Source: an uncultured Dehalococcoidales bacterium
Lineage (GTDB): Bacteria; Chloroflexota; Dehalococcoidia; Dehalococcoidales; UBA5627
NCBI GenBank assembly: GCA_964547375.1
Contig: CAZJMW010000002.1
Span: 1-44,445, forward strand
Direction of reading: 5' to 3'
Length of the DNA: 44,445 nt
In this document: in pieces, positions 1-44,445 of the stretch
Position numbering within the stretch: the stretch's first letter is position 1
How the letters are laid out: the number at the start of each line of letters is the position of its first letter
Notes under the pieces: generated by a model
The model's database searches: none
The model's input: the letters and a program-made list of their open reading frames with translations, nothing else
What the model was told of the DNA's origin: nothing
Made by a program: the position numbers and the translations under genes

Positions 1-2436
1 CCCGATATCGACGAAGTCCGCCGCAATATCCTGGAACTGATACTGGCCGACCATCCGCTGGATTGTCTGACCTGCGTTAAAAACCAGCGCTGCGAACTGC
101 AAAAAGTAGCCGCTTACCTGGGCATAAACGAAAGGCAACTGCCTCATAACGACAGGAATATGCCGGTCGATGACAGTAATCCTTTCTTTAATATAGACCG
201 CAATTATTGTATTCTATGCCAGAAGTGCACCCGCACCTGTGACGAAATCACCTGTGTTAATGCCATCGAGATTATAAACCGCGGTTACGAAAGCCACATC
301 GGCACTTTCGGCGATAAACCTATTATGAAATCAAATTGCCAGTCGTGCGGTGAATGCGTGGTGCGCTGCCCGACGGCTGCTTTAAGTTTTAAGCAATCGG
401 CAGTCCCGGCCTATGAAGTTGAGACCACCTGCCCCTATTGCGGAGTGGGTTGCGGTATGTATCTGGGGGTGCGAAACGGGAAAATTGTGTCTGTGCGGGG
501 CAGCGACAGCAAGGCAAACAACGGCAAATTGTGCGTTAAGGGGCGCTTCGGTATCGCCGGTTACGTTCACAGCGACGAAAGGCTGCGCACTCCTTTAATA
601 AAAAAGAACGGGAAGTTTGTCGAAGCAAGCTGGGACGAGGCACTTGCTCTTGTAGCGGAAAAGCTGTCGTCTTATCCTAAAGAACAGGTGGGTATCATAT
701 CCTCCTCACGCTGTACGAATGAAGACAACTATGTTGCCCAGAAGTTCTGCCGCCTCGTCCTGGGCACTAACAACATCGACCACTGTGCCCGGTTATGCCA
801 TGCCCCGACAGTGGCCGGCCTGGCGCAAACCTTCGGCAGCGGCGCAATGACCAATTCCATCGAGGATATTTCCGAAGCGGATTGCATTTTTGCCATCGGC
901 GCCAATATTACCGAAGCGCATCCTGTAATCGGAATGAATGTCAAACAGGCAGTACGGCGGGGAGCCAAGCTCATCGTTGCCGACCCGCGTGAAATAGAAC
1001 TGGTGCGTTTTGCCGATATCTGGCTGCGGCACAATCCGGGTACCGATGTAGCTCTGCTGATGGGGATGATAAAGATTATCGTCGATGAAAAATTGCATAA
1101 CATCGATTTTATAAACGAACGCTGCGAAAACAGCGAAGCCTTTATGGAATCGTTAAAATCATACGATATCGATTTTGTGGAAAAGACTACCGGAGTCCCC
1201 CGCCAACAAATCATGGCGGCGGCGCGTATGTATGCGGCAGGGAATCCATCATCAATCCTTTACACGCTGGGTATCACCGAGCATTCGCACGGAACGGATA
1301 ACGTAATAGCGGTGGCAAATCTGGCAATGGTTACCGGCAACATCGGCAAGCGCGGCAGCGGCGTTAATCCCTTGCGCGGCCAGAACAACGTGCAGGGCGC
1401 CTGCGATATGGGGGCATTGCCGAACGTTTATGTCGGTTACCAGTCATCGACTTCTCCCGAAACGAAGAAGAAGTTCGAGGCGGCCTGGGGCGGCAGCCTT
1501 TCAATTGAAAAAGGTCTGACGACGCCGGAAATGTTCGACGGAGCCTGTGACGGCACATTTAAAGCTCTTTACATAATCGGAGAAAATTCGGTGCTCAGCC
1601 AGCCCAATTCCAATCATGTCATCAAGGCTCTGTCATCGCTGGATTTCCTGTTGGTACAGGATATTTTTTTAACCGAAACAGCCAAACTGGCAGACGTTGT
1701 TTTACCGGCGGCTTCCTTTGCCGAGAAGGACGGCACCTTCACCAATACCGAGCGGCGTTTTCAACGTGTCAGAAAGGCCATTGAACCGGTGGACGGGTCG
1801 CTGGCAGACTGGGAAATCACCTGCAAGATAGCCCGGGAGATGGGTGGCAATGGCTTCGATTATGAGCATCCCTCTCAAATCATGGATGAGATTGCGGCGC
1901 TGGCTCCTTGCTTTGGCGGAATAAATTATGAAAGATTGGAAAGAGGGGGGCTGCAGTGGCCATGTCCAGGTGCCGACCATCCGGGCACTCCCATCCTGCA
2001 TACGAAGCAGTTTGCCTGCCGTAAGGGCAGATTGACACCGCTTAAATATCGTCCATCGGAAGAACTGCCGGATGCGGATTATCCCTTGCTGTTAACCACC
2101 GGGCGGCGGCTGTTCCATTATCATACCGGCACAATGACGCGTAAAACGGATGGCCTGAATCAATTTATGGGCAGGGAAAGGGTACAGATAAATCCGGCTG
2201 ATGCATCCGCTCTCGGGTTGAACGGTGATGACGCAATTAAAGTGATTTCACACCGAGGCGAGGTAAAAGCCGGAGTAGAGGTAACGCGGGTGGTACCGCC
2301 GGGGGTGGTTTATATGAGTTTCCACTTTGCCGAAACACCCACCAATATGATAACCAGCTGTGCTATGGACCCGGTCACGCAGACCCCCGAATACAAGGTC
2401 TGTGCTGTCAGAATTGAGAAAATAACCCGTCATTAA
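1..2436 (+). CDS. fdhA: Formate dehydrogenase alpha subunit (molybdopterin oxidoreductase with NuoG-like N-terminal Fe-S domains); 5' end lies outside the window
   Basis: Frame 1 is open from nt 1 (PDIDEVRRNILELILADHPLDCLTCVKNQRCELQ...) and runs into the listed 160..2436 ORF. Ferredoxin-type motifs CILCQKCTRTC and CQSCGECVVRCP are present, as is the MopB N-terminal cluster CPYCGVGCG. The active-site context is HCARLCHAPTV, with a Cys codon (TGC, 796..798) where Sec-type enzymes carry TGA. Confidence 0.9.
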   Translation, partial: PDIDEVRRNILELILADHPLDCLTCVKNQRCELQKVAAYLGINERQLPHNDRNMPVDDSNPFFNIDRNYCILCQKCTRTCDEITCVNAIEIINRGYESHIGTFGDKPIMKSNCQSCGECVVRCPTAALSFKQSAVPAYEVETTCPYCGVGCGMYLGVRNGKIVSVRGSDSKANNGKLCVKGRFGIAGYVHSDERLRTPLIKKNGKFVEASWDEALALVAEKLSSYPKEQVGIISSSRCTNEDNYVAQKFCRLVLGTNNIDHCARLCHAPTVAGLAQTFGSGAMTNSIEDISEADCIFAIGANITEAHPVIGMNVKQAVRRGAKLIVADPREIELVRFADIWLRHNPGTDVALLMGMIKIIVDEKLHNIDFINERCENSEAFMESLKSYDIDFVEKTTGVPRQQIMAAARMYAAGNPSSILYTLGITEHSHGTDNVIAVANLAMVTGNIGKRGSGVNPLRGQNNVQGACDMGALPNVYVGYQSSTSPETKKKFEAAWGGSLSIEKGLTTPEMFDGACDGTFKALYIIGENSVLSQPNSNHVIKALSSLDFLLVQDIFLTETAKLADVVLPAASFAEKDGTFTNTERRFQRVRKAIEPVDGSLADWEITCKIAREMGGNGFDYEHPSQIMDEIAALAPCFGGINYERLERGGLQWPCPGADHPGTPILHTKQFACRKGRLTPLKYRPSEELPDADYPLLLTTGRRLFHYHTGTMTRKTDGLNQFMGRERVQINPADASALGLNGDDAIKVISHRGEVKAGVEVTRVVPPGVVYMSFHFAETPTNMITSCAMDPVTQTPEYKVCAVRIEKITRH

Positions 2437-2613
2437 TCTGCCTCATCTTTCAAGCAACCTGTTTAAAAAATATGGTATGATGTTTAAAGAATATACAGAT
2501 AATTAAGACAGTTTGGTTTTCATCAATTACGATTACTAAGGATATTAATTTTACGCCGCATCCTTTTCAGACAAGTCGGAACTCAGGACGAGCGGTTAAT
2601 TAAGAGAAAAATC

Positions 2614-3003
2614 ATGCAACAGGTCGGAGTGGATATCATAGAAATAAAGCGTATCGAGAAGGCTGTTTCCCGCTGGGGCAACGTCTTTCTAAATCGAGTC
2701 TATACCGATTCCGAGCTTCAGCTCTACGGAAATAAATACTCCTCGCTGGCGGCGCGATTTTCCGGGAAAGAAGCGGTTATCAAGGCACTCGGTTCCAACC
2801 GGGTGGCTTATCGAGATATCGAAATAATCCCGGATGACAGCGGCAAGCCGCATGTGAATTTGTACGGTAAAGCCGGAAAACGCGCCAAGGATATCGGTGT
2901 GCAAAATCTGGCTGTCAGTCTATCGCACTGCCGTGATTATGCCGTGGCGTGTGCCGTTAGCGAACTCTATCCGGTAGGTGGGGTTCCTCCTGACCTCCTG
3001 TAA
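2614..3003 (+). CDS. acpS: Holo-[acyl-carrier-protein] synthase (4'-phosphopantetheinyl transferase)
   Basis: 129 aa. The N-terminus GVDIIEIKRIEKA and the FSGKEAVIKALG motif are typical of AcpS. Confidence 0.88.
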   Translation: MQQVGVDIIEIKRIEKAVSRWGNVFLNRVYTDSELQLYGNKYSSLAARFSGKEAVIKALGSNRVAYRDIEIIPDDSGKPHVNLYGKAGKRAKDIGVQNLAVSLSHCRDYAVACAVSELYPVGGVPPDLL

Positions 3004-3092
3004 ATATTATCAATTCTTTTTTCCTGTTAAACAAGACCAACAGAAGTGATAAAATTAAAATAGAGGTGCAAGCCTTTCAGGAGGAGTAAAAA

Positions 3093-3845
3093 ATGTCTGG
3101 TCATTCCAAATGGGCTAATATTAAAAATCAAAAAGGGGCGGCGGATGCCAAGAGGGGACAACTCTTTACCAAATTGGCCCGTGAAATAATACTGGCGGTT
3201 CGTGAACATGGCGGCAATCCCGATGGCAACTCACGTTTGAGGCTTTGTATACAGAAAGCGCGCGATAACAATATGCCGATGGATAACATCGAGAGGGCGA
3301 TTAAAAAGGGCGAGGGCACTCTCGAGGGCATGACAATCGATGAATTCGTACTGGAGGGATATGGTCCCAGCGGAGCGGCGCTTCTGGTAGACGTCCTGTC
3401 TGATAACCGCAACCGCACTATCCAGGAAGTAAGAAGCGTCTTTACCCGCGCCGGTGGCGGATTGGGTGAAGTAGGCAGCGTAAACTGGCAGTTTGAACAG
3501 AAGGGCATCATCAGCATCGAAGTTGTCGAAGACATGAATGCCGATGACATTTCGCTAGCGGCAATCGATGCCGGCGCCGAGGATGTGAAAGCGGATGCCG
3601 ATTATATCGAGGTCTATACCAGTCTCGAAGATATGGAAAAAATCCGCAAGTCATTGGAAGATAGCGGGATAAGCGTGAAATCGGCCGAACTTTCAAAGGT
3701 TGCCCAAAACACCCTTGAACTAGATGAAGCGACGTCGCTTTCTGTTTTGAAGTTGATAGACAGGCTGGAAAACCTGGATGATGTACGCAGTGTCTGGAGC
3801 AATGTCGAATTTTCAGATGAGGTAATGGAGAAATACGAAGGATAA
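3093..3845 (+). CDS. yebC: YebC/PmpR family DNA-binding transcriptional regulator
   Basis: The N-terminus MSGHSKWANIKNQKG is diagnostic for this family. Length is 250 aa, and an AGGAGGAG RBS lies just upstream. Confidence 0.95.
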   Translation: MSGHSKWANIKNQKGAADAKRGQLFTKLAREIILAVREHGGNPDGNSRLRLCIQKARDNNMPMDNIERAIKKGEGTLEGMTIDEFVLEGYGPSGAALLVDVLSDNRNRTIQEVRSVFTRAGGGLGEVGSVNWQFEQKGIISIEVVEDMNADDISLAAIDAGAEDVKADADYIEVYTSLEDMEKIRKSLEDSGISVKSAELSKVAQNTLELDEATSLSVLKLIDRLENLDDVRSVWSNVEFSDEVMEKYEG

Positions 3846-3858
3846 TCCGTAAGGTGTA

Positions 3859-4365
3859 ATGAGAATACTGGGTATCGACCCCGGAACAATCACAGTAGGT
3901 TACGGCATTATAGACAGCGAAGCGGGAAATATCTCCTTTGTCTGCTGTGATGCCTTGAAATGCAAGCAACGCTCTCCTATAGGAGAGCGTCTGTGCTATA
4001 TTTACGATGAGCTTTGCGCTGTAATAGAGAAATACCGTCCTGATGCGGTAGCTGTTGAGCAACCCTTTGTGGATAAGAATATTCGCTCGGCGCTGGTTAT
4101 CGGCAAGGCACAGGCAATTGCCATACTGGCAGCCGGCAAGCACCACCTTCCGTGTTTTGAATACTCACCGGCGCAAATCAAACAGGGAGCGACCAGTTAC
4201 GGCGCCAGTTCCAAGGAGCAGGTGCAGCAGATGGTAAAGCTGCAACTTAATCTGGCGAAAATACCCGAACCGAATGATGCCGCCGATGCGCTGGCGGTGG
4301 CGATTTGCCACATTCGGTCTGTACATCTAAGTGATATAATAAACGGGCAAGGAGAGAAGAAATGA
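3859..4365 (+). CDS. ruvC: Crossover junction endodeoxyribonuclease RuvC
   Basis: MRILGIDPGTITVGYGII, VEQPF and NDAADALAVAICH give the RuvC acidic catalytic residue contexts. Length is 168 aa. Confidence 0.95.
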   Translation: MRILGIDPGTITVGYGIIDSEAGNISFVCCDALKCKQRSPIGERLCYIYDELCAVIEKYRPDAVAVEQPFVDKNIRSALVIGKAQAIAILAAGKHHLPCFEYSPAQIKQGATSYGASSKEQVQQMVKLQLNLAKIPEPNDAADALAVAICHIRSVHLSDIINGQGEKK

Positions 4366-4946
4366 TAGCCAGTCTGAGCGGTAAATTGGAAGCATTAGGC
4401 AGCGATTGGGCTATTATCAATGTCGGTGGCGTCGGTTTTCAGGTTCATTTATCCACTACCGGGGTTAGTAGTCTGGGGTCTGTCGGCGCTACCGTCAAGG
4501 TTTATACTCATCTCAACGTGCGTGAGGACAATCTCTCCCTGTTCGGTTTTAACAGCACTGCCGAGCTTGAGCTATTTAAATCGGTAACAAGCGTATCCGG
4601 CATCGGTCCTAAACTGGCCCTGGCAATGCTTTCGGCAATGGAACCGGACCAGCTGATTATGGCGATTGCCTCAGGCAATGCCGATTTGCTTACCGGAATA
4701 CCCGGCATCGGCAAGAAAACTGCCAGCCGCATCGTTCTGGAACTGAAGGATAAAATCGGAACCGGCATGATGGCAACACCGGTGGCCGAAATCGCGCAGG
4801 AAAACGCCGATGTGCTTGCCGCCCTGACATCACTGGGCTACTCCGCTTCGGAAGTCACCCGCGCTTTGTCAAGCCTCCCGCGCGATGCGTCTCTAAGTGT
4901 TGAAGATAAAATCAAGCTGGCACTGGGATACTTCGAACAGAGGTAG
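4362..4946 (+). CDS. ruvA: Holliday junction DNA helicase subunit RuvA
   Basis: The start overlaps the ruvC stop (ATGA). Helix-hairpin-helix motifs VSGIGPKLALAML and IPGIGKKTASRIVLELK are present. Length is 194 aa. Confidence 0.95.
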   Translation: MIASLSGKLEALGSDWAIINVGGVGFQVHLSTTGVSSLGSVGATVKVYTHLNVREDNLSLFGFNSTAELELFKSVTSVSGIGPKLALAMLSAMEPDQLIMAIASGNADLLTGIPGIGKKTASRIVLELKDKIGTGMMATPVAEIAQENADVLAALTSLGYSASEVTRALSSLPRDASLSVEDKIKLALGYFEQR

Positions 4947-4975
4947 AAGTTCCCTTATAGGTAATTACTTATTAA

Positions 4976-5770
4976 TTAATGTTCCGGCGGGTAATTGGCG
5001 AACGAAGCCTTGGTAGCTCCGCAAACAGGACACCTCCAGTCATCCGGGATATCTTCAAAGGCTGTTCCGGGAGCAATTCCTCCATCGGGGTCTCCAACTG
5101 CCGGGTCGTAAACATATCCACACATGTCAGTTTGGCAATAATAAACTCTCATATCGGCCGATGAAGTTGAAGTAGTGGTAACTGTTGTAGTTATTACAGT
5201 GCCGACACTTTCATTGTATTCCTGTACTGATAGATAATGAGGCTGGTATTGAACTCCCTTTTCGCTCAATGCTGATACAAATATCCTCAGGTGTCCGTGT
5301 GAACCGGTGGTCAGCTTGCTATAGGCACTATTTATATCTGCCGCATCAGTTTGTTCCCAGTATTTTTTGATATCGACAATATCAATTTCTTCAACCATAG
5401 CCGCTATTTCCAGAGCATCCTCTTCGGATTTCGAACCCTGTGCGGTCAGTTCCTGATAAAGCTCTTTTAAGTCCTTATTGGTAAATTTACCATAATCATT
5501 ATACTTTATCGGATTATCATATCCATACTTATCAATCATTTCCTGTACTATTTCCATATGCGCCTGCTCGCTATGGCTAATGGTATCCATTATGTACGTT
5601 CCCCATTTTTCATGGAAATATTTATATACATCCCTGGCGAATTTTTCTACTTCATAGATGCGAATCAGGCCCTCTTCCTTGATATCCTGTGCTTTTGACG
5701 AGCAAGCTGACAAAACCGCTGTTGAAAGAATAGCCAGAGCTAAAGCCGCATAACCTTTTTCTACTGCCAT
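4976..5770 (-). CDS. Predicted lipoprotein: ferritin-like DUF2202 domain fused to a C-terminal rubredoxin domain
   Basis: The signal peptide carries a lipobox ([15 protein letters not shown]). The ferritin-like segment is [19 protein letters not shown]...[20 protein letters not shown]. The C-terminus [48 protein letters not shown] matches rubredoxin almost residue for residue. Confidence 0.75.
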
Positions 5771-6180
5771 TTTAATATCCTCTCTGTTTTAAAATATAAT
5801 TTATTACCTTTTTCCCGGACATGATCAGTAGGATTTTATTATTTCCAAATTTTGTTTTATTTATTATAAGCACCTCCTCATAATCACTTCATTTTCTAGA
5901 AATTTACCATAAATATCTGCAGTGCTCGTATGACTTTTGTTACAATTTACATCTTGTTGTATGGGAATAGGCGATTGATGTCAGGTAATACAGAAAAAAG
6001 ACGGTATATTCATATGGAACTGCGTTTAACGTTGCCTGAAAGCAACTATTGAATGCCTATTTACTCTTGGTCATTTTTTTAGCAACAGTCGATTTAAAGT
6101 TATAATAAACCTGCCGGTGAGGATATGATTGAAATTGCTCCTGGGTATTTCGAGCAGAAGTAGGGTCGTTGTGTTTAAGT

Positions 6181-6254
6181 GTCACTCTGAGTGAAGCAAA
6201 GCGTCTAAATGCCATTCGAATAGCCTTAGATACTTCATTTCATTCAGGATGACA
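6181..6254. repeat. Palindromic dispersed repeat, family A (GTCAYTCTGAG...TCTAA / TTAGA...TTCAGGATGAC arms around a TCGAAT-containing loop)
   Basis: The left arm is gtcactctgagtgaagcaaagcgtctaa. The reverse complement of the right arm is gtcatcctgaatgaaatgaagtatctaa, giving an imperfect ~28-bp inverted repeat. Positions 6203..6254 are identical to 9131..9182. Confidence 0.85.
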
Positions 6255-6261
6255 ATTATCC

Positions 6262-6291
6262 ATTGGTAGGGACGGGCGTTGCCCGTCCGCC
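6262..6291. repeat. GC-rich hairpin repeat, family D (GGACGGGC-nnn-GCCCGTCC)
   Basis: An 8-bp perfect stem (6270..6277 / 6281..6288). Nearly the same 30-bp unit recurs at 27464..27493. Confidence 0.8.
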
Positions 6292-6304
6292 ATTATGTTT
6301 AAAA

Positions 6305-6418
6305 TTAACGTCTGCGATTTCTGGTCATCGCTTCCCACATGATCCTTTCTAAATAATAGATAACCAAGCAAATAGCGAAAGCAACAACTAATGTCCATAC
6401 AAAATCCCATTCTATCAT
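6305..6418 (-). CDS. Possible 37-aa membrane peptide (MIEWDFVWTLVVAFAICLVIYYLERIMWEAMTRNRRR)
   Basis: I translated this by hand because it is below the ORF-track size cut-off. The ATG is preceded by GGAG (6428..6431) with a 9-nt spacer. It has one hydrophobic helix and a basic tail. It is co-directional with the 2H phosphoesterase gene and lies 43 nt downstream of it. Confidence 0.3.
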   Translation of the reverse strand: MIEWDFVWTLVVAFAICLVIYYLERIMWEAMTRNRRR

Positions 6419-6461
6419 TTTATTTTACTCCTTTTAAAAAAATAATTATTTGTTTTATAAA

Positions 6462-7178
6462 TCAGTTTCTCATGAATTTTTTGATGGCATCTTTTAATGA
6501 TTGAAAACATGAATGTTGTATTTTACTATCTGGTTCGTGGGTCCTGTTCTTACTTAAATATCTTCTAATTCTTGTATTGGTTTCAGCTTCTGTTGTCCTG
6601 CTCAATGCTTCATTTCTTGTTAGTGTTCGTTTCAGGGAAAAATCATACTCACTAAGTATTTTATGGTTTTTTAGAAGGGTAACTCGTGTAATAAAATGGT
6701 GATTGTATGGTTGTTTTTGGTGGCGTAGATAACTCATGACTCTATTTAATTGATGCTGATTAAGGTTCATGGCTATTGTAATATGAGGGCAGTAGTAATC
6801 TTTTTTTGTGTCATATGTACGGTCAAGTTGACAGTAACTTTTTAAACGAGAAAGAAGAGCCCATCGCAGTTCAAGCAATTCTTGCGAGGGTTTAATATTG
6901 ATTTTAGCCACGCCATTCGAATTGTTGCATGGAAAACTCCCAAACCCATCAAATTGGAGTTCCATAACCGGATACTGAGAACAAATTGAAGTAAAATCGT
7001 GTAATAACCTTTTTTCATCCTGTCTCGGATTAAGGGGCGTAGGGTTTGAGACTATTGAGATATGGGGGATAGGTTTTGAACCTCGTAAATAGCAATTTCT
7101 TCTAACGTCATATGTTATAGTTCTGATTTCATGCTTCATACTGCCCATAATCCTGACTTCGATAAAATAACTTGCCAT
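6462..7178 (-). CDS. 2H phosphoesterase superfamily protein (LigT/ThpR-like cyclic phosphodiesterase) with a basic C-terminal extension
   Basis: It has two H-x-S/T-x motifs at the expected spacing: PHISIVSN and PHITIAMN. Its start abuts the stop of the upstream Nudix fusion gene (0-nt gap). Confidence 0.65.
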   Translation of the reverse strand: MASYFIEVRIMGSMKHEIRTITYDVRRNCYLRGSKPIPHISIVSNPTPLNPRQDEKRLLHDFTSICSQYPVMELQFDGFGSFPCNNSNGVAKINIKPSQELLELRWALLSRLKSYCQLDRTYDTKKDYYCPHITIAMNLNQHQLNRVMSYLRHQKQPYNHHFITRVTLLKNHKILSEYDFSLKRTLTRNEALSRTTEAETNTRIRRYLSKNRTHEPDSKIQHSCFQSLKDAIKKFMRN

Positions 7179-8222
7179 TTAATACCGCTCCGGTTTGCTA
7201 CTAACGGTCTCCATCCGTTTGATTGTTTCCAGACCCAATGAAGTAATGTAATCAAGACTAACAGGTTTATAGTTTGTTAATTCGACACTGACATTTATCG
7301 TTTTATTTTCCCCATTAATAAATGGATAACGCTGCATACTGTTGTTATGAGTATGACCGTGTATAATCCAATCTTGCCAGCCTGAAGGAATTGGGCTTTT
7401 AACATATTTGGGATAAGGACTGGGGTCGTGAACAAGAAAAAACTTATAGCCGTTATATTCCAGTATTTTGTGACTGGCTCCAAATTTATTTGGGTCATGA
7501 CTACCTTGAATTTTTATTACTTTACCTTTAAAGTCTTTTTTTAATCGTTTATTGACTTTATTTAAATCTTTTGCAAATGGTACTAAATCTCCCAGGAAAT
7601 AAACTGTATCCTGTTCTGAAACCGTGTTATTCCAGTTTGTAATCAATACCTTATTCATAACAGTAGTATCAGCAAATGGTATTTGGCAGTATCTTATTAT
7701 GTTTTTGTGGTCGAGATGCAGGTCGCCTATGAGGTATATCTTATCGTTGTGAGAAGATGAGATATGAAGGTTATCTGGTTCCGGTCTTTGCGATTTTGAA
7801 AATATTGTATCTACTGAATGATTACCGCGCTTTTGGTTGTAATATTTTTCAATAATTGCTTTGGTATCGGCAGAGATTTTTAGCTTGCAGTCGGGGTTGT
7901 AGTAGTCGATACGTTTTATCTCGTGACAAGGGCTGGCTCTACCGCTGGTTTGTATCAGGCACACTGTATGGTGATCTCTATAATGGTATCTGTTATTAAT
8001 TTCACCGATATGATGGAAAAGGTATTTTATTGAATTTGGCTTTAATCCTGTCTCTTCATAAAGTTCTCTGGCGGCTGCTTTTGTTCTGGTTTCGTTGTCT
8101 CTGGCTTTCCCGCCCGGCAATAAAAATGCTCCATGCCAACTGCCGGAGGTCAGGAGAATGCCATTTTCTGTTTCTACGATAGCAGTTCCCCTGCGACGTT
8201 TTGTTATGTTTTCATGTTGCAT
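7179..8222 (-). CDS. Fusion protein: N-terminal Nudix hydrolase and C-terminal calcineurin-like metallophosphoesterase
   Basis: The Nudix box GGKARDNETRTKAAARELYEETGL is canonical (G-x5-E-x7-REUxEExGU). The metallophosphoesterase motifs are YLIGDLHLDH, YFLGDL, QGSHDP and IHGHTHN. Confidence 0.85.
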   Translation of the reverse strand: MQHENITKRRRGTAIVETENGILLTSGSWHGAFLLPGGKARDNETRTKAAARELYEETGLKPNSIKYLFHHIGEINNRYHYRDHHTVCLIQTSGRASPCHEIKRIDYYNPDCKLKISADTKAIIEKYYNQKRGNHSVDTIFSKSQRPEPDNLHISSSHNDKIYLIGDLHLDHKNIIRYCQIPFADTTVMNKVLITNWNNTVSEQDTVYFLGDLVPFAKDLNKVNKRLKKDFKGKVIKIQGSHDPNKFGASHKILEYNGYKFFLVHDPSPYPKYVKSPIPSGWQDWIIHGHTHNNSMQRYPFINGENKTINVSVELTNYKPVSLDYITSLGLETIKRMETVSSKPERY

Positions 8223-8231
8223 GTAAGTAAA

Positions 8232-8834
8232 TTAATTATCCTTGAATATTTCTTTGGGACTATATGCCATTTGTGGTTCATCCGGTTCCTGTGTCACAAA
8301 GGTAAGGTAATCCAGTTTGGTAAAATGATGTATTTTGGCAACAATATTTCTTGGAAATTTCATCACTCTTTCATTATATTGCTGTGCTACCCTATTGTAT
8401 TCCAGTCTGGTTATTCTTAATCTTTTCTCAATTCGAGAATCGCTCTCCATGAGGCGAAGGTGTAGCCTATCAGCTTTTAATTCCGGGTATTTCTCAAATA
8501 CCGCTTGGATTTTAAAATAACTATTTTCAATATCAGAAGTAAGTTTAATCTTGTCATTCAAGGGAGTATCTTTTGTCCAGCGGCTCCTGGCTTCTATAGT
8601 CTCTTTAAGAGCTTTCCATTCGTGGATGTCATATTTTTTTACTATTTGAGACAAAGCTAGAATTTTATCCAACCTTTCTTGAAGTACAACATCTATATCA
8701 GCAAATTTTCTTTCTGCTCGATTTATCCAATATTGAAATTTGTTATAGATAGTTATCCAATAACGTGCAATTATTATTAAAAGTATTAAGATTACACCTG
8801 ATATTATTAAAGCTACAATTGCCCCTGCGCTCAT
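8232..8834 (-). CDS. lemA: LemA family membrane protein
   Basis: There is an N-terminal TM helix (AIVALIISGVILILLIIIA). LemA-type motifs follow: IYNKF..., IDVVLQERLD, EKYPELKA, RLEYNRVAQQYNERVMKFPRNIVA. Confidence 0.88.
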   Translation of the reverse strand: MSAGAIVALIISGVILILLIIIARYWITIYNKFQYWINRAERKFADIDVVLQERLDKILALSQIVKKYDIHEWKALKETIEARSRWTKDTPLNDKIKLTSDIENSYFKIQAVFEKYPELKADRLHLRLMESDSRIEKRLRITRLEYNRVAQQYNERVMKFPRNIVAKIHHFTKLDYLTFVTQEPDEPQMAYSPKEIFKDN

Positions 8835-8842
8835 ATGTCCTC

Positions 8843-9013
8843 CTAGGTTGAATAATAATCCTTTTCGTTGATATTCTGTGGTTTTATTTCAACCTTAAAG
8901 TATTTAACCATGCGTTTTATGGCTTCCTGCTTTGTTTTCAGGTTGTGCATAAGTTTATAGACTTCTACAATTTTATCTTCTTCCGGGGACAAATCTATTT
9001 GTATCTTAGCCAT
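8843..9013 (-). CDS. Small predicted ribbon-helix-helix (CopG/Arc-like) DNA-binding protein
   Basis: MAKIQIDLSPEEDKIVEVYKLMHNLKTKQEAIKRMVKYF fits a beta-alpha-alpha pattern. I prefer the ATG at 9013 (GGAGA 10 nt upstream) over the track's GTG at 9037, because the predicted -10 box (9038..9043) would place transcription initiation downstream of 9037. Confidence 0.55.
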   Translation of the reverse strand: MAKIQIDLSPEEDKIVEVYKLMHNLKTKQEAIKRMVKYFKVEIKPQNINEKDYYST

Positions 9014-9037
9014 AGTTAATGTATCTCCATATAACAC

Positions 9038-9066
9038 AATATAACATGGTGTTATAAAAAAGTCAA
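9038..9066 (-). promoter_or_regulatory. Sigma-70-like promoter of the RHH-LemA-Nudix-2H operon (TTGACT-17 nt-TATATT)
   Basis: On the minus strand the -35 TTGACT is at 9066..9061 and the -10 TATATT at 9043..9038, with a 17-nt spacer. Three TATAACA half-sites (9030..9036, 9040..9046, and inverted at 9050..9056) overlap it. Confidence 0.45.
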
Positions 9067-9113
9067 CTATTGAAATTCATAAAAAGAAAAATTAGTGTAA
9101 GGTATTAATAAAG

Positions 9114-9182
9114 ATTGAGCGAAACGAAGAGTCTAAATGCCATTCGAATAGCCTTAGATACTTCATTTCATTCAGGATGACA
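9114..9182. repeat. Family A palindromic repeat (left arm truncated or diverged)
   Basis: Positions 9131..9182 are an exact 52-bp copy of 6203..6254. The left arm attgagcgaaacgaagag is a diverged version of the family arm. Confidence 0.85.
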
Positions 9183-9654
9183 GGACAGCAGATGTTTTAC
9201 AGAATTGTCGCTTTAGCAGGTTAAGGCATAACTAATATCGCTGATATTGAAAAGTAAACACCAAAAATAAAAATGTCATTCTGGGCATATATGCATAAAA
9301 TGTGTGATAATTATGGGAGATTATTGAGGCACACGACGATATATTGTCTGTTTCTCAAGAGCATTATTTAACAATTTAGTCCAGAGTTCGTTTGATGAGA
9401 ACTATAATCCTTAAACCAGTTTAATAATCATGGTTTTATATTACTCTTGAATCAAAGCTAATATTAGGGGTAAAAATCACACAATTTCGAGTAATATGCC
9501 CATTCTGAAGTCACAGGGGGTGACTGAAGAATCTGGTGGGTGGGGAGAAACAGGCAAAACGGATTCCACGGCATCAGTGGTAAATGGCGTTATAAACCCC
9601 CGCCCCGGATGCTTCATTTGTCCCTCACGAATTCAGCATGACAATGCGGTAACC

Positions 9655-9749
9655 GACATTCTGAGCCATGATGAAATCCTGACGAATCCAGATGTATTGA
9701 GATAAGGGTTATCGAATGGTCTTAGATCCTTCACTTCGTTCATGATAAC
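9655..9749. repeat. Degenerate family A palindromic repeat
   Basis: gacattctgagccatgatgaaatcc ... ttatcgaatggtc ... ttagatccttcacttcgttcatgataac. It has the same arm and loop architecture as 18541..18615. Confidence 0.6.
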
Positions 9750-9813
9750 AATTTAATCGTTTATCTATTTGCTATATATGTAAACAATAGGGGCGGACGA
9801 CCGGTGGTCCTCC

Positions 9814-11031
9814 CTACGGTTTATACACTTTCGTTTTCAGTCCCTTTTGCATAGAAGTGCATATCAACCCTTTATCCGCCATTTCGGCCACACAGCGGTT
9901 GCAGTGGTCGCAGTCGGTAGCGGTAATCTCTTCAGCCTGCAATTTCTTAACGAAAGCGGGGTCTCGGATAATAGCCCTGCCGACCTGCACGAACTCGAAT
10001 CCTTCCTGCATAAGCGTATTCATATTATCCAGCGAGCAAACGCCGCCGATATAAATAACCGGTATTTTCACGGCATCTTTTATGCGTTTTACCTGCTCCA
10101 AAAGGAACAGTTCCTTGAACGGCACTTCTTTGACGATAAAACGCCCGAACAACGCCATTCCTGTTTTCATGAAGGGATTCTTTTCCGACCTTATGTATTC
10201 CCGTATCGGCACCTGTCCGCGCATCATGTAAAAAGACGTCCTGGCGGTAAATCCGCAACTGGGAACGAGGGCGGAAGCCCCGGCTGCTTCAAAGCATTTA
10301 GCAGCTTCCACTGCTTCTTCGATATGCAAACCGTTTTTAAAACCGTCATCGACATTCATTTTGACGATTACCGGGTAGTCTTTTCCTACTGCATTCCTGA
10401 CATGTCTGATTACTGCAGCAGGAAATCTGAGGCGGTTTTCCAGTGAGCCCCCGTATTCATCTTTGCGTTTATTCGTCCACGGAGATAAAAACTGGCTCAA
10501 GAGATAGCCGTGCCCGGCATGGATTTCGACGGCATCGAATCCGGCTTCGACAGCCATCTTGGCGGCTCTGGCGAAGTCATTCTTTACTCTTTGCATATCG
10601 GTTGCGGTCATCTCGCGGCAGATGCTGTACCTGAAGAGGCACAATTTGCGCGAAGGCCCGATGGGATGTTTGCCGCTGGCGCTTTTATTGGCGAAGAAAC
10701 CGCAGTGCCCCAGTTGTATGGAGGCAGCGGCTCCTTTTTTGTGCACTGCGTCAGTCAATTTTTTCAAATGCTGTACAATCTCTTTACGCATCCACATTTC
10801 GTGCGAAAAGGCCACCCCGTCGCGCGATACGGCGCAATAGGAAACGGTGGTCATGGCGGCGCCTCCGGCGGCAACGCTTTTGTGATGCTCGATTAACTCG
10901 TCCGAAGGGGTGGCGTGGGGAGACATCCCTTCGAAACACCCGGAGCGGATGATACGGTTGCGCAGTTCTAAATTGCCTATGCTGGCGGGAGTAAAAATCC
11001 TGTGATTGTTTGTTTGGTGTGTCTGATGCAT
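9814..11031 (-). CDS. NADH:flavin oxidoreductase, Old Yellow Enzyme family
   Basis: 405 aa. The TIM-barrel OYE signature regions are RNRIIRSGCFEGM, IQLGHCG and FDAVEIHAGHGYLLSQFLSPWTNKRKDEYGGSLENRLRF. Confidence 0.9.
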   Translation of the reverse strand: MHQTHQTNNHRIFTPASIGNLELRNRIIRSGCFEGMSPHATPSDELIEHHKSVAAGGAAMTTVSYCAVSRDGVAFSHEMWMRKEIVQHLKKLTDAVHKKGAAASIQLGHCGFFANKSASGKHPIGPSRKLCLFRYSICREMTATDMQRVKNDFARAAKMAVEAGFDAVEIHAGHGYLLSQFLSPWTNKRKDEYGGSLENRLRFPAAVIRHVRNAVGKDYPVIVKMNVDDGFKNGLHIEEAVEAAKCFEAAGASALVPSCGFTARTSFYMMRGQVPIREYIRSEKNPFMKTGMALFGRFIVKEVPFKELFLLEQVKRIKDAVKIPVIYIGGVCSLDNMNTLMQEGFEFVQVGRAIIRDPAFVKKLQAEEITATDCDHCNRCVAEMADKGLICTSMQKGLKTKVYKP

Positions 11032-11095
11032 ATATTTCTACTTTTATTGTTTAATGGATAGACTTAATACTTTCCGTTTGTTCCCAGATATATTG

Positions 11096-12139
11096 TTAAT
11101 TGGATTTATTATCGTAGTTCCCCAAGTTGATTAATGCCCGCTGAATCATTTTATTTATTTCCGGGGTCTCGTTAATCCAAATCATTTTCACTTCCGGATG
11201 TTCCAGGCGATAAACTCTAAATATTTCATCGGCAAATGCCTGCCCTATCATCTCTATCCCCTCGAAGTCCAATAGTACTTCTTGAAATTGTTCAAATCTG
11301 GCTAACAATCGTTTGGCTTGAGAACGTGAGACGAGTTGTTCCCCTTTATATCTTGCCAATTCTATTGGAATATGAGTTTTAGTAAAACCAAAGTCGCCTT
11401 TTTCAGGGGCATATTCGTCAAATACCTGTTGAATAGTTCTTTTTGAGTTTAATGATATTTCCATAATAACCATAGTGCCGTCTTGTGTGCTATCTCTTGA
11501 TTCCACCAACCAATCGCTATCTTCTTTACTTAAACGGATATAATGCAATGGATTTGATAGTATCGAAAAACTATCAAACATACGAGATGTAAAGAATATT
11601 CCTTCACCTGAATGATGTTGGGGGTCTGAGGTAAGCTTTCCCTTTGTAAGTTCCAATAAGGCATGTCTCGGATCATTTAAGTTGAAATCCCTCTGGATCT
11701 TGTTAAATATTCCTATACCTGAATCTAAGATACATAGTTCAATATTAATAGCATTGCGTATTATGCTATAAAAAACACTATTTGACTCAGAATGATCGAA
11801 TACATTACGCATAATTTCTGTAAAACCATACTGACAAATGTCCAATACATTTGGATTCAAATCTTTTACATATGGAAATATATCCTCTCTCCATAAAACA
11901 TCCTCTTGTAAACCCAAAGTTACATTTTTTAAAAATTGTTTTTCAATTAAATTAATCATCTCATATTTGCGTGATCGTGTCTTGCCCGTAGCGGTAATCA
12001 ATCCTTCATCGATTAATTTAGTAAGATAGTTTACTATGGTTTGTCTTGATAACTTGAACTCGTTGGCTGTGAAGGTAGCTATATCATTCGGGTGTTCAGC
12101 TATATTATTTAAAATAAATTCTCTTATTACATTATCCAT
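11096..12139 (-). CDS. Fusion protein: winged-HTH, GHKL (histidine-kinase-like) ATPase, and a C-terminal STAS-like (DUF4325-type) domain
   Basis: The wHTH is FKLSRQTIVNYLTKLIDEGLITATGKTRSRKY. The GHKL N-box is EIMRNVFDHS, the G1 box is ILDSGIGIF and the G2 box is SGEGIFF. The C-terminal VLLDFEGIEMIGQAFADEIFRVY is typical of STAS-like DUF4325. The gene is visibly AT-rich. Confidence 0.75.
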   Translation of the reverse strand: MDNVIREFILNNIAEHPNDIATFTANEFKLSRQTIVNYLTKLIDEGLITATGKTRSRKYEMINLIEKQFLKNVTLGLQEDVLWREDIFPYVKDLNPNVLDICQYGFTEIMRNVFDHSESNSVFYSIIRNAINIELCILDSGIGIFNKIQRDFNLNDPRHALLELTKGKLTSDPQHHSGEGIFFTSRMFDSFSILSNPLHYIRLSKEDSDWLVESRDSTQDGTMVIMEISLNSKRTIQQVFDEYAPEKGDFGFTKTHIPIELARYKGEQLVSRSQAKRLLARFEQFQEVLLDFEGIEMIGQAFADEIFRVYRLEHPEVKMIWINETPEINKMIQRALINLGNYDNKSN

Positions 12140-12184
12140 ATTATGTTCCTTTTGATTAATATATTATCAATTATTAATGTATAT

Positions 12185-12213
12185 ATTGTAAAGCAAATTA
12201 TAAGTATTGTCAA
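12185..12213 (-). promoter_or_regulatory. Sigma-70-like promoter for the wHTH-GHKL-STAS gene (TTGACA-17 nt-TACAAT)
   Basis: On the minus strand the -35 TTGACA is at 12213..12208 and the -10 TACAAT at 12190..12185, with a 17-nt spacer. The AT-rich leader has a partial palindrome, TTGAT...ATCAA. Confidence 0.4.
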
Positions 12214-12279
12214 GGTATTATGGATAAATTGTAAAAACATAGCATGATGGATATATTGAGGCAAAGGTCTGACTAATTT

Positions 12280-13560
12280 CTATTTAGTATATCTGCGGCG
12301 TACTATCGACAGCCCGCCGAAAGCGGGAGTAAGCAGCTGCACTTCGATAATCTCTCCGGCTGAAAGCGCATCAACACCCTCCGGTATGCAGATAAAACAG
12401 GTGGCGTTGGCGATGGATTGCAGGCGGCTGCGGTTTTGATAGGGTGTAACCTGGTATTCCCCGTTTTTGTATGCCAGCACGGCAGATTTAAACTCTGACC
12501 AATCGCGGTGGCGGCTGACCACGTCTTTAGTCAGCTTTGCAAATACCGTCGGCAGCGGGTGTCTTTTTTGTCCTTCCATTTTTAGTATGCCGGGAAGCGC
12601 CAGTTGAAGGAAAGCCATTTCGTTACTGGCAGGGCCGCCCGGCAGGCAGAAGACCGGCTTATTATTCCACAATCCGAAAGAAACGCCCTTGCCAGGCCCC
12701 ATACGTACGTTAGCGAATTTTTTATGCCATGCAAGTTCATCGAGTATACCGACGGTCAGGTCGCGCTCGCTTCCCCACGCCCCGCCGCTTGTTAATATTA
12801 CATCTGAGATGGTATAGAGGTCTTCCAGTTTGCTGCGAATGGCGGCTCTGTCGTCTTTAACCACAGCGGTCTGGCAGGGGAATCCGAACGAATCCAGCCA
12901 GGCGGCGATGGTTACCAGGTTGCTGGCATATAGCTGCCCGGGGTGCAAATGCCCGCCCGGCGCAACCACTTCATCCCCGATGGCTATTATGGCTACACGC
13001 GGTTTGCGGTAGACCCTGGCACTTGAAATGCCGGCTGAAGCTATCAGCCCGAGGTCTCCGGGAAGCAGCACGCGTCCGGCCGGTGCAAGTTCCTCACCCT
13101 TTCTCAGGTCGGCTGCCGCAGCCAGTATATTCTGTCCTTTTTTTGCTGTTTTTGTAATTATTATACATTCGGGTGTTACTTCACATAACTCACCGGCAAT
13201 CACCGTATCCGTCCCGGATGGAATGGGAGCGCCCGAGCATATGTTTACGGCGCATCCTTTTGGAACTTCACCTTTAAACGCAGTACCGGCAAAGGCCGAG
13301 CCGATGTTTTTCAGGCAGACCGGATTTTTTACCGAAGCGGTAGCGACGTCTTCATATCTGACGGCGAAGCCGTCTTTGAGAGATACATCCGAGGAAGGAT
13401 TATCCAACAGCGAATAGAGGTTTTCCGCCAGTACGCGGTTATTGCAGAGGTCAAGAGACAGTTCCTCGACCCCGACCTGTTTGCAATGAGACCTGACCAG
13501 AGCCAATGCCCTCGCAAACCCGGTATAGTTTTCACCCTCATCGATTTCCGAATAGGACAT
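12280..13560 (-). CDS. moeA: Molybdopterin molybdotransferase MoeA
   Basis: It has MoeA N-terminal, MoCF-biosynthesis and C-terminal domains (VAIIAIGDEVV, ILTSGGAWGSERD, FCLPGGPASN). I chose the ATG at 13560 (AAGGAA RBS 6 nt upstream); the track's longer ORF starts at a GTG at 13584. Confidence 0.88.
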   Translation of the reverse strand: MSYSEIDEGENYTGFARALALVRSHCKQVGVEELSLDLCNNRVLAENLYSLLDNPSSDVSLKDGFAVRYEDVATASVKNPVCLKNIGSAFAGTAFKGEVPKGCAVNICSGAPIPSGTDTVIAGELCEVTPECIIITKTAKKGQNILAAAADLRKGEELAPAGRVLLPGDLGLIASAGISSARVYRKPRVAIIAIGDEVVAPGGHLHPGQLYASNLVTIAAWLDSFGFPCQTAVVKDDRAAIRSKLEDLYTISDVILTSGGAWGSERDLTVGILDELAWHKKFANVRMGPGKGVSFGLWNNKPVFCLPGGPASNEMAFLQLALPGILKMEGQKRHPLPTVFAKLTKDVVSRHRDWSEFKSAVLAYKNGEYQVTPYQNRSRLQSIANATCFICIPEGVDALSAGEIIEVQLLTPAFGGLSIVRRRYTK

Positions 13561-13707
13561 TTTGATTTCCTTTATAATTACCACTCTGAGGTCACGGATT
13601 ATGAATAATAAAATGAAATTGTAAGCCGCTCGTGTCCTTCTATAAACTCAGGATGCTTGGAGATTGTCGAATCCATAGCGGCGTGGACGATTAACTGTTT
13701 TTATATT

Positions 13708-13743
13708 CCGTCTTAGACCCTTCGACACGCTCAGGGCGAGCGG
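13708..13743. repeat. Dispersed repeat, family C (CCTTCGACAnGCTCAGG...GAGCGG)
   Basis: ccgtcttagacccttcgacacgctcagggcgagcgg. Related copies lie at 21391..21430, 27700..27734 (inverted) and 42138..42188. Confidence 0.7.
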
Positions 13744-13816
13744 AATATATTTATCCTCCTTATGTTAATCGTCTTTATTTTATCTTGTTTATGCCAATAT
13801 TGTATTGATATGCCGT

Positions 13817-14839
13817 TTATTTCCCGAACGGGCAAACCGGGAAGACGCATTCCTCGCAATCGAGGCACATTCCGCCGTGAGCCAGCTCTACAATATCCTG
13901 CCTGGTGATTTTATCTCCGGCCAGCATGCGCGGCAGTAAAACGTCGATGATGGTTGTCTTTTTAAAGATAACGGCACCGGGGGCGCCGAGAATTGGGACA
14001 TCTCCCAGTTCGGCCACCAGCACCATAGCGCCCGGCATTACCGGCACGCCACAGGATATAATTTTTGCTCCGCTTTTGGCGACGCCTTCGGCGGTAACGT
14101 CATCGGGGTCTACCGAAAGCCCGCCGCATGTGATAATGACCTCGCAGCCTTTTGCTTTCGCGTCCAGAATAGCTCCGGCAATTTTGTCCTCGTCATCCGG
14201 CACGATTACCTGGCTGATGACAGACGAACCCAGTTTTTCGATTTTCTTGCGCATGACAGCGGCAAATTTATCTTCGGTGATGCCCTTGAAGATTTCATTT
14301 CCGGTAATAATCATGCCGACTTTTTTAGGCATGAAGGGGAGAACATCCACCACTTTCCCCTTATTACTGCATAACTCTTCCAGCTTTTTCAGATTATCTT
14401 CCGCGGTAAAGAGCGGGATAATCTTGGTTCCGGCGATGATTTCTCCCGTTTTGCAGGTTACATTATTATGACGTGCGGCGATAATGATATCCTCGATGGA
14501 ATGGATTTCGTATAGCAAACTTTTATTAATCTTAATCACACCGTCCACAGTAGCTTTCAGGTTGACTCTGCCCTGACGGGGGTCGGTCAGCTTCAGATTG
14601 TTTCCGGCAATTGCTTTGGCAATGCGTATGGCCGCTTCCTCTTCGTGTACCTGGTCTTCTTCCTTTTCGATAATATAGATGTGTTCTTTTCCCATGCCGA
14701 GCAGTTCTGGGATATCCTCTTTTTTGATAACATCTCCGCGGCGGAACCGGGGTCCGTCATAGACACCGGGAATTGTTTTAGTCATGTCATGGCCGACCAC
14801 CAGCCCGACGGCATCTTCTGTTTTAACTTTTTTAAGCAA
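13817..14839 (-). CDS. Molybdopterin-binding (MoCF-biosynthesis domain) protein, MoeA-related, with a Cys-rich C-terminus
   Basis: KVGMIITGNEIF and VIITCGGLSVDPDDVT resemble the MogA/MoeA cofactor-binding fold. The C-terminus is CLDCEECVFPVCPFGK. The start is TTG with a GAGGAGAA RBS. Confidence 0.72.
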   Translation of the reverse strand: MLKKVKTEDAVGLVVGHDMTKTIPGVYDGPRFRRGDVIKKEDIPELLGMGKEHIYIIEKEEDQVHEEEAAIRIAKAIAGNNLKLTDPRQGRVNLKATVDGVIKINKSLLYEIHSIEDIIIAARHNNVTCKTGEIIAGTKIIPLFTAEDNLKKLEELCSNKGKVVDVLPFMPKKVGMIITGNEIFKGITEDKFAAVMRKKIEKLGSSVISQVIVPDDEDKIAGAILDAKAKGCEVIITCGGLSVDPDDVTAEGVAKSGAKIISCGVPVMPGAMVLVAELGDVPILGAPGAVIFKKTTIIDVLLPRMLAGDKITRQDIVELAHGGMCLDCEECVFPVCPFGK

Positions 14840-15005
14840 CGGTATTCTCCTCGTTTAAAAGTCGGTAAAATGTTATCAATAGGTTAAACTATTATACGAA
14901 TTTTTACAAGATATTATGGGTCGTTAGCAGGTTGGTTGTTACTGTATTTATCCGTCCGGATATCCTAAAATAATAATAGTAATATCGATTTCAGGTTTTA
15001 TTATT

Positions 15006-15557
15006 ATGATTGTAAGAGTCAATAATACCACCATATCGCTAATAAAGGGCGACATCACGCTGCAAAAAACGGATGCTATCGTCAATGCTGCCAACTCCGG
15101 GCTTTTGGGTGGGGGAGGGGTGGATGGCGCCATTCACAGGGCTGGCGGTTCTTTGATACTCGAAGAGTGTAAAAAGATAGTGGAGAAGCAGGGGAGATTG
15201 CCGGCTGGTCAAGCAGTTATTACAACCGCAGGCAAACTGGCTGCCAAATATGTCATCCACACGGTCGGCCCGATATGGAAGGGCGGAAAAGCCAATGAAG
15301 CGTCAATTCTGTCGAGTGCCTATACCGAGAGCCTCGGGCTGGCTGAAAAACACGGCATCAAAAGTATTGCCTTTCCGTCGATTAGCACCGGGGCATATGA
15401 ATATCCACTAGAAGCGGCAGCTTCAATCGCAGTTGCCTCTATCGTCAAGTTTGCCAAAGAAGAAGCCGTATCAATAAAAGAAATCGTGTTAGTTTTATTT
15501 AACGATGCCGCTTATGAAAACTATGCCGGCGCTCTCGCAAAAATATCGCAACTATAA
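15006..15557 (+). CDS. Macro-domain protein (ADP-ribose / O-acetyl-ADP-ribose hydrolase, YmdB-like)
   Basis: [36 protein letters not shown] and [12 protein letters not shown] are canonical macro-domain motifs. Confidence 0.9.
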
Positions 15558-15736
15558 CATCTTACAACTCCCCGAATCTAAAATGTGTAACGGTCGGATA
15601 TAGTATCGATTGTCTTTTGTTAAATTGCATTGCGATGTCGATAATCGCCTGTCGTTTTAGTTCATGTCACGTTTCCTTGAGTTTTGATTAGCGGTAAAAG
15701 GTGGATTGAATTACCGATTTATGATACCTTATTATT

Positions 15737-16291
15737 ATGAGAGTAATCGCAGGTGAAGCCAAGGGATGTCCGATTATAGCCCCGCCGGGTTTGAGAACAC
15801 GCCCGGCTACCGAGCTGGTGCGGGGCGCCATCTTTTCCATTCTGTATGGTGTTGCCAATGACTGGCAGCTTGTACTCGACCTCTTTTCCGGCAGCGGTTC
15901 GCTGGGTATAGAAGCCTTAAGCCGGGGGGCGGGCTGGGTGGATTTTGTTGAGCAGACACCCCGATGTTGTGCTATAATAAAGCAGAATCTTGAGAAGACC
16001 AGGTTTACCGAGTTTGCGCATGTTCATTGCGCCGATGTGGTAAAAGCAATATCTTTTCTCGATAAGGAGTACAATATAATTCTGATGGATCCTCCCTACG
16101 CGAGTCCATTAATAAACACCATAATAGAACAACTGGCAAACTCGAAGATTGTCGGTAATGACTCTGTGCTTGTGGTTACCCACTCAAAGCGCCGTCCCCT
16201 TAATACAGACTATGCCTCTTTGCATCTCTTTAAAGAACACCGTCACGGCGATAGTTCTATCGCTTTTTTCAGAAAGGAGCCCGTATCTTGA
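15737..16291 (+). CDS. rsmD: 16S rRNA (guanine966-N2)-methyltransferase RsmD
   Basis: MRVIAGEAKG...RTRPATELVRGAIFSIL, LDLFSGSGSLGIEALSRG and the DPPY motif. Confidence 0.9.
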   Translation: MRVIAGEAKGCPIIAPPGLRTRPATELVRGAIFSILYGVANDWQLVLDLFSGSGSLGIEALSRGAGWVDFVEQTPRCCAIIKQNLEKTRFTEFAHVHCADVVKAISFLDKEYNIILMDPPYASPLINTIIEQLANSKIVGNDSVLVVTHSKRRPLNTDYASLHLFKEHRHGDSSIAFFRKEPVS

Positions 16292-16776
16292 TTACTGCCA
16301 TTTATCCGGGAAGTTTCGACCCGATTACCAACGGCCATATCGATGTTGCCAAAAGGGCAGCAACTATCTTCGGCAAGGTTGTTATCGGCGTTTTCGAAAA
16401 GCCGATGAAAATTGTTACCTTCAGCCTTGAAGAAAGGGTGAATATGGCGCGCGAGGCTGTAAAAGACATACCTAATATAGAAGTAAAGCCTTTTTACGGG
16501 CTTGCCGTCGATTTTGCCAAAGAAGTAAATGCCAATGTCATGGTGAGGGGCTTAAGAGTCAGCGCCGATTTTGAACGTGAATTCGATATGGCGATGATGA
16601 ACCGAAAGCTCTCGCCGGAACTGGAACTGGTGTGTTTTATGGCCAGACCTGAATATCAATTCCTCAGGTCGAGCCTTTTAAAAGAGGTTGCCCGGGTGGG
16701 GGGGGATGTTACCAATTTTGTCCCGGCGCATGTTGCCCGCGCTCTGAAAGAAAAGAACGGGAACAGTCCGATATAA
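16288..16776 (+). CDS. coaD: Phosphopantetheine adenylyltransferase
   Basis: The TTG start overlaps the rsmD stop, with an AAAGGAG RBS at 16273..16279. AIYPGSFDPITNGHIDV is the nucleotidyltransferase H/TxGH motif. Confidence 0.93.
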   Translation: MITAIYPGSFDPITNGHIDVAKRAATIFGKVVIGVFEKPMKIVTFSLEERVNMAREAVKDIPNIEVKPFYGLAVDFAKEVNANVMVRGLRVSADFEREFDMAMMNRKLSPELELVCFMARPEYQFLRSSLLKEVARVGGDVTNFVPAHVARALKEKNGNSPI

Positions 16777-16847
16777 AAAGCGAACCGGGTTATCTTAGAT
16801 TTATAAACATGCTAAAATAGTAGCTAAGTCAGGAGGAAACAAATCTA

Positions 16848-17114
16848 ATGGCGTACATGATCAATGAGGATTGCATAAGTTGCGGCGCCTGTGAAGCGGA
16901 ATGTCCTAATCAGGCCATTTCTGAAGGAGAAACTACTTATTGTATCGATCCGAACAAGTGCACCCAGTGTGTGGGTAGCTATTCGACACAGCAGTGTGCC
17001 GATATCTGTCCGGTCAGCGCATGTGTTCCCGACCCGAATCACCAGGAATCCCATGAAGAGTTATTGGCCAAGTGGCAGGCATTGCATCCAGGCGAAACTC
17101 CCAAAGAAGACTAA
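16848..17114 (+). CDS. 4Fe-4S ferredoxin (YfhL-like)
   Basis: CISCGACEAECP and CTQCVG...CADICPVSAC cluster motifs, with an AGGAGGAA RBS. Confidence 0.85.
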   Translation: MAYMINEDCISCGACEAECPNQAISEGETTYCIDPNKCTQCVGSYSTQQCADICPVSACVPDPNHQESHEELLAKWQALHPGETPKED

Positions 17115-17224
17115 TAGGAATTCTCCGTTATCACGTTAAAGAAACTTTTATTACCCTGCTGACACCTGGTGCGGGTTATGCTGTCTGCGGGTATTTAATT
17201 CATCGATAAAAATTCACATGCTGT

Positions 17225-17713
17225 TTACGACTGGAAAAAGTCCTTTATAACCCTGAAATCTTCCGGGAACAGCCCGAGCACGATGGGGAAATAATCAAGC
17301 ATTACGCGTGCCATGAAGGACTGGGATATCGCATCGCCTCCCGTAAATTTAACGATAATTGCAAGAATTGCCCCCAGCATTAAAAAACCGGAAAGCAATC
17401 CGAATATTGCGCCGCCCAGGTGGTCTACCCAGCCGATAAGCAGTGATTTGGCGACAAATCTAAGCAGATTGGCGATAAGCAGGGCGATAATAAAAACTAC
17501 CGCCAGAATCAGTACAAAGGCGAGTACGTTAGCTACGCTCTCGTTATTGGTAAAGCCAAAAATACCCGAAAGCGAACCGTGAAAACGTCCTGCCAGCACA
17601 ATACCTACTATCAAACCGGCAAATGACAGCGCCGTCTTGATGAGCCCCTTTCTTAAACCCATAAAGGTAGGAATAAACAGCAAAACTATCAGTACGATAT
17701 CGAGCCAGTTCAT
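17225..17713 (-). CDS. cvpA: CvpA family membrane protein
   Basis: 162 aa with four predicted TM helices. The N-terminus MNWLDIVLIVLLFIPTFMGLRKGLIK is typical of CvpA. Confidence 0.78.
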   Translation of the reverse strand: MNWLDIVLIVLLFIPTFMGLRKGLIKTALSFAGLIVGIVLAGRFHGSLSGIFGFTNNESVANVLAFVLILAVVFIIALLIANLLRFVAKSLLIGWVDHLGGAIFGLLSGFLMLGAILAIIVKFTGGDAISQSFMARVMLDYFPIVLGLFPEDFRVIKDFFQS

Positions 17714-17717
17714 GATG

Positions 17718-18518
17718 CTACCCTCCCAGTTCCTTTGCTCGTTTGTAGGCGGCTGTAACCGCTTCCTCTACCAGCCCGGCGAGATTGCCGTTAGCAAATA
17801 CATTTAATGCGGCAGCCGTAGTTCCGCCGGGCGATGTTACCATTTCGCGCAGCTTATCCAGCGGTTTATCCGACTTGTGAACATATTTAATGGAACCTAC
17901 CATGAGCTGCATTACCATTTCAGCGGCTTTATCATGCGGCAGGCCGATTCTCTCGGCAGCCTGTATCAGCGATTCCATGAAAAGGAAAACATAAGCCGGT
18001 CCGCTGCCGCTGATTGCGGTAGCCATATCGATGCTGTCCTCGTCGGCAACATAGATCTCTTTTCCCATGGCTTCCAGGATAGTTCTTGTTTGCGCCATCT
18101 GTTGTCCGTCGACGGCTTCCGTGGCAGTCCAGACGGTCATGCCGTAACCGATTTGTGCCGGTGTATTGGGCATGGCGCGCACGATGGCATCGTGTTTCAA
18201 GCCCTCTTTTAAGGTGGTGATGCATTTACCGGCAATTATCGAGATTACCAGTTGTCCTTTGCAGAATTTGCCGCCCATTTGCTTGATAGCTTCGTCAAGA
18301 CTCTGTGGTTTGATAGCAAGTATAATTATATCGCTTCTTTTAATGGCATCCGCGCAATTGTCGGTGGTGAAAATCCCGTATTTAGCGGCAATCATCTCCC
18401 TGCATTCCTGGTTGATTTCGGCAACCGACAGGTGCTCCGGTGTGGATACTCCTTTGGATATAATTGCCGAAAGAATGGCTTGACCCATATTTCCGCAACC
18501 TATTAAAGCTATCTTCAT
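17718..18518 (-). CDS. proC: Pyrroline-5-carboxylate reductase
   Basis: MKIALIGCGNMGQAI Rossmann motif and the C-terminal VTSPGGTTAAAL signature. Confidence 0.95.
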   Translation of the reverse strand: MKIALIGCGNMGQAILSAIISKGVSTPEHLSVAEINQECREMIAAKYGIFTTDNCADAIKRSDIIILAIKPQSLDEAIKQMGGKFCKGQLVISIIAGKCITTLKEGLKHDAIVRAMPNTPAQIGYGMTVWTATEAVDGQQMAQTRTILEAMGKEIYVADEDSIDMATAISGSGPAYVFLFMESLIQAAERIGLPHDKAAEMVMQLMVGSIKYVHKSDKPLDKLREMVTSPGGTTAAALNVFANGNLAGLVEEAVTAAYKRAKELGG

Positions 18519-18540
18519 GTTAATTCCTTTTCCTTAAATT

Positions 18541-18615
18541 GTCATTCTGAGGCACAGCCGAAGAATCTAAGACTTATCGAATTGCATTCAGATCATTCAC
18601 TCCGTTCAGGATGAC
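18541..18615. repeat. Family A palindromic repeat between leuS and proC
   Basis: gtcattctgaggcacagccgaagaatctaag ... ttatcgaattgc ... gatcattcactccgttcaggatgac. The arms form an imperfect ~28-bp inverted repeat. Confidence 0.85.
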
Positions 18616-18619
18616 ACTT

Positions 18620-21064
18620 TTACCTGATAACCAGGTTCAACAATTTCTTAGGAACGTAGATTATCTTTATTATCTCTTTTCCTTCAATATACGTCTTCAC
18701 CTTGGGTTTGGCAAGTATGATTTCCTTTGCCTCTTCTTCCGTAATAGAAGCCGGAACGGTAACTTTATCCCGCGTCTTGCCGTTGATTTGTATAATAATT
18801 GGAATTTCTTCGTCCTGCGCCAGCGTCTCATCCCACTCCGGCCATTTCCAGTTATGGATGCTGTATTTATGCCCGGTTTTTTGCCACAGCTCTTCGGCAA
18901 GGTGGGGTGCGGACGGCGCTAATAGCAACAGTACAATCTTTACCGCTTCCTGCCAGTCCTTTTCTGAAACCGAGCCGTTATCTTTGATCTTTCCCAGGTA
19001 ATTGGTGTACTCCATCAGGGTCGATATCATGGTGTTGTAGCGTATCCGGTCGATATCCTGTGTTACCTTTTTAATAGTTTGATGCGTAATACGCTGCAGA
19101 TTGCGATATTCCTCATCGTCGATGGTGTTCGATGTATACGGTTCGGTTGCCAGTTTCCAGATGCGGTTGAGCCAGCGGTGTATACCGGCAATGCCGTTAT
19201 CGTTCCAGTCGCCGCCCTGTTCCCAGGGGGCTACAAACATCAGGTAGCAGCGTACCGTATCGGCTCCCATCTTTGAAACGTAGGAATCGGGATTGACAAC
19301 GTTGCCGCGCGATTTGCTCATCTTCTGCTTGTTGGAAATAATCGTTCCCTGGTTGAATAGCCTTATAAACGGTTCATTGAAGTCAATCAACCCCATATCG
19401 TGAATAGCCTTGGTAAAGAACCTGGCGTAGAACAGGTGCATTACAGCATGCTCAGCGCCCCCGGTATATAAATCTACCGGCAGCCAGTATTTAACGGCTT
19501 CCGGGTCAAAGGCGCCGCTGTCGAAATGGGCATTGGTATAGCGCAGGAAGTACCACGAGGAACACATAAATGTATCCATGGTGTCCGTCTCGCGTTTTGC
19601 CGCACCCCCGCATTGCGGGCAGGTGGTATTTACGAAACTTGCGCAGTATTTCAGCGGCGACTCACCGGTCGGCTTAAACTCGGCATCCTCCGGCAGTTTT
19701 ACCGGCAGGTCTTTTTCGGGGACGGGCACAATCCCGCATTTATCACAGTATACCATTGGTATGGGTGCTCCCCAGTATCTCTGGCGTGAAATCAGCCAGT
19801 CGCGCAGTTTATAGCTGACGGTTCTCTTTCCCCAGCCCTTTTCTTCCAAAAGTTCGGCTACTTTGATAATTCCCGCGCGGTTGGGAGTGCCGTCGAAATG
19901 CGCGGAATTCACCATTTCCCCGTCTCCTACATAGGCTTCTTCCAGTTCCTCCCCCTTCCATCCGGGTGGGGATATGACAACTTTTATCGGCAGATTGTAT
20001 TTTTTAGCAAAGGCAAAGTCTCTTTCATCATGCGCAGGAACCGCCATCACAGCACCGGTGCCGTATCCAGCCAGCACATAGTCGGCAATCCAAACCGGAA
20101 CTTTGTCTCCGTTCAGCCTGTTTGTTACATAAGCGCCGGTAAATACCCCGTCCTTCTCCTTTTCGGTAGAAAGCCTTTCTATTTCGGTAAAGCGGCGCGT
20201 TTTGGCTATATAATCTTCTACATCCGCTTTCCGGTCGGGGGTGGTTATTTTGGCTACCAGCGGGTTCTCGGGGGCCAGTACCATGAAGGTTACCCCGTAG
20301 ACGGTATCGGCGCGGGTGGTAAATACCCTGACTTCTTTTTCGGAGACGCCCGGGATTTTCAACTCGAAGGAAATCTCGGTGCCGATGCTCTTACCGACCC
20401 AGTTATGCTGCATGGTTTTTATGCGCTCCGGCCACTCCAGCCCCTCGTGCTGCATCATTTCATCGGCATATTTGGTAATGCGGAAGAACCACTGTTCGAG
20501 GTCTTTGCGTATTACCGGTTCGTCGCATCTTTCGCAGGTGCCATTAGCCAGCACCTGCTCGTTGGCGAGTACTGTCTGGCATTTGGGACACCAGTTGACG
20601 GGTGCCTTGTTGCGGTAAGCCAGCCCGTGCTCGTAGAGCTTTAAAAAGAACCACTGTGTCCATTTGTAGTATTCCGGCAGGCAGGTAATCACTTCCCGGT
20701 CCCAGTCGTAAATGGCGCCGATAGTTTTCAACTGCTTGCGCATATTTTCGACATTTTTCATCGTCCATTGGTAGGGGTGTATGCCGCGCTTGATAGCGGC
20801 GTTTTCAGCCGGCAAACCGAAGGCATCGAAACCGACAGGGTGCAGTACGTTGAATCCCTGCATGCGCTTGAAACGGGCATGCACATCCGAGGGCGCCATG
20901 GCATACCAGTGACCGATATGCAGGTCTCCCGAGGTGTAGGGGAACATGGTAAGCGCATACCACTTGGGTTTGTCGCTGTGCTCGCTTACCTTGTAGAGCT
21001 TGTCTTCCTCCCATCTCTTTTGCCATTTCTGTTCGATTTCAACCGGGTTGTAAATGTTTTCCAT
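18620..21064 (-). CDS. leuS: Leucine--tRNA ligase
   Basis: The class I motifs are HIGH (PYTSGDLHIGH) and KMSKS. I chose the ATG at 21064 (MENIYNP..., GAAAGGAAA RBS); the track's ORF extends to 21094. Confidence 0.97.
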   Translation of the reverse strand: MENIYNPVEIEQKWQKRWEEDKLYKVSEHSDKPKWYALTMFPYTSGDLHIGHWYAMAPSDVHARFKRMQGFNVLHPVGFDAFGLPAENAAIKRGIHPYQWTMKNVENMRKQLKTIGAIYDWDREVITCLPEYYKWTQWFFLKLYEHGLAYRNKAPVNWCPKCQTVLANEQVLANGTCERCDEPVIRKDLEQWFFRITKYADEMMQHEGLEWPERIKTMQHNWVGKSIGTEISFELKIPGVSEKEVRVFTTRADTVYGVTFMVLAPENPLVAKITTPDRKADVEDYIAKTRRFTEIERLSTEKEKDGVFTGAYVTNRLNGDKVPVWIADYVLAGYGTGAVMAVPAHDERDFAFAKKYNLPIKVVISPPGWKGEELEEAYVGDGEMVNSAHFDGTPNRAGIIKVAELLEEKGWGKRTVSYKLRDWLISRQRYWGAPIPMVYCDKCGIVPVPEKDLPVKLPEDAEFKPTGESPLKYCASFVNTTCPQCGGAAKRETDTMDTFMCSSWYFLRYTNAHFDSGAFDPEAVKYWLPVDLYTGGAEHAVMHLFYARFFTKAIHDMGLIDFNEPFIRLFNQGTIISNKQKMSKSRGNVVNPDSYVSKMGADTVRCYLMFVAPWEQGGDWNDNGIAGIHRWLNRIWKLATEPYTSNTIDDEEYRNLQRITHQTIKKVTQDIDRIRYNTMISTLMEYTNYLGKIKDNGSVSEKDWQEAVKIVLLLLAPSAPHLAEELWQKTGHKYSIHNWKWPEWDETLAQDEEIPIIIQINGKTRDKVTVPASITEEEAKEIILAKPKVKTYIEGKEIIKIIYVPKKLLNLVIR

Positions 21065-21209
21065 ATTCAGATTTCCTTTCAGATTAGCTCTCATTGTAGC
21101 AACAAGGCCGTTTACTTTGCAATAGAAGCGCCTCGCCGGTTCTTATTAATCCAGTTACGAATGCCTTTTGTGATATATATGCGAGGTGGCGTAATTAGCT
21201 TATATCGTA

Positions 21210-21319
21210 GAGATTGCTTCGATCCCGACATGTCGGGACTCCCTCGCAACGCCGATTTTTTTGTCATACTGAGTTCGCACATTAGCTGCGCTAAGTATAA
21301 ATGGTGGTCGAATGAAGTC
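21210..21319. repeat. Composite dispersed repeat (families B and A-variant)
   Basis: This ~108-bp segment (agattgcttcgatcccgacatgtcgggactccctcgcaacgccgatttttttgtcatactgagttcgcacattagctgcgctaagtataaatgg...) recurs at 27783..27890. By eye the match is most nearly identical over 21243..21319 vs 27815..27890. Confidence 0.8.
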
Positions 21320-21390
21320 CCGATAAACCGGGATTTCGTTCCTGCTTACCGGAACTTAATATCCGGGGAGTGGGGTATAAAAACCTCAAA

Positions 21391-21430
21391 CCGTTCCAAT
21401 CCTTCGACAGGCTCAGCTCAGGATGAGCGG
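21391..21430. repeat. Family C dispersed repeat
   Basis: ccgttccaatccttcgacaggctcagctcaggatgagcgg. The reverse-complement copy is at 27700..27734. Confidence 0.75.
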
Positions 21431-21651
21431 ATTGGTTAATCTCTTTCCGCTTTCCCTTGAGACCTGATGTAGCGGGCAGGGGTTTAAGAACGGAAGAAAA
21501 CAATATAGATTGAAATATAAATCTGTACAAGTTATCGTTATGGAGACTATTAATATTATAATAGTGTGAGGAATAACACACATATTTGTGCATGAAATGA
21601 GAGGATTCGTTATTTAACCGATGCTATCCTTTGATACAAGGAGATGATGAC

Positions 21652-22512
21652 ATGGAATGGCTTGAGCGACTGAACAAATCCGTCGATTACATCGAGGACA
21701 ATCTGGGTGATGAGATAAGTTATGACAGGGCAGCGCAGGTTGCCTGCTGTTCGACCTATCACTACCAGCGTATGTTTTCGTATATTGCCGGAATCCCGCT
21801 TTCGGAATACATCCGCCGCCGCCGCATGACGGTGGCTGCTTTCGAGTTGCAAAGCAGAAAGATGAAAGTAATCGACGCGGCGTTGAAGTACGGCTACGAC
21901 TCACCGACTTCGTTTGCCCGCGCATTTCAGGGCGTACACGGGGTATCGCCGTCGCAGGCCCGTTCGGAAGGTATTTCTCTCAAGGCGTTTGCGCGCATCA
22001 CCTTCAATATATCAATTAAAGGAGAGGCGGAAATGAATTACAAAATAGAAAAAAAGGATGCTATCAGGATTGTGGGCGTTAAGGAACACTTCGATATGAA
22101 TGTCGAAGAGGCGTTTGCGAAGGTGCCCCTGTTTTGGCAGAATACGGTGAAAGACGGCTGGCTGCCGAAGCTCTGTGCTTTAATGGATAAAGCGCCGCTG
22201 GGAGTACTGGGCGTCAGCGCCTGCATGAACGGCAAGGATTTCGATTACTTTATCGCCGTTGCCAGCGATAAACCTGCTCCCGAAGGCACAGTCGAGTACA
22301 TTGTTCCGGCTGCCACCTGGGCGGTTTTCGAGTGCGTCGGCGCCATGCCGCAGGCAATACAGGAGTTGCAGAAAAGGATAGTTTCCGAGTGGCTGCCGAT
22401 GTCCGGCTATGAATATGCCAATGCCCCCGATATCGAGGTCTATTTCGAGGGAGACCAGCATTCCCCATCCTACAAATCCGAGGTCTGGCTGCCGGTCGTC
22501 AAAATAAAATAA
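21652..22512 (+). CDS. AraC family transcriptional regulator with a GyrI-like effector-binding domain
   Basis: The N-terminal AraC HTH pair is AAQVACCSTYHYQRMFSYIAGIPLSEYIRRRRM / YGYDSPTSFARAFQGVHGVSPSQ. The C-terminal half is GyrI-like. The ATG at 21652 follows an AAGGAGA RBS. Confidence 0.85.
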   Translation: MEWLERLNKSVDYIEDNLGDEISYDRAAQVACCSTYHYQRMFSYIAGIPLSEYIRRRRMTVAAFELQSRKMKVIDAALKYGYDSPTSFARAFQGVHGVSPSQARSEGISLKAFARITFNISIKGEAEMNYKIEKKDAIRIVGVKEHFDMNVEEAFAKVPLFWQNTVKDGWLPKLCALMDKAPLGVLGVSACMNGKDFDYFIAVASDKPAPEGTVEYIVPAATWAVFECVGAMPQAIQELQKRIVSEWLPMSGYEYANAPDIEVYFEGDQHSPSYKSEVWLPVVKIK

Positions 22513-22613
22513 ATCTATTGTCGATAAGTCCACCAGACAGGAGCCGCAGTGATTACGCTGCGGCTCTATTATAATTTGCTACAAACGGCGTTTAACTGCT
22601 ATTATGAGAAACG

Positions 22614-23207
22614 ATGTTAAATCCAATTTTTATAATAATCGGCATAAATGTATTTATCTTTGTTGCCGCCAACATATCGAATACACTGGTATACGACCTC
22701 GGCTTATGGGCACCGCTGGATTACTGTTTGAATGGGTACATGGGGCATGGTGGAGTGTGGGGTATTTTTACCAGCATGTTTACGCATACCGGTTTTACCC
22801 ATATCCTCTTCAATATGCTGACGCTCTACTTTTTCGGCAGTTATTTGTTGAAATTAACCGGGTGGAAACAATTCCTGGTTATTTATTTAGGCGGCGGATT
22901 GCTGGGCAGTATCTTCTATGTATTATTCAGTACACTTATCAGTCCGGATGTTCCCGGACTGGCTATCGGCGCTTCGGGTGCCATCTTTGCCCTCGGCGGC
23001 ACGCTGGCGTTCCTGATGCCAAAGATGAAGGTCTACATCATGTTCATACCGGTTCCGGTTCCGTTGTGGATAGCTGTAATCGGCGGCGGTTTGATAATGT
23101 CTTTCCTGCCTGGGGTTGCCTGGGAGGCGCACCTGGGAGGCTTGCTGTTCGGCCTGGCGGCGGGTTATATTATAAAAAGCCGCAGAAAACAGACTTACTA
23201 CTACTAA
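22614..23207 (+). CDS. Rhomboid family intramembrane serine protease
   Basis: Six TM segments, the catalytic GASGAIFALGG motif, a downstream EAHLGGLLFG His, and the HTGFTHILFNM motif. Confidence 0.85.
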   Translation: MLNPIFIIIGINVFIFVAANISNTLVYDLGLWAPLDYCLNGYMGHGGVWGIFTSMFTHTGFTHILFNMLTLYFFGSYLLKLTGWKQFLVIYLGGGLLGSIFYVLFSTLISPDVPGLAIGASGAIFALGGTLAFLMPKMKVYIMFIPVPVPLWIAVIGGGLIMSFLPGVAWEAHLGGLLFGLAAGYIIKSRRKQTYYY

Positions 23208-23239
23208 ACTCCATCCTTGGACTCTTTCGGGGGTGACAG

Positions 23240-24037
23240 ATGTTTATAAAAAAGCTGCATAAACTATCTCTTCTAGTCCTTGCCTGCGTCCTTGCATGCG
23301 GTCTTTACGGGTGTGAAAGTCCCGTTAAGGACAGGGAAACAATCTTCCAGATATCCACCATCAATGCCCTGATGGAAGGGCTTTACGACCCTGTCATCAC
23401 TGTCGGCGATCTATTGGCGTACGGCGATTTCGGGATAGGCACTTTTGAAGGTCTGGACGGCGAAATGGTTATTCTCGATGGTAAGTGCTATCAAATAAAA
23501 AGCGACGGGGTGGCTTATCTGAAAGAAGACAGCGTGGGCGTCCCCTTTGCCGATGTAACTTATTTCGACAATGATTATGAAGATGAAATCGCATCCGGCA
23601 CTACTTTCGAACAACTTAAAACGCAGGTAAACGAAGTACTGCCAACCGAAAACATCTTTTATGGGATAAAAATCGAGGGCACTTTTACATATATGCAGAC
23701 GCGCAGTGTTGCCGGGCAGGAAAAACCCTATCCGCCGCTTACGGACGTGACGGCAGACCAGGTTGTTTTTGATTTTAATAACGTCAGCGGTACGATTGTC
23801 GGTTTCTATTGCCCCGAATATGTGGCGGGGGTGGGGGTGGCCGGATATCACCTGCATTTTATAAACGATGCAATGGATGCCGGCGGGCATATACTTAACT
23901 TTACTGTGCAAGACGCTACCATGTATATAGATTACACCAATGAATTTTACCTGATTTTGCCGGGTGAGGGCAGTGATTTCTATAATACCGATTTCAGCCC
24001 CGATTATTCGGAGGGAATCGAAGAGGCGGAGAGCTAA
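23240..24037 (+). CDS. budA: Alpha-acetolactate decarboxylase with an N-terminal signal/lipoprotein-like sequence
   Basis: IFQISTINALMEGLYDPVITVGDLLAYGDFGIGTFEGLDGEMVILDG and GYHLHFI match the AlsD/BudA family. The N-terminus is KLSLLVLACVLACGLYGC. Confidence 0.82.
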   Translation: MFIKKLHKLSLLVLACVLACGLYGCESPVKDRETIFQISTINALMEGLYDPVITVGDLLAYGDFGIGTFEGLDGEMVILDGKCYQIKSDGVAYLKEDSVGVPFADVTYFDNDYEDEIASGTTFEQLKTQVNEVLPTENIFYGIKIEGTFTYMQTRSVAGQEKPYPPLTDVTADQVVFDFNNVSGTIVGFYCPEYVAGVGVAGYHLHFINDAMDAGGHILNFTVQDATMYIDYTNEFYLILPGEGSDFYNTDFSPDYSEGIEEAES

Positions 24038-24038
24038 T

Positions 24039-24215
24039 ATGTGTATTTTTTGCGGTGGAGCCTGCGGCGGAGTGGTCGATATAGCGTTGCCTTCGGTGGC
24101 TGCTGCGGCATCACTGGTGGTTCTGAAAGTAAAGGCTGCTAAAGCGTCTCGCAAGTCATCCAAGGATGAGGAAGAGAAGCGGGTTGTCGGGGAAACTGAC
24201 TGCGACAAGGAATAA
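24039..24215 (+). CDS. Possible 58-aa Cys-rich single-pass membrane protein
   Basis: The ATG lies 1 nt after the budA stop, with GGAG 7 nt upstream. The sequence is MCIFCGGACGGVVDIALPSVAAAASLVVLKVKAAKASRKSSKDEEEKRVVGETDCDKE: a CxxCxxxC N-terminus, a hydrophobic helix and a charged tail. Confidence 0.35.
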   Translation: MCIFCGGACGGVVDIALPSVAAAASLVVLKVKAAKASRKSSKDEEEKRVVGETDCDKE

Positions 24216-24246
24216 TTTAAGCCTCGATTTATCAGGCTGAAAAATA

Positions 24247-24283
24247 TAACGGGGATGCCACTTTTGTTTGCGCATCCCCGTTA
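24247..24283. terminator. Bidirectional intrinsic terminator between the convergent budA unit and catalase
   Basis: A perfect 12-bp stem, taacggggatgc (24247..24258) / gcatccccgtta (24272..24283), with a 13-nt loop. It is followed by a T-rich tract on the plus strand (tcgctttt) and by TATTTTT on the minus strand. Confidence 0.7.
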
Positions 24284-24304
24284 TCGCTTTTAATTAAAAT
24301 AACC

Positions 24305-25771
24305 TTATTTCGGAATATCGCACATTTTTATATCGAGCGCTTTTGCAACACCTTCACCATAAGCCGGGTCGGCCTTCAGACAATTGCCGATATGCCTAAT
24401 TTTGATTTCAATCGGAGCGGCATTGATATCGCGGGCTGTGTTTTCAAACAGTAAGAGTTGTTGTTCCGGCTTCATCAATTTGAAGAGCAAGCCTGGTTGC
24501 GTGTAATAATCATCGTCATCTTTTCTAAAATCCCAGCGATCGGCAGCGCCTTCCAGTTTCAGCGGTGGTTCACTGAAATCGCGCTGGTCCTGCCATTCCC
24601 CATAGCTGTTAGGTTCATAATGAAGCTTACTGCCGTGGTTGCCGTCAACACGCATAAGTCCGTCACGGTGGAAGCTGTTTACCGGGCATCGTGGGGCGTT
24701 AACCGGGATTAAGTTGTGATTTACACCGAGCCGGTAACGTTGAGCATCACCATAAGAAAACAGTCTTCCCTGCAGCATCCTATCAGGAGAAAATCCGATG
24801 CCCGGCACGATATTAGCCGGGTTGAAAGCTGCCTGTTCCACATCGGCAAAGTAATTTTCAGGGTTGCGGTTTAATTCAACCTCTCCGACTTCGATTAAAG
24901 GATAATCTTTGTGCAGCCATACTTTTGTAAGGTCAAACGGATGGAAATGATATGTCGCCGCTTCCAGTTCCGGCATGATTTGAACATACATTGTCCAGCG
25001 CGGGTAATCTTTATTGGCAATGCTTTCGAAGAGGTCTCGCTGATGGCTTTCTCTATCCTTGGCAATTATCGCCTGCGCTTCTTCGTCAGTCAGGTTCTTG
25101 ATACCCTGCTGGGTTTTAAAATGTAACTTAATCCAGAAACGTTCGTTTTTTGCGTTGATAAAACTATATGTATGACTGCTGAATCCATGCATATGACGGT
25201 AAGAATAGGGGATACCCCGGTCGCTCATTATTATTGTTACCTGATGCAATGCTTCGGGTAGTGACGAAAAGAAGTCCCATTGATTGCGTGCGCTGCGCAT
25301 ATTGGTTTGAGGGTCTCTTTTAACGGCATGGTTCAAATCGGGAAATTTGAGCGGGTCACGGAAGAAAAAGACCGGCGTGTTGTTACCGACCATGTCCCAG
25401 TTGCCCTCTTCTGTATAGAATTTCATTGCGAAACCGCGGATATCCCGTTCGGCATCGGCGGCGCCGCGTTCTCCCGCAACGGTTGAAAAGCGCATAAATA
25501 GGTCTGTTTTCTTGCCAATCGCAGAAAAAACCTTAGCCCTGGTATAACGGGTAATATCGTGAGTAACGGTGAAAGTACCGAATGCCCCCGAACCTTTAGC
25601 ATGCATACGTCTCTCGGGAATGACCTCACGGTCAAAATGCCCAAGTTTCTCCATGTACCAGACGTCCTGCAGGAGCATGGGGCCTCTTGGGCCGGCGGTA
25701 ATGGAATCTTGATTGTTAGCAACCGGAGCGCCGGCGGCTGTGGTAAGCTTGGGTTTCTTTTGCTTGTCCAT
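24305..25771 (-). CDS. katA: Monofunctional heme catalase
   Basis: [42 protein letters not shown] and the proximal-Tyr region [14 protein letters not shown]. The ATG at 25771 follows an AAGGAG RBS; the track's ORF extends to 25813. Confidence 0.95.
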
Positions 25772-25937
25772 TTTATTCTCCTTATATTTTGCTTGTTTAC
25801 GTATAGTGAACATACTAACAGAATAGATACTTGAAAATAAGGATATTTATCACAGTTCGGATAAACATTCCTATAAAGGAGTGGAGTTCTAACTACATAC
25901 TAACACATCTGCAATACGTTATATATGGTTTTTATCT

Positions 25938-25957
25938 TTTTATTTGCAATTAGTTGA
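25938..25957. repeat. Left terminal inverted repeat of the IS
   Basis: See the mobile_element entry. It pairs with 27263..27282. Confidence 0.75.
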
Positions 25958-25981
25958 TAAAATATATTAAGGGATAAAATA

Positions 25982-26947
25982 ATGAGTATAACAATAGATA
26001 AAAGTAAAACTTTAACCTGCAAATATTGTAATTCAAATGCAATAAGTAAATTTGGTAATTACAAAGGGAAACAGCTTTATTGGTGTAAAGTATGTAGTCG
26101 TAAATTCAAAGCTGATGATGCATCGTTCCGAATGAAAACACCTATTAAGGAAGTATCGTCAGCTTTGAATATGTATTATAGTGGAATGAGTATAAACAAT
26201 ATAAAAAGATTTCTAGAACAGGAATATACTCATAGTCCATCTACAGCTACCATTTATGAATGGGTACAAAAATATACTCAATACATAATAGACAGTATAA
26301 AGGAATGCAAACCAAATAATATTGGTGATACTTGGGTAGCAGACGAAACTGTATTAGCTGTAGATGGTGGTAAATTGTGGTTATGGGATATTATTGATAT
26401 TAAAACACGCTTCTTATTAGCTTCTAGATTGTCTAGAAGTAGGACAACAGATGATGCTCAGATATTAATCAATAAGGCAGTAAAACAAGCTGGTAAATAT
26501 CCTAAATTGGTATTGACAGATAAATTGGCAAGTTATGAAGATGTATTTTATGGAAAGGATTCAGAACACCAGCAAGGCAGTCCGTTTGATGTTAAAAACA
26601 ATACAAATCTAATCGAAAGATGGCATGCTACTCTAAAGACAAGGACAAAAGTTATGAGAGGGCTTAAAAACTTTGAAAGTGCATTAGAATTTACTAACGG
26701 ATTTCTAGCCTATTATAACTATATTAGACCACATTCAAGTATAGATAAAACACCAGCAGAAGCTGCAGGAGTTAAATATCCTTATAAAAACTGGGCAGAA
26801 ATAATACAGCGTCATAAACCATCGAGAAAAATAGAAATATTACATATGTCTAGAGATAGGGTTAAATTACCACAAGCACAGATAGGTAGACCTAAAAAGT
26901 TAAGAACTAAATTAATACAATCTATAACTGCAAAAAAATTAAGGTAA
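25982..26947 (+). CDS. DDE transposase, IS6-family-like (COG3316 type), with an N-terminal zinc ribbon
   Basis: The zinc ribbon is CKYCNS...CKVCSRKF. The DDE core contexts are WVADETVLAV, LVLTDKLASYEDV and NLIERWHATLKTR, followed by YNYIRPHSSIDKTPAE. Confidence 0.9.
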   Translation: MSITIDKSKTLTCKYCNSNAISKFGNYKGKQLYWCKVCSRKFKADDASFRMKTPIKEVSSALNMYYSGMSINNIKRFLEQEYTHSPSTATIYEWVQKYTQYIIDSIKECKPNNIGDTWVADETVLAVDGGKLWLWDIIDIKTRFLLASRLSRSRTTDDAQILINKAVKQAGKYPKLVLTDKLASYEDVFYGKDSEHQQGSPFDVKNNTNLIERWHATLKTRTKVMRGLKNFESALEFTNGFLAYYNYIRPHSSIDKTPAEAAGVKYPYKNWAEIIQRHKPSRKIEILHMSRDRVKLPQAQIGRPKKLRTKLIQSITAKKLR

Positions 26948-27262
26948 ATATTATGATTAAGTGCATAGTGGATAGCATAACAAATAAAAAAGCTACCTAT
27001 TCTCTAGCAAGAACAGGTAGCAATGAACGACTATTTAATCAGATTTATAAATTCAGTAATATAGCTAAGCGTTTGCAGTATTATTACATACCACAGCCAA
27101 AAAGGTGCATTAGGTTTGGTGGGCTTAGAATGTTTACACATTCGCTATCACCCAACCTTTTTGTACTGAGCGTACTTAGTAAAAGAGTTATGCTATCCAT
27201 AATGCTTTTAATAAAAATGTCAAAGTGTCCTTTATTTAATTATATCAAAAAAAGAGAGTTAT

Positions 27263-27282
27263 TCAACTAAATGCAAATAAAA
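27263..27282. repeat. Right terminal inverted repeat of the IS
   Basis: The sequence is tcaactaaatgcaaataaaa. Its reverse complement matches 25938..25957 with one mismatch. Confidence 0.75.
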
Positions 27283-27463
27283 CCGTTTTTATAAAAAAAA
27301 TTTAGCAGGGAAACAGATTGTACAATCAATAAGGAAAATAAGATTGGAAATAATTGTTATGCAAGCCAAAGTTTCGAAAGCCTCACGCAAGACGCTTGGG
27401 GATGAAAGAGAGAAGACAGTTGATGAAGCTGAGGATGGTGAAGGGCAGCGGGTATATCGTGCC

Positions 27464-27532
27464 AATTGTAGGGACGGGCATTGCCCGTCCGCCGTTTGCG
27501 GAAATATAAATGCGGGCGACCATTGGTCGCCC
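27464..27532. repeat. Two GC-rich hairpin repeats (family D)
   Basis: ggacgggc-att-gcccgtcc (27472..27490), the same unit as 6270..6288. It is followed by gggcgac-cattg-gtcgccc (27514..27532). Confidence 0.8.
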
Positions 27533-27699
27533 CTACGTTTTTTGTTTGTCATATTGAGCGTAGCGAAATATCTGAATGCAATTCTATGTTCAACGCCGCT
27601 ATCACTGTAAAGGTGACTTCGGATTCGATCCCGACAGGTCGGGATTTCGTTCCGTACTACGGAACTCAACATCCTTCGGCACGGCTTAGCTATTATATT

Positions 27700-27734
27700 C
27701 CGCGCATCCTGAGCCTGTCGAAGGACACGAACGG
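27700..27734. repeat. Family C dispersed repeat (inverted relative to 21391..21430)
   Basis: ccgcgcatcctgagcctgtcgaaggacacgaacgg. Confidence 0.75.
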
Positions 27735-27782
27735 CTTTTTGTTATTTATATATACGGAGCGGGGTAATTAAGTGGCATTGCA

Positions 27783-27890
27783 GGGATTGCTTCGCCTTCC
27801 CTGTCGGGAATGGACTCGCAACGACGATTTTTTGTCATGCTGAATTCGTACATTAGCTACGCTAAGTATAAATGAAGGACGAATGAAGTA
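27783..27890. repeat. Composite dispersed repeat, second copy of 21210..21319
   Basis: gggattgcttcgccttccctgtcgggaatggactcgcaacgacgattttttgtcatgctgaattcgtacattagctacgctaagtataaatgaaggacgaatgaagta. Confidence 0.8.
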
Positions 27891-27917
27891 TCTGAGGTGG
27901 GGAAGCAGACAAATATA

Positions 27918-27952
27918 AAGGCTCCCCAATCTATTAACAATCAGGGAGCCTT
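27918..27952 (-). terminator. Probable intrinsic terminator of the sigma/anti-sigma operon
   Basis: A 9-bp perfect stem, aaggctccc / gggagcctt, with a 17-nt loop. On the minus strand it is followed by TATATTTGT. It lies 29 nt past the anti-sigma stop. Confidence 0.45.
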
Positions 27953-27980
27953 CGTTCGGAGATAGAGGAACCTGAAGCTA

Positions 27981-29504
27981 TTAATCAGCAGGCCTTCCGT
28001 AATATTCCCAGCCGCCGTATAACTCATCGGTAAGAAGTATAAATGCCGCTGTATTATTATCATAGAACATGCTCATCATTTCTTCTTTTGTCTCCACAGG
28101 AAAATTATCGAAACAATACTGCGGATCATTGGCGGTAAATGTACTCACCCAATAAGCTACCAGTGTATCGTTATCCATTAAGCCGGCGCTATTTTCACCG
28201 GTGATTTCTCCCGCATTTATATATACGTCTTTTCCGTTAGCGCTATTCGAATAATGAATAACATTATTCGTACGATCAAAACCAATAGTATTGCTTAATT
28301 CTTTTGTTGTAGTAGAAAGAGACCTCTCATAAGAGTCCTTAACGTAATCATGAACGGCTTGCTGTCCTTCCTCGGGCAGTGCATTGAAATAAACTATCCA
28401 ATCTGTCGAAGTGAGCATGGCCATTAGAATCTCTTCTACAACAGAAACATCATCCCAGTCCTCGTCTCCTGTTAAAGCGGCAAGGGCTTCATCTACCGGC
28501 ACAAAAACAATACTCGTCTGAAGATGGCTATCCTCGCTTGATTGTATAGGTTCAACTTCCCAACCCTCTTTCAAATTACCATCAGAATCCACCGGCATAT
28601 CCACATCTATTTCAACGTTGTAGTCATAATAACGGGTTGTGATAATATGCGTTCCATAGTCTACTTTTATCTGGCGGGTTAGATAATCATCCTCTCCAAG
28701 CCATATTTCCCATTTCATATCTATTATATCTTCATAAAGCTTCGGGATTCCGATATAATGCAGGCAATTCACGCCGTCTATAACCTCATCCTCCAGCTGC
28801 ATAAGATCATTCATAAAATCCAGAACCGCCATAGCATGCTGCTGCCCCGATTGTGTATATATATAATAAAAACCGACCTGTTGGAACAAGAAACTGTGAG
28901 CTTTATTTCTATCGGCTAGAGAATACATATCTTCCCCGATATAATAATTCTCGTAACTGCCCTCACTATAGGTGCCTACTCCGTTATAATAGGAAACCGT
29001 TCCGTAATCAATTATTACGTGCGTTATTTCATCCGACACAAACTCATATGTAAAAATTATATAAGATTCATATGTTTCCCCATCGATTATCTCATCGGCA
29101 GACCATATTATTTCCATTCGATATGTCTGTACCTTTTCCGCAGCCTCTTTTGCCATAGCGATAATCCCAAGATTGCCATTACTAGTCCACGGCTGCAAAG
29201 CAAACAGCATGGCTATGATAGCCACAACTGAAAGAGACAATACAGCCGGTTGCAGCCATTTTAGAATTGGCTTAACGGGTTGTATTCCTTTAATTCTCGA
29301 CATCGTCGTGCCTTTAATATCCTGCATAGCCGGGGTTTCTCTGAGGGATGAAATCTTTAAATTTACTCCCTTATAGTTGTTCACTGTAGCCATGCAATCC
29401 GGGCAACAGGCAAGGTGTTCTTCGATAAAATCCTTTTGTATAAGTGAAAGCTCTCCGTCCGCATAAGCCGAAAGCAATCCTTTAAAATCTTTACAATTCA
29501 TCAA
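27981..29504 (-). CDS. Anti-sigma factor (zf-HC2) with one TM helix and a ~400-aa extracytoplasmic domain of unknown fold
   Basis: The N-terminus CKDFKGLLSAYADGELSLIQKDFIEEHLACCPDC is the putative zinc-finger anti-sigma motif. The TM helix is AVLSLSVVAIIAMLFAL. The gene overlaps the sigma gene stop by 4 nt. Confidence 0.8.
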   Translation of the reverse strand: MMNCKDFKGLLSAYADGELSLIQKDFIEEHLACCPDCMATVNNYKGVNLKISSLRETPAMQDIKGTTMSRIKGIQPVKPILKWLQPAVLSLSVVAIIAMLFALQPWTSNGNLGIIAMAKEAAEKVQTYRMEIIWSADEIIDGETYESYIIFTYEFVSDEITHVIIDYGTVSYYNGVGTYSEGSYENYYIGEDMYSLADRNKAHSFLFQQVGFYYIYTQSGQQHAMAVLDFMNDLMQLEDEVIDGVNCLHYIGIPKLYEDIIDMKWEIWLGEDDYLTRQIKVDYGTHIITTRYYDYNVEIDVDMPVDSDGNLKEGWEVEPIQSSEDSHLQTSIVFVPVDEALAALTGDEDWDDVSVVEEILMAMLTSTDWIVYFNALPEEGQQAVHDYVKDSYERSLSTTTKELSNTIGFDRTNNVIHYSNSANGKDVYINAGEITGENSAGLMDNDTLVAYWVSTFTANDPQYCFDNFPVETKEEMMSMFYDNNTAAFILLTDELYGGWEYYGRPAD

Positions 29505-30034
29505 ACCCCACCTCCCTTATAAAATTTCCGGAATGTTTCTTTTCCTCTTGTAACACGCATCCGTACGGCATCTTCCGAAATCCCCAGTGTTTTGGCTATC
29601 TCTTTATATTTAAAACCTTCAACCAGATGCAGAATCAAGCAAGTCCTTTGTTCTTCGGGAACTTTAATCAGTGCTTCCTGTATCTCCATCCTGTCATTTA
29701 TACAATTATCTCGAATTGCACCTGATTGGTTATCCGCTTCTGTGCTATCTTCAAAAGAAATAAAGGAAATGAGCTTCTTCCGGCGGCGGTTTTGCCAGGC
29801 ATTGTTGGTGGCGATGCGGTAAAGCCATGCCTTGAATGAGATGTCCTCTTTTGCCTTCAGGATTCCCTTATAGGCCTGAACGAAGGTATCCTGTGCCAAA
29901 TCCCTTGCCAGTTCATAGTCGCCGGTTAGGCGGTAGAGGTATCTTTGAATAGGTATCTGGTATTTTTCGATAATATCGGCGAAGGCATCTGTATTACCCG
30001 CTTGTACCCGAGCTATAACCGCAACTTCATCCAA
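29501..30034 (-). CDS. ECF-type RNA polymerase sigma-70 family factor
   Basis: Region 2 is FADIIEKYQIPIQRYLYRLTGDYELARDLAQDTFVQAY and the region 4 HTH is FKYKEIAKTLGISEDAVRMRVTRG. I prefer the TTG at 30034 (AAGGAAAG RBS 6 nt upstream); the track's ORF extends to a TTG at 30112 that has no RBS. Confidence 0.82.
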   Translation of the reverse strand: MDEVAVIARVQAGNTDAFADIIEKYQIPIQRYLYRLTGDYELARDLAQDTFVQAYKGILKAKEDISFKAWLYRIATNNAWQNRRRKKLISFISFEDSTEADNQSGAIRDNCINDRMEIQEALIKVPEEQRTCLILHLVEGFKYKEIAKTLGISEDAVRMRVTRGKETFRKFYKGGGV

Positions 30035-30196
30035 AATAAACTTTCCTTCAAGACCGTTCTCTTCATTCCCTCTATATATTAAGATGCTTGAGAATGGCAA
30101 AACCGAACACAATTATTAGCAACATCTTATATGAGCGATAATCAAGATGCAATAATTTGTGATATAAAAATAAAAAAGTTATATAATATTCTTATT

Positions 30197-31285
30197 ATGA
30201 ACGACAATACTCAATATTCTCTGTCTCAACTAGGCTGGGACGCATTTTTCGAAGAACAATTCAAACAGGTAAAAATCCCCGGCTCGGTTCCGGCCAGAAT
30301 CGCCTCGGAATCGCGCGAGTTATACAAGGTTTACTGTGAGCTTGGGGAACTGGCGGCGAAAATATCAGGTAAAATGCGTTACCTGGCAGGGGAGGAGGGG
30401 CAGTTGCCTGCTGTGGGCGACTGGGTGGTGATCGTTCCTCAATTAAACGAAAAAACTGCCATTATTCATGCCATGATACCGCGCAAGAGTAAATTTTCTC
30501 GCAAAGTCACCGGAGAACTTACCAAAGAACAGGTGGTGGCCGCTAATGTGGATACCGTCTTTATCGTCAGCGGATTAGACGGCGGCAGAAACCTCAACCT
30601 GCGTCGCATCGAGAGATATCTAACGCTGGCATGGAACAGCGGTGCGTCTCCTGTTATCGTTCTCAATAAAACCGACCTGTGCCCGGATTTAGCTATAAGC
30701 ATCGAGAGTGTCGAGACCGTTGCCATGGGTGTGCCTGTACATGCTTTAAGCGCGAGGGAACGGTCTGGATTGAATGGGTTAAGCTCTTACCTTGAAAACG
30801 GCAAAACCGCCGCTTTCCTGGGGTCGTCGGGGGTGGGAAAGTCTTCGATTATCAATGCACTTATCGGCGATGAGATACAGGACACCGGAGATGTGCGCGA
30901 CGATGACAAGATGGGCAGGCATACAACCACGAAAAGAGAACTGATTTTGCTTCCATCGGGCGGGATGGTTATCGATACTCCGGGGATGCGCGAAATCCAG
31001 ATGTGGGCCGGCGAAGACGACCTCGAAGGGGCTTTCCCCGATATCGTGACCCTGGCCGAGAGGTGTTATTACAACGATTGCGCTCATGACGGTGAACCCG
31101 GCTGTGCTGTCAGGGATGCCATAGAATCGGGCGACTTGGAACAGGAACGTTTCGAGAGCTTTAAGAAACTGCAAAACGAACTGGTCTACCTGGCAGCCCG
31201 CGAGGATAACAGCGTGCGGCGCATGGAAAAAGAGAAGTGGAAGAACCTGTTCGCCAAGGAGGCGAAGAGGAAAGCCGGGGGGTAG
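30197..31285 (+). CDS. rsgA: Ribosome small subunit-dependent GTPase A
   Basis: The circularly permuted GTPase motifs are VLNKTDL and GSSGVGKSSIINAL, and the C-terminal zinc knuckle is CYYNDCAHDGEPGCAV. I prefer the ATG at 30197 (MNDNTQYSLSQLGW); the track's ORF starts at 30131. Confidence 0.9.
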   Translation: MNDNTQYSLSQLGWDAFFEEQFKQVKIPGSVPARIASESRELYKVYCELGELAAKISGKMRYLAGEEGQLPAVGDWVVIVPQLNEKTAIIHAMIPRKSKFSRKVTGELTKEQVVAANVDTVFIVSGLDGGRNLNLRRIERYLTLAWNSGASPVIVLNKTDLCPDLAISIESVETVAMGVPVHALSARERSGLNGLSSYLENGKTAAFLGSSGVGKSSIINALIGDEIQDTGDVRDDDKMGRHTTTKRELILLPSGGMVIDTPGMREIQMWAGEDDLEGAFPDIVTLAERCYYNDCAHDGEPGCAVRDAIESGDLEQERFESFKKLQNELVYLAAREDNSVRRMEKEKWKNLFAKEAKRKAGG

Positions 31286-31300
31286 TCTTCTTATATTAAA

Positions 31301-31329
31301 TTGACATTCATAATCTGAAGATATAAAAT
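31301..31329 (+). promoter_or_regulatory. Sigma-70-like promoter of higBA (TTGACA-17 nt-TAAAAT)
   Basis: The -35 TTGACA is at 31301..31306 and the -10 TAAAAT at 31324..31329, about 20 nt upstream of the higB GTG. Confidence 0.45.
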
Positions 31330-31350
31330 AATAGCCTATGGGGTGTAAGG

Positions 31351-31647
31351 GTGGAATTGGAGTTTTCGTCAAATCGTCTGTCTGATGCAAGTACAAGTCT
31401 TTCCGTAGCCAGTCGGGTTTTTGGTATTCCGGTTGGGCGGAAATATATTCAAAGATTGGCGATTTTAAAGGCAATAGACAAATTTTCACAATTATACGGG
31501 CATCAGTCTTTACGGTTACATCAGTTAAAAGGAAATAGAGATGGACAATATGCAATTACACTTACCGGAAATTTTCGTCTTATTCTTGAAAAGGTCAAGG
31601 AAGATAAAGTACGTATTTTAGAGGTGGAGGATTACCATGGCGACTAA
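31351..31647 (+). CDS. higB: Type II toxin, HigB / plasmid-maintenance-killer (RelE/ParE superfamily)
   Basis: LHQLKGNRDGQYAITLTGNFRLILEKV..DKVRILEVEDYH is the conserved HigB C-terminal core. The start is GTG, and the gene overlaps higA by 11 nt. Confidence 0.8.
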   Translation: MELEFSSNRLSDASTSLSVASRVFGIPVGRKYIQRLAILKAIDKFSQLYGHQSLRLHQLKGNRDGQYAITLTGNFRLILEKVKEDKVRILEVEDYHGD

Positions 31648-31924
31648 AATTGAAACTTATCCCGATATTGCAATTCCTCCGGGGGAATACCTTTCGGAGG
31701 AAATAGAGTCCAGGGGTTTATCTCAGAAAGAACTGGCGAAGCGTATGGGAAGGCCGTTGAATGCCATAAACGAGATTATCAACGGTAAAAAAACTATTAC
31801 TGCCGAAACGTCTCTGCAACTTGAAGAAGTGATGCCTGAAATACCGGCAAAATTTTGGATGAATCTCGAAGCTGATTATCAGCTTACAAAAGCATATATA
31901 AACAGGCAGTCAAAAATTAAATAA
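31637..31924 (+). CDS. higA: Type II antitoxin HigA (XRE-family HTH)
   Basis: PPGEYLSEEIESRGLSQKELAKRMGRPLNAINEIINGKKTITAETSLQLEEV is the typical HigA HTH. Confidence 0.85.
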   Translation: MATKIETYPDIAIPPGEYLSEEIESRGLSQKELAKRMGRPLNAINEIINGKKTITAETSLQLEEVMPEIPAKFWMNLEADYQLTKAYINRQSKIK

Positions 31925-31966
31925 TTTCTTGTTATCGTATATGGTCAGGACGCAAGAGGAAATAAT

Positions 31967-33028
31967 ATGACTATAGAAGTAAATAAAACAGCCAAAAGCA
32001 GGCTTAACAGCACCAGTCTGCAAAACCTCGGATTCGGAGAAGTATTTAGCGACCACATGTTCATTATGGATTACAGCGATGGCAAATGGCATTCGGCGCG
32101 CATCGTTCCTTTTGCGGATATCCCGTTGTCTCCGGCTTTGTCATCCTTGCATTACGGGCAGATAGTATTCGAGGGATTGAAGGCATTCCCTGATAAAAAG
32201 GGCGGCATCAATATCTTCAGGCCGCAGAAATACCACGAAAGGATGAATAAATCTTGCCGCCGCCTGTGCATCCCTGAAGTGGATTATAATATTTTTATTA
32301 AAGCCCTCCGTGAGTTGGTCACGCTGGATAAAAACTGGATACCCGATAAGAAAGGCGAATCCTTATACATCCGCCCGTTTATCTTTGCCACCGAGAATTT
32401 CCTGGGGGTACGGATTTCTAAAACCTATCGCATGATGATAATCCTTTCGCCGGTAGGGGCTTATTATAAAGAGGGATTGAACCCGGTGAAGCTGGTTACC
32501 TCGGGCGAATATGTGCGCGCCGTAAAGGGCGGTTTGGGTATGGCCAAGACTCCGGCCAATTATGCCGCTTCGCTTTTGCCTGCCGAGGAGGCCAAGCATG
32601 AGGGTTTTTCACAGGTTTTGTGGCTGGACGGAATCGAGCACAAATATATCGAGGAAGTCGGTTCCATGAACATCTGCTTCGTTATCGGCGATGAGGTAGT
32701 GGCTCCGGCTTTAAACGGTACCATCCTTGACGGCGTTACCCGCGACAGCGCGCTGCACCTGGCGCGTGACTGGGGAATAAAGGTTACTGAGCGTAAAATC
32801 TCTATCGATGAAATCCTCGATTGCTCAAAACAGGGTACTTTAAAAGAGGTCTTCGGAACCGGCACTGCCGCAGTTATTTCTCCTGTTGGTAAAATAAAGC
32901 ACGGAAAGTCCGAAATTGTTGTAAACAATGGGAAAATAGGGCAGCTTTCTCAAAAATTGTATGATGAATTAACAGGCATACAATACGGAGAGAAGCCCGA
33001 CAAGTTTGGCTGGTGCGTTCGAATATAA
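31967..33028 (+). CDS. ilvE: Branched-chain-amino-acid aminotransferase
   Basis: 353 aa of PLP fold type IV: SSLHYGQIVFEGLKAF, YIRPFIF, GLGMAKTPANY, EEVGSMNICFV, TGTAAVISPVG. Confidence 0.92.
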   Translation: MTIEVNKTAKSRLNSTSLQNLGFGEVFSDHMFIMDYSDGKWHSARIVPFADIPLSPALSSLHYGQIVFEGLKAFPDKKGGINIFRPQKYHERMNKSCRRLCIPEVDYNIFIKALRELVTLDKNWIPDKKGESLYIRPFIFATENFLGVRISKTYRMMIILSPVGAYYKEGLNPVKLVTSGEYVRAVKGGLGMAKTPANYAASLLPAEEAKHEGFSQVLWLDGIEHKYIEEVGSMNICFVIGDEVVAPALNGTILDGVTRDSALHLARDWGIKVTERKISIDEILDCSKQGTLKEVFGTGTAAVISPVGKIKHGKSEIVVNNGKIGQLSQKLYDELTGIQYGEKPDKFGWCVRI

Positions 33029-33041
33029 GCGAGTTTAATGT

Positions 33042-33638
33042 ATGAAAGTATCTGTTATCCTGGCGCATCCCGATGTTAACAGTTTTAACTATGCCGTTGC
33101 TGATGCGGCAGTAAAAACTTTACATAATAATGGTCATTCCGTCTTTTTTCATGACCTGTACCGGGAGAACTTTCCGGCAATTATCCCTGCCTCCGAGATT
33201 CGCCGGGGGGCGGTGCTGCCTCAAATCATCAAAACCCACTGCGATGAGATTGCAGAGGCGGACGGCATCGTAATCGTTCATCCCAACTGGTGGGGGCAGC
33301 CGCCTGCCATATTAAAGGGCTGGGTCGATAGGGTGCTACGTCCGGGAGTGGCTTATGAATTTTTGGAAGGGGATAGAGGGGAAGGAGTTCCCAATGGTTT
33401 ACTGAAAGCTCGCTCGGCTGTCGTTTTCAACACATCCAACACTCCTCCGGCAAGGGAAAGGGATGTATTCGGAGACCCGCTCGAAACGTTGTGGGAAAAC
33501 TGTATCTTCCGCTTGTGCGGCGTCGATAATTGCTACCGCAGGAATTTCGAAGTCATCGTAACCAGTACATTGGAACAACGTCAAAAATGGCTGCAAGAAG
33601 TCGGGGAGACCGTTGAAAAATATTTCCCCGAAATATAG
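33042..33638 (+). CDS. NAD(P)H-dependent oxidoreductase, flavodoxin-like fold (NQO/MdaB type)
   Basis: MKVSVILAHPDVNSFNYAV and IVIVHPNWWGQPPAILKGWVDRV are typical of the Flavodoxin_2 family. Confidence 0.8.
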   Translation: MKVSVILAHPDVNSFNYAVADAAVKTLHNNGHSVFFHDLYRENFPAIIPASEIRRGAVLPQIIKTHCDEIAEADGIVIVHPNWWGQPPAILKGWVDRVLRPGVAYEFLEGDRGEGVPNGLLKARSAVVFNTSNTPPARERDVFGDPLETLWENCIFRLCGVDNCYRRNFEVIVTSTLEQRQKWLQEVGETVEKYFPEI

Positions 33639-33776
33639 CCCGGAATATCCTGCTATCACCAAAGGCAAATGTATTTTAATCTTTTTAAAGCGCTACCCAC
33701 ATTTGACCGATACGACATAAGACTGTTAAACTTATACATCGCCTCTTTTTCTATATTATTTTTCGGAGCTGCCTGA

Positions 33777-34463
33777 ATGATTTCAGAACTTAAAAATGCT
33801 GTTATTGAAGCAATTACCTCCATTTTACCTTTGGTAATAGTCATAATAATACTGCAATTCACCGTTCTGCATGCTCCAATGGAACTTTTTTGGAACTTTT
33901 TAATCGGGGCTGCAATGGCAATGGTAGGAGTCACACTCTTTCTCGCCGGTGTCAGAATAGGTATATTGCCTATGGGGCGTGATGTCGGCGCTGAATTACC
34001 GCAGCATGAATCCGTGTTGCTGGTAATCGTATCGGCTGTTATATTCGCTTTTGTAGTTACCGTTACAGAACCGGGTGTAATGGTATTGAATGAGCTGTTC
34101 GTTCAGCTGGGCGGAGATGGTAGTACCGTCATGGTATTTGTAGTTGCTATTGGCATGGCGCTTCTTTTCACGGCAGCTCTCGTGCGTATCGTTTTTGGTT
34201 TCCCTATCAGGTATCTCTTGATGGCTGTCTATGGTATTGCCGTTATACTGGCTTTATTTGCGCCCCCTGAATACGTAGCGCTGGCTTTTGATTCAGGTTC
34301 CGCTGCTGCCGGGTCGTTTACTGTTCCGATGATGCTCGCCCTGGGATTGGGTTTTGTTTCGGTACTTGCGCGTAGGTCTCCCCTATCAGATGGCTTCGGG
34401 CTGGTCGGATTGGCATGTGCCGGCCCGATCATCGGCATCCTTTGTTGGGGGGTGTTCTTTTGA
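33777..34463 (+). CDS. DUF1538 family integral membrane protein (subunit 1)
   Basis: It is a polytopic membrane protein. FLAGVRIGILPMG, VTEPGVMVL and LAFDSGSAAAGSFTVPMMLALGLG match the DUF1538 signature as I recall it (AFDSGGvtTGpmTVPf). Confidence 0.78.
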   Translation: MISELKNAVIEAITSILPLVIVIIILQFTVLHAPMELFWNFLIGAAMAMVGVTLFLAGVRIGILPMGRDVGAELPQHESVLLVIVSAVIFAFVVTVTEPGVMVLNELFVQLGGDGSTVMVFVVAIGMALLFTAALVRIVFGFPIRYLLMAVYGIAVILALFAPPEYVALAFDSGSAAAGSFTVPMMLALGLGFVSVLARRSPLSDGFGLVGLACAGPIIGILCWGVFF

Positions 34464-35197
34464 CGATATCCCCATTTGAAGGTTTGTTGGGTGTCTTCGG
34501 TGATGTAGCATTACCGGTAGTATTACTGGTATTGTTTTTCATGGTATTCCAAGTCATGTTTCTTAAAAGGCCTTTCAAGCAGGTATCCATTCTGTTAAGG
34601 GGCGTTTTACTGGCATATATCGGCTTGGTGTTGTTTTTACAGGGTATCAATGTCGCCTTTCTTCCGATGGGAAATGAAATCGGCGAATCGTTTGGCTATT
34701 ATGTTGATTATTGGGTACTGATTCCAATCGGCTTCCTGTTCGGTTTACTGGTAACTATGGCTGAACCTCAGGTAAAAGTATTGTGCCAGCAGATAGAAAA
34801 AACCTCCAGCGGTTATATTAGCGCACGCATAATGCGGTACACACTTTGTATCGGTGTGGGAATGTTTGCAGCACTTGCTATGACGCGAACTGTTTTCAGT
34901 ATTCCCTTACTATATATTCTGGTGCCCGGATACATTATTGCCTTTTTACTGCTCTTTTTTTCCGATAAAGATTTTGTGGCAATTGCTTTTGATTCGGGTA
35001 GTATAGCAACCGGGCCTCTGACTGTTGCATTTATCGTATCTATAGCTACCGGAGCAGCTGCGGTAATCGAAGGAAGTAATCCCCTAGTTGACGGATTTGG
35101 AACTATTGGTATAATAACATTGGCGCCAATTATTTCAATACAGGTAATCAGTTTACTATATCGTATTAAACCCCCGCAAGGAGATGAAAAAAAATGA
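34460..35197 (+). CDS. DUF1538 family integral membrane protein (subunit 2, paralogue of the preceding gene)
   Basis: FLQGINVAFLPMG, MAEPQVKVL and IAFDSGSIATGPLTVAFIVSIATG. I prefer the TTG at 34460, which overlaps the upstream stop as TTGA, follows a GGGGGG tract 7 nt upstream, and gives an N-terminus colinear with subunit 1. The track's ATG at 34415 is the alternative. Confidence 0.75.
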   Translation: MTISPFEGLLGVFGDVALPVVLLVLFFMVFQVMFLKRPFKQVSILLRGVLLAYIGLVLFLQGINVAFLPMGNEIGESFGYYVDYWVLIPIGFLFGLLVTMAEPQVKVLCQQIEKTSSGYISARIMRYTLCIGVGMFAALAMTRTVFSIPLLYILVPGYIIAFLLLFFSDKDFVAIAFDSGSIATGPLTVAFIVSIATGAAAVIEGSNPLVDGFGTIGIITLAPIISIQVISLLYRIKPPQGDEKK

Positions 35198-35664
35198 GTG
35201 ACCGTGCCAGAATTTTAATCATAACGGTGGTTAAGAAGGGTTTGGGTGATACTGTCATTGAGTCTTCTATAAAAGCCGGAGCTGAGGGTGCGACTCTGAT
35301 ATACGGGAGAGGAACAGGTATTCATGAGAGGAAGAAAATTATGGGTGTTTCTCTCGAGCCGGAAAAAGAGATTGTGCTTTCAGTCGTTTATCGAGACCAA
35401 GTGGATGAAATTATTAAGGAAATCACTGATTCTATTGACCTTGAAAAACCGGGCGCCGGTATTGCATTTACGCTTCCCTTAGACCGGGTGGTTGGCATTT
35501 CACACAGTTTATTAGATGAGGGTGAATTGGAAACGAATGAAGAGAAGGATGCCCCCGATTCAGTCGAAACAGATAGTCCTGCCGGCGAGGCTGCTCAGAG
35601 CGGAGATAAAAAGACAGATACTCCACCTGATGGAAATAGTTCGGAAGAAGCACAAGGCTATTAA
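35194..35664 (+). CDS. PII (GlnB)-like signal-transduction protein with a ~55-aa acidic low-complexity tail
   Basis: The ATG overlaps the upstream stop (ATGA). ILIITVVKKGLGDTVIESSIKAGAEGATLIYGRGTG...KEIVLSVVYRDQVDEIIKEI...GAGIAFTLPLDRVVGI follows the PII ferredoxin-like beta-alpha-beta pattern. The tail is DEGELETNEEKDAPDSVETDSPAGEAAQSGDKKTDTPPDGNSSEEAQGY. Confidence 0.78.
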   Translation: MSDRARILIITVVKKGLGDTVIESSIKAGAEGATLIYGRGTGIHERKKIMGVSLEPEKEIVLSVVYRDQVDEIIKEITDSIDLEKPGAGIAFTLPLDRVVGISHSLLDEGELETNEEKDAPDSVETDSPAGEAAQSGDKKTDTPPDGNSSEEAQGY

Positions 35665-35873
35665 CACTGCCTGATAATTTATAATCATTATGCGGTGATA
35701 CATTGATATTATCACTAAAAAAGTATTTATCTAAATCGCTGCATACGGTCAGGCAGTAAACACACAGGGTTGCCGTTGATTACTTCAGCGGATACCGGGC
35801 TCTGTAACTTGTCGTTATATTATTACAAATAGTGATTTTACCGGTGTCATGGTCTGTCCGTATCTAAAATATA

Positions 35874-35902
35874 TTGACAGGTTTAAATATTGCCTTTATA
35901 AT
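35874..35902 (+). promoter_or_regulatory. Consensus sigma-70 promoter upstream of mgtE (TTGACA-17 nt-TATAAT)
   Basis: The -35 TTGACA is at 35874..35879 and the -10 TATAAT at 35897..35902. Both hexamers are perfect consensus with the optimal 17-nt spacer. Confidence 0.55.
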
Positions 35903-35907
35903 CCTTA

Positions 35908-36045
35908 CAGAAGTGGAAATAAAAATGAAAAGCAAATCAGACAAAGAACCCGATAAACGACAGGAAATTACCGTTTCAGTTCAATGGGTAAGGCCGGGGG
36001 TTGCCTTGTAACAGGCATTTACGGCCAAGCGGAGGTTTTATAGAA
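35908..36045 (+). promoter_or_regulatory. Candidate cis-regulatory leader RNA of mgtE (class unknown)
   Basis: A ~140-nt untranslated leader lies between the consensus promoter and the intrinsic terminator. It contains local hairpins (aaggc...gcctt, tgcct-tgtaac-aggca). I could not find the M-box conserved blocks. Confidence 0.35.
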
Positions 36046-36074
36046 CCTGCGTCCCATCGGACGCGGGTTTTTTT
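36046..36074 (+). terminator. Intrinsic terminator (attenuator) immediately upstream of the mgtE start codon
   Basis: The stem is CCUGCGUCC (36046..36054) / GGACGCGGG (36059..36067), 9 bp including one G-U pair. The loop is CAUC and a run of 7 T follows (36068..36074). It ends 9 nt before the TTG at 36084 and 27 nt before the ATG at 36102. Confidence 0.72.
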
Positions 36075-36101
36075 ATTCTGACATTGGAAAAGGTGCTGCC
36101 G

Positions 36102-37445
36102 ATGGAAGAGATGAATATTGAAGCCTTTAAGGAATTACTGGCAGAAAAGAATTATAAGCTTTTACGCCAGAAACTACTGGAAAGCGAGCCGGAGAATATC
36201 GCCGAGCTGCTTGATAGCATCCCCGATAACAGGGCAGTAATTGTGTTCCGCCTGCTGCCCAAAACCCTGGCAGTGGATGTTTTTGATTATATGGACAGTT
36301 CACTGCAGAACCGTTTGCTGGAGTCTTTTTCAGACCAGGCAGCGCGTAATTTCCTTGAAGCCATGCCTCCGGATGACCGCATCGAACTTTTAGAGGAAGC
36401 CCCGGCAAATGTTGCCCGCAGGCTTTTGCAGATATTATCTCCCGAACAACGGCGTCTAACTGTTCATTTACTTGGCTACGAGGAAGATACTGCCGGCCGT
36501 GAAATGACGCCTTACTTTGTCGACCTGCATGGTTTTATGACTGTGGAACAGGCACTGGAAAGAATTCGTGAACTTGCCATAAACAGAGAGACCATCTATG
36601 TATGCTATGTGATGGACCGCGGACGTCATTTAATAGGTACTATATCTCTGCGGGATTTGGTTACTGCCGATCCCCAGTCCAGAATATCGGATATTATGAC
36701 TCCGGAGCCGCTTTTTGTCTATACCAATACCGACCGTGAAGAAGTTGCCAAAATACTGCGCGAACGTGAGTTGATTGCTATTCCGGTAGTCGATGCGGAA
36801 GAGCGGCTGGTTGGTATTCTTACTTATGATGATGTCGTGGATATTATCGAAGAGGAAACCACCGAAGATATTTACCGCTTCGGCGCCGTTGCCGGTACGG
36901 AAAGGAGTTATTTTACCAGCCGTATACTGGATGTGGTAAAAAGCCGAGCCGTGTGGCTGTTCCTGCTGATACTGGTGAATATGCTTACCGGCTCCATTAT
37001 TGCCGGGCAGGAAGCATTACTGGGTGAAATGGTGATACTGGCGGCTTTTATCCCGCTGCTGATCGGCACCGGCGGCAACGTGGGCGCGCAGTCGGCCACC
37101 GTTGTCATCCGCGGACTGGCCACCGGGGAAGTGAATCCGAAAAAGGCTATGGCGGTTATCGGCAGGGAATCGCTGGTAGGTATCGTGCTCGGGCTGGCGC
37201 TCGGTGCGGCGGTACTGCTGCTGGCCTATATTTTAGGGCGGGATATAATAGTCGCCGCCGTAGTGACCTTTACACTGGTAGTAATTTCAGTGATAGCCAC
37301 TATTGTCGGCGGCGCCTTACCTTTCGTTTTCCGCCTGGTAAAACTCGATCCCGCCCTGGTTTCCGCACCCTTTATAAGTACCGTTATGGATATATTCGGG
37401 GTTTTTCTCTATTTCCTGGTGGCAAATATTATGTTTACTCTCTGA
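36102..37445 (+). CDS. mgtE: Magnesium transporter MgtE
   Basis: It has the MgtE N-domain, tandem CBS domains (GTISLRDLV..., VGILTYDDVVDII) and a C-terminal TM domain with the GGNVGAQSATVVIRGLATGE signature. I chose the ATG at 36102 (AAAGG 9 nt upstream); the track's TTG at 36084 directly follows the terminator T-run and has no RBS. Confidence 0.92.
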   Translation: MEEMNIEAFKELLAEKNYKLLRQKLLESEPENIAELLDSIPDNRAVIVFRLLPKTLAVDVFDYMDSSLQNRLLESFSDQAARNFLEAMPPDDRIELLEEAPANVARRLLQILSPEQRRLTVHLLGYEEDTAGREMTPYFVDLHGFMTVEQALERIRELAINRETIYVCYVMDRGRHLIGTISLRDLVTADPQSRISDIMTPEPLFVYTNTDREEVAKILRERELIAIPVVDAEERLVGILTYDDVVDIIEEETTEDIYRFGAVAGTERSYFTSRILDVVKSRAVWLFLLILVNMLTGSIIAGQEALLGEMVILAAFIPLLIGTGGNVGAQSATVVIRGLATGEVNPKKAMAVIGRESLVGIVLGLALGAAVLLLAYILGRDIIVAAVVTFTLVVISVIATIVGGALPFVFRLVKLDPALVSAPFISTVMDIFGVFLYFLVANIMFTL

Positions 37446-37454
37446 AATGTTTAA

Positions 37455-38204
37455 CTACTTTTTTGAGGCATACCAGTATTCGATGGCTTTGGTAAAAAAT
37501 TCCGGGAAGCTCTGTTCGTATTTTTCAAAGAATTTGGCAAACTCGGGGTGTTGGCTATAGGTCTGCCCCAGTCCTAAAACGGCTTCATCCGAATAGTGCG
37601 AGAAGTTCTCCAGCCAGTTTCGCCATTTGGTTACCAGTTCCTGTACCTCTTTGCTGTCGTAACCCTTCGACATATTGTCGCTGATGGCTTTAAAAATGGC
37701 TCCGCCTTCGTCCTGCAATGCCTTGAATTTCTCCTTTCCCATATTCATGACGCGCTCTTCGCTGTCTTTTAAGGTTTCTTCACCCCAGCGTTCCCGTACT
37801 TCACGACGGTACTTTTCAATTTGCTCGTCACTGAATCCTTCGTAGTATTCTTTAATCGGCATATCTGTTTCTCCCTTTAAATTTCTGATGGTTTTTTCAA
37901 TTGTGGCTATAAGCTCGCTAATACGCTCCGCTTTCTTTAAGAGCAGTGTCTTTTGTGATTGCAGCGCTTCAATCACATCAAAATCGGGGCTATTCATGAT
38001 TGTTTTTATTTCATCCAGCCCGAAACCCAGCTCGCGGAAGAACATAATCTGCTGCAGGCTTACAACCGCTGTATCGTCGTAATACCTGTATCCGTTTATG
38101 GTGCGGGACTTCGGTTTTAGAATACCCAGCTCGTCATAGTAGTGCAGTGTGCGTACGCTTATTCCGGCGATATCAGCCAGCTTTTTTACCGTGTAAACCA
38201 TCAT
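37455..38204 (-). CDS. MerR family transcriptional regulator with a TipAS-like C-terminal effector domain (Mta/TipAL type)
   Basis: The MerR HTH is YTVKKLADIAGISVRTLHYYDELGILKP...NGYRYY. The ~140-aa helical C-terminal domain ends in FPEFFTKAIEYW, typical of TipAS. Confidence 0.88.
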   Translation of the reverse strand: MMVYTVKKLADIAGISVRTLHYYDELGILKPKSRTINGYRYYDDTAVVSLQQIMFFRELGFGLDEIKTIMNSPDFDVIEALQSQKTLLLKKAERISELIATIEKTIRNLKGETDMPIKEYYEGFSDEQIEKYRREVRERWGEETLKDSEERVMNMGKEKFKALQDEGGAIFKAISDNMSKGYDSKEVQELVTKWRNWLENFSHYSDEAVLGLGQTYSQHPEFAKFFEKYEQSFPEFFTKAIEYWYASKK

Positions 38205-38210
38205 GCATTA

Positions 38211-38241
38211 ATAATAAACTATGACGTAACGTAATAGTCAA
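38211..38241 (-). promoter_or_regulatory. MerR-type promoter with a 19-nt spacer (TTGACT-19 nt-TATTAT)
   Basis: On the minus strand the -35 TTGACT is at 38241..38236 and the -10 TATTAT at 38216..38211. The 19-nt spacer contains ACGTAACGT. The -10 box ends 6 nt before the merR-family ATG, so the mRNA would be near-leaderless. Confidence 0.45.
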
Positions 38242-38390
38242 GTCGTTAATTGAATATTTATCTCTCTATTTGAGATAATACTGAAACAATTTTCGGGTAA
38301 AATATAAAATAATCCATTGCAAACGTTTATTATAAATATTAATATAGACTAATGGTTTTGCACTGTTGTTTATGCGGGGTTTTTTATTAG

Positions 38391-40181
38391 ATGGATACTA
38401 TTATTATAAGTATAGTAGTAATTATAGGTCTTGCCATATTATCTCAGTTGATAGCCTGGTTTACCAGGTTGCCATCGATATTGCTACTTATAATTGCCGG
38501 TATATTGGCAGGACCGGTATTCGGTTTATTCGACCCGCACGCTTTATTGGGTGATTTAATGGAACCGGTGGTGTCGCTGTCGGTTGCAGTGATACTGTTC
38601 GAGGGCGGCTTAAATCTAAAAATCAGCGATATCAAGCATACCACTCCGGTGGTGCTGCGTCTTATATCGGGCGGTGTGCTGGTAACATGGCTAATCGCCA
38701 CCCTCGGAGCTATCTTTATACTGGACATCGATACCAGCCTTGCCGTACTGCTGGGAGCGATTCTGGTAATTAGCGGCCCGACAGTTATCATGCCGCTTTT
38801 ACGTTACCTGCGCCCCGGGCAAAATGTATCCGCGGTATTGAAATGGGAAGGGATTCTTATCGACCCGATCGGCGCTATTTTAGCGCTTATAGTGCTTGAA
38901 ATCATACTGACGGGCAATTCTACGGGTGGTGCGGCGCTTCAAACAGCAGTCATTCTCTTAAAATCTATAGTATTCGGCGGCGCTCTGGGCGCGCTTGGTG
39001 CCTGGATAATGATACAACTCCTGCGGCGCCATATATTACCAGACCATTTACATATTGCAGCCACGTTAGGCATTCTGGCGGTTGTCTTTTTGGTTGCGGA
39101 GATTATTCAACTTAATGCAGGGCTGGTTTCTGCAATTGTAATGGGCGCCATAATGGCTAATCAGTGCAAAGCCGATATCAGCCACATTTTTGAATTCAAA
39201 GAGAACTTAACATTACTTCTGATTTCGTTTTTGTTCATTATTCTTTCCGCCGGTTTGGATTTATCGGCTTTTTCCGGGATAGCCTGGCAGCTGGTTTTAT
39301 TTGTCTTGATACTGATTTTGATAGCCAGGCCATTGGCAGTCTTTATCTCAGCGCGTAAATCAAAGCTTAAAACAAAAGAAAAGCTGCTTTTATCATCCAT
39401 TGCACCAAGAGGAATAGTGTCTGCCTCTATTGCCTCGGTGTTTGCTTTCCGCTTACTGGCTGACGGTTATTCGGGTGGTGAATTATTGGCGCCGGTTACA
39501 TTTGCCGTTATATTCGGAACCATACTTGCTTCCAGTATCATTGCCCCGTTGTTGATAAAAGGGTTGAAAATAAGCCAGATGAATCCGCAGGGTGTGGTCT
39601 TTCTGGGAGGGCAAATCTGGATTAGGGATATTGCGGCCATATTGGATGAGAAGGAAATTAAAACCCTCATCATCGATGGTAATAAGGCCAATGTAGCTTA
39701 TGCCAGGCGCAAGGGTCTGAATGCCGTTTATGCGGATGCATTGGCCGGAAGTTTTCTTGAAGATACCGATTTCAGCGACTACGGCTATTTTGCGGCTATG
39801 ACTGCCGATGATAACTACAATATATTAGTAGCTTTAAGGTTGAGTAAGTCATTCGGGCGTTCAGGTGTTTTCATTCTACCTACGCCGGACACTGCGTCCA
39901 GGGACCAGCAACAATTACAGCACCTGCCGGGACGGTTGCTTTTCGATAGCAGGGCGACCTATGACCGGATTGCGGAACTATATGAGAAGGGAAAAGTAAA
40001 GCTGATAACTCTTGATGAGGATATAGACAGGGCAAAATTTACGGACAAATTCGGAAAAGACAGCCTGCCTTTATTTACCATTGGTCCCAACGGGGGCTTA
40101 GCGGCAATAACTGCCGATAGCAAGCCTGAGTTTAAGAGCGGAACCGAACTGGTTGTACTGTCAGCCAATAAAACCGAATAG
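38391..40181 (+). CDS. Cation:proton antiporter (CPA1/NhaP-like) with a C-terminal RCK/TrkA-like cytoplasmic domain
   Basis: The ~400-aa polytopic Na+/H+ exchanger domain includes LFEGGLNLK, ISGPTVIMPLL and LKWEGILIDPIGAIL. The ~190-aa soluble tail is VVFLGGQIWIRDIAAILDEKEIKTLIIDGNKANVAYARRKGL... Confidence 0.85.
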   Translation: MDTIIISIVVIIGLAILSQLIAWFTRLPSILLLIIAGILAGPVFGLFDPHALLGDLMEPVVSLSVAVILFEGGLNLKISDIKHTTPVVLRLISGGVLVTWLIATLGAIFILDIDTSLAVLLGAILVISGPTVIMPLLRYLRPGQNVSAVLKWEGILIDPIGAILALIVLEIILTGNSTGGAALQTAVILLKSIVFGGALGALGAWIMIQLLRRHILPDHLHIAATLGILAVVFLVAEIIQLNAGLVSAIVMGAIMANQCKADISHIFEFKENLTLLLISFLFIILSAGLDLSAFSGIAWQLVLFVLILILIARPLAVFISARKSKLKTKEKLLLSSIAPRGIVSASIASVFAFRLLADGYSGGELLAPVTFAVIFGTILASSIIAPLLIKGLKISQMNPQGVVFLGGQIWIRDIAAILDEKEIKTLIIDGNKANVAYARRKGLNAVYADALAGSFLEDTDFSDYGYFAAMTADDNYNILVALRLSKSFGRSGVFILPTPDTASRDQQQLQHLPGRLLFDSRATYDRIAELYEKGKVKLITLDEDIDRAKFTDKFGKDSLPLFTIGPNGGLAAITADSKPEFKSGTELVVLSANKTE

Positions 40182-40216
40182 ACTTGCCAAGCTGCCAGCT
40201 CGATGCGTATCTATGC

Positions 40217-40927
40217 TCAATTAATCTCGTCTTCTTCTACGCGTACCGGAACCGGAACCGGCTGCTGTTTTCCGTGAGACCTGATAAGTTTAATCGATAT
40301 TACCAGCATCCAGATAAACCCGCTAATCAGCAGCAGGCGTTCGAAGACAGCCTGTAGCTGTGATTCGGGTGCTGCACCCCATGAAATAGCGAAAGTAAGG
40401 CACAGTAAAACGGTTAAAGCGGTATAAACCCAGTAGGATTTCCAGTGCGGGTCTTTCCTGAAATGGTGGGCAAATGCGATGCAACCGAGTATAAAAGTGG
40501 CGCTGATTACCCCGGCAATGGAATTATGAATAAGTCCCTGTATAGTCTGTCCGAGACCGCCGATTTCGGAAGGGAAAGCTGCTATCGCTAAGAAACCGAT
40601 ACTGGTAATCCCAAAGGAAGATGAACCTGTCAGAGCGCTGAACTTTTTACCGGTAATCGATACCAGCTTGATAACAAAAACGAACAGCACCAGTCCGATT
40701 AAAACAAAGGATACGGTTTGCAGCCAGCCCATTTCCCCGTGTACCAGGTCGCTAATTGTAGATAGAACCGGCAGGGACTGCCATTGAACTACGTCCAGAA
40801 CTAACAGAATTGCCAGAAATGAAAGCGGCCCGATGATTCCTACAGCACTAAGCAGGCGGCTATGCCTTATTTTATACCATATCGACGATGATTCTTTTTC
40901 ACCTGCTGTCTTTTCAATTTTATCCAA
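40217..40927 (-). CDS. Integral membrane protein (six predicted TM helices; possibly DUF998-like)
   Basis: The start is TTG. The hydrophobic segments are regularly spaced. The family assignment is from memory of the TISDL...GW pattern and is weak. Confidence 0.55.
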   Translation of the reverse strand: MDKIEKTAGEKESSSIWYKIRHSRLLSAVGIIGPLSFLAILLVLDVVQWQSLPVLSTISDLVHGEMGWLQTVSFVLIGLVLFVFVIKLVSITGKKFSALTGSSSFGITSIGFLAIAAFPSEIGGLGQTIQGLIHNSIAGVISATFILGCIAFAHHFRKDPHWKSYWVYTALTVLLCLTFAISWGAAPESQLQAVFERLLLISGFIWMLVISIKLIRSHGKQQPVPVPVRVEEDEIN

Positions 40928-41502
40928 TCGGTTAATTACCCCTTAGCGTTTTAAATCTATTTAATAGCCGTTTATATAAAATGGGGCGATAAGCCTGATA
41001 TCGGGTTCTGCGAACAGGTATCACGCTTATCGCTCCGGTGTAGTTGCAAAAACTTTAAACCCGGTTTAAATATACAATCCTATAATAAACCTGATAACGA
41101 TTATCTGTCTGTGACTTTTATCCCGGGTATAGAACTGCATCCCCGTATTCGATTATCAAATCATCTTGAAAATATCAGTGCAGTGTTACACGCTTCCATT
41201 TTCAGTATAAGGGGAATTACAGCTACAGAGTAAGGACTAATGGGGCAGGAAAATAGGCCAAAAGTACCATTTTTAAAAGGGGAGCTTATAATTATAAAAA
41301 AATGCGGCAAAGCCCTGAATATTCGATTAATGTTTATATATTTTATAGGTAAAATGGGTCGATTGTCAAAGAGATGGTGGTTTTAGCCGTGAAATATGAT
41401 AAATTAACGCCTTTAACTATCTTGAAAGAAAAAAACAAGCGGTTGTTCGGACTATCTAACCAATCAGCAGGCGGGATATAGCAGACCTAAAGGTATAAGC
41501 AA

Positions 41503-41865
41503 TTACTCGGATAGATCGTCAATTGCCTGTATAGCTAACTCAATTGCTTTTATTCTTCTTTCTAGAAGAGTTCTTTGGGGGCTGCCATTTTTGGCCTTAA
41601 TATAGGCAACTTTAATGATGGAGTGTAAATCGGAAAGAGTATTACGGGCTTCGGCTAAATTATATTGCTTGAAATGATGAGGTTTTTGGTTCCAAGCACT
41701 TTCCAGTACATATAAGCCTGTATAAAGGGCTTCGAGTCGTTTCTTCAGTAAGGTAGTACTCGAATCTTTACCGACCATACGAGCTAATGCTTTTTCGGAC
41801 TTATCGATTGTCGACTGCAGGGACTTTATTGATGCTATTTTATTTATATCAGATACATTTTCCAT
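41503..41865 (-). CDS. Hypothetical all-helical protein, 120 aa
   Basis: This is an intact ORF with helical/coiled-coil-like composition (KRLEALYTGLYVLESAW, LERRIKAIELAIQAIDDL). I do not recognise a family. Confidence 0.45.
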   Translation of the reverse strand: MENVSDINKIASIKSLQSTIDKSEKALARMVGKDSSTTLLKKRLEALYTGLYVLESAWNQKPHHFKQYNLAEARNTLSDLHSIIKVAYIKAKNGSPQRTLLERRIKAIELAIQAIDDLSE

Positions 41866-41950
41866 ATAATATTGTTCTTATTAACAATTTTAGCACGATT
41901 ACAGTCCGATACGTTTTTAAAAATCGTGATGTTTTTCGTGTGATGTGATT

Positions 41951-42026
41951 TGGTGGACCCGAGGGGGTTCGAACCCCTTACCTCCTGAATGCAAATCAGG
42001 CGTTCTCCCAACTGAACTACGGGCCC
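41951..42026 (-). tRNA. tRNA-Ala (anticodon UGC), CCA-encoded
   Basis: The reverse complement reads GGGCCCGTAGTTCAGTTGGGAGAACGCCTGATTTGCATTCAGGAGGTAAGGGGTTCGAACCCCCTCGGGTCCACCA. It shows a 7-bp acceptor stem with the G3:U70 alanine identity pair, the anticodon loop UUUGCAU, and the T-arm GGTTCGAACC. Confidence 0.93.
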
Positions 42027-42052
42027 ATATTGAGGTGTGATGACAATATAGT

Positions 42053-42082
42053 ATTATAGCAATGAAACGGGCTTTTTAGCAA
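42053..42082 (-). promoter_or_regulatory. Possible promoter of tRNA-Ala (TTGCTA-18 nt-TATAAT)
   Basis: On the minus strand the -35 TTGCTA is at 42082..42077 and the -10 TATAAT at 42058..42053, about 26 nt upstream of the mature tRNA 5' end. Confidence 0.35.
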
Positions 42083-42137
42083 TTTGAGGAGGCTGGTAAA
42101 GCTTATCGGTTGTTTTTGTAATGAATAACAATTCGAA

Positions 42138-42188
42138 GCCGCTTCCTTCGACAGGCTCATCCCAAGTATGGGGCAGGTGATGAACGGC
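42138..42188. repeat. Family C-related dispersed repeat
   Basis: gccgcttccttcgacaggctcatcccaagtatggggcaggtgatgaacggc shares the CCTTCGACAGGCTCA core with 21391..21430. Confidence 0.6.
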
Positions 42189-42295
42189 TCTGGTAGAATG
42201 TCAATCCGATTAACCGGAGTCCATAGTTATCCGGAAAGGGTATATGAGCGGAAGCAATCGAGATTGATTAAAATGCGGTCGTTTATAATCAGCCA

Positions 42296-43126
42296 CTAGC
42301 CGGCTAAAAGTCTTTTTATGTCCAGCAGGGCATCGATTGCGGCAAATTCTCCCTCTAATATGCACTGCTCGGCTTTCTTGAAATCGGTAAAGCTTATACT
42401 GGCCAGGCGTGGCTCGATGACGATATCAGCCCTTTCAAGGCTGATTGCCGATGACTGCGAGTTCACGATGCTCATGTAGTTCATCATAATGGTGTACATA
42501 TTCGGCTCTTTTGCTTGCGGTGAGTGGTACACTATGGCTTCGTCGAGATAGATGCGCTTCCTGACATCCGGCATGCGCGGAGATACGTTAACGGCAATTA
42601 CTATATCTGCACCCATACTTTTTACCACTTCTACCGGCACCTGGTCTACAATCCCGCCGTCAACCAAAAATCTCCCGTTGTGTTCACAGGCGGCAAAGAT
42701 GATGGGAACGGAAATGCTGGCTCTGACACCTTCCAGCACCGAACCCTTGTCGATAATCACTTCTTCGCCGGTCATAATATCCGTAGAGGTGCAGGCAAAG
42801 GGGATTTTCAGGTCGGAGAATTCGACATCCCCGATGTAGCCTCTCAAGAGTTCGATTAACTTCTTCCCGCCGATGAAACCGCTTTTAGGCAGCGCAATAT
42901 CGATAAGCTGCCATCTTTTCATCAGGTCGATTTCCAGCACCTCTTTTTTGATTTCGGCGGCGCTCATGCCCTTGGCAAAGAGCGCTCCCACTATTGCTCC
43001 GGCGCTGGTGCCGGCAATCATGTCGACGGGGATATGTCCTTTTTCCAGTATTTCGAGTACCCCGATATGAGCCAGCCCCCGCGCCGCCCCGCCGCCCAGT
43101 GCAATACCAATCTTTTTCTTACTCAT
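42296..43126 (-). CDS. Patatin-like phospholipase
   Basis: The oxyanion motif is GIALGGGAARGLAHIGVL, the nucleophile is GTSAGA and the catalytic Asp is VDGGIVD. A GAGGTGA RBS is present, and the gene lies 15 nt downstream of the HerA-like gene. Confidence 0.9.
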   Translation of the reverse strand: MSKKKIGIALGGGAARGLAHIGVLEILEKGHIPVDMIAGTSAGAIVGALFAKGMSAAEIKKEVLEIDLMKRWQLIDIALPKSGFIGGKKLIELLRGYIGDVEFSDLKIPFACTSTDIMTGEEVIIDKGSVLEGVRASISVPIIFAACEHNGRFLVDGGIVDQVPVEVVKSMGADIVIAVNVSPRMPDVRKRIYLDEAIVYHSPQAKEPNMYTIMMNYMSIVNSQSSAISLERADIVIEPRLASISFTDFKKAEQCILEGEFAAIDALLDIKRLLAG

Positions 43127-43141
43127 ATCTCACCTCGTGTT

Positions 43142-44445
43142 TTACCACAGGTCTTCGATGTCTTTTTTGGCCTGCTCCGAATCGTTTACTGTATCCGAAA
43201 AGCCCTTGTACGACTCCGCACTGCCGTATTCGCGCGGCTGGAAGGCTACCGGCATGGGCACGGCGTGCCCGAAAATTAAAGCCTGCTGCTTGGCAGATAG
43301 TTTTGCCAGCACCGATTTCAGTTCGCTTTTACCCGATACGCCCGATAAAACACTGTCCATATCGCGCTCGTTATCCAGAAGGCAGGTAATCTTGGTGCCC
43401 ATCTGCGACATGATTTCCTCGTCGATGCCGCTGGGGCGCTGGTCGATAACCAGCAGGGTAACGTTGTATTTTCTCATCTCGCGTGCAATCGTCCCGAAAA
43501 TAGTCTTCTCGGCAATGTCGTGATTTAAAAACTTGTGGGCTTCCTCGATGGTGATAACCAGCGGAACAGGGGATTCGCCGGTGCCGCTCATGGCTTTCTC
43601 GGTCTTATCACGGTACTGCGAATAGATGCGCCTGGTCAGCAGATTGGCAACCAGTATATAGGCGGTAATATCGGTGTATCTGCCGAATTCCAGAACGACG
43701 TTGATGCCGCGGCTTAAATAATCGATAACCTTGTGAACGGCATTCTGTTCTGTTTTTTGTTGTATAAACGGCAGTCTCTTGATGGTATTCAAGCCCCTTT
43801 GCAGGTTCTGGAAGGTGCTTTCATGAATATTCAATCGGTTTAAAAGCTCCTTGGTTTCCTCTGAGTCATCCATCTCCGATGTGCGTATAAACCATTCGTT
43901 TCCGAACTTGCGGCGCATCTGGTAGATGGCTTCCACCGCCGGGTCGGTCAGGTTAAGTGTCTGCCTCAGCAGCGACATATCCTCCGGCTCGATTTCGTTA
44001 TATCCAATCTTTACTACGAAATCGGTGCTGACGCCGCGATTGCGTGAATTTTCCTCATCCAGCGTAAAGACAGCCACTTTGGAAGGGAACAACTGTTTTA
44101 ATGCTTTTACACTGCGTCCCTTTTCGCTGGTGCCTGCCCAGCCGTATTCGCTGTGCATATCGAAAACTAGGTTGACGCAGGCGCTTTTTTGCAGCATGCC
44201 AATCAGCAGCATGCGCGTTAAGAAAGTCTTGCCGGTACCGCTCTTGCCGAAGATGCCGTTGGAGCGTTTTACCAGTTCTGGCAGATTGATGCAGAGCTTG
44301 GTTTCCATGTCGAGCGGATTGCCTATCCAGAATCTCTCCTTATCCTCTTTACCGAAAACCAGTTCGATATCCCTATCCTCAGCCAGTTTCACCAGTGAAT
44401 AATGGCTGGGTACGGTTTTAACCGGCTGCGGGCCTTCCACCACGC
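43142..44445 (-). CDS. HerA-like (FtsK/HerA superfamily, DUF87) ATPase; N-terminus lies outside the window
   Basis: Walker A is GIFGKSGTGKTFL, Walker B is PLVITIEEAHKFL, and LLVIDQRPSGID is the HerA-type QRPS motif. The frame is open to the window edge and the usual N-terminal barrel domain is missing. Confidence 0.8.
   Translation of the reverse strand, partial: VVEGPQPVKTVPSHYSLVKLAEDRDIELVFGKEDKERFWIGNPLDMETKLCINLPELVKRSNGIFGKSGTGKTFLTRMLLIGMLQKSACVNLVFDMHSEYGWAGTSEKGRSVKALKQLFPSKVAVFTLDEENSRNRGVSTDFVVKIGYNEIEPEDMSLLRQTLNLTDPAVEAIYQMRRKFGNEWFIRTSEMDDSEETKELLNRLNIHESTFQNLQRGLNTIKRLPFIQQKTEQNAVHKVIDYLSRGINVVLEFGRYTDITAYILVANLLTRRIYSQYRDKTEKAMSGTGESPVPLVITIEEAHKFLNHDIAEKTIFGTIAREMRKYNVTLLVIDQRPSGIDEEIMSQMGTKITCLLDNERDMDSVLSGVSGKSELKSVLAKLSAKQQALIFGHAVPMPVAFQPREYGSAESYKGFSDTVNDSEQAKKDIEDLW

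Follow-up and report, generated by a model that had tools for sequence, protein, structure and literature searches.

A recurrent RHH-LemA-Nudix-2H gene cassette in a Dehalococcoidales genome and its possible role in the breakdown of ADP-ribose-type nucleotides

The 44,445-nt window, the whole stretch of uncultured Dehalococcoidales DNA that was analyzed, carries five ORFs at positions 6305 to 9013 of the minus strand, all in one direction. From 5′ to 3′ they encode an RHH-like protein of 56 amino acids (aa), a LemA protein, a protein in which a Nudix domain is fused to a calcineurin-like metallophosphoesterase (MPP) domain, a 2H phosphoesterase, and a 37-aa membrane peptide. The gaps are 8, 9, 0, and 43 nt; the tight packing reported in the initial annotation is real, and its first gap of 9 nt differs only trivially from the value found here. 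The G+C content of the cassette is 0.35, versus 0.46 in the remaining window. Pfam searches, proposed earlier as a check, matched LemA, NUDIX, Metallophos_2, and 2_5_RNA_ligase2, and the active-site motifs of all cassette enzymes are intact. For comparison, 80 metagenome loci were retrieved and approximately 72 non-redundant neighborhoods were scanned; gene content was counted in the 32 non-redundant loci whose flanks were long enough.

The first gene (8843..9013, minus strand) encodes the DUF2683/RHH-like protein. Its ORF (8843-9037) yields 64 aa from a GTG start, and the ATG at 9013, which follows a GGAG, yields the 56-aa form common to all homologues. Neither Pfam nor NCBIfam profiles matched this protein. 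The best 120 of its 193 relatives, which include bacterial and archaeal proteins, are 66 to 98% identical, and NCBI or JGI label some of them DUF2683. Between domains of life, the identity of the 56-aa protein is 68 to 95%, compared to 43 to 59% for the Nudix domains. An AF2 model places a free N-terminal segment before helices at residues 10-22 and 28-39, followed by a conserved C-terminal tail that is predicted to be disordered. The best Foldseek matches of the model are nearly all RHH proteins, including MazE-mt1, NikR, VapB11, PutA, and TacA2, none of them significant (E ≥ 1). The DUF2683 names, the model, and the RHH-dominated Foldseek list indirectly favor the original RHH assignment, but the profile searches and E values do not strengthen it; the protein is RHH-like and the likely autorepressor of the cassette.

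A promoter-like site (9038..9066, minus strand) with 10/12 matches, composed of TTGACT, a 17-nt spacer, and TATATT with TG ahead of the −10 hexamer, is correctly positioned 5′ of the ATG, and related bacterial loci possess TTGACA-type −35 boxes in the equivalent relative position. The consensus-like promoter described initially is thus present and well positioned but not statistically distinguishable from background: its support is positional, since such matches are not more common in the AT-rich stretch than in shuffles (20 versus 17.2 expected, not above chance). A candidate RHH operator (9030..9056, minus strand) comprises the half-sites TATAAC (9051-9056), GTTATA (9040-9045), and GTTATA (9030-9035), which are 10 to 11 bp apart and cover the spacer and −10 hexamer of the promoter as well as the transcript start region. 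In the DNA 5′ of 31 distinct RHH genes, the half-site density is 2.6 per 100 nt versus 1.04 in shuffles (largest, 1.55), and the palindrome TATAAY-N3-7-RTTATA occurs at 13/31 loci versus a shuffle mean of 0.5 (largest, 4). By analogy, such repeats over the promoter fit autorepression by the putative RHH protein. In archaeal loci, CATATAT-type repeats, which fall outside the scored pattern, were seen by eye 3′ of a TATA-like box.

The LemA protein (8232..8834, minus strand; 200 aa; PF04011, E = 2.6e-32) has a single N-terminal membrane helix at approximately residues 4-24 and, after it, a four-helix-bundle domain; it matches the LemA structure PDB 2etd (E = 4e-17), and its gene is preceded by the ribosome-binding site AGGAGG. 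The positive residues after the helix predict, under the positive-inside rule, that the bundle is cytoplasmic. Where LemA and RHH genes occur in the 32 well-flanked loci, they occur together (16/16), neither being found alone, and each of three RHH-anchored look-ups returned LemA and Nudix, with 2H wherever the contig was long enough. This strict co-occurrence could reflect a toxin-antitoxin-like addiction pair, with LemA as a membrane-acting toxin and the hydrolases as unrelated passengers. The small RHH gene located 8 nt 5′ of its partner, the conserved disordered tail, the RHH antitoxins among the best Foldseek matches, and the AT-rich, mobile character of the cassette would all agree with such a pair, which we nevertheless regard as very improbable. 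LemA is a widespread family for which we know of no report of toxicity, and the LemA papers found in our literature search describe none. Furthermore, the hydrolases stay linked to one another, through fusions and as neighbors, where RHH-LemA is missing, and they are tied to RHH-LemA in a fixed order over two domains of life; hitch-hiking is disfavored because it would not maintain that order.

The third gene (7179..8222, minus strand; 347 aa) encodes the Nudix::MPP fusion. Its Nudix domain (residues ∼10-130; 7833..8195, minus strand) matches PF00293 at residues 10-94 (E = 8e-12) and PDB 3f13 (E = 1e-17), and belongs to a family of at least 1963 representatives. The canonical Nudix box conforms exactly to GX5EX7REUXEEXGU, and its residues do not vary among 15 diverse homologues. 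The invariant positions are G37, G38, E44, R52, E53, L54, E56, and E57, together with R9, G12, H100, and E101; R10 and R11 reach a conservation of at least 90%. The N-terminal RRRG motif and the downstream HE motif are family specific. The MPP domain (residues ∼160-330; 7233..7745, minus strand) is of the aq_1665/phage "phosphoesterase" type and matches Metallophos_2 (PF12850, residues 162-299, E = 7.5e-8), phrog_547 (E = 2e-34), and PDB 1xm7 (E = 4e-10). Its motifs DLH, GD, GSHD, H, and GHTH do not differ among seven Nudix::MPP fusions, the number with this architecture among the 120 matches listed, and motif III commonly takes the GSHD form across the family (53 of 93 2H::MPP fusions). In the genome collection, every locus encoding the full fusion is titled Dehalococcoidales or Dehalococcoidia.

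The start codon of the 2H gene (6462..7178, minus strand; 238 aa; PF13563, 2_5_RNA_ligase2, E = 5e-15) directly adjoins the stop codon of the fusion. The protein carries the motifs HISI and HITI, and residues R9, H39, H132, R165, and T167 do not vary among 64 sequences, H39 and H132 being the 2H histidines. As suggested earlier, structure prediction was combined with Foldseek, and the AF2 model (pLDDT 88) matched YjcG, a Pyrococcus horikoshii LigT-like protein, Usb1, LigT of Escherichia coli, and the Appr>p CPDase of Arabidopsis (E = 1e-5 to 2e-3). Further matches were a cGAMP PDE from penguinpox, a PDE from a Burkholderia phage, and a viral 2′-5′ PDE. The last gene (6305..6418, minus strand), preceded by the ribosome-binding site AAGGAG, encodes a single-pass membrane peptide with the basic C terminus RNRRR. 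The peptide is kept in eight loci, all with Dehalococcoidales-type cassettes, and synonymous versus non-synonymous codon changes number 9/2, 8/3, and 9/3. A G+C-rich hairpin, GGACGGGC-AAC-GCCCGTCC (6264..6292, minus strand), is located 13 nt past its stop codon (ΔG of −16.9 kcal/mol, z of −3.8, with 0/200 shuffles folding equally well); it likely marks the 3′ end of the operon, although no T-run follows, and hence it is not a textbook intrinsic terminator. The cassette is bracketed by two copies of a 67-nt palindromic direct repeat, the downstream one (6188..6254) folding as a long hairpin and the upstream one (9116..9182) with a ΔG of −22.9 kcal/mol and a z of −4.2. The copies are equal at 63/67 positions and are the only two in the whole window, with 0 expected by chance; the repeat is absent from the related loci compared.

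Dozens of loci in metagenomes and genomes show the gene order RHH-LemA-Nudix-2H, their sources including Dehalococcoidia, Methanosarcinales, and Woesearchaeota. RHH-LemA-Nudix::MPP-2H also occurs, at 55% identity, in other genomic surroundings, and the 18 organism-named genome loci include RHH-LemA-Nudix-2H in Methanosarcinales and RHH-LemA-Nudix in Woesearchaeota. Among the 32 well-flanked loci, 2H is present in 23, RHH with LemA in 16, and MPP in 7. The conserved core is therefore Nudix and 2H, usually with RHH-LemA, and MPP is an optional third enzyme. The five-gene set proposed initially proved to be a conserved functional unit, with homologues that are neighbors in dozens of other genomes and catalytic residues invariant in 15 Nudix, 7 MPP, and 64 2H homologues; the proposal of three hydrolase chemistries was right about the motifs, which are real, but overstated the MPP. 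Fusions independently tie the three hydrolase domains together, as approximately 90 of 120 listed archaeal homologues are 2H::MPP fusions, and 2H::MPP::Nudix triple fusions occur in P0015, P0038, and P0098. Among the loci found, only those from Dehalococcoidia had the Nudix::MPP fusion or the 37-aa peptide. Elsewhere the MPP position is taken by an HD-like protein of 370 aa (L061 and L199-201), a divergent Macro domain (L053 and L074; Pfam E = 3e-4, with the macro proteins TTHA0132 and MACROD2 as best PDB matches), or an ADP-ribosylglycohydrolase (L048; PF03747, E = 5e-59). We tentatively consider the window locus to be a single instance of an accessory operon that has spread horizontally, DUF2683/RHH-LemA-Nudix-(variable phosphoesterase)-2H. 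No description of this gene combination was found in the searchable literature, in agreement with the initial annotation.

One possible role is the control of membrane-lipid or glycoconjugate precursors, in which LemA would place Nudix at the membrane to hydrolyze a CDP-alcohol (e.g., CDP-archaeol) or a nucleotide sugar, while a head-group intermediate with a cyclic or monoester phosphate would be the substrate of 2H and MPP. In its favor, both LemA and the 37-aa peptide are membrane proteins, and two loci (L006 and L017) carry a 266-aa multi-pass membrane protein inside the operon. However, lipid-synthesis or glycosyltransferase genes do not recur nearby, LemA is absent from half of the loci, 2H enzymes act, to our knowledge, on nucleotide or ribose phosphates, and the ADP-ribosylglycohydrolase and Macro inserts point towards ADP-ribose. 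We judge this role improbable, even though the mycobacterial LemA fusion ML0451c lies in a pgsA/patA/pimA operon and has been modeled as a membrane scaffold for PIM synthesis (bioRxiv 10.64898/2026.07.15.738315).

An off-switch or countermeasure against immune nucleotide signals (cyclic oligonucleotides, 2′-5′-linked oligoadenylates, or Thoeris-type ADP-ribose isomers) would liken the cassette 2H to Acb1 and the poxvirus cGAMP PDE, and the viral and phage enzymes among its structural matches agree with this. So do the patchy distribution and AT-richness of the cassette relative to its own flanks (22/25 loci), like those of accessory or conflict genes, the NERD nuclease-domain genes that adjoin it in two unrelated locus groups, and a weak match of the Nudix domain to the PADLOC candidate PDC-S07. 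PADLOC nevertheless matched no defense system to the cassette, and viral contigs held only stand-alone Nudix genes, with neither the module nor an RHH relative. The neighbors in the window and its relatives are housekeeping genes (ruvABC, moeA, and an OYE-type reductase), and no ligase, kinase, cyclase, TIR, CARF/SAVED, or effector gene recurs in the ∼72 neighborhoods. The signal-clearing or counter-defense role suggested initially was not borne out and appears unlikely.

Our preferred, though tentative, reading is a repressor-controlled, membrane-tethered pathway that dismantles nucleotides of the ADP-ribose-1″,2″-cyclic-phosphate type. The fold, the operator-like repeats, and the order of the genes suggest that a dimer of the RHH protein would bind the TATAAC/GTTATA half-sites over the promoter and keep the operon silent. 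Its disordered tail may contact LemA, as suggested by the strict co-occurrence and the architecture of RHH antitoxins; DNA binding and the tail contact are both proposed by analogy. LemA would serve as a membrane tether or scaffold, possibly as the element that lifts repression, and the 37-aa peptide may be a Dehalococcoidales-specific membrane accessory. The enzymes would work in series on one nucleotide-derived substrate, in a reaction order that we infer: 2H would open a cyclic phosphodiester, a phosphomonoesterase (MPP here, the HD-like or Macro protein elsewhere) would remove the exposed phosphate, and Nudix would split the pyrophosphate bond. The best-fitting substrate class would be converted from ADP-ribose-1″,2″-cyclic phosphate to ADP-ribose-1″-phosphate, ADP-ribose, and finally AMP and ribose-5-phosphate. 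If this is true, the cassette acts near the membrane to clear by-products or adducts that derive from ADP-ribose.

The ADP-ribose branch, one of the substrate options listed initially, has some support from the ADP-ribosylglycohydrolase and Macro inserts inside the operon. Against it, the link involves three locus types of ∼72, with the Macro match under the Pfam cut-off, and no ADP-ribosyltransferase, Tpt1/KptA, sirtuin, or TIR gene recurs in these neighborhoods. In the homologue alignment, the Nudix domain lacks a proline 16 residues past the Nudix box, which we take to be typical of ADP-ribose pyrophosphatases, and Nudix occurs without other cassette genes in 7/32 well-flanked loci. Among NCBIfam models, the Nudix domain scores best against RNA pyrophosphohydrolases (YtkD, E = 6e-9, and RppH models), and the 2H model is about equally near LigT, YjcG, and Usb1, all RNA-end enzymes.

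These matches favor the main alternative, an RNA-end clean-up module, which we consider less likely. Nudix would convert 5′-triphosphate or NAD/ADPr-capped RNA ends to 5′-monophosphate, 2H would open 2′,3′-cyclic phosphate ends produced by metal-independent RNases, and MPP or the HD-like protein would strip the resulting 2′- or 3′-phosphate, after which the RNAs would be open, at the membrane, to ligation by housekeeping enzymes or to decay by exonucleases. The MPP family is frequent in phages (568 records) and once adjoins an RNA ligase gene, and reviews give a 2H enzyme with a linear phosphatase as the usual route for cleaning cyclic RNA ends (PMC7824862, PMC9503650). All of the NCBIfam scores are, however, far under their cut-offs, the ADP-ribosylglycohydrolase and Macro inserts fit RNA ends poorly, and RNA ligase, polynucleotide kinase, Hen1, RtcA/B, and nucleotidyltransferase genes do not recur in the ∼72 non-redundant neighborhoods. 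Healing ends to OH would also hinder ligation, since archaeal RtcB requires 3′-P or >P ends.

Several precedents favor the ADP-ribose-type pathway. In yeast, a pathway runs from Tpt1 through Cpd1 (2H) and Poa1 (macro) to Ysa1 (Nudix). The fold of the cassette 2H model is matched by that of the Arabidopsis Appr>p CPDase, alongside other 2H enzymes. Enzymes of the 2H, calcineurin-like, and Nudix types have been proposed to process 2′,3′-cyclic ends or ADPr>P (PMC9503650). Mycobacterial ML0451c, which its authors propose to be a membrane scaffold (bioRxiv 10.64898/2026.07.15.738315), joins LemA-like and NUDIX domains in a single protein.

The cassette consists of five co-directional ORFs on the minus strand, located between 6305 and 9037 in the ORF listing of the window and separated by gene-to-gene gaps of 8, 9, 0, and 43 nt. 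The first ORF is listed with a GTG start at 9037; an ATG at 9013, preceded by GGAG, yields a 56-amino-acid (aa) product, which is the size of nearly all listed homologs of this ribbon-helix-helix (RHH)-like protein. The G+C content of the cassette is 0.35 versus 0.46 in the remainder of the window. Its surroundings are a bacterial chromosome, with flanking genes encoding a formate-dehydrogenase-like molybdoenzyme, ACPS, YebC, RuvC, RuvA, an OYE-type reductase, MoeA, a Macro-domain protein, LeuRS, and catalase. Screening of species-representative genomes recovered full-length relatives of the fusion of Nudix and metallophosphoesterase (MPP) domains at 79 to 80% identity in Dehalococcoidales-titled contigs, a truncated relative at 86%, and another at 55% in a Dehalococcoidia genome; the exact Nudix::MPP protein of the window is absent from the assembly collection. 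Metagenomic relatives (92% and 79% identity) have the same flanks as the window, with OYE and MoeA on one side and RuvA and RuvC on the other, and the cassette therefore occupies a fixed chromosomal position in this lineage. A G+C-rich hairpin follows the gene for the 37-aa peptide (ΔG, −16.9 kcal/mol; z, −3.8), and no comparable hairpin is present in the intergenic regions of the cassette, an arrangement that appears compatible with a single transcript. Rfam and tRNA scans of the window returned nothing in or near the cassette and only one tRNA-Ala, far off.

The cassette, including its promoter and terminal hairpin, is enclosed by a 67-nt direct repeat (6188-6254 and 9116-9182; 63/67 identical) that has only these two copies in the window, each of which forms a long imperfect hairpin resembling REP or MITE elements. 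The repeats were ruled out as attachment sites left by integration, and we treat them as secondary, because close relatives without them hold the cassette at the same place; they could permit recombinational loop-out of the cassette. Several other features of the vicinity were recorded. About 600 nt of AT-rich noncoding DNA without an Rfam match (9183-9775) separates the OYE-type reductase gene from the cassette, a distance of only 73 to 93 nt in L018, L019, and L021 (L numbers denote homologous loci fetched from genomes or metagenomes). Just past the peptide gene, L005 (9981-10226), L019 (8477-8719), and L021 (7416-7658) carry on the opposite strand an 81-aa gene that looks HicB/UPF0150-like from its sequence alone; the window lacks this gene and has the 67-nt repeat region in its place. 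Directly downstream of the cassette region, a minus-strand gene (4976-5770) encodes a lipoprotein-like DUF2202 (ferritin-like) domain fused to a C-terminal rubredoxin. Between OYE and MoeA, an AT-rich patch (G+C, 0.34) holds a minus-strand gene (11096-12139) for a 347-aa protein with a C-terminal STAS-like DUF4325 domain and a weak match to the PADLOC CARF model (E value, 4e-4); it looks like another accessory insertion because OYE and MoeA are adjacent in L005 and L021. An IS-type DDE transposase gene (DDE_Tnp_IS240/rve; 25982-26947, plus strand) lies where the window is richest in A+T (G+C, 0.31) and is adjoined by an ECF sigma factor/zf-HC2 anti-sigma pair (27981-30112).

The initial annotation had put the five genes forward as one module on the strength of their close packing and motifs, and this gene set was confirmed: the five ORFs, with intact motifs, form a conserved module whose homologs are adjacent in Dehalococcoidia, archaea, and metagenomes. 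Six-frame ORFs of every fetched locus were searched with the window proteins by phmmer and then jackhmmer. One Dehalococcoidia genome carries the RHH-LemA-Nudix(::MPP)-2H gene order in very different surroundings, next to dnaN (DNA polymerase III beta subunit) and genes for a class-V FBPase and an REase. Cassettes of the same order occur in a Methanosarcinales archaeon (L026), a Woesearchaeota archaeon (L031, on a truncated contig), a Dehalogenimonas genome (L197), a Bacteroidales-labeled contig (L198), and more than 30 of the 80 metagenome loci that were fetched by the Nudix-domain profile alone. The Nudix gene adjoins a 2H gene, co-directionally or divergently, in Methanobacteriota, Methanophagales, Methanomicrobiales, Nanoarchaeota, and Halobacteria, and two loci (L022 and L033) have a 2H gene followed by an MPP gene.

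For quantification, the Nudix anchors were clustered at 90% identity into 72 clusters, and 32 were retained that had 1 kb or more of upstream and 0.9 kb or more of downstream sequence. A 2H gene lies within 2.5 kb of the Nudix gene in 23/32 of these well-flanked clusters. RHH and LemA genes are present in 16/32, always both and never singly, and the Nudix gene stands alone in 7/32. All three RHH-anchored look-ups returned LemA and Nudix genes, together with a 2H gene wherever the contig was long enough. The core of the module is RHH-LemA-Nudix-2H; the MPP, found in 7/32 of the clusters, had been given too much weight at the outset. Clustering of neighboring ORFs and a Pfam census of the 149 nearest neighboring proteins, read for the 25 most frequent of 158 matched families, revealed no other recurrent partners, except for housekeeping genes attributable to synteny, TPR proteins (4/149), and a CBS-domain membrane protein found in nine loci, about six of them independent. 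In 22 of 25 loci the A+T content of the module exceeds that of the flanking DNA, the mean difference being 7.4 points, and its patchy spread over archaeal phyla and Chloroflexota fits horizontal transfer. We are confident that the module is real and that its components are functionally coupled.

The CBS-pair protein is the only non-module neighbor to recur beyond synteny, adjoining the module or a triple fusion in L010 (4447-5994) and in L011, L012, L030, L056, L090, L103, L104, and L109. It has a membrane segment and, as read by eye, a CAP/SCP-type C-terminal region; the only domain on record is CBS (PF00571).

The three hydrolase domains are also fused to one another in several ways. A homolog search with the fusion protein listed 120 matches, only seven of which have the Nudix::MPP architecture; about 90 are proteins of about 410 aa with an N-terminal 2H domain and the same MPP domain at the C terminus, and three (P0015, P0038, and P0098) are 570-aa 2H::MPP::Nudix proteins. 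Split and fused forms have in common the C-terminal tail of the MPP domain (IKRMETxxSxPER[YW]) and a helix following the 2H domain (LSRxEALS). The fusion of the same domains in different orders is strong evidence that the three act in a common pathway.

Each hydrolase assignment was examined at the level of families, motifs, and alignments, and the active-site residues of the Nudix, MPP, and 2H domains proved to be conserved. In the 347-aa fusion protein, Pfam places a NUDIX domain at residues 10 to 94 (PF00293; E value, 8e-12), in which the box GKARDNETRTKAAARELYEETGL matches GX5EX7REUXEEXGU with the catalytic glutamates present. Among 15 diverse homologs, the box residues G37, G38, E44, R52, E53, L54, E56, and E57 are invariant, as is an HE pair downstream of the box; a family-specific basic motif at the N terminus has invariant R9 and G12, with R10 and R11 conserved at 90% or more. 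The nearest PDB entry is 3f13, which is itself uncharacterized. Dunn and colleagues (1999) reportedly characterized the ADP-ribose pyrophosphatase subfamily by a proline located about 16 residues downstream of the Nudix box. The homolog alignment has N/H/K-type residues and no conserved proline 16 positions after the box, and the domain was not assigned to that subfamily; it may nonetheless act on ADP-ribose.

Residues 162 to 299 of the same protein match Metallophos_2 (PF12850; E value, 7.5e-8), with additional matches of this half to the phage "phosphoesterase" family phrog_547 (E value, 2e-34) and to Aquifex aq_1665 (PDB 1xm7; E value, 4e-10). Calcineurin-like phosphoesterases were recognized by the motifs DxH, GD, GNH[DE], H, and GHxH, which bind two metal ions; DLH, GD, H265, and GHTH are invariant in the Nudix::MPP fusions. 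Motif III of the window protein reads GSHD, with Ser (S241) in place of the Asn of GNH[DE]. GSHD is likewise present in 53 of 93 2H::MPP fusions, the others having N, A, D, G, T, or Y at this position, and the 120 listed proteins include 66 with GSHD and 41 with GNH[DE], the remainder being GA, GD, GG, GT, or GY. We therefore dropped the idea that GSHD is a peculiarity of the Nudix::MPP fusions, as the polymorphism is common across the whole MPP family; because a metal-binding Asn usually fills this position, the variation hints that the second metal site may be unusual throughout that family.

The 238-aa protein belongs to 2_5_RNA_ligase2 (PF13563; E value, 5e-15). Membership in the 2H superfamily was judged by two HxS/Tx motifs in a fold of duplicated alpha+beta lobes, and HISI and HITI are both present. 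H39, H132, R9, R165, and T167 are invariant among 64 sequences. An AlphaFold2 model (pLDDT, 88) gave 32 Foldseek matches with E values of ≤1e-3, all of them 2H-fold chains, including YjcG, archaeal LigT-like proteins, Usb1, Escherichia coli LigT, Arabidopsis and Deinococcus CPDases, AKAP18, and viral cGAMP and 2′-5′ phosphodiesterases (PDEs); none of these matches stands out as closest.

Neither Pfam nor NCBIfam nor the PDB yields a sequence match for the 56-aa protein, the PDB matches of its profile having been discarded as spurious hits to designed proteins. It has 193 relatives, of which the 120 listed are 66 to 98% identical and some are named DUF2683 (NCBI and JGI). Between bacteria and archaea it retains 68 to 95% identity, in comparison with 43 to 59% for the Nudix domain. 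RHH proteins of the MetJ/Arc/CopG type have a strand-helix-helix fold and form dimers in which a two-stranded sheet reads DNA repeats. The AlphaFold2 monomer (pLDDT, 69) is unstructured at residues 1 to 9, has helices at 10 to 22 and 28 to 39, and ends in a low-confidence tail in which P45, K51, and Y53 are invariant and D52 is conserved at 90% or more. The best Foldseek matches are nearly all RHH proteins (MazE-mt1, NikR, VapB11, PutA, and TacA2) at nonsignificant E values of 1 or higher, as expected when only 40 residues are aligned. Upstream of the gene, the half-sites TATAAC, GTTATA, and GTTATA are spaced 10 to 11 bp apart over a promoter-like site (TTGACT-17-TATATT), covering its spacer, −10 hexamer, and start region. 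Across 31 distinct upstream regions, half-sites occur at 2.6 per 100 nt versus 1.04 in shuffles, a count to which the −10 consensus itself contributes, and they are arranged palindromically in 13 of the 31 loci versus a shuffle mean of 0.5. Archaeal loci have CATATAT-type repeats, read by eye, just past a TATA-like box. We infer that the RHH-like protein is a putative autorepressor with a conserved candidate operator.

The 200-aa protein is a LemA protein (PF04011; E value, 2.6e-32; 146/149 profile positions) that matches PDB 2etd (E value, 4e-17) and has a hydrophobic stretch at about residues 4 to 24 followed by the LemA four-helix-bundle domain. The helical bundle should face the cytoplasm because basic residues come after the membrane helix. 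The literature searched assigns no mechanism to LemA. We propose that LemA may tether the system at the membrane and perhaps control it, by analogy with antitoxins that bind their partners, because its pairing with the RHH gene is strict, the two genes are spaced by 8 nt, and the RHH protein has a conserved disordered tail. LemA and Nudix domains have been paired independently in a mycobacterial LemA-like::NUDIX protein encoded in the pimA operon, which was modeled as a membrane scaffold in a 2026 preprint (bioRxiv 10.64898/2026.07.15.738315). Eight loci, each with a Dehalococcoidales-type cassette, retain the 37-aa peptide, whose gene shows an excess of synonymous changes and a good ribosome-binding site; by these sequence signs it is a genuine small membrane protein, outside the wider module.

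Some lineages have additional genes within the operon, lying after LemA or Nudix and before 2H. The insert in L048 comprises a separate MPP gene and genes for a DUF3267 zincin-like membrane protein, an ADP-ribosylglycohydrolase (PF03747; E value, 5e-59), and a TPR protein. L053 and L074 carry a protein of 208 to 225 aa with macro-domain signatures (VINSANGFLLLGSGGAG ... ALPL); its Pfam Macro match (E value, 3e-4) is below the cutoff, and in the PDB it is closest to the macro proteins TTHA0132 and MACROD2. In L061 and L199 to L201, the insert encodes a 370-aa protein with an H...HD motif. The slot thus appears to hold alternative phosphoesterases, two of them from ADP-ribose-specific families. 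Between Nudix::MPP and 2H, a 79 to 80% relative of the window cassette contains a gene (L006, 1387-2187; L017, 7091-7888) for a 266-aa multipass membrane protein without a family match.

The 370-aa family (L061, 1738-2847; L199, 5821-6930; L056, 6475-6906; L015, 104-451) has no Pfam, NCBIfam, or PDB sequence match. It is marked by an LHDIGK motif and two C-terminal repeats of about 55 aa (WHD..Y/FD.LK.WVK...G...YR...G.YQV), and the L015 member is a repeat-only protein upstream of a 2H::MPP fusion. Separately, a canonical Macro-domain protein (PF01661; E value, 7e-46), an enzyme of ADP-ribose processing, is encoded 6 kb from the cassette, and not adjacent to it, at 15006-15557 on the plus strand; L005 has a Macro gene at the corresponding place.

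An ADP-ribose derivative is the best single guess for the substrate, because the families in the slot accord with the classical route from 2H through macro to Nudix enzymes for ADP-ribose-1″,2″-cyclic phosphate (ADPr>P). The support is thin and comes from three locus types, and the Nudix domain lacks the signature proline of ADPRases. The ADP-ribose pathway model as stated is tentative, somewhat short of an even chance in our judgment. No ADP-ribosyltransferase or Tpt1 gene was found near the module by neighbor clustering or among the 25 most frequent of 158 families matched in the Pfam scan of 149 proteins. The initial annotation had ranged from nucleotide-signal clearing to RNA-end processing, which was reasonable but too wide. 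For RNA repair, no RNA ligase or polynucleotide kinase (Pnkp/Hen1, RtcAB, and T4 Pnk/Rnl) recurs among the clustered neighbors, and no RNA-repair family appears among the 25 most frequent of the 158 families matched by the 149 nearest neighboring proteins.

A known defense system was ruled out with PADLOC-DB 2.0, which gave no defense-system match and none at all for the RHH, LemA, 2H, or peptide sequences; the sole match was a weak generic one of the Nudix domain to the candidate PDC-S07 (E value, 2e-5). A phage or viral origin was rejected despite PHROG matches for LemA and MPP and an MPP family that is common in phages. Viral contigs carry stand-alone Nudix genes only, with LemA and 2H not within 8 kb, and IMG/VR holds no relative of the RHH protein. 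With the window chromosomal and the module not found on viral contigs, the 2H protein was not placed among the viral anti-defense 2H proteins of the Acb1 type. A plasmid origin was likewise rejected, as plasmids have stand-alone MPP genes only; in two haloarchaeal plasmid regions, no 2H, Nudix, or LemA gene is annotated near the MPP gene. As a separate observation, a protein with a NERD nuclease domain and a Top1-type zinc ribbon is encoded beside the module in two unrelated locus groups (L007, 4884-5564; L199, 2847-3587; also L008, L200, and L201), and its NERD part weakly matches the PADLOC PglW model (E value, 2e-8).

Searches for LemA together with Nudix, 2H, or phosphatase genes brought up no account of the module in the literature covered, which lay outside the key RNA-repair and 2H surveys. 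LemA is a very widespread membrane family without an established function, and here it has a strict repressor-like partner and fixed nucleotide hydrolases in two domains of life. The cassette therefore offers a specific context in which LemA can be tested as a membrane tether or as a regulator of Nudix-type enzymes, and it echoes the mycobacterial fusion. The poorly charted pathways that clear ADP-ribose and cyclic phosphates also gain a cellular, mostly archaeal member in the module, which delimits a sizeable Nudix subfamily, with at least 1963 cluster representatives, and a sizeable family of 2H::MPP fusions. If the substrate is an ADP-ribose derivative, this would suggest that these organisms have an unrecognized source of such molecules. 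A bolder proposal, which we consider unlikely, is a new self-regulated system of archaea and Dehalococcoidia in which membrane-anchored LemA would sense a membrane or infection cue and release the DUF2683 repressor. Release would switch on a Nudix/2H pathway (with MPP, HD, or Macro) that erases ADP-ribose-type marks or signals, serving the host as an "eraser" that counters ADP-ribosylating or NAD-derived attack, or acting as an off-switch for such signaling. Were this so, LemA would acquire a mechanistic role for the first time, regulating nucleotide hydrolases and acting as their scaffold.

Among known systems, type II toxin-antitoxin modules (MazE-mt1, VapB, and TacA) are similar in architecture only: in both, the gene that directly precedes that of an obligatory partner specifies a small RHH (in the cassette, RHH-like) protein ending in a disordered tail, and operator-like repeats cover the promoter. 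In the cassette, however, the partner is LemA, and two or three hydrolase genes then follow in fixed order. LemA is not known to act as a toxin. Acb1 and the poxvirus cGAMP phosphodiesterases share with the cassette 2H protein the fold and the paired HxS/T motifs (Foldseek 9ciw and 9bkq; E values, ∼6e-4), but they are viral and stand-alone, whereas the cassette protein is cellular and shares its operon with Nudix and LemA, and its similarity to the viral enzymes is no greater than that to LigT, YjcG, or Usb1.

A likeness in chemistry is the eukaryotic route for a by-product of tRNA splicing, in which Tpt1 generates Appr>p (that is, ADPr>P), the 2H enzyme Cpd1/CPDase converts it to Appr-1″p, the macro protein Poa1 yields ADP-ribose, and the Nudix enzyme Ysa1 acts last. 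The proposed order in the cassette is the same, with 2H followed by a phosphomonoesterase and then Nudix. The 2H model matches PDB 1fsi, the Arabidopsis CPDase, and 1jh6, and a Macro-like protein occupies the phosphatase slot of L053 and L074. The eukaryotic genes, in contrast, are dispersed and not co-regulated; the cassette has no nearby Tpt1/KptA gene, the phosphatase of the module is usually MPP or HD-like, or absent, and a candidate RHH repressor and a LemA anchor are added. In the mycobacterial ML0451c/Rv2609c-type protein, the LemA-like and NUDIX parts that are encoded by adjacent genes in the cassette are fused, and its operon makes lipid glycoconjugates and lacks 2H, MPP, and RHH genes (bioRxiv 10.64898/2026.07.15.738315).

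Genomic parallels are found in the phage and bacterial neighborhoods described by Iyer, Burroughs, Aravind, and coworkers, which combine 2H, calcineurin-like, and Nudix domains and were interpreted as resolving cyclic phosphates and processing ADPr>P (PMC9503650, PMC7824862). Those neighborhoods center on RNA ligases, sirtuins, KptA, cREC, or kinases, and many of them come from viruses; the module has none of these components, is cellular (archaea and Chloroflexota), and carries the RHH-LemA pair, while the term "LemA" does not occur in either paper (PMC9503650, PMC7824862). Predicted anti-ADP-ribosylation systems centered on ARG resemble the module as proposed in that their operons of ADP-ribose-processing hydrolases are under repressor control and lack a coupled transferase (PMC9503650, section 3.8), and like the module they have interchangeable phosphatases (calcineurin-like and HD), an occasional Macro protein, and a variable accessory slot. 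Their core is an ADP-ribosylglycohydrolase with a Nudix-HTH or WYL regulator, whereas that of the module is a catalytic Nudix and a 2H protein with a putative RHH regulator and LemA, and an ARH gene is present in only one module locus type (L048). We rate the module as belonging with the ADP-ribose and cyclic-phosphate clean-up neighborhoods, distinguished among them by its DUF2683-LemA pair, proposed to act in control and tethering, and by its distribution over two domains of life.
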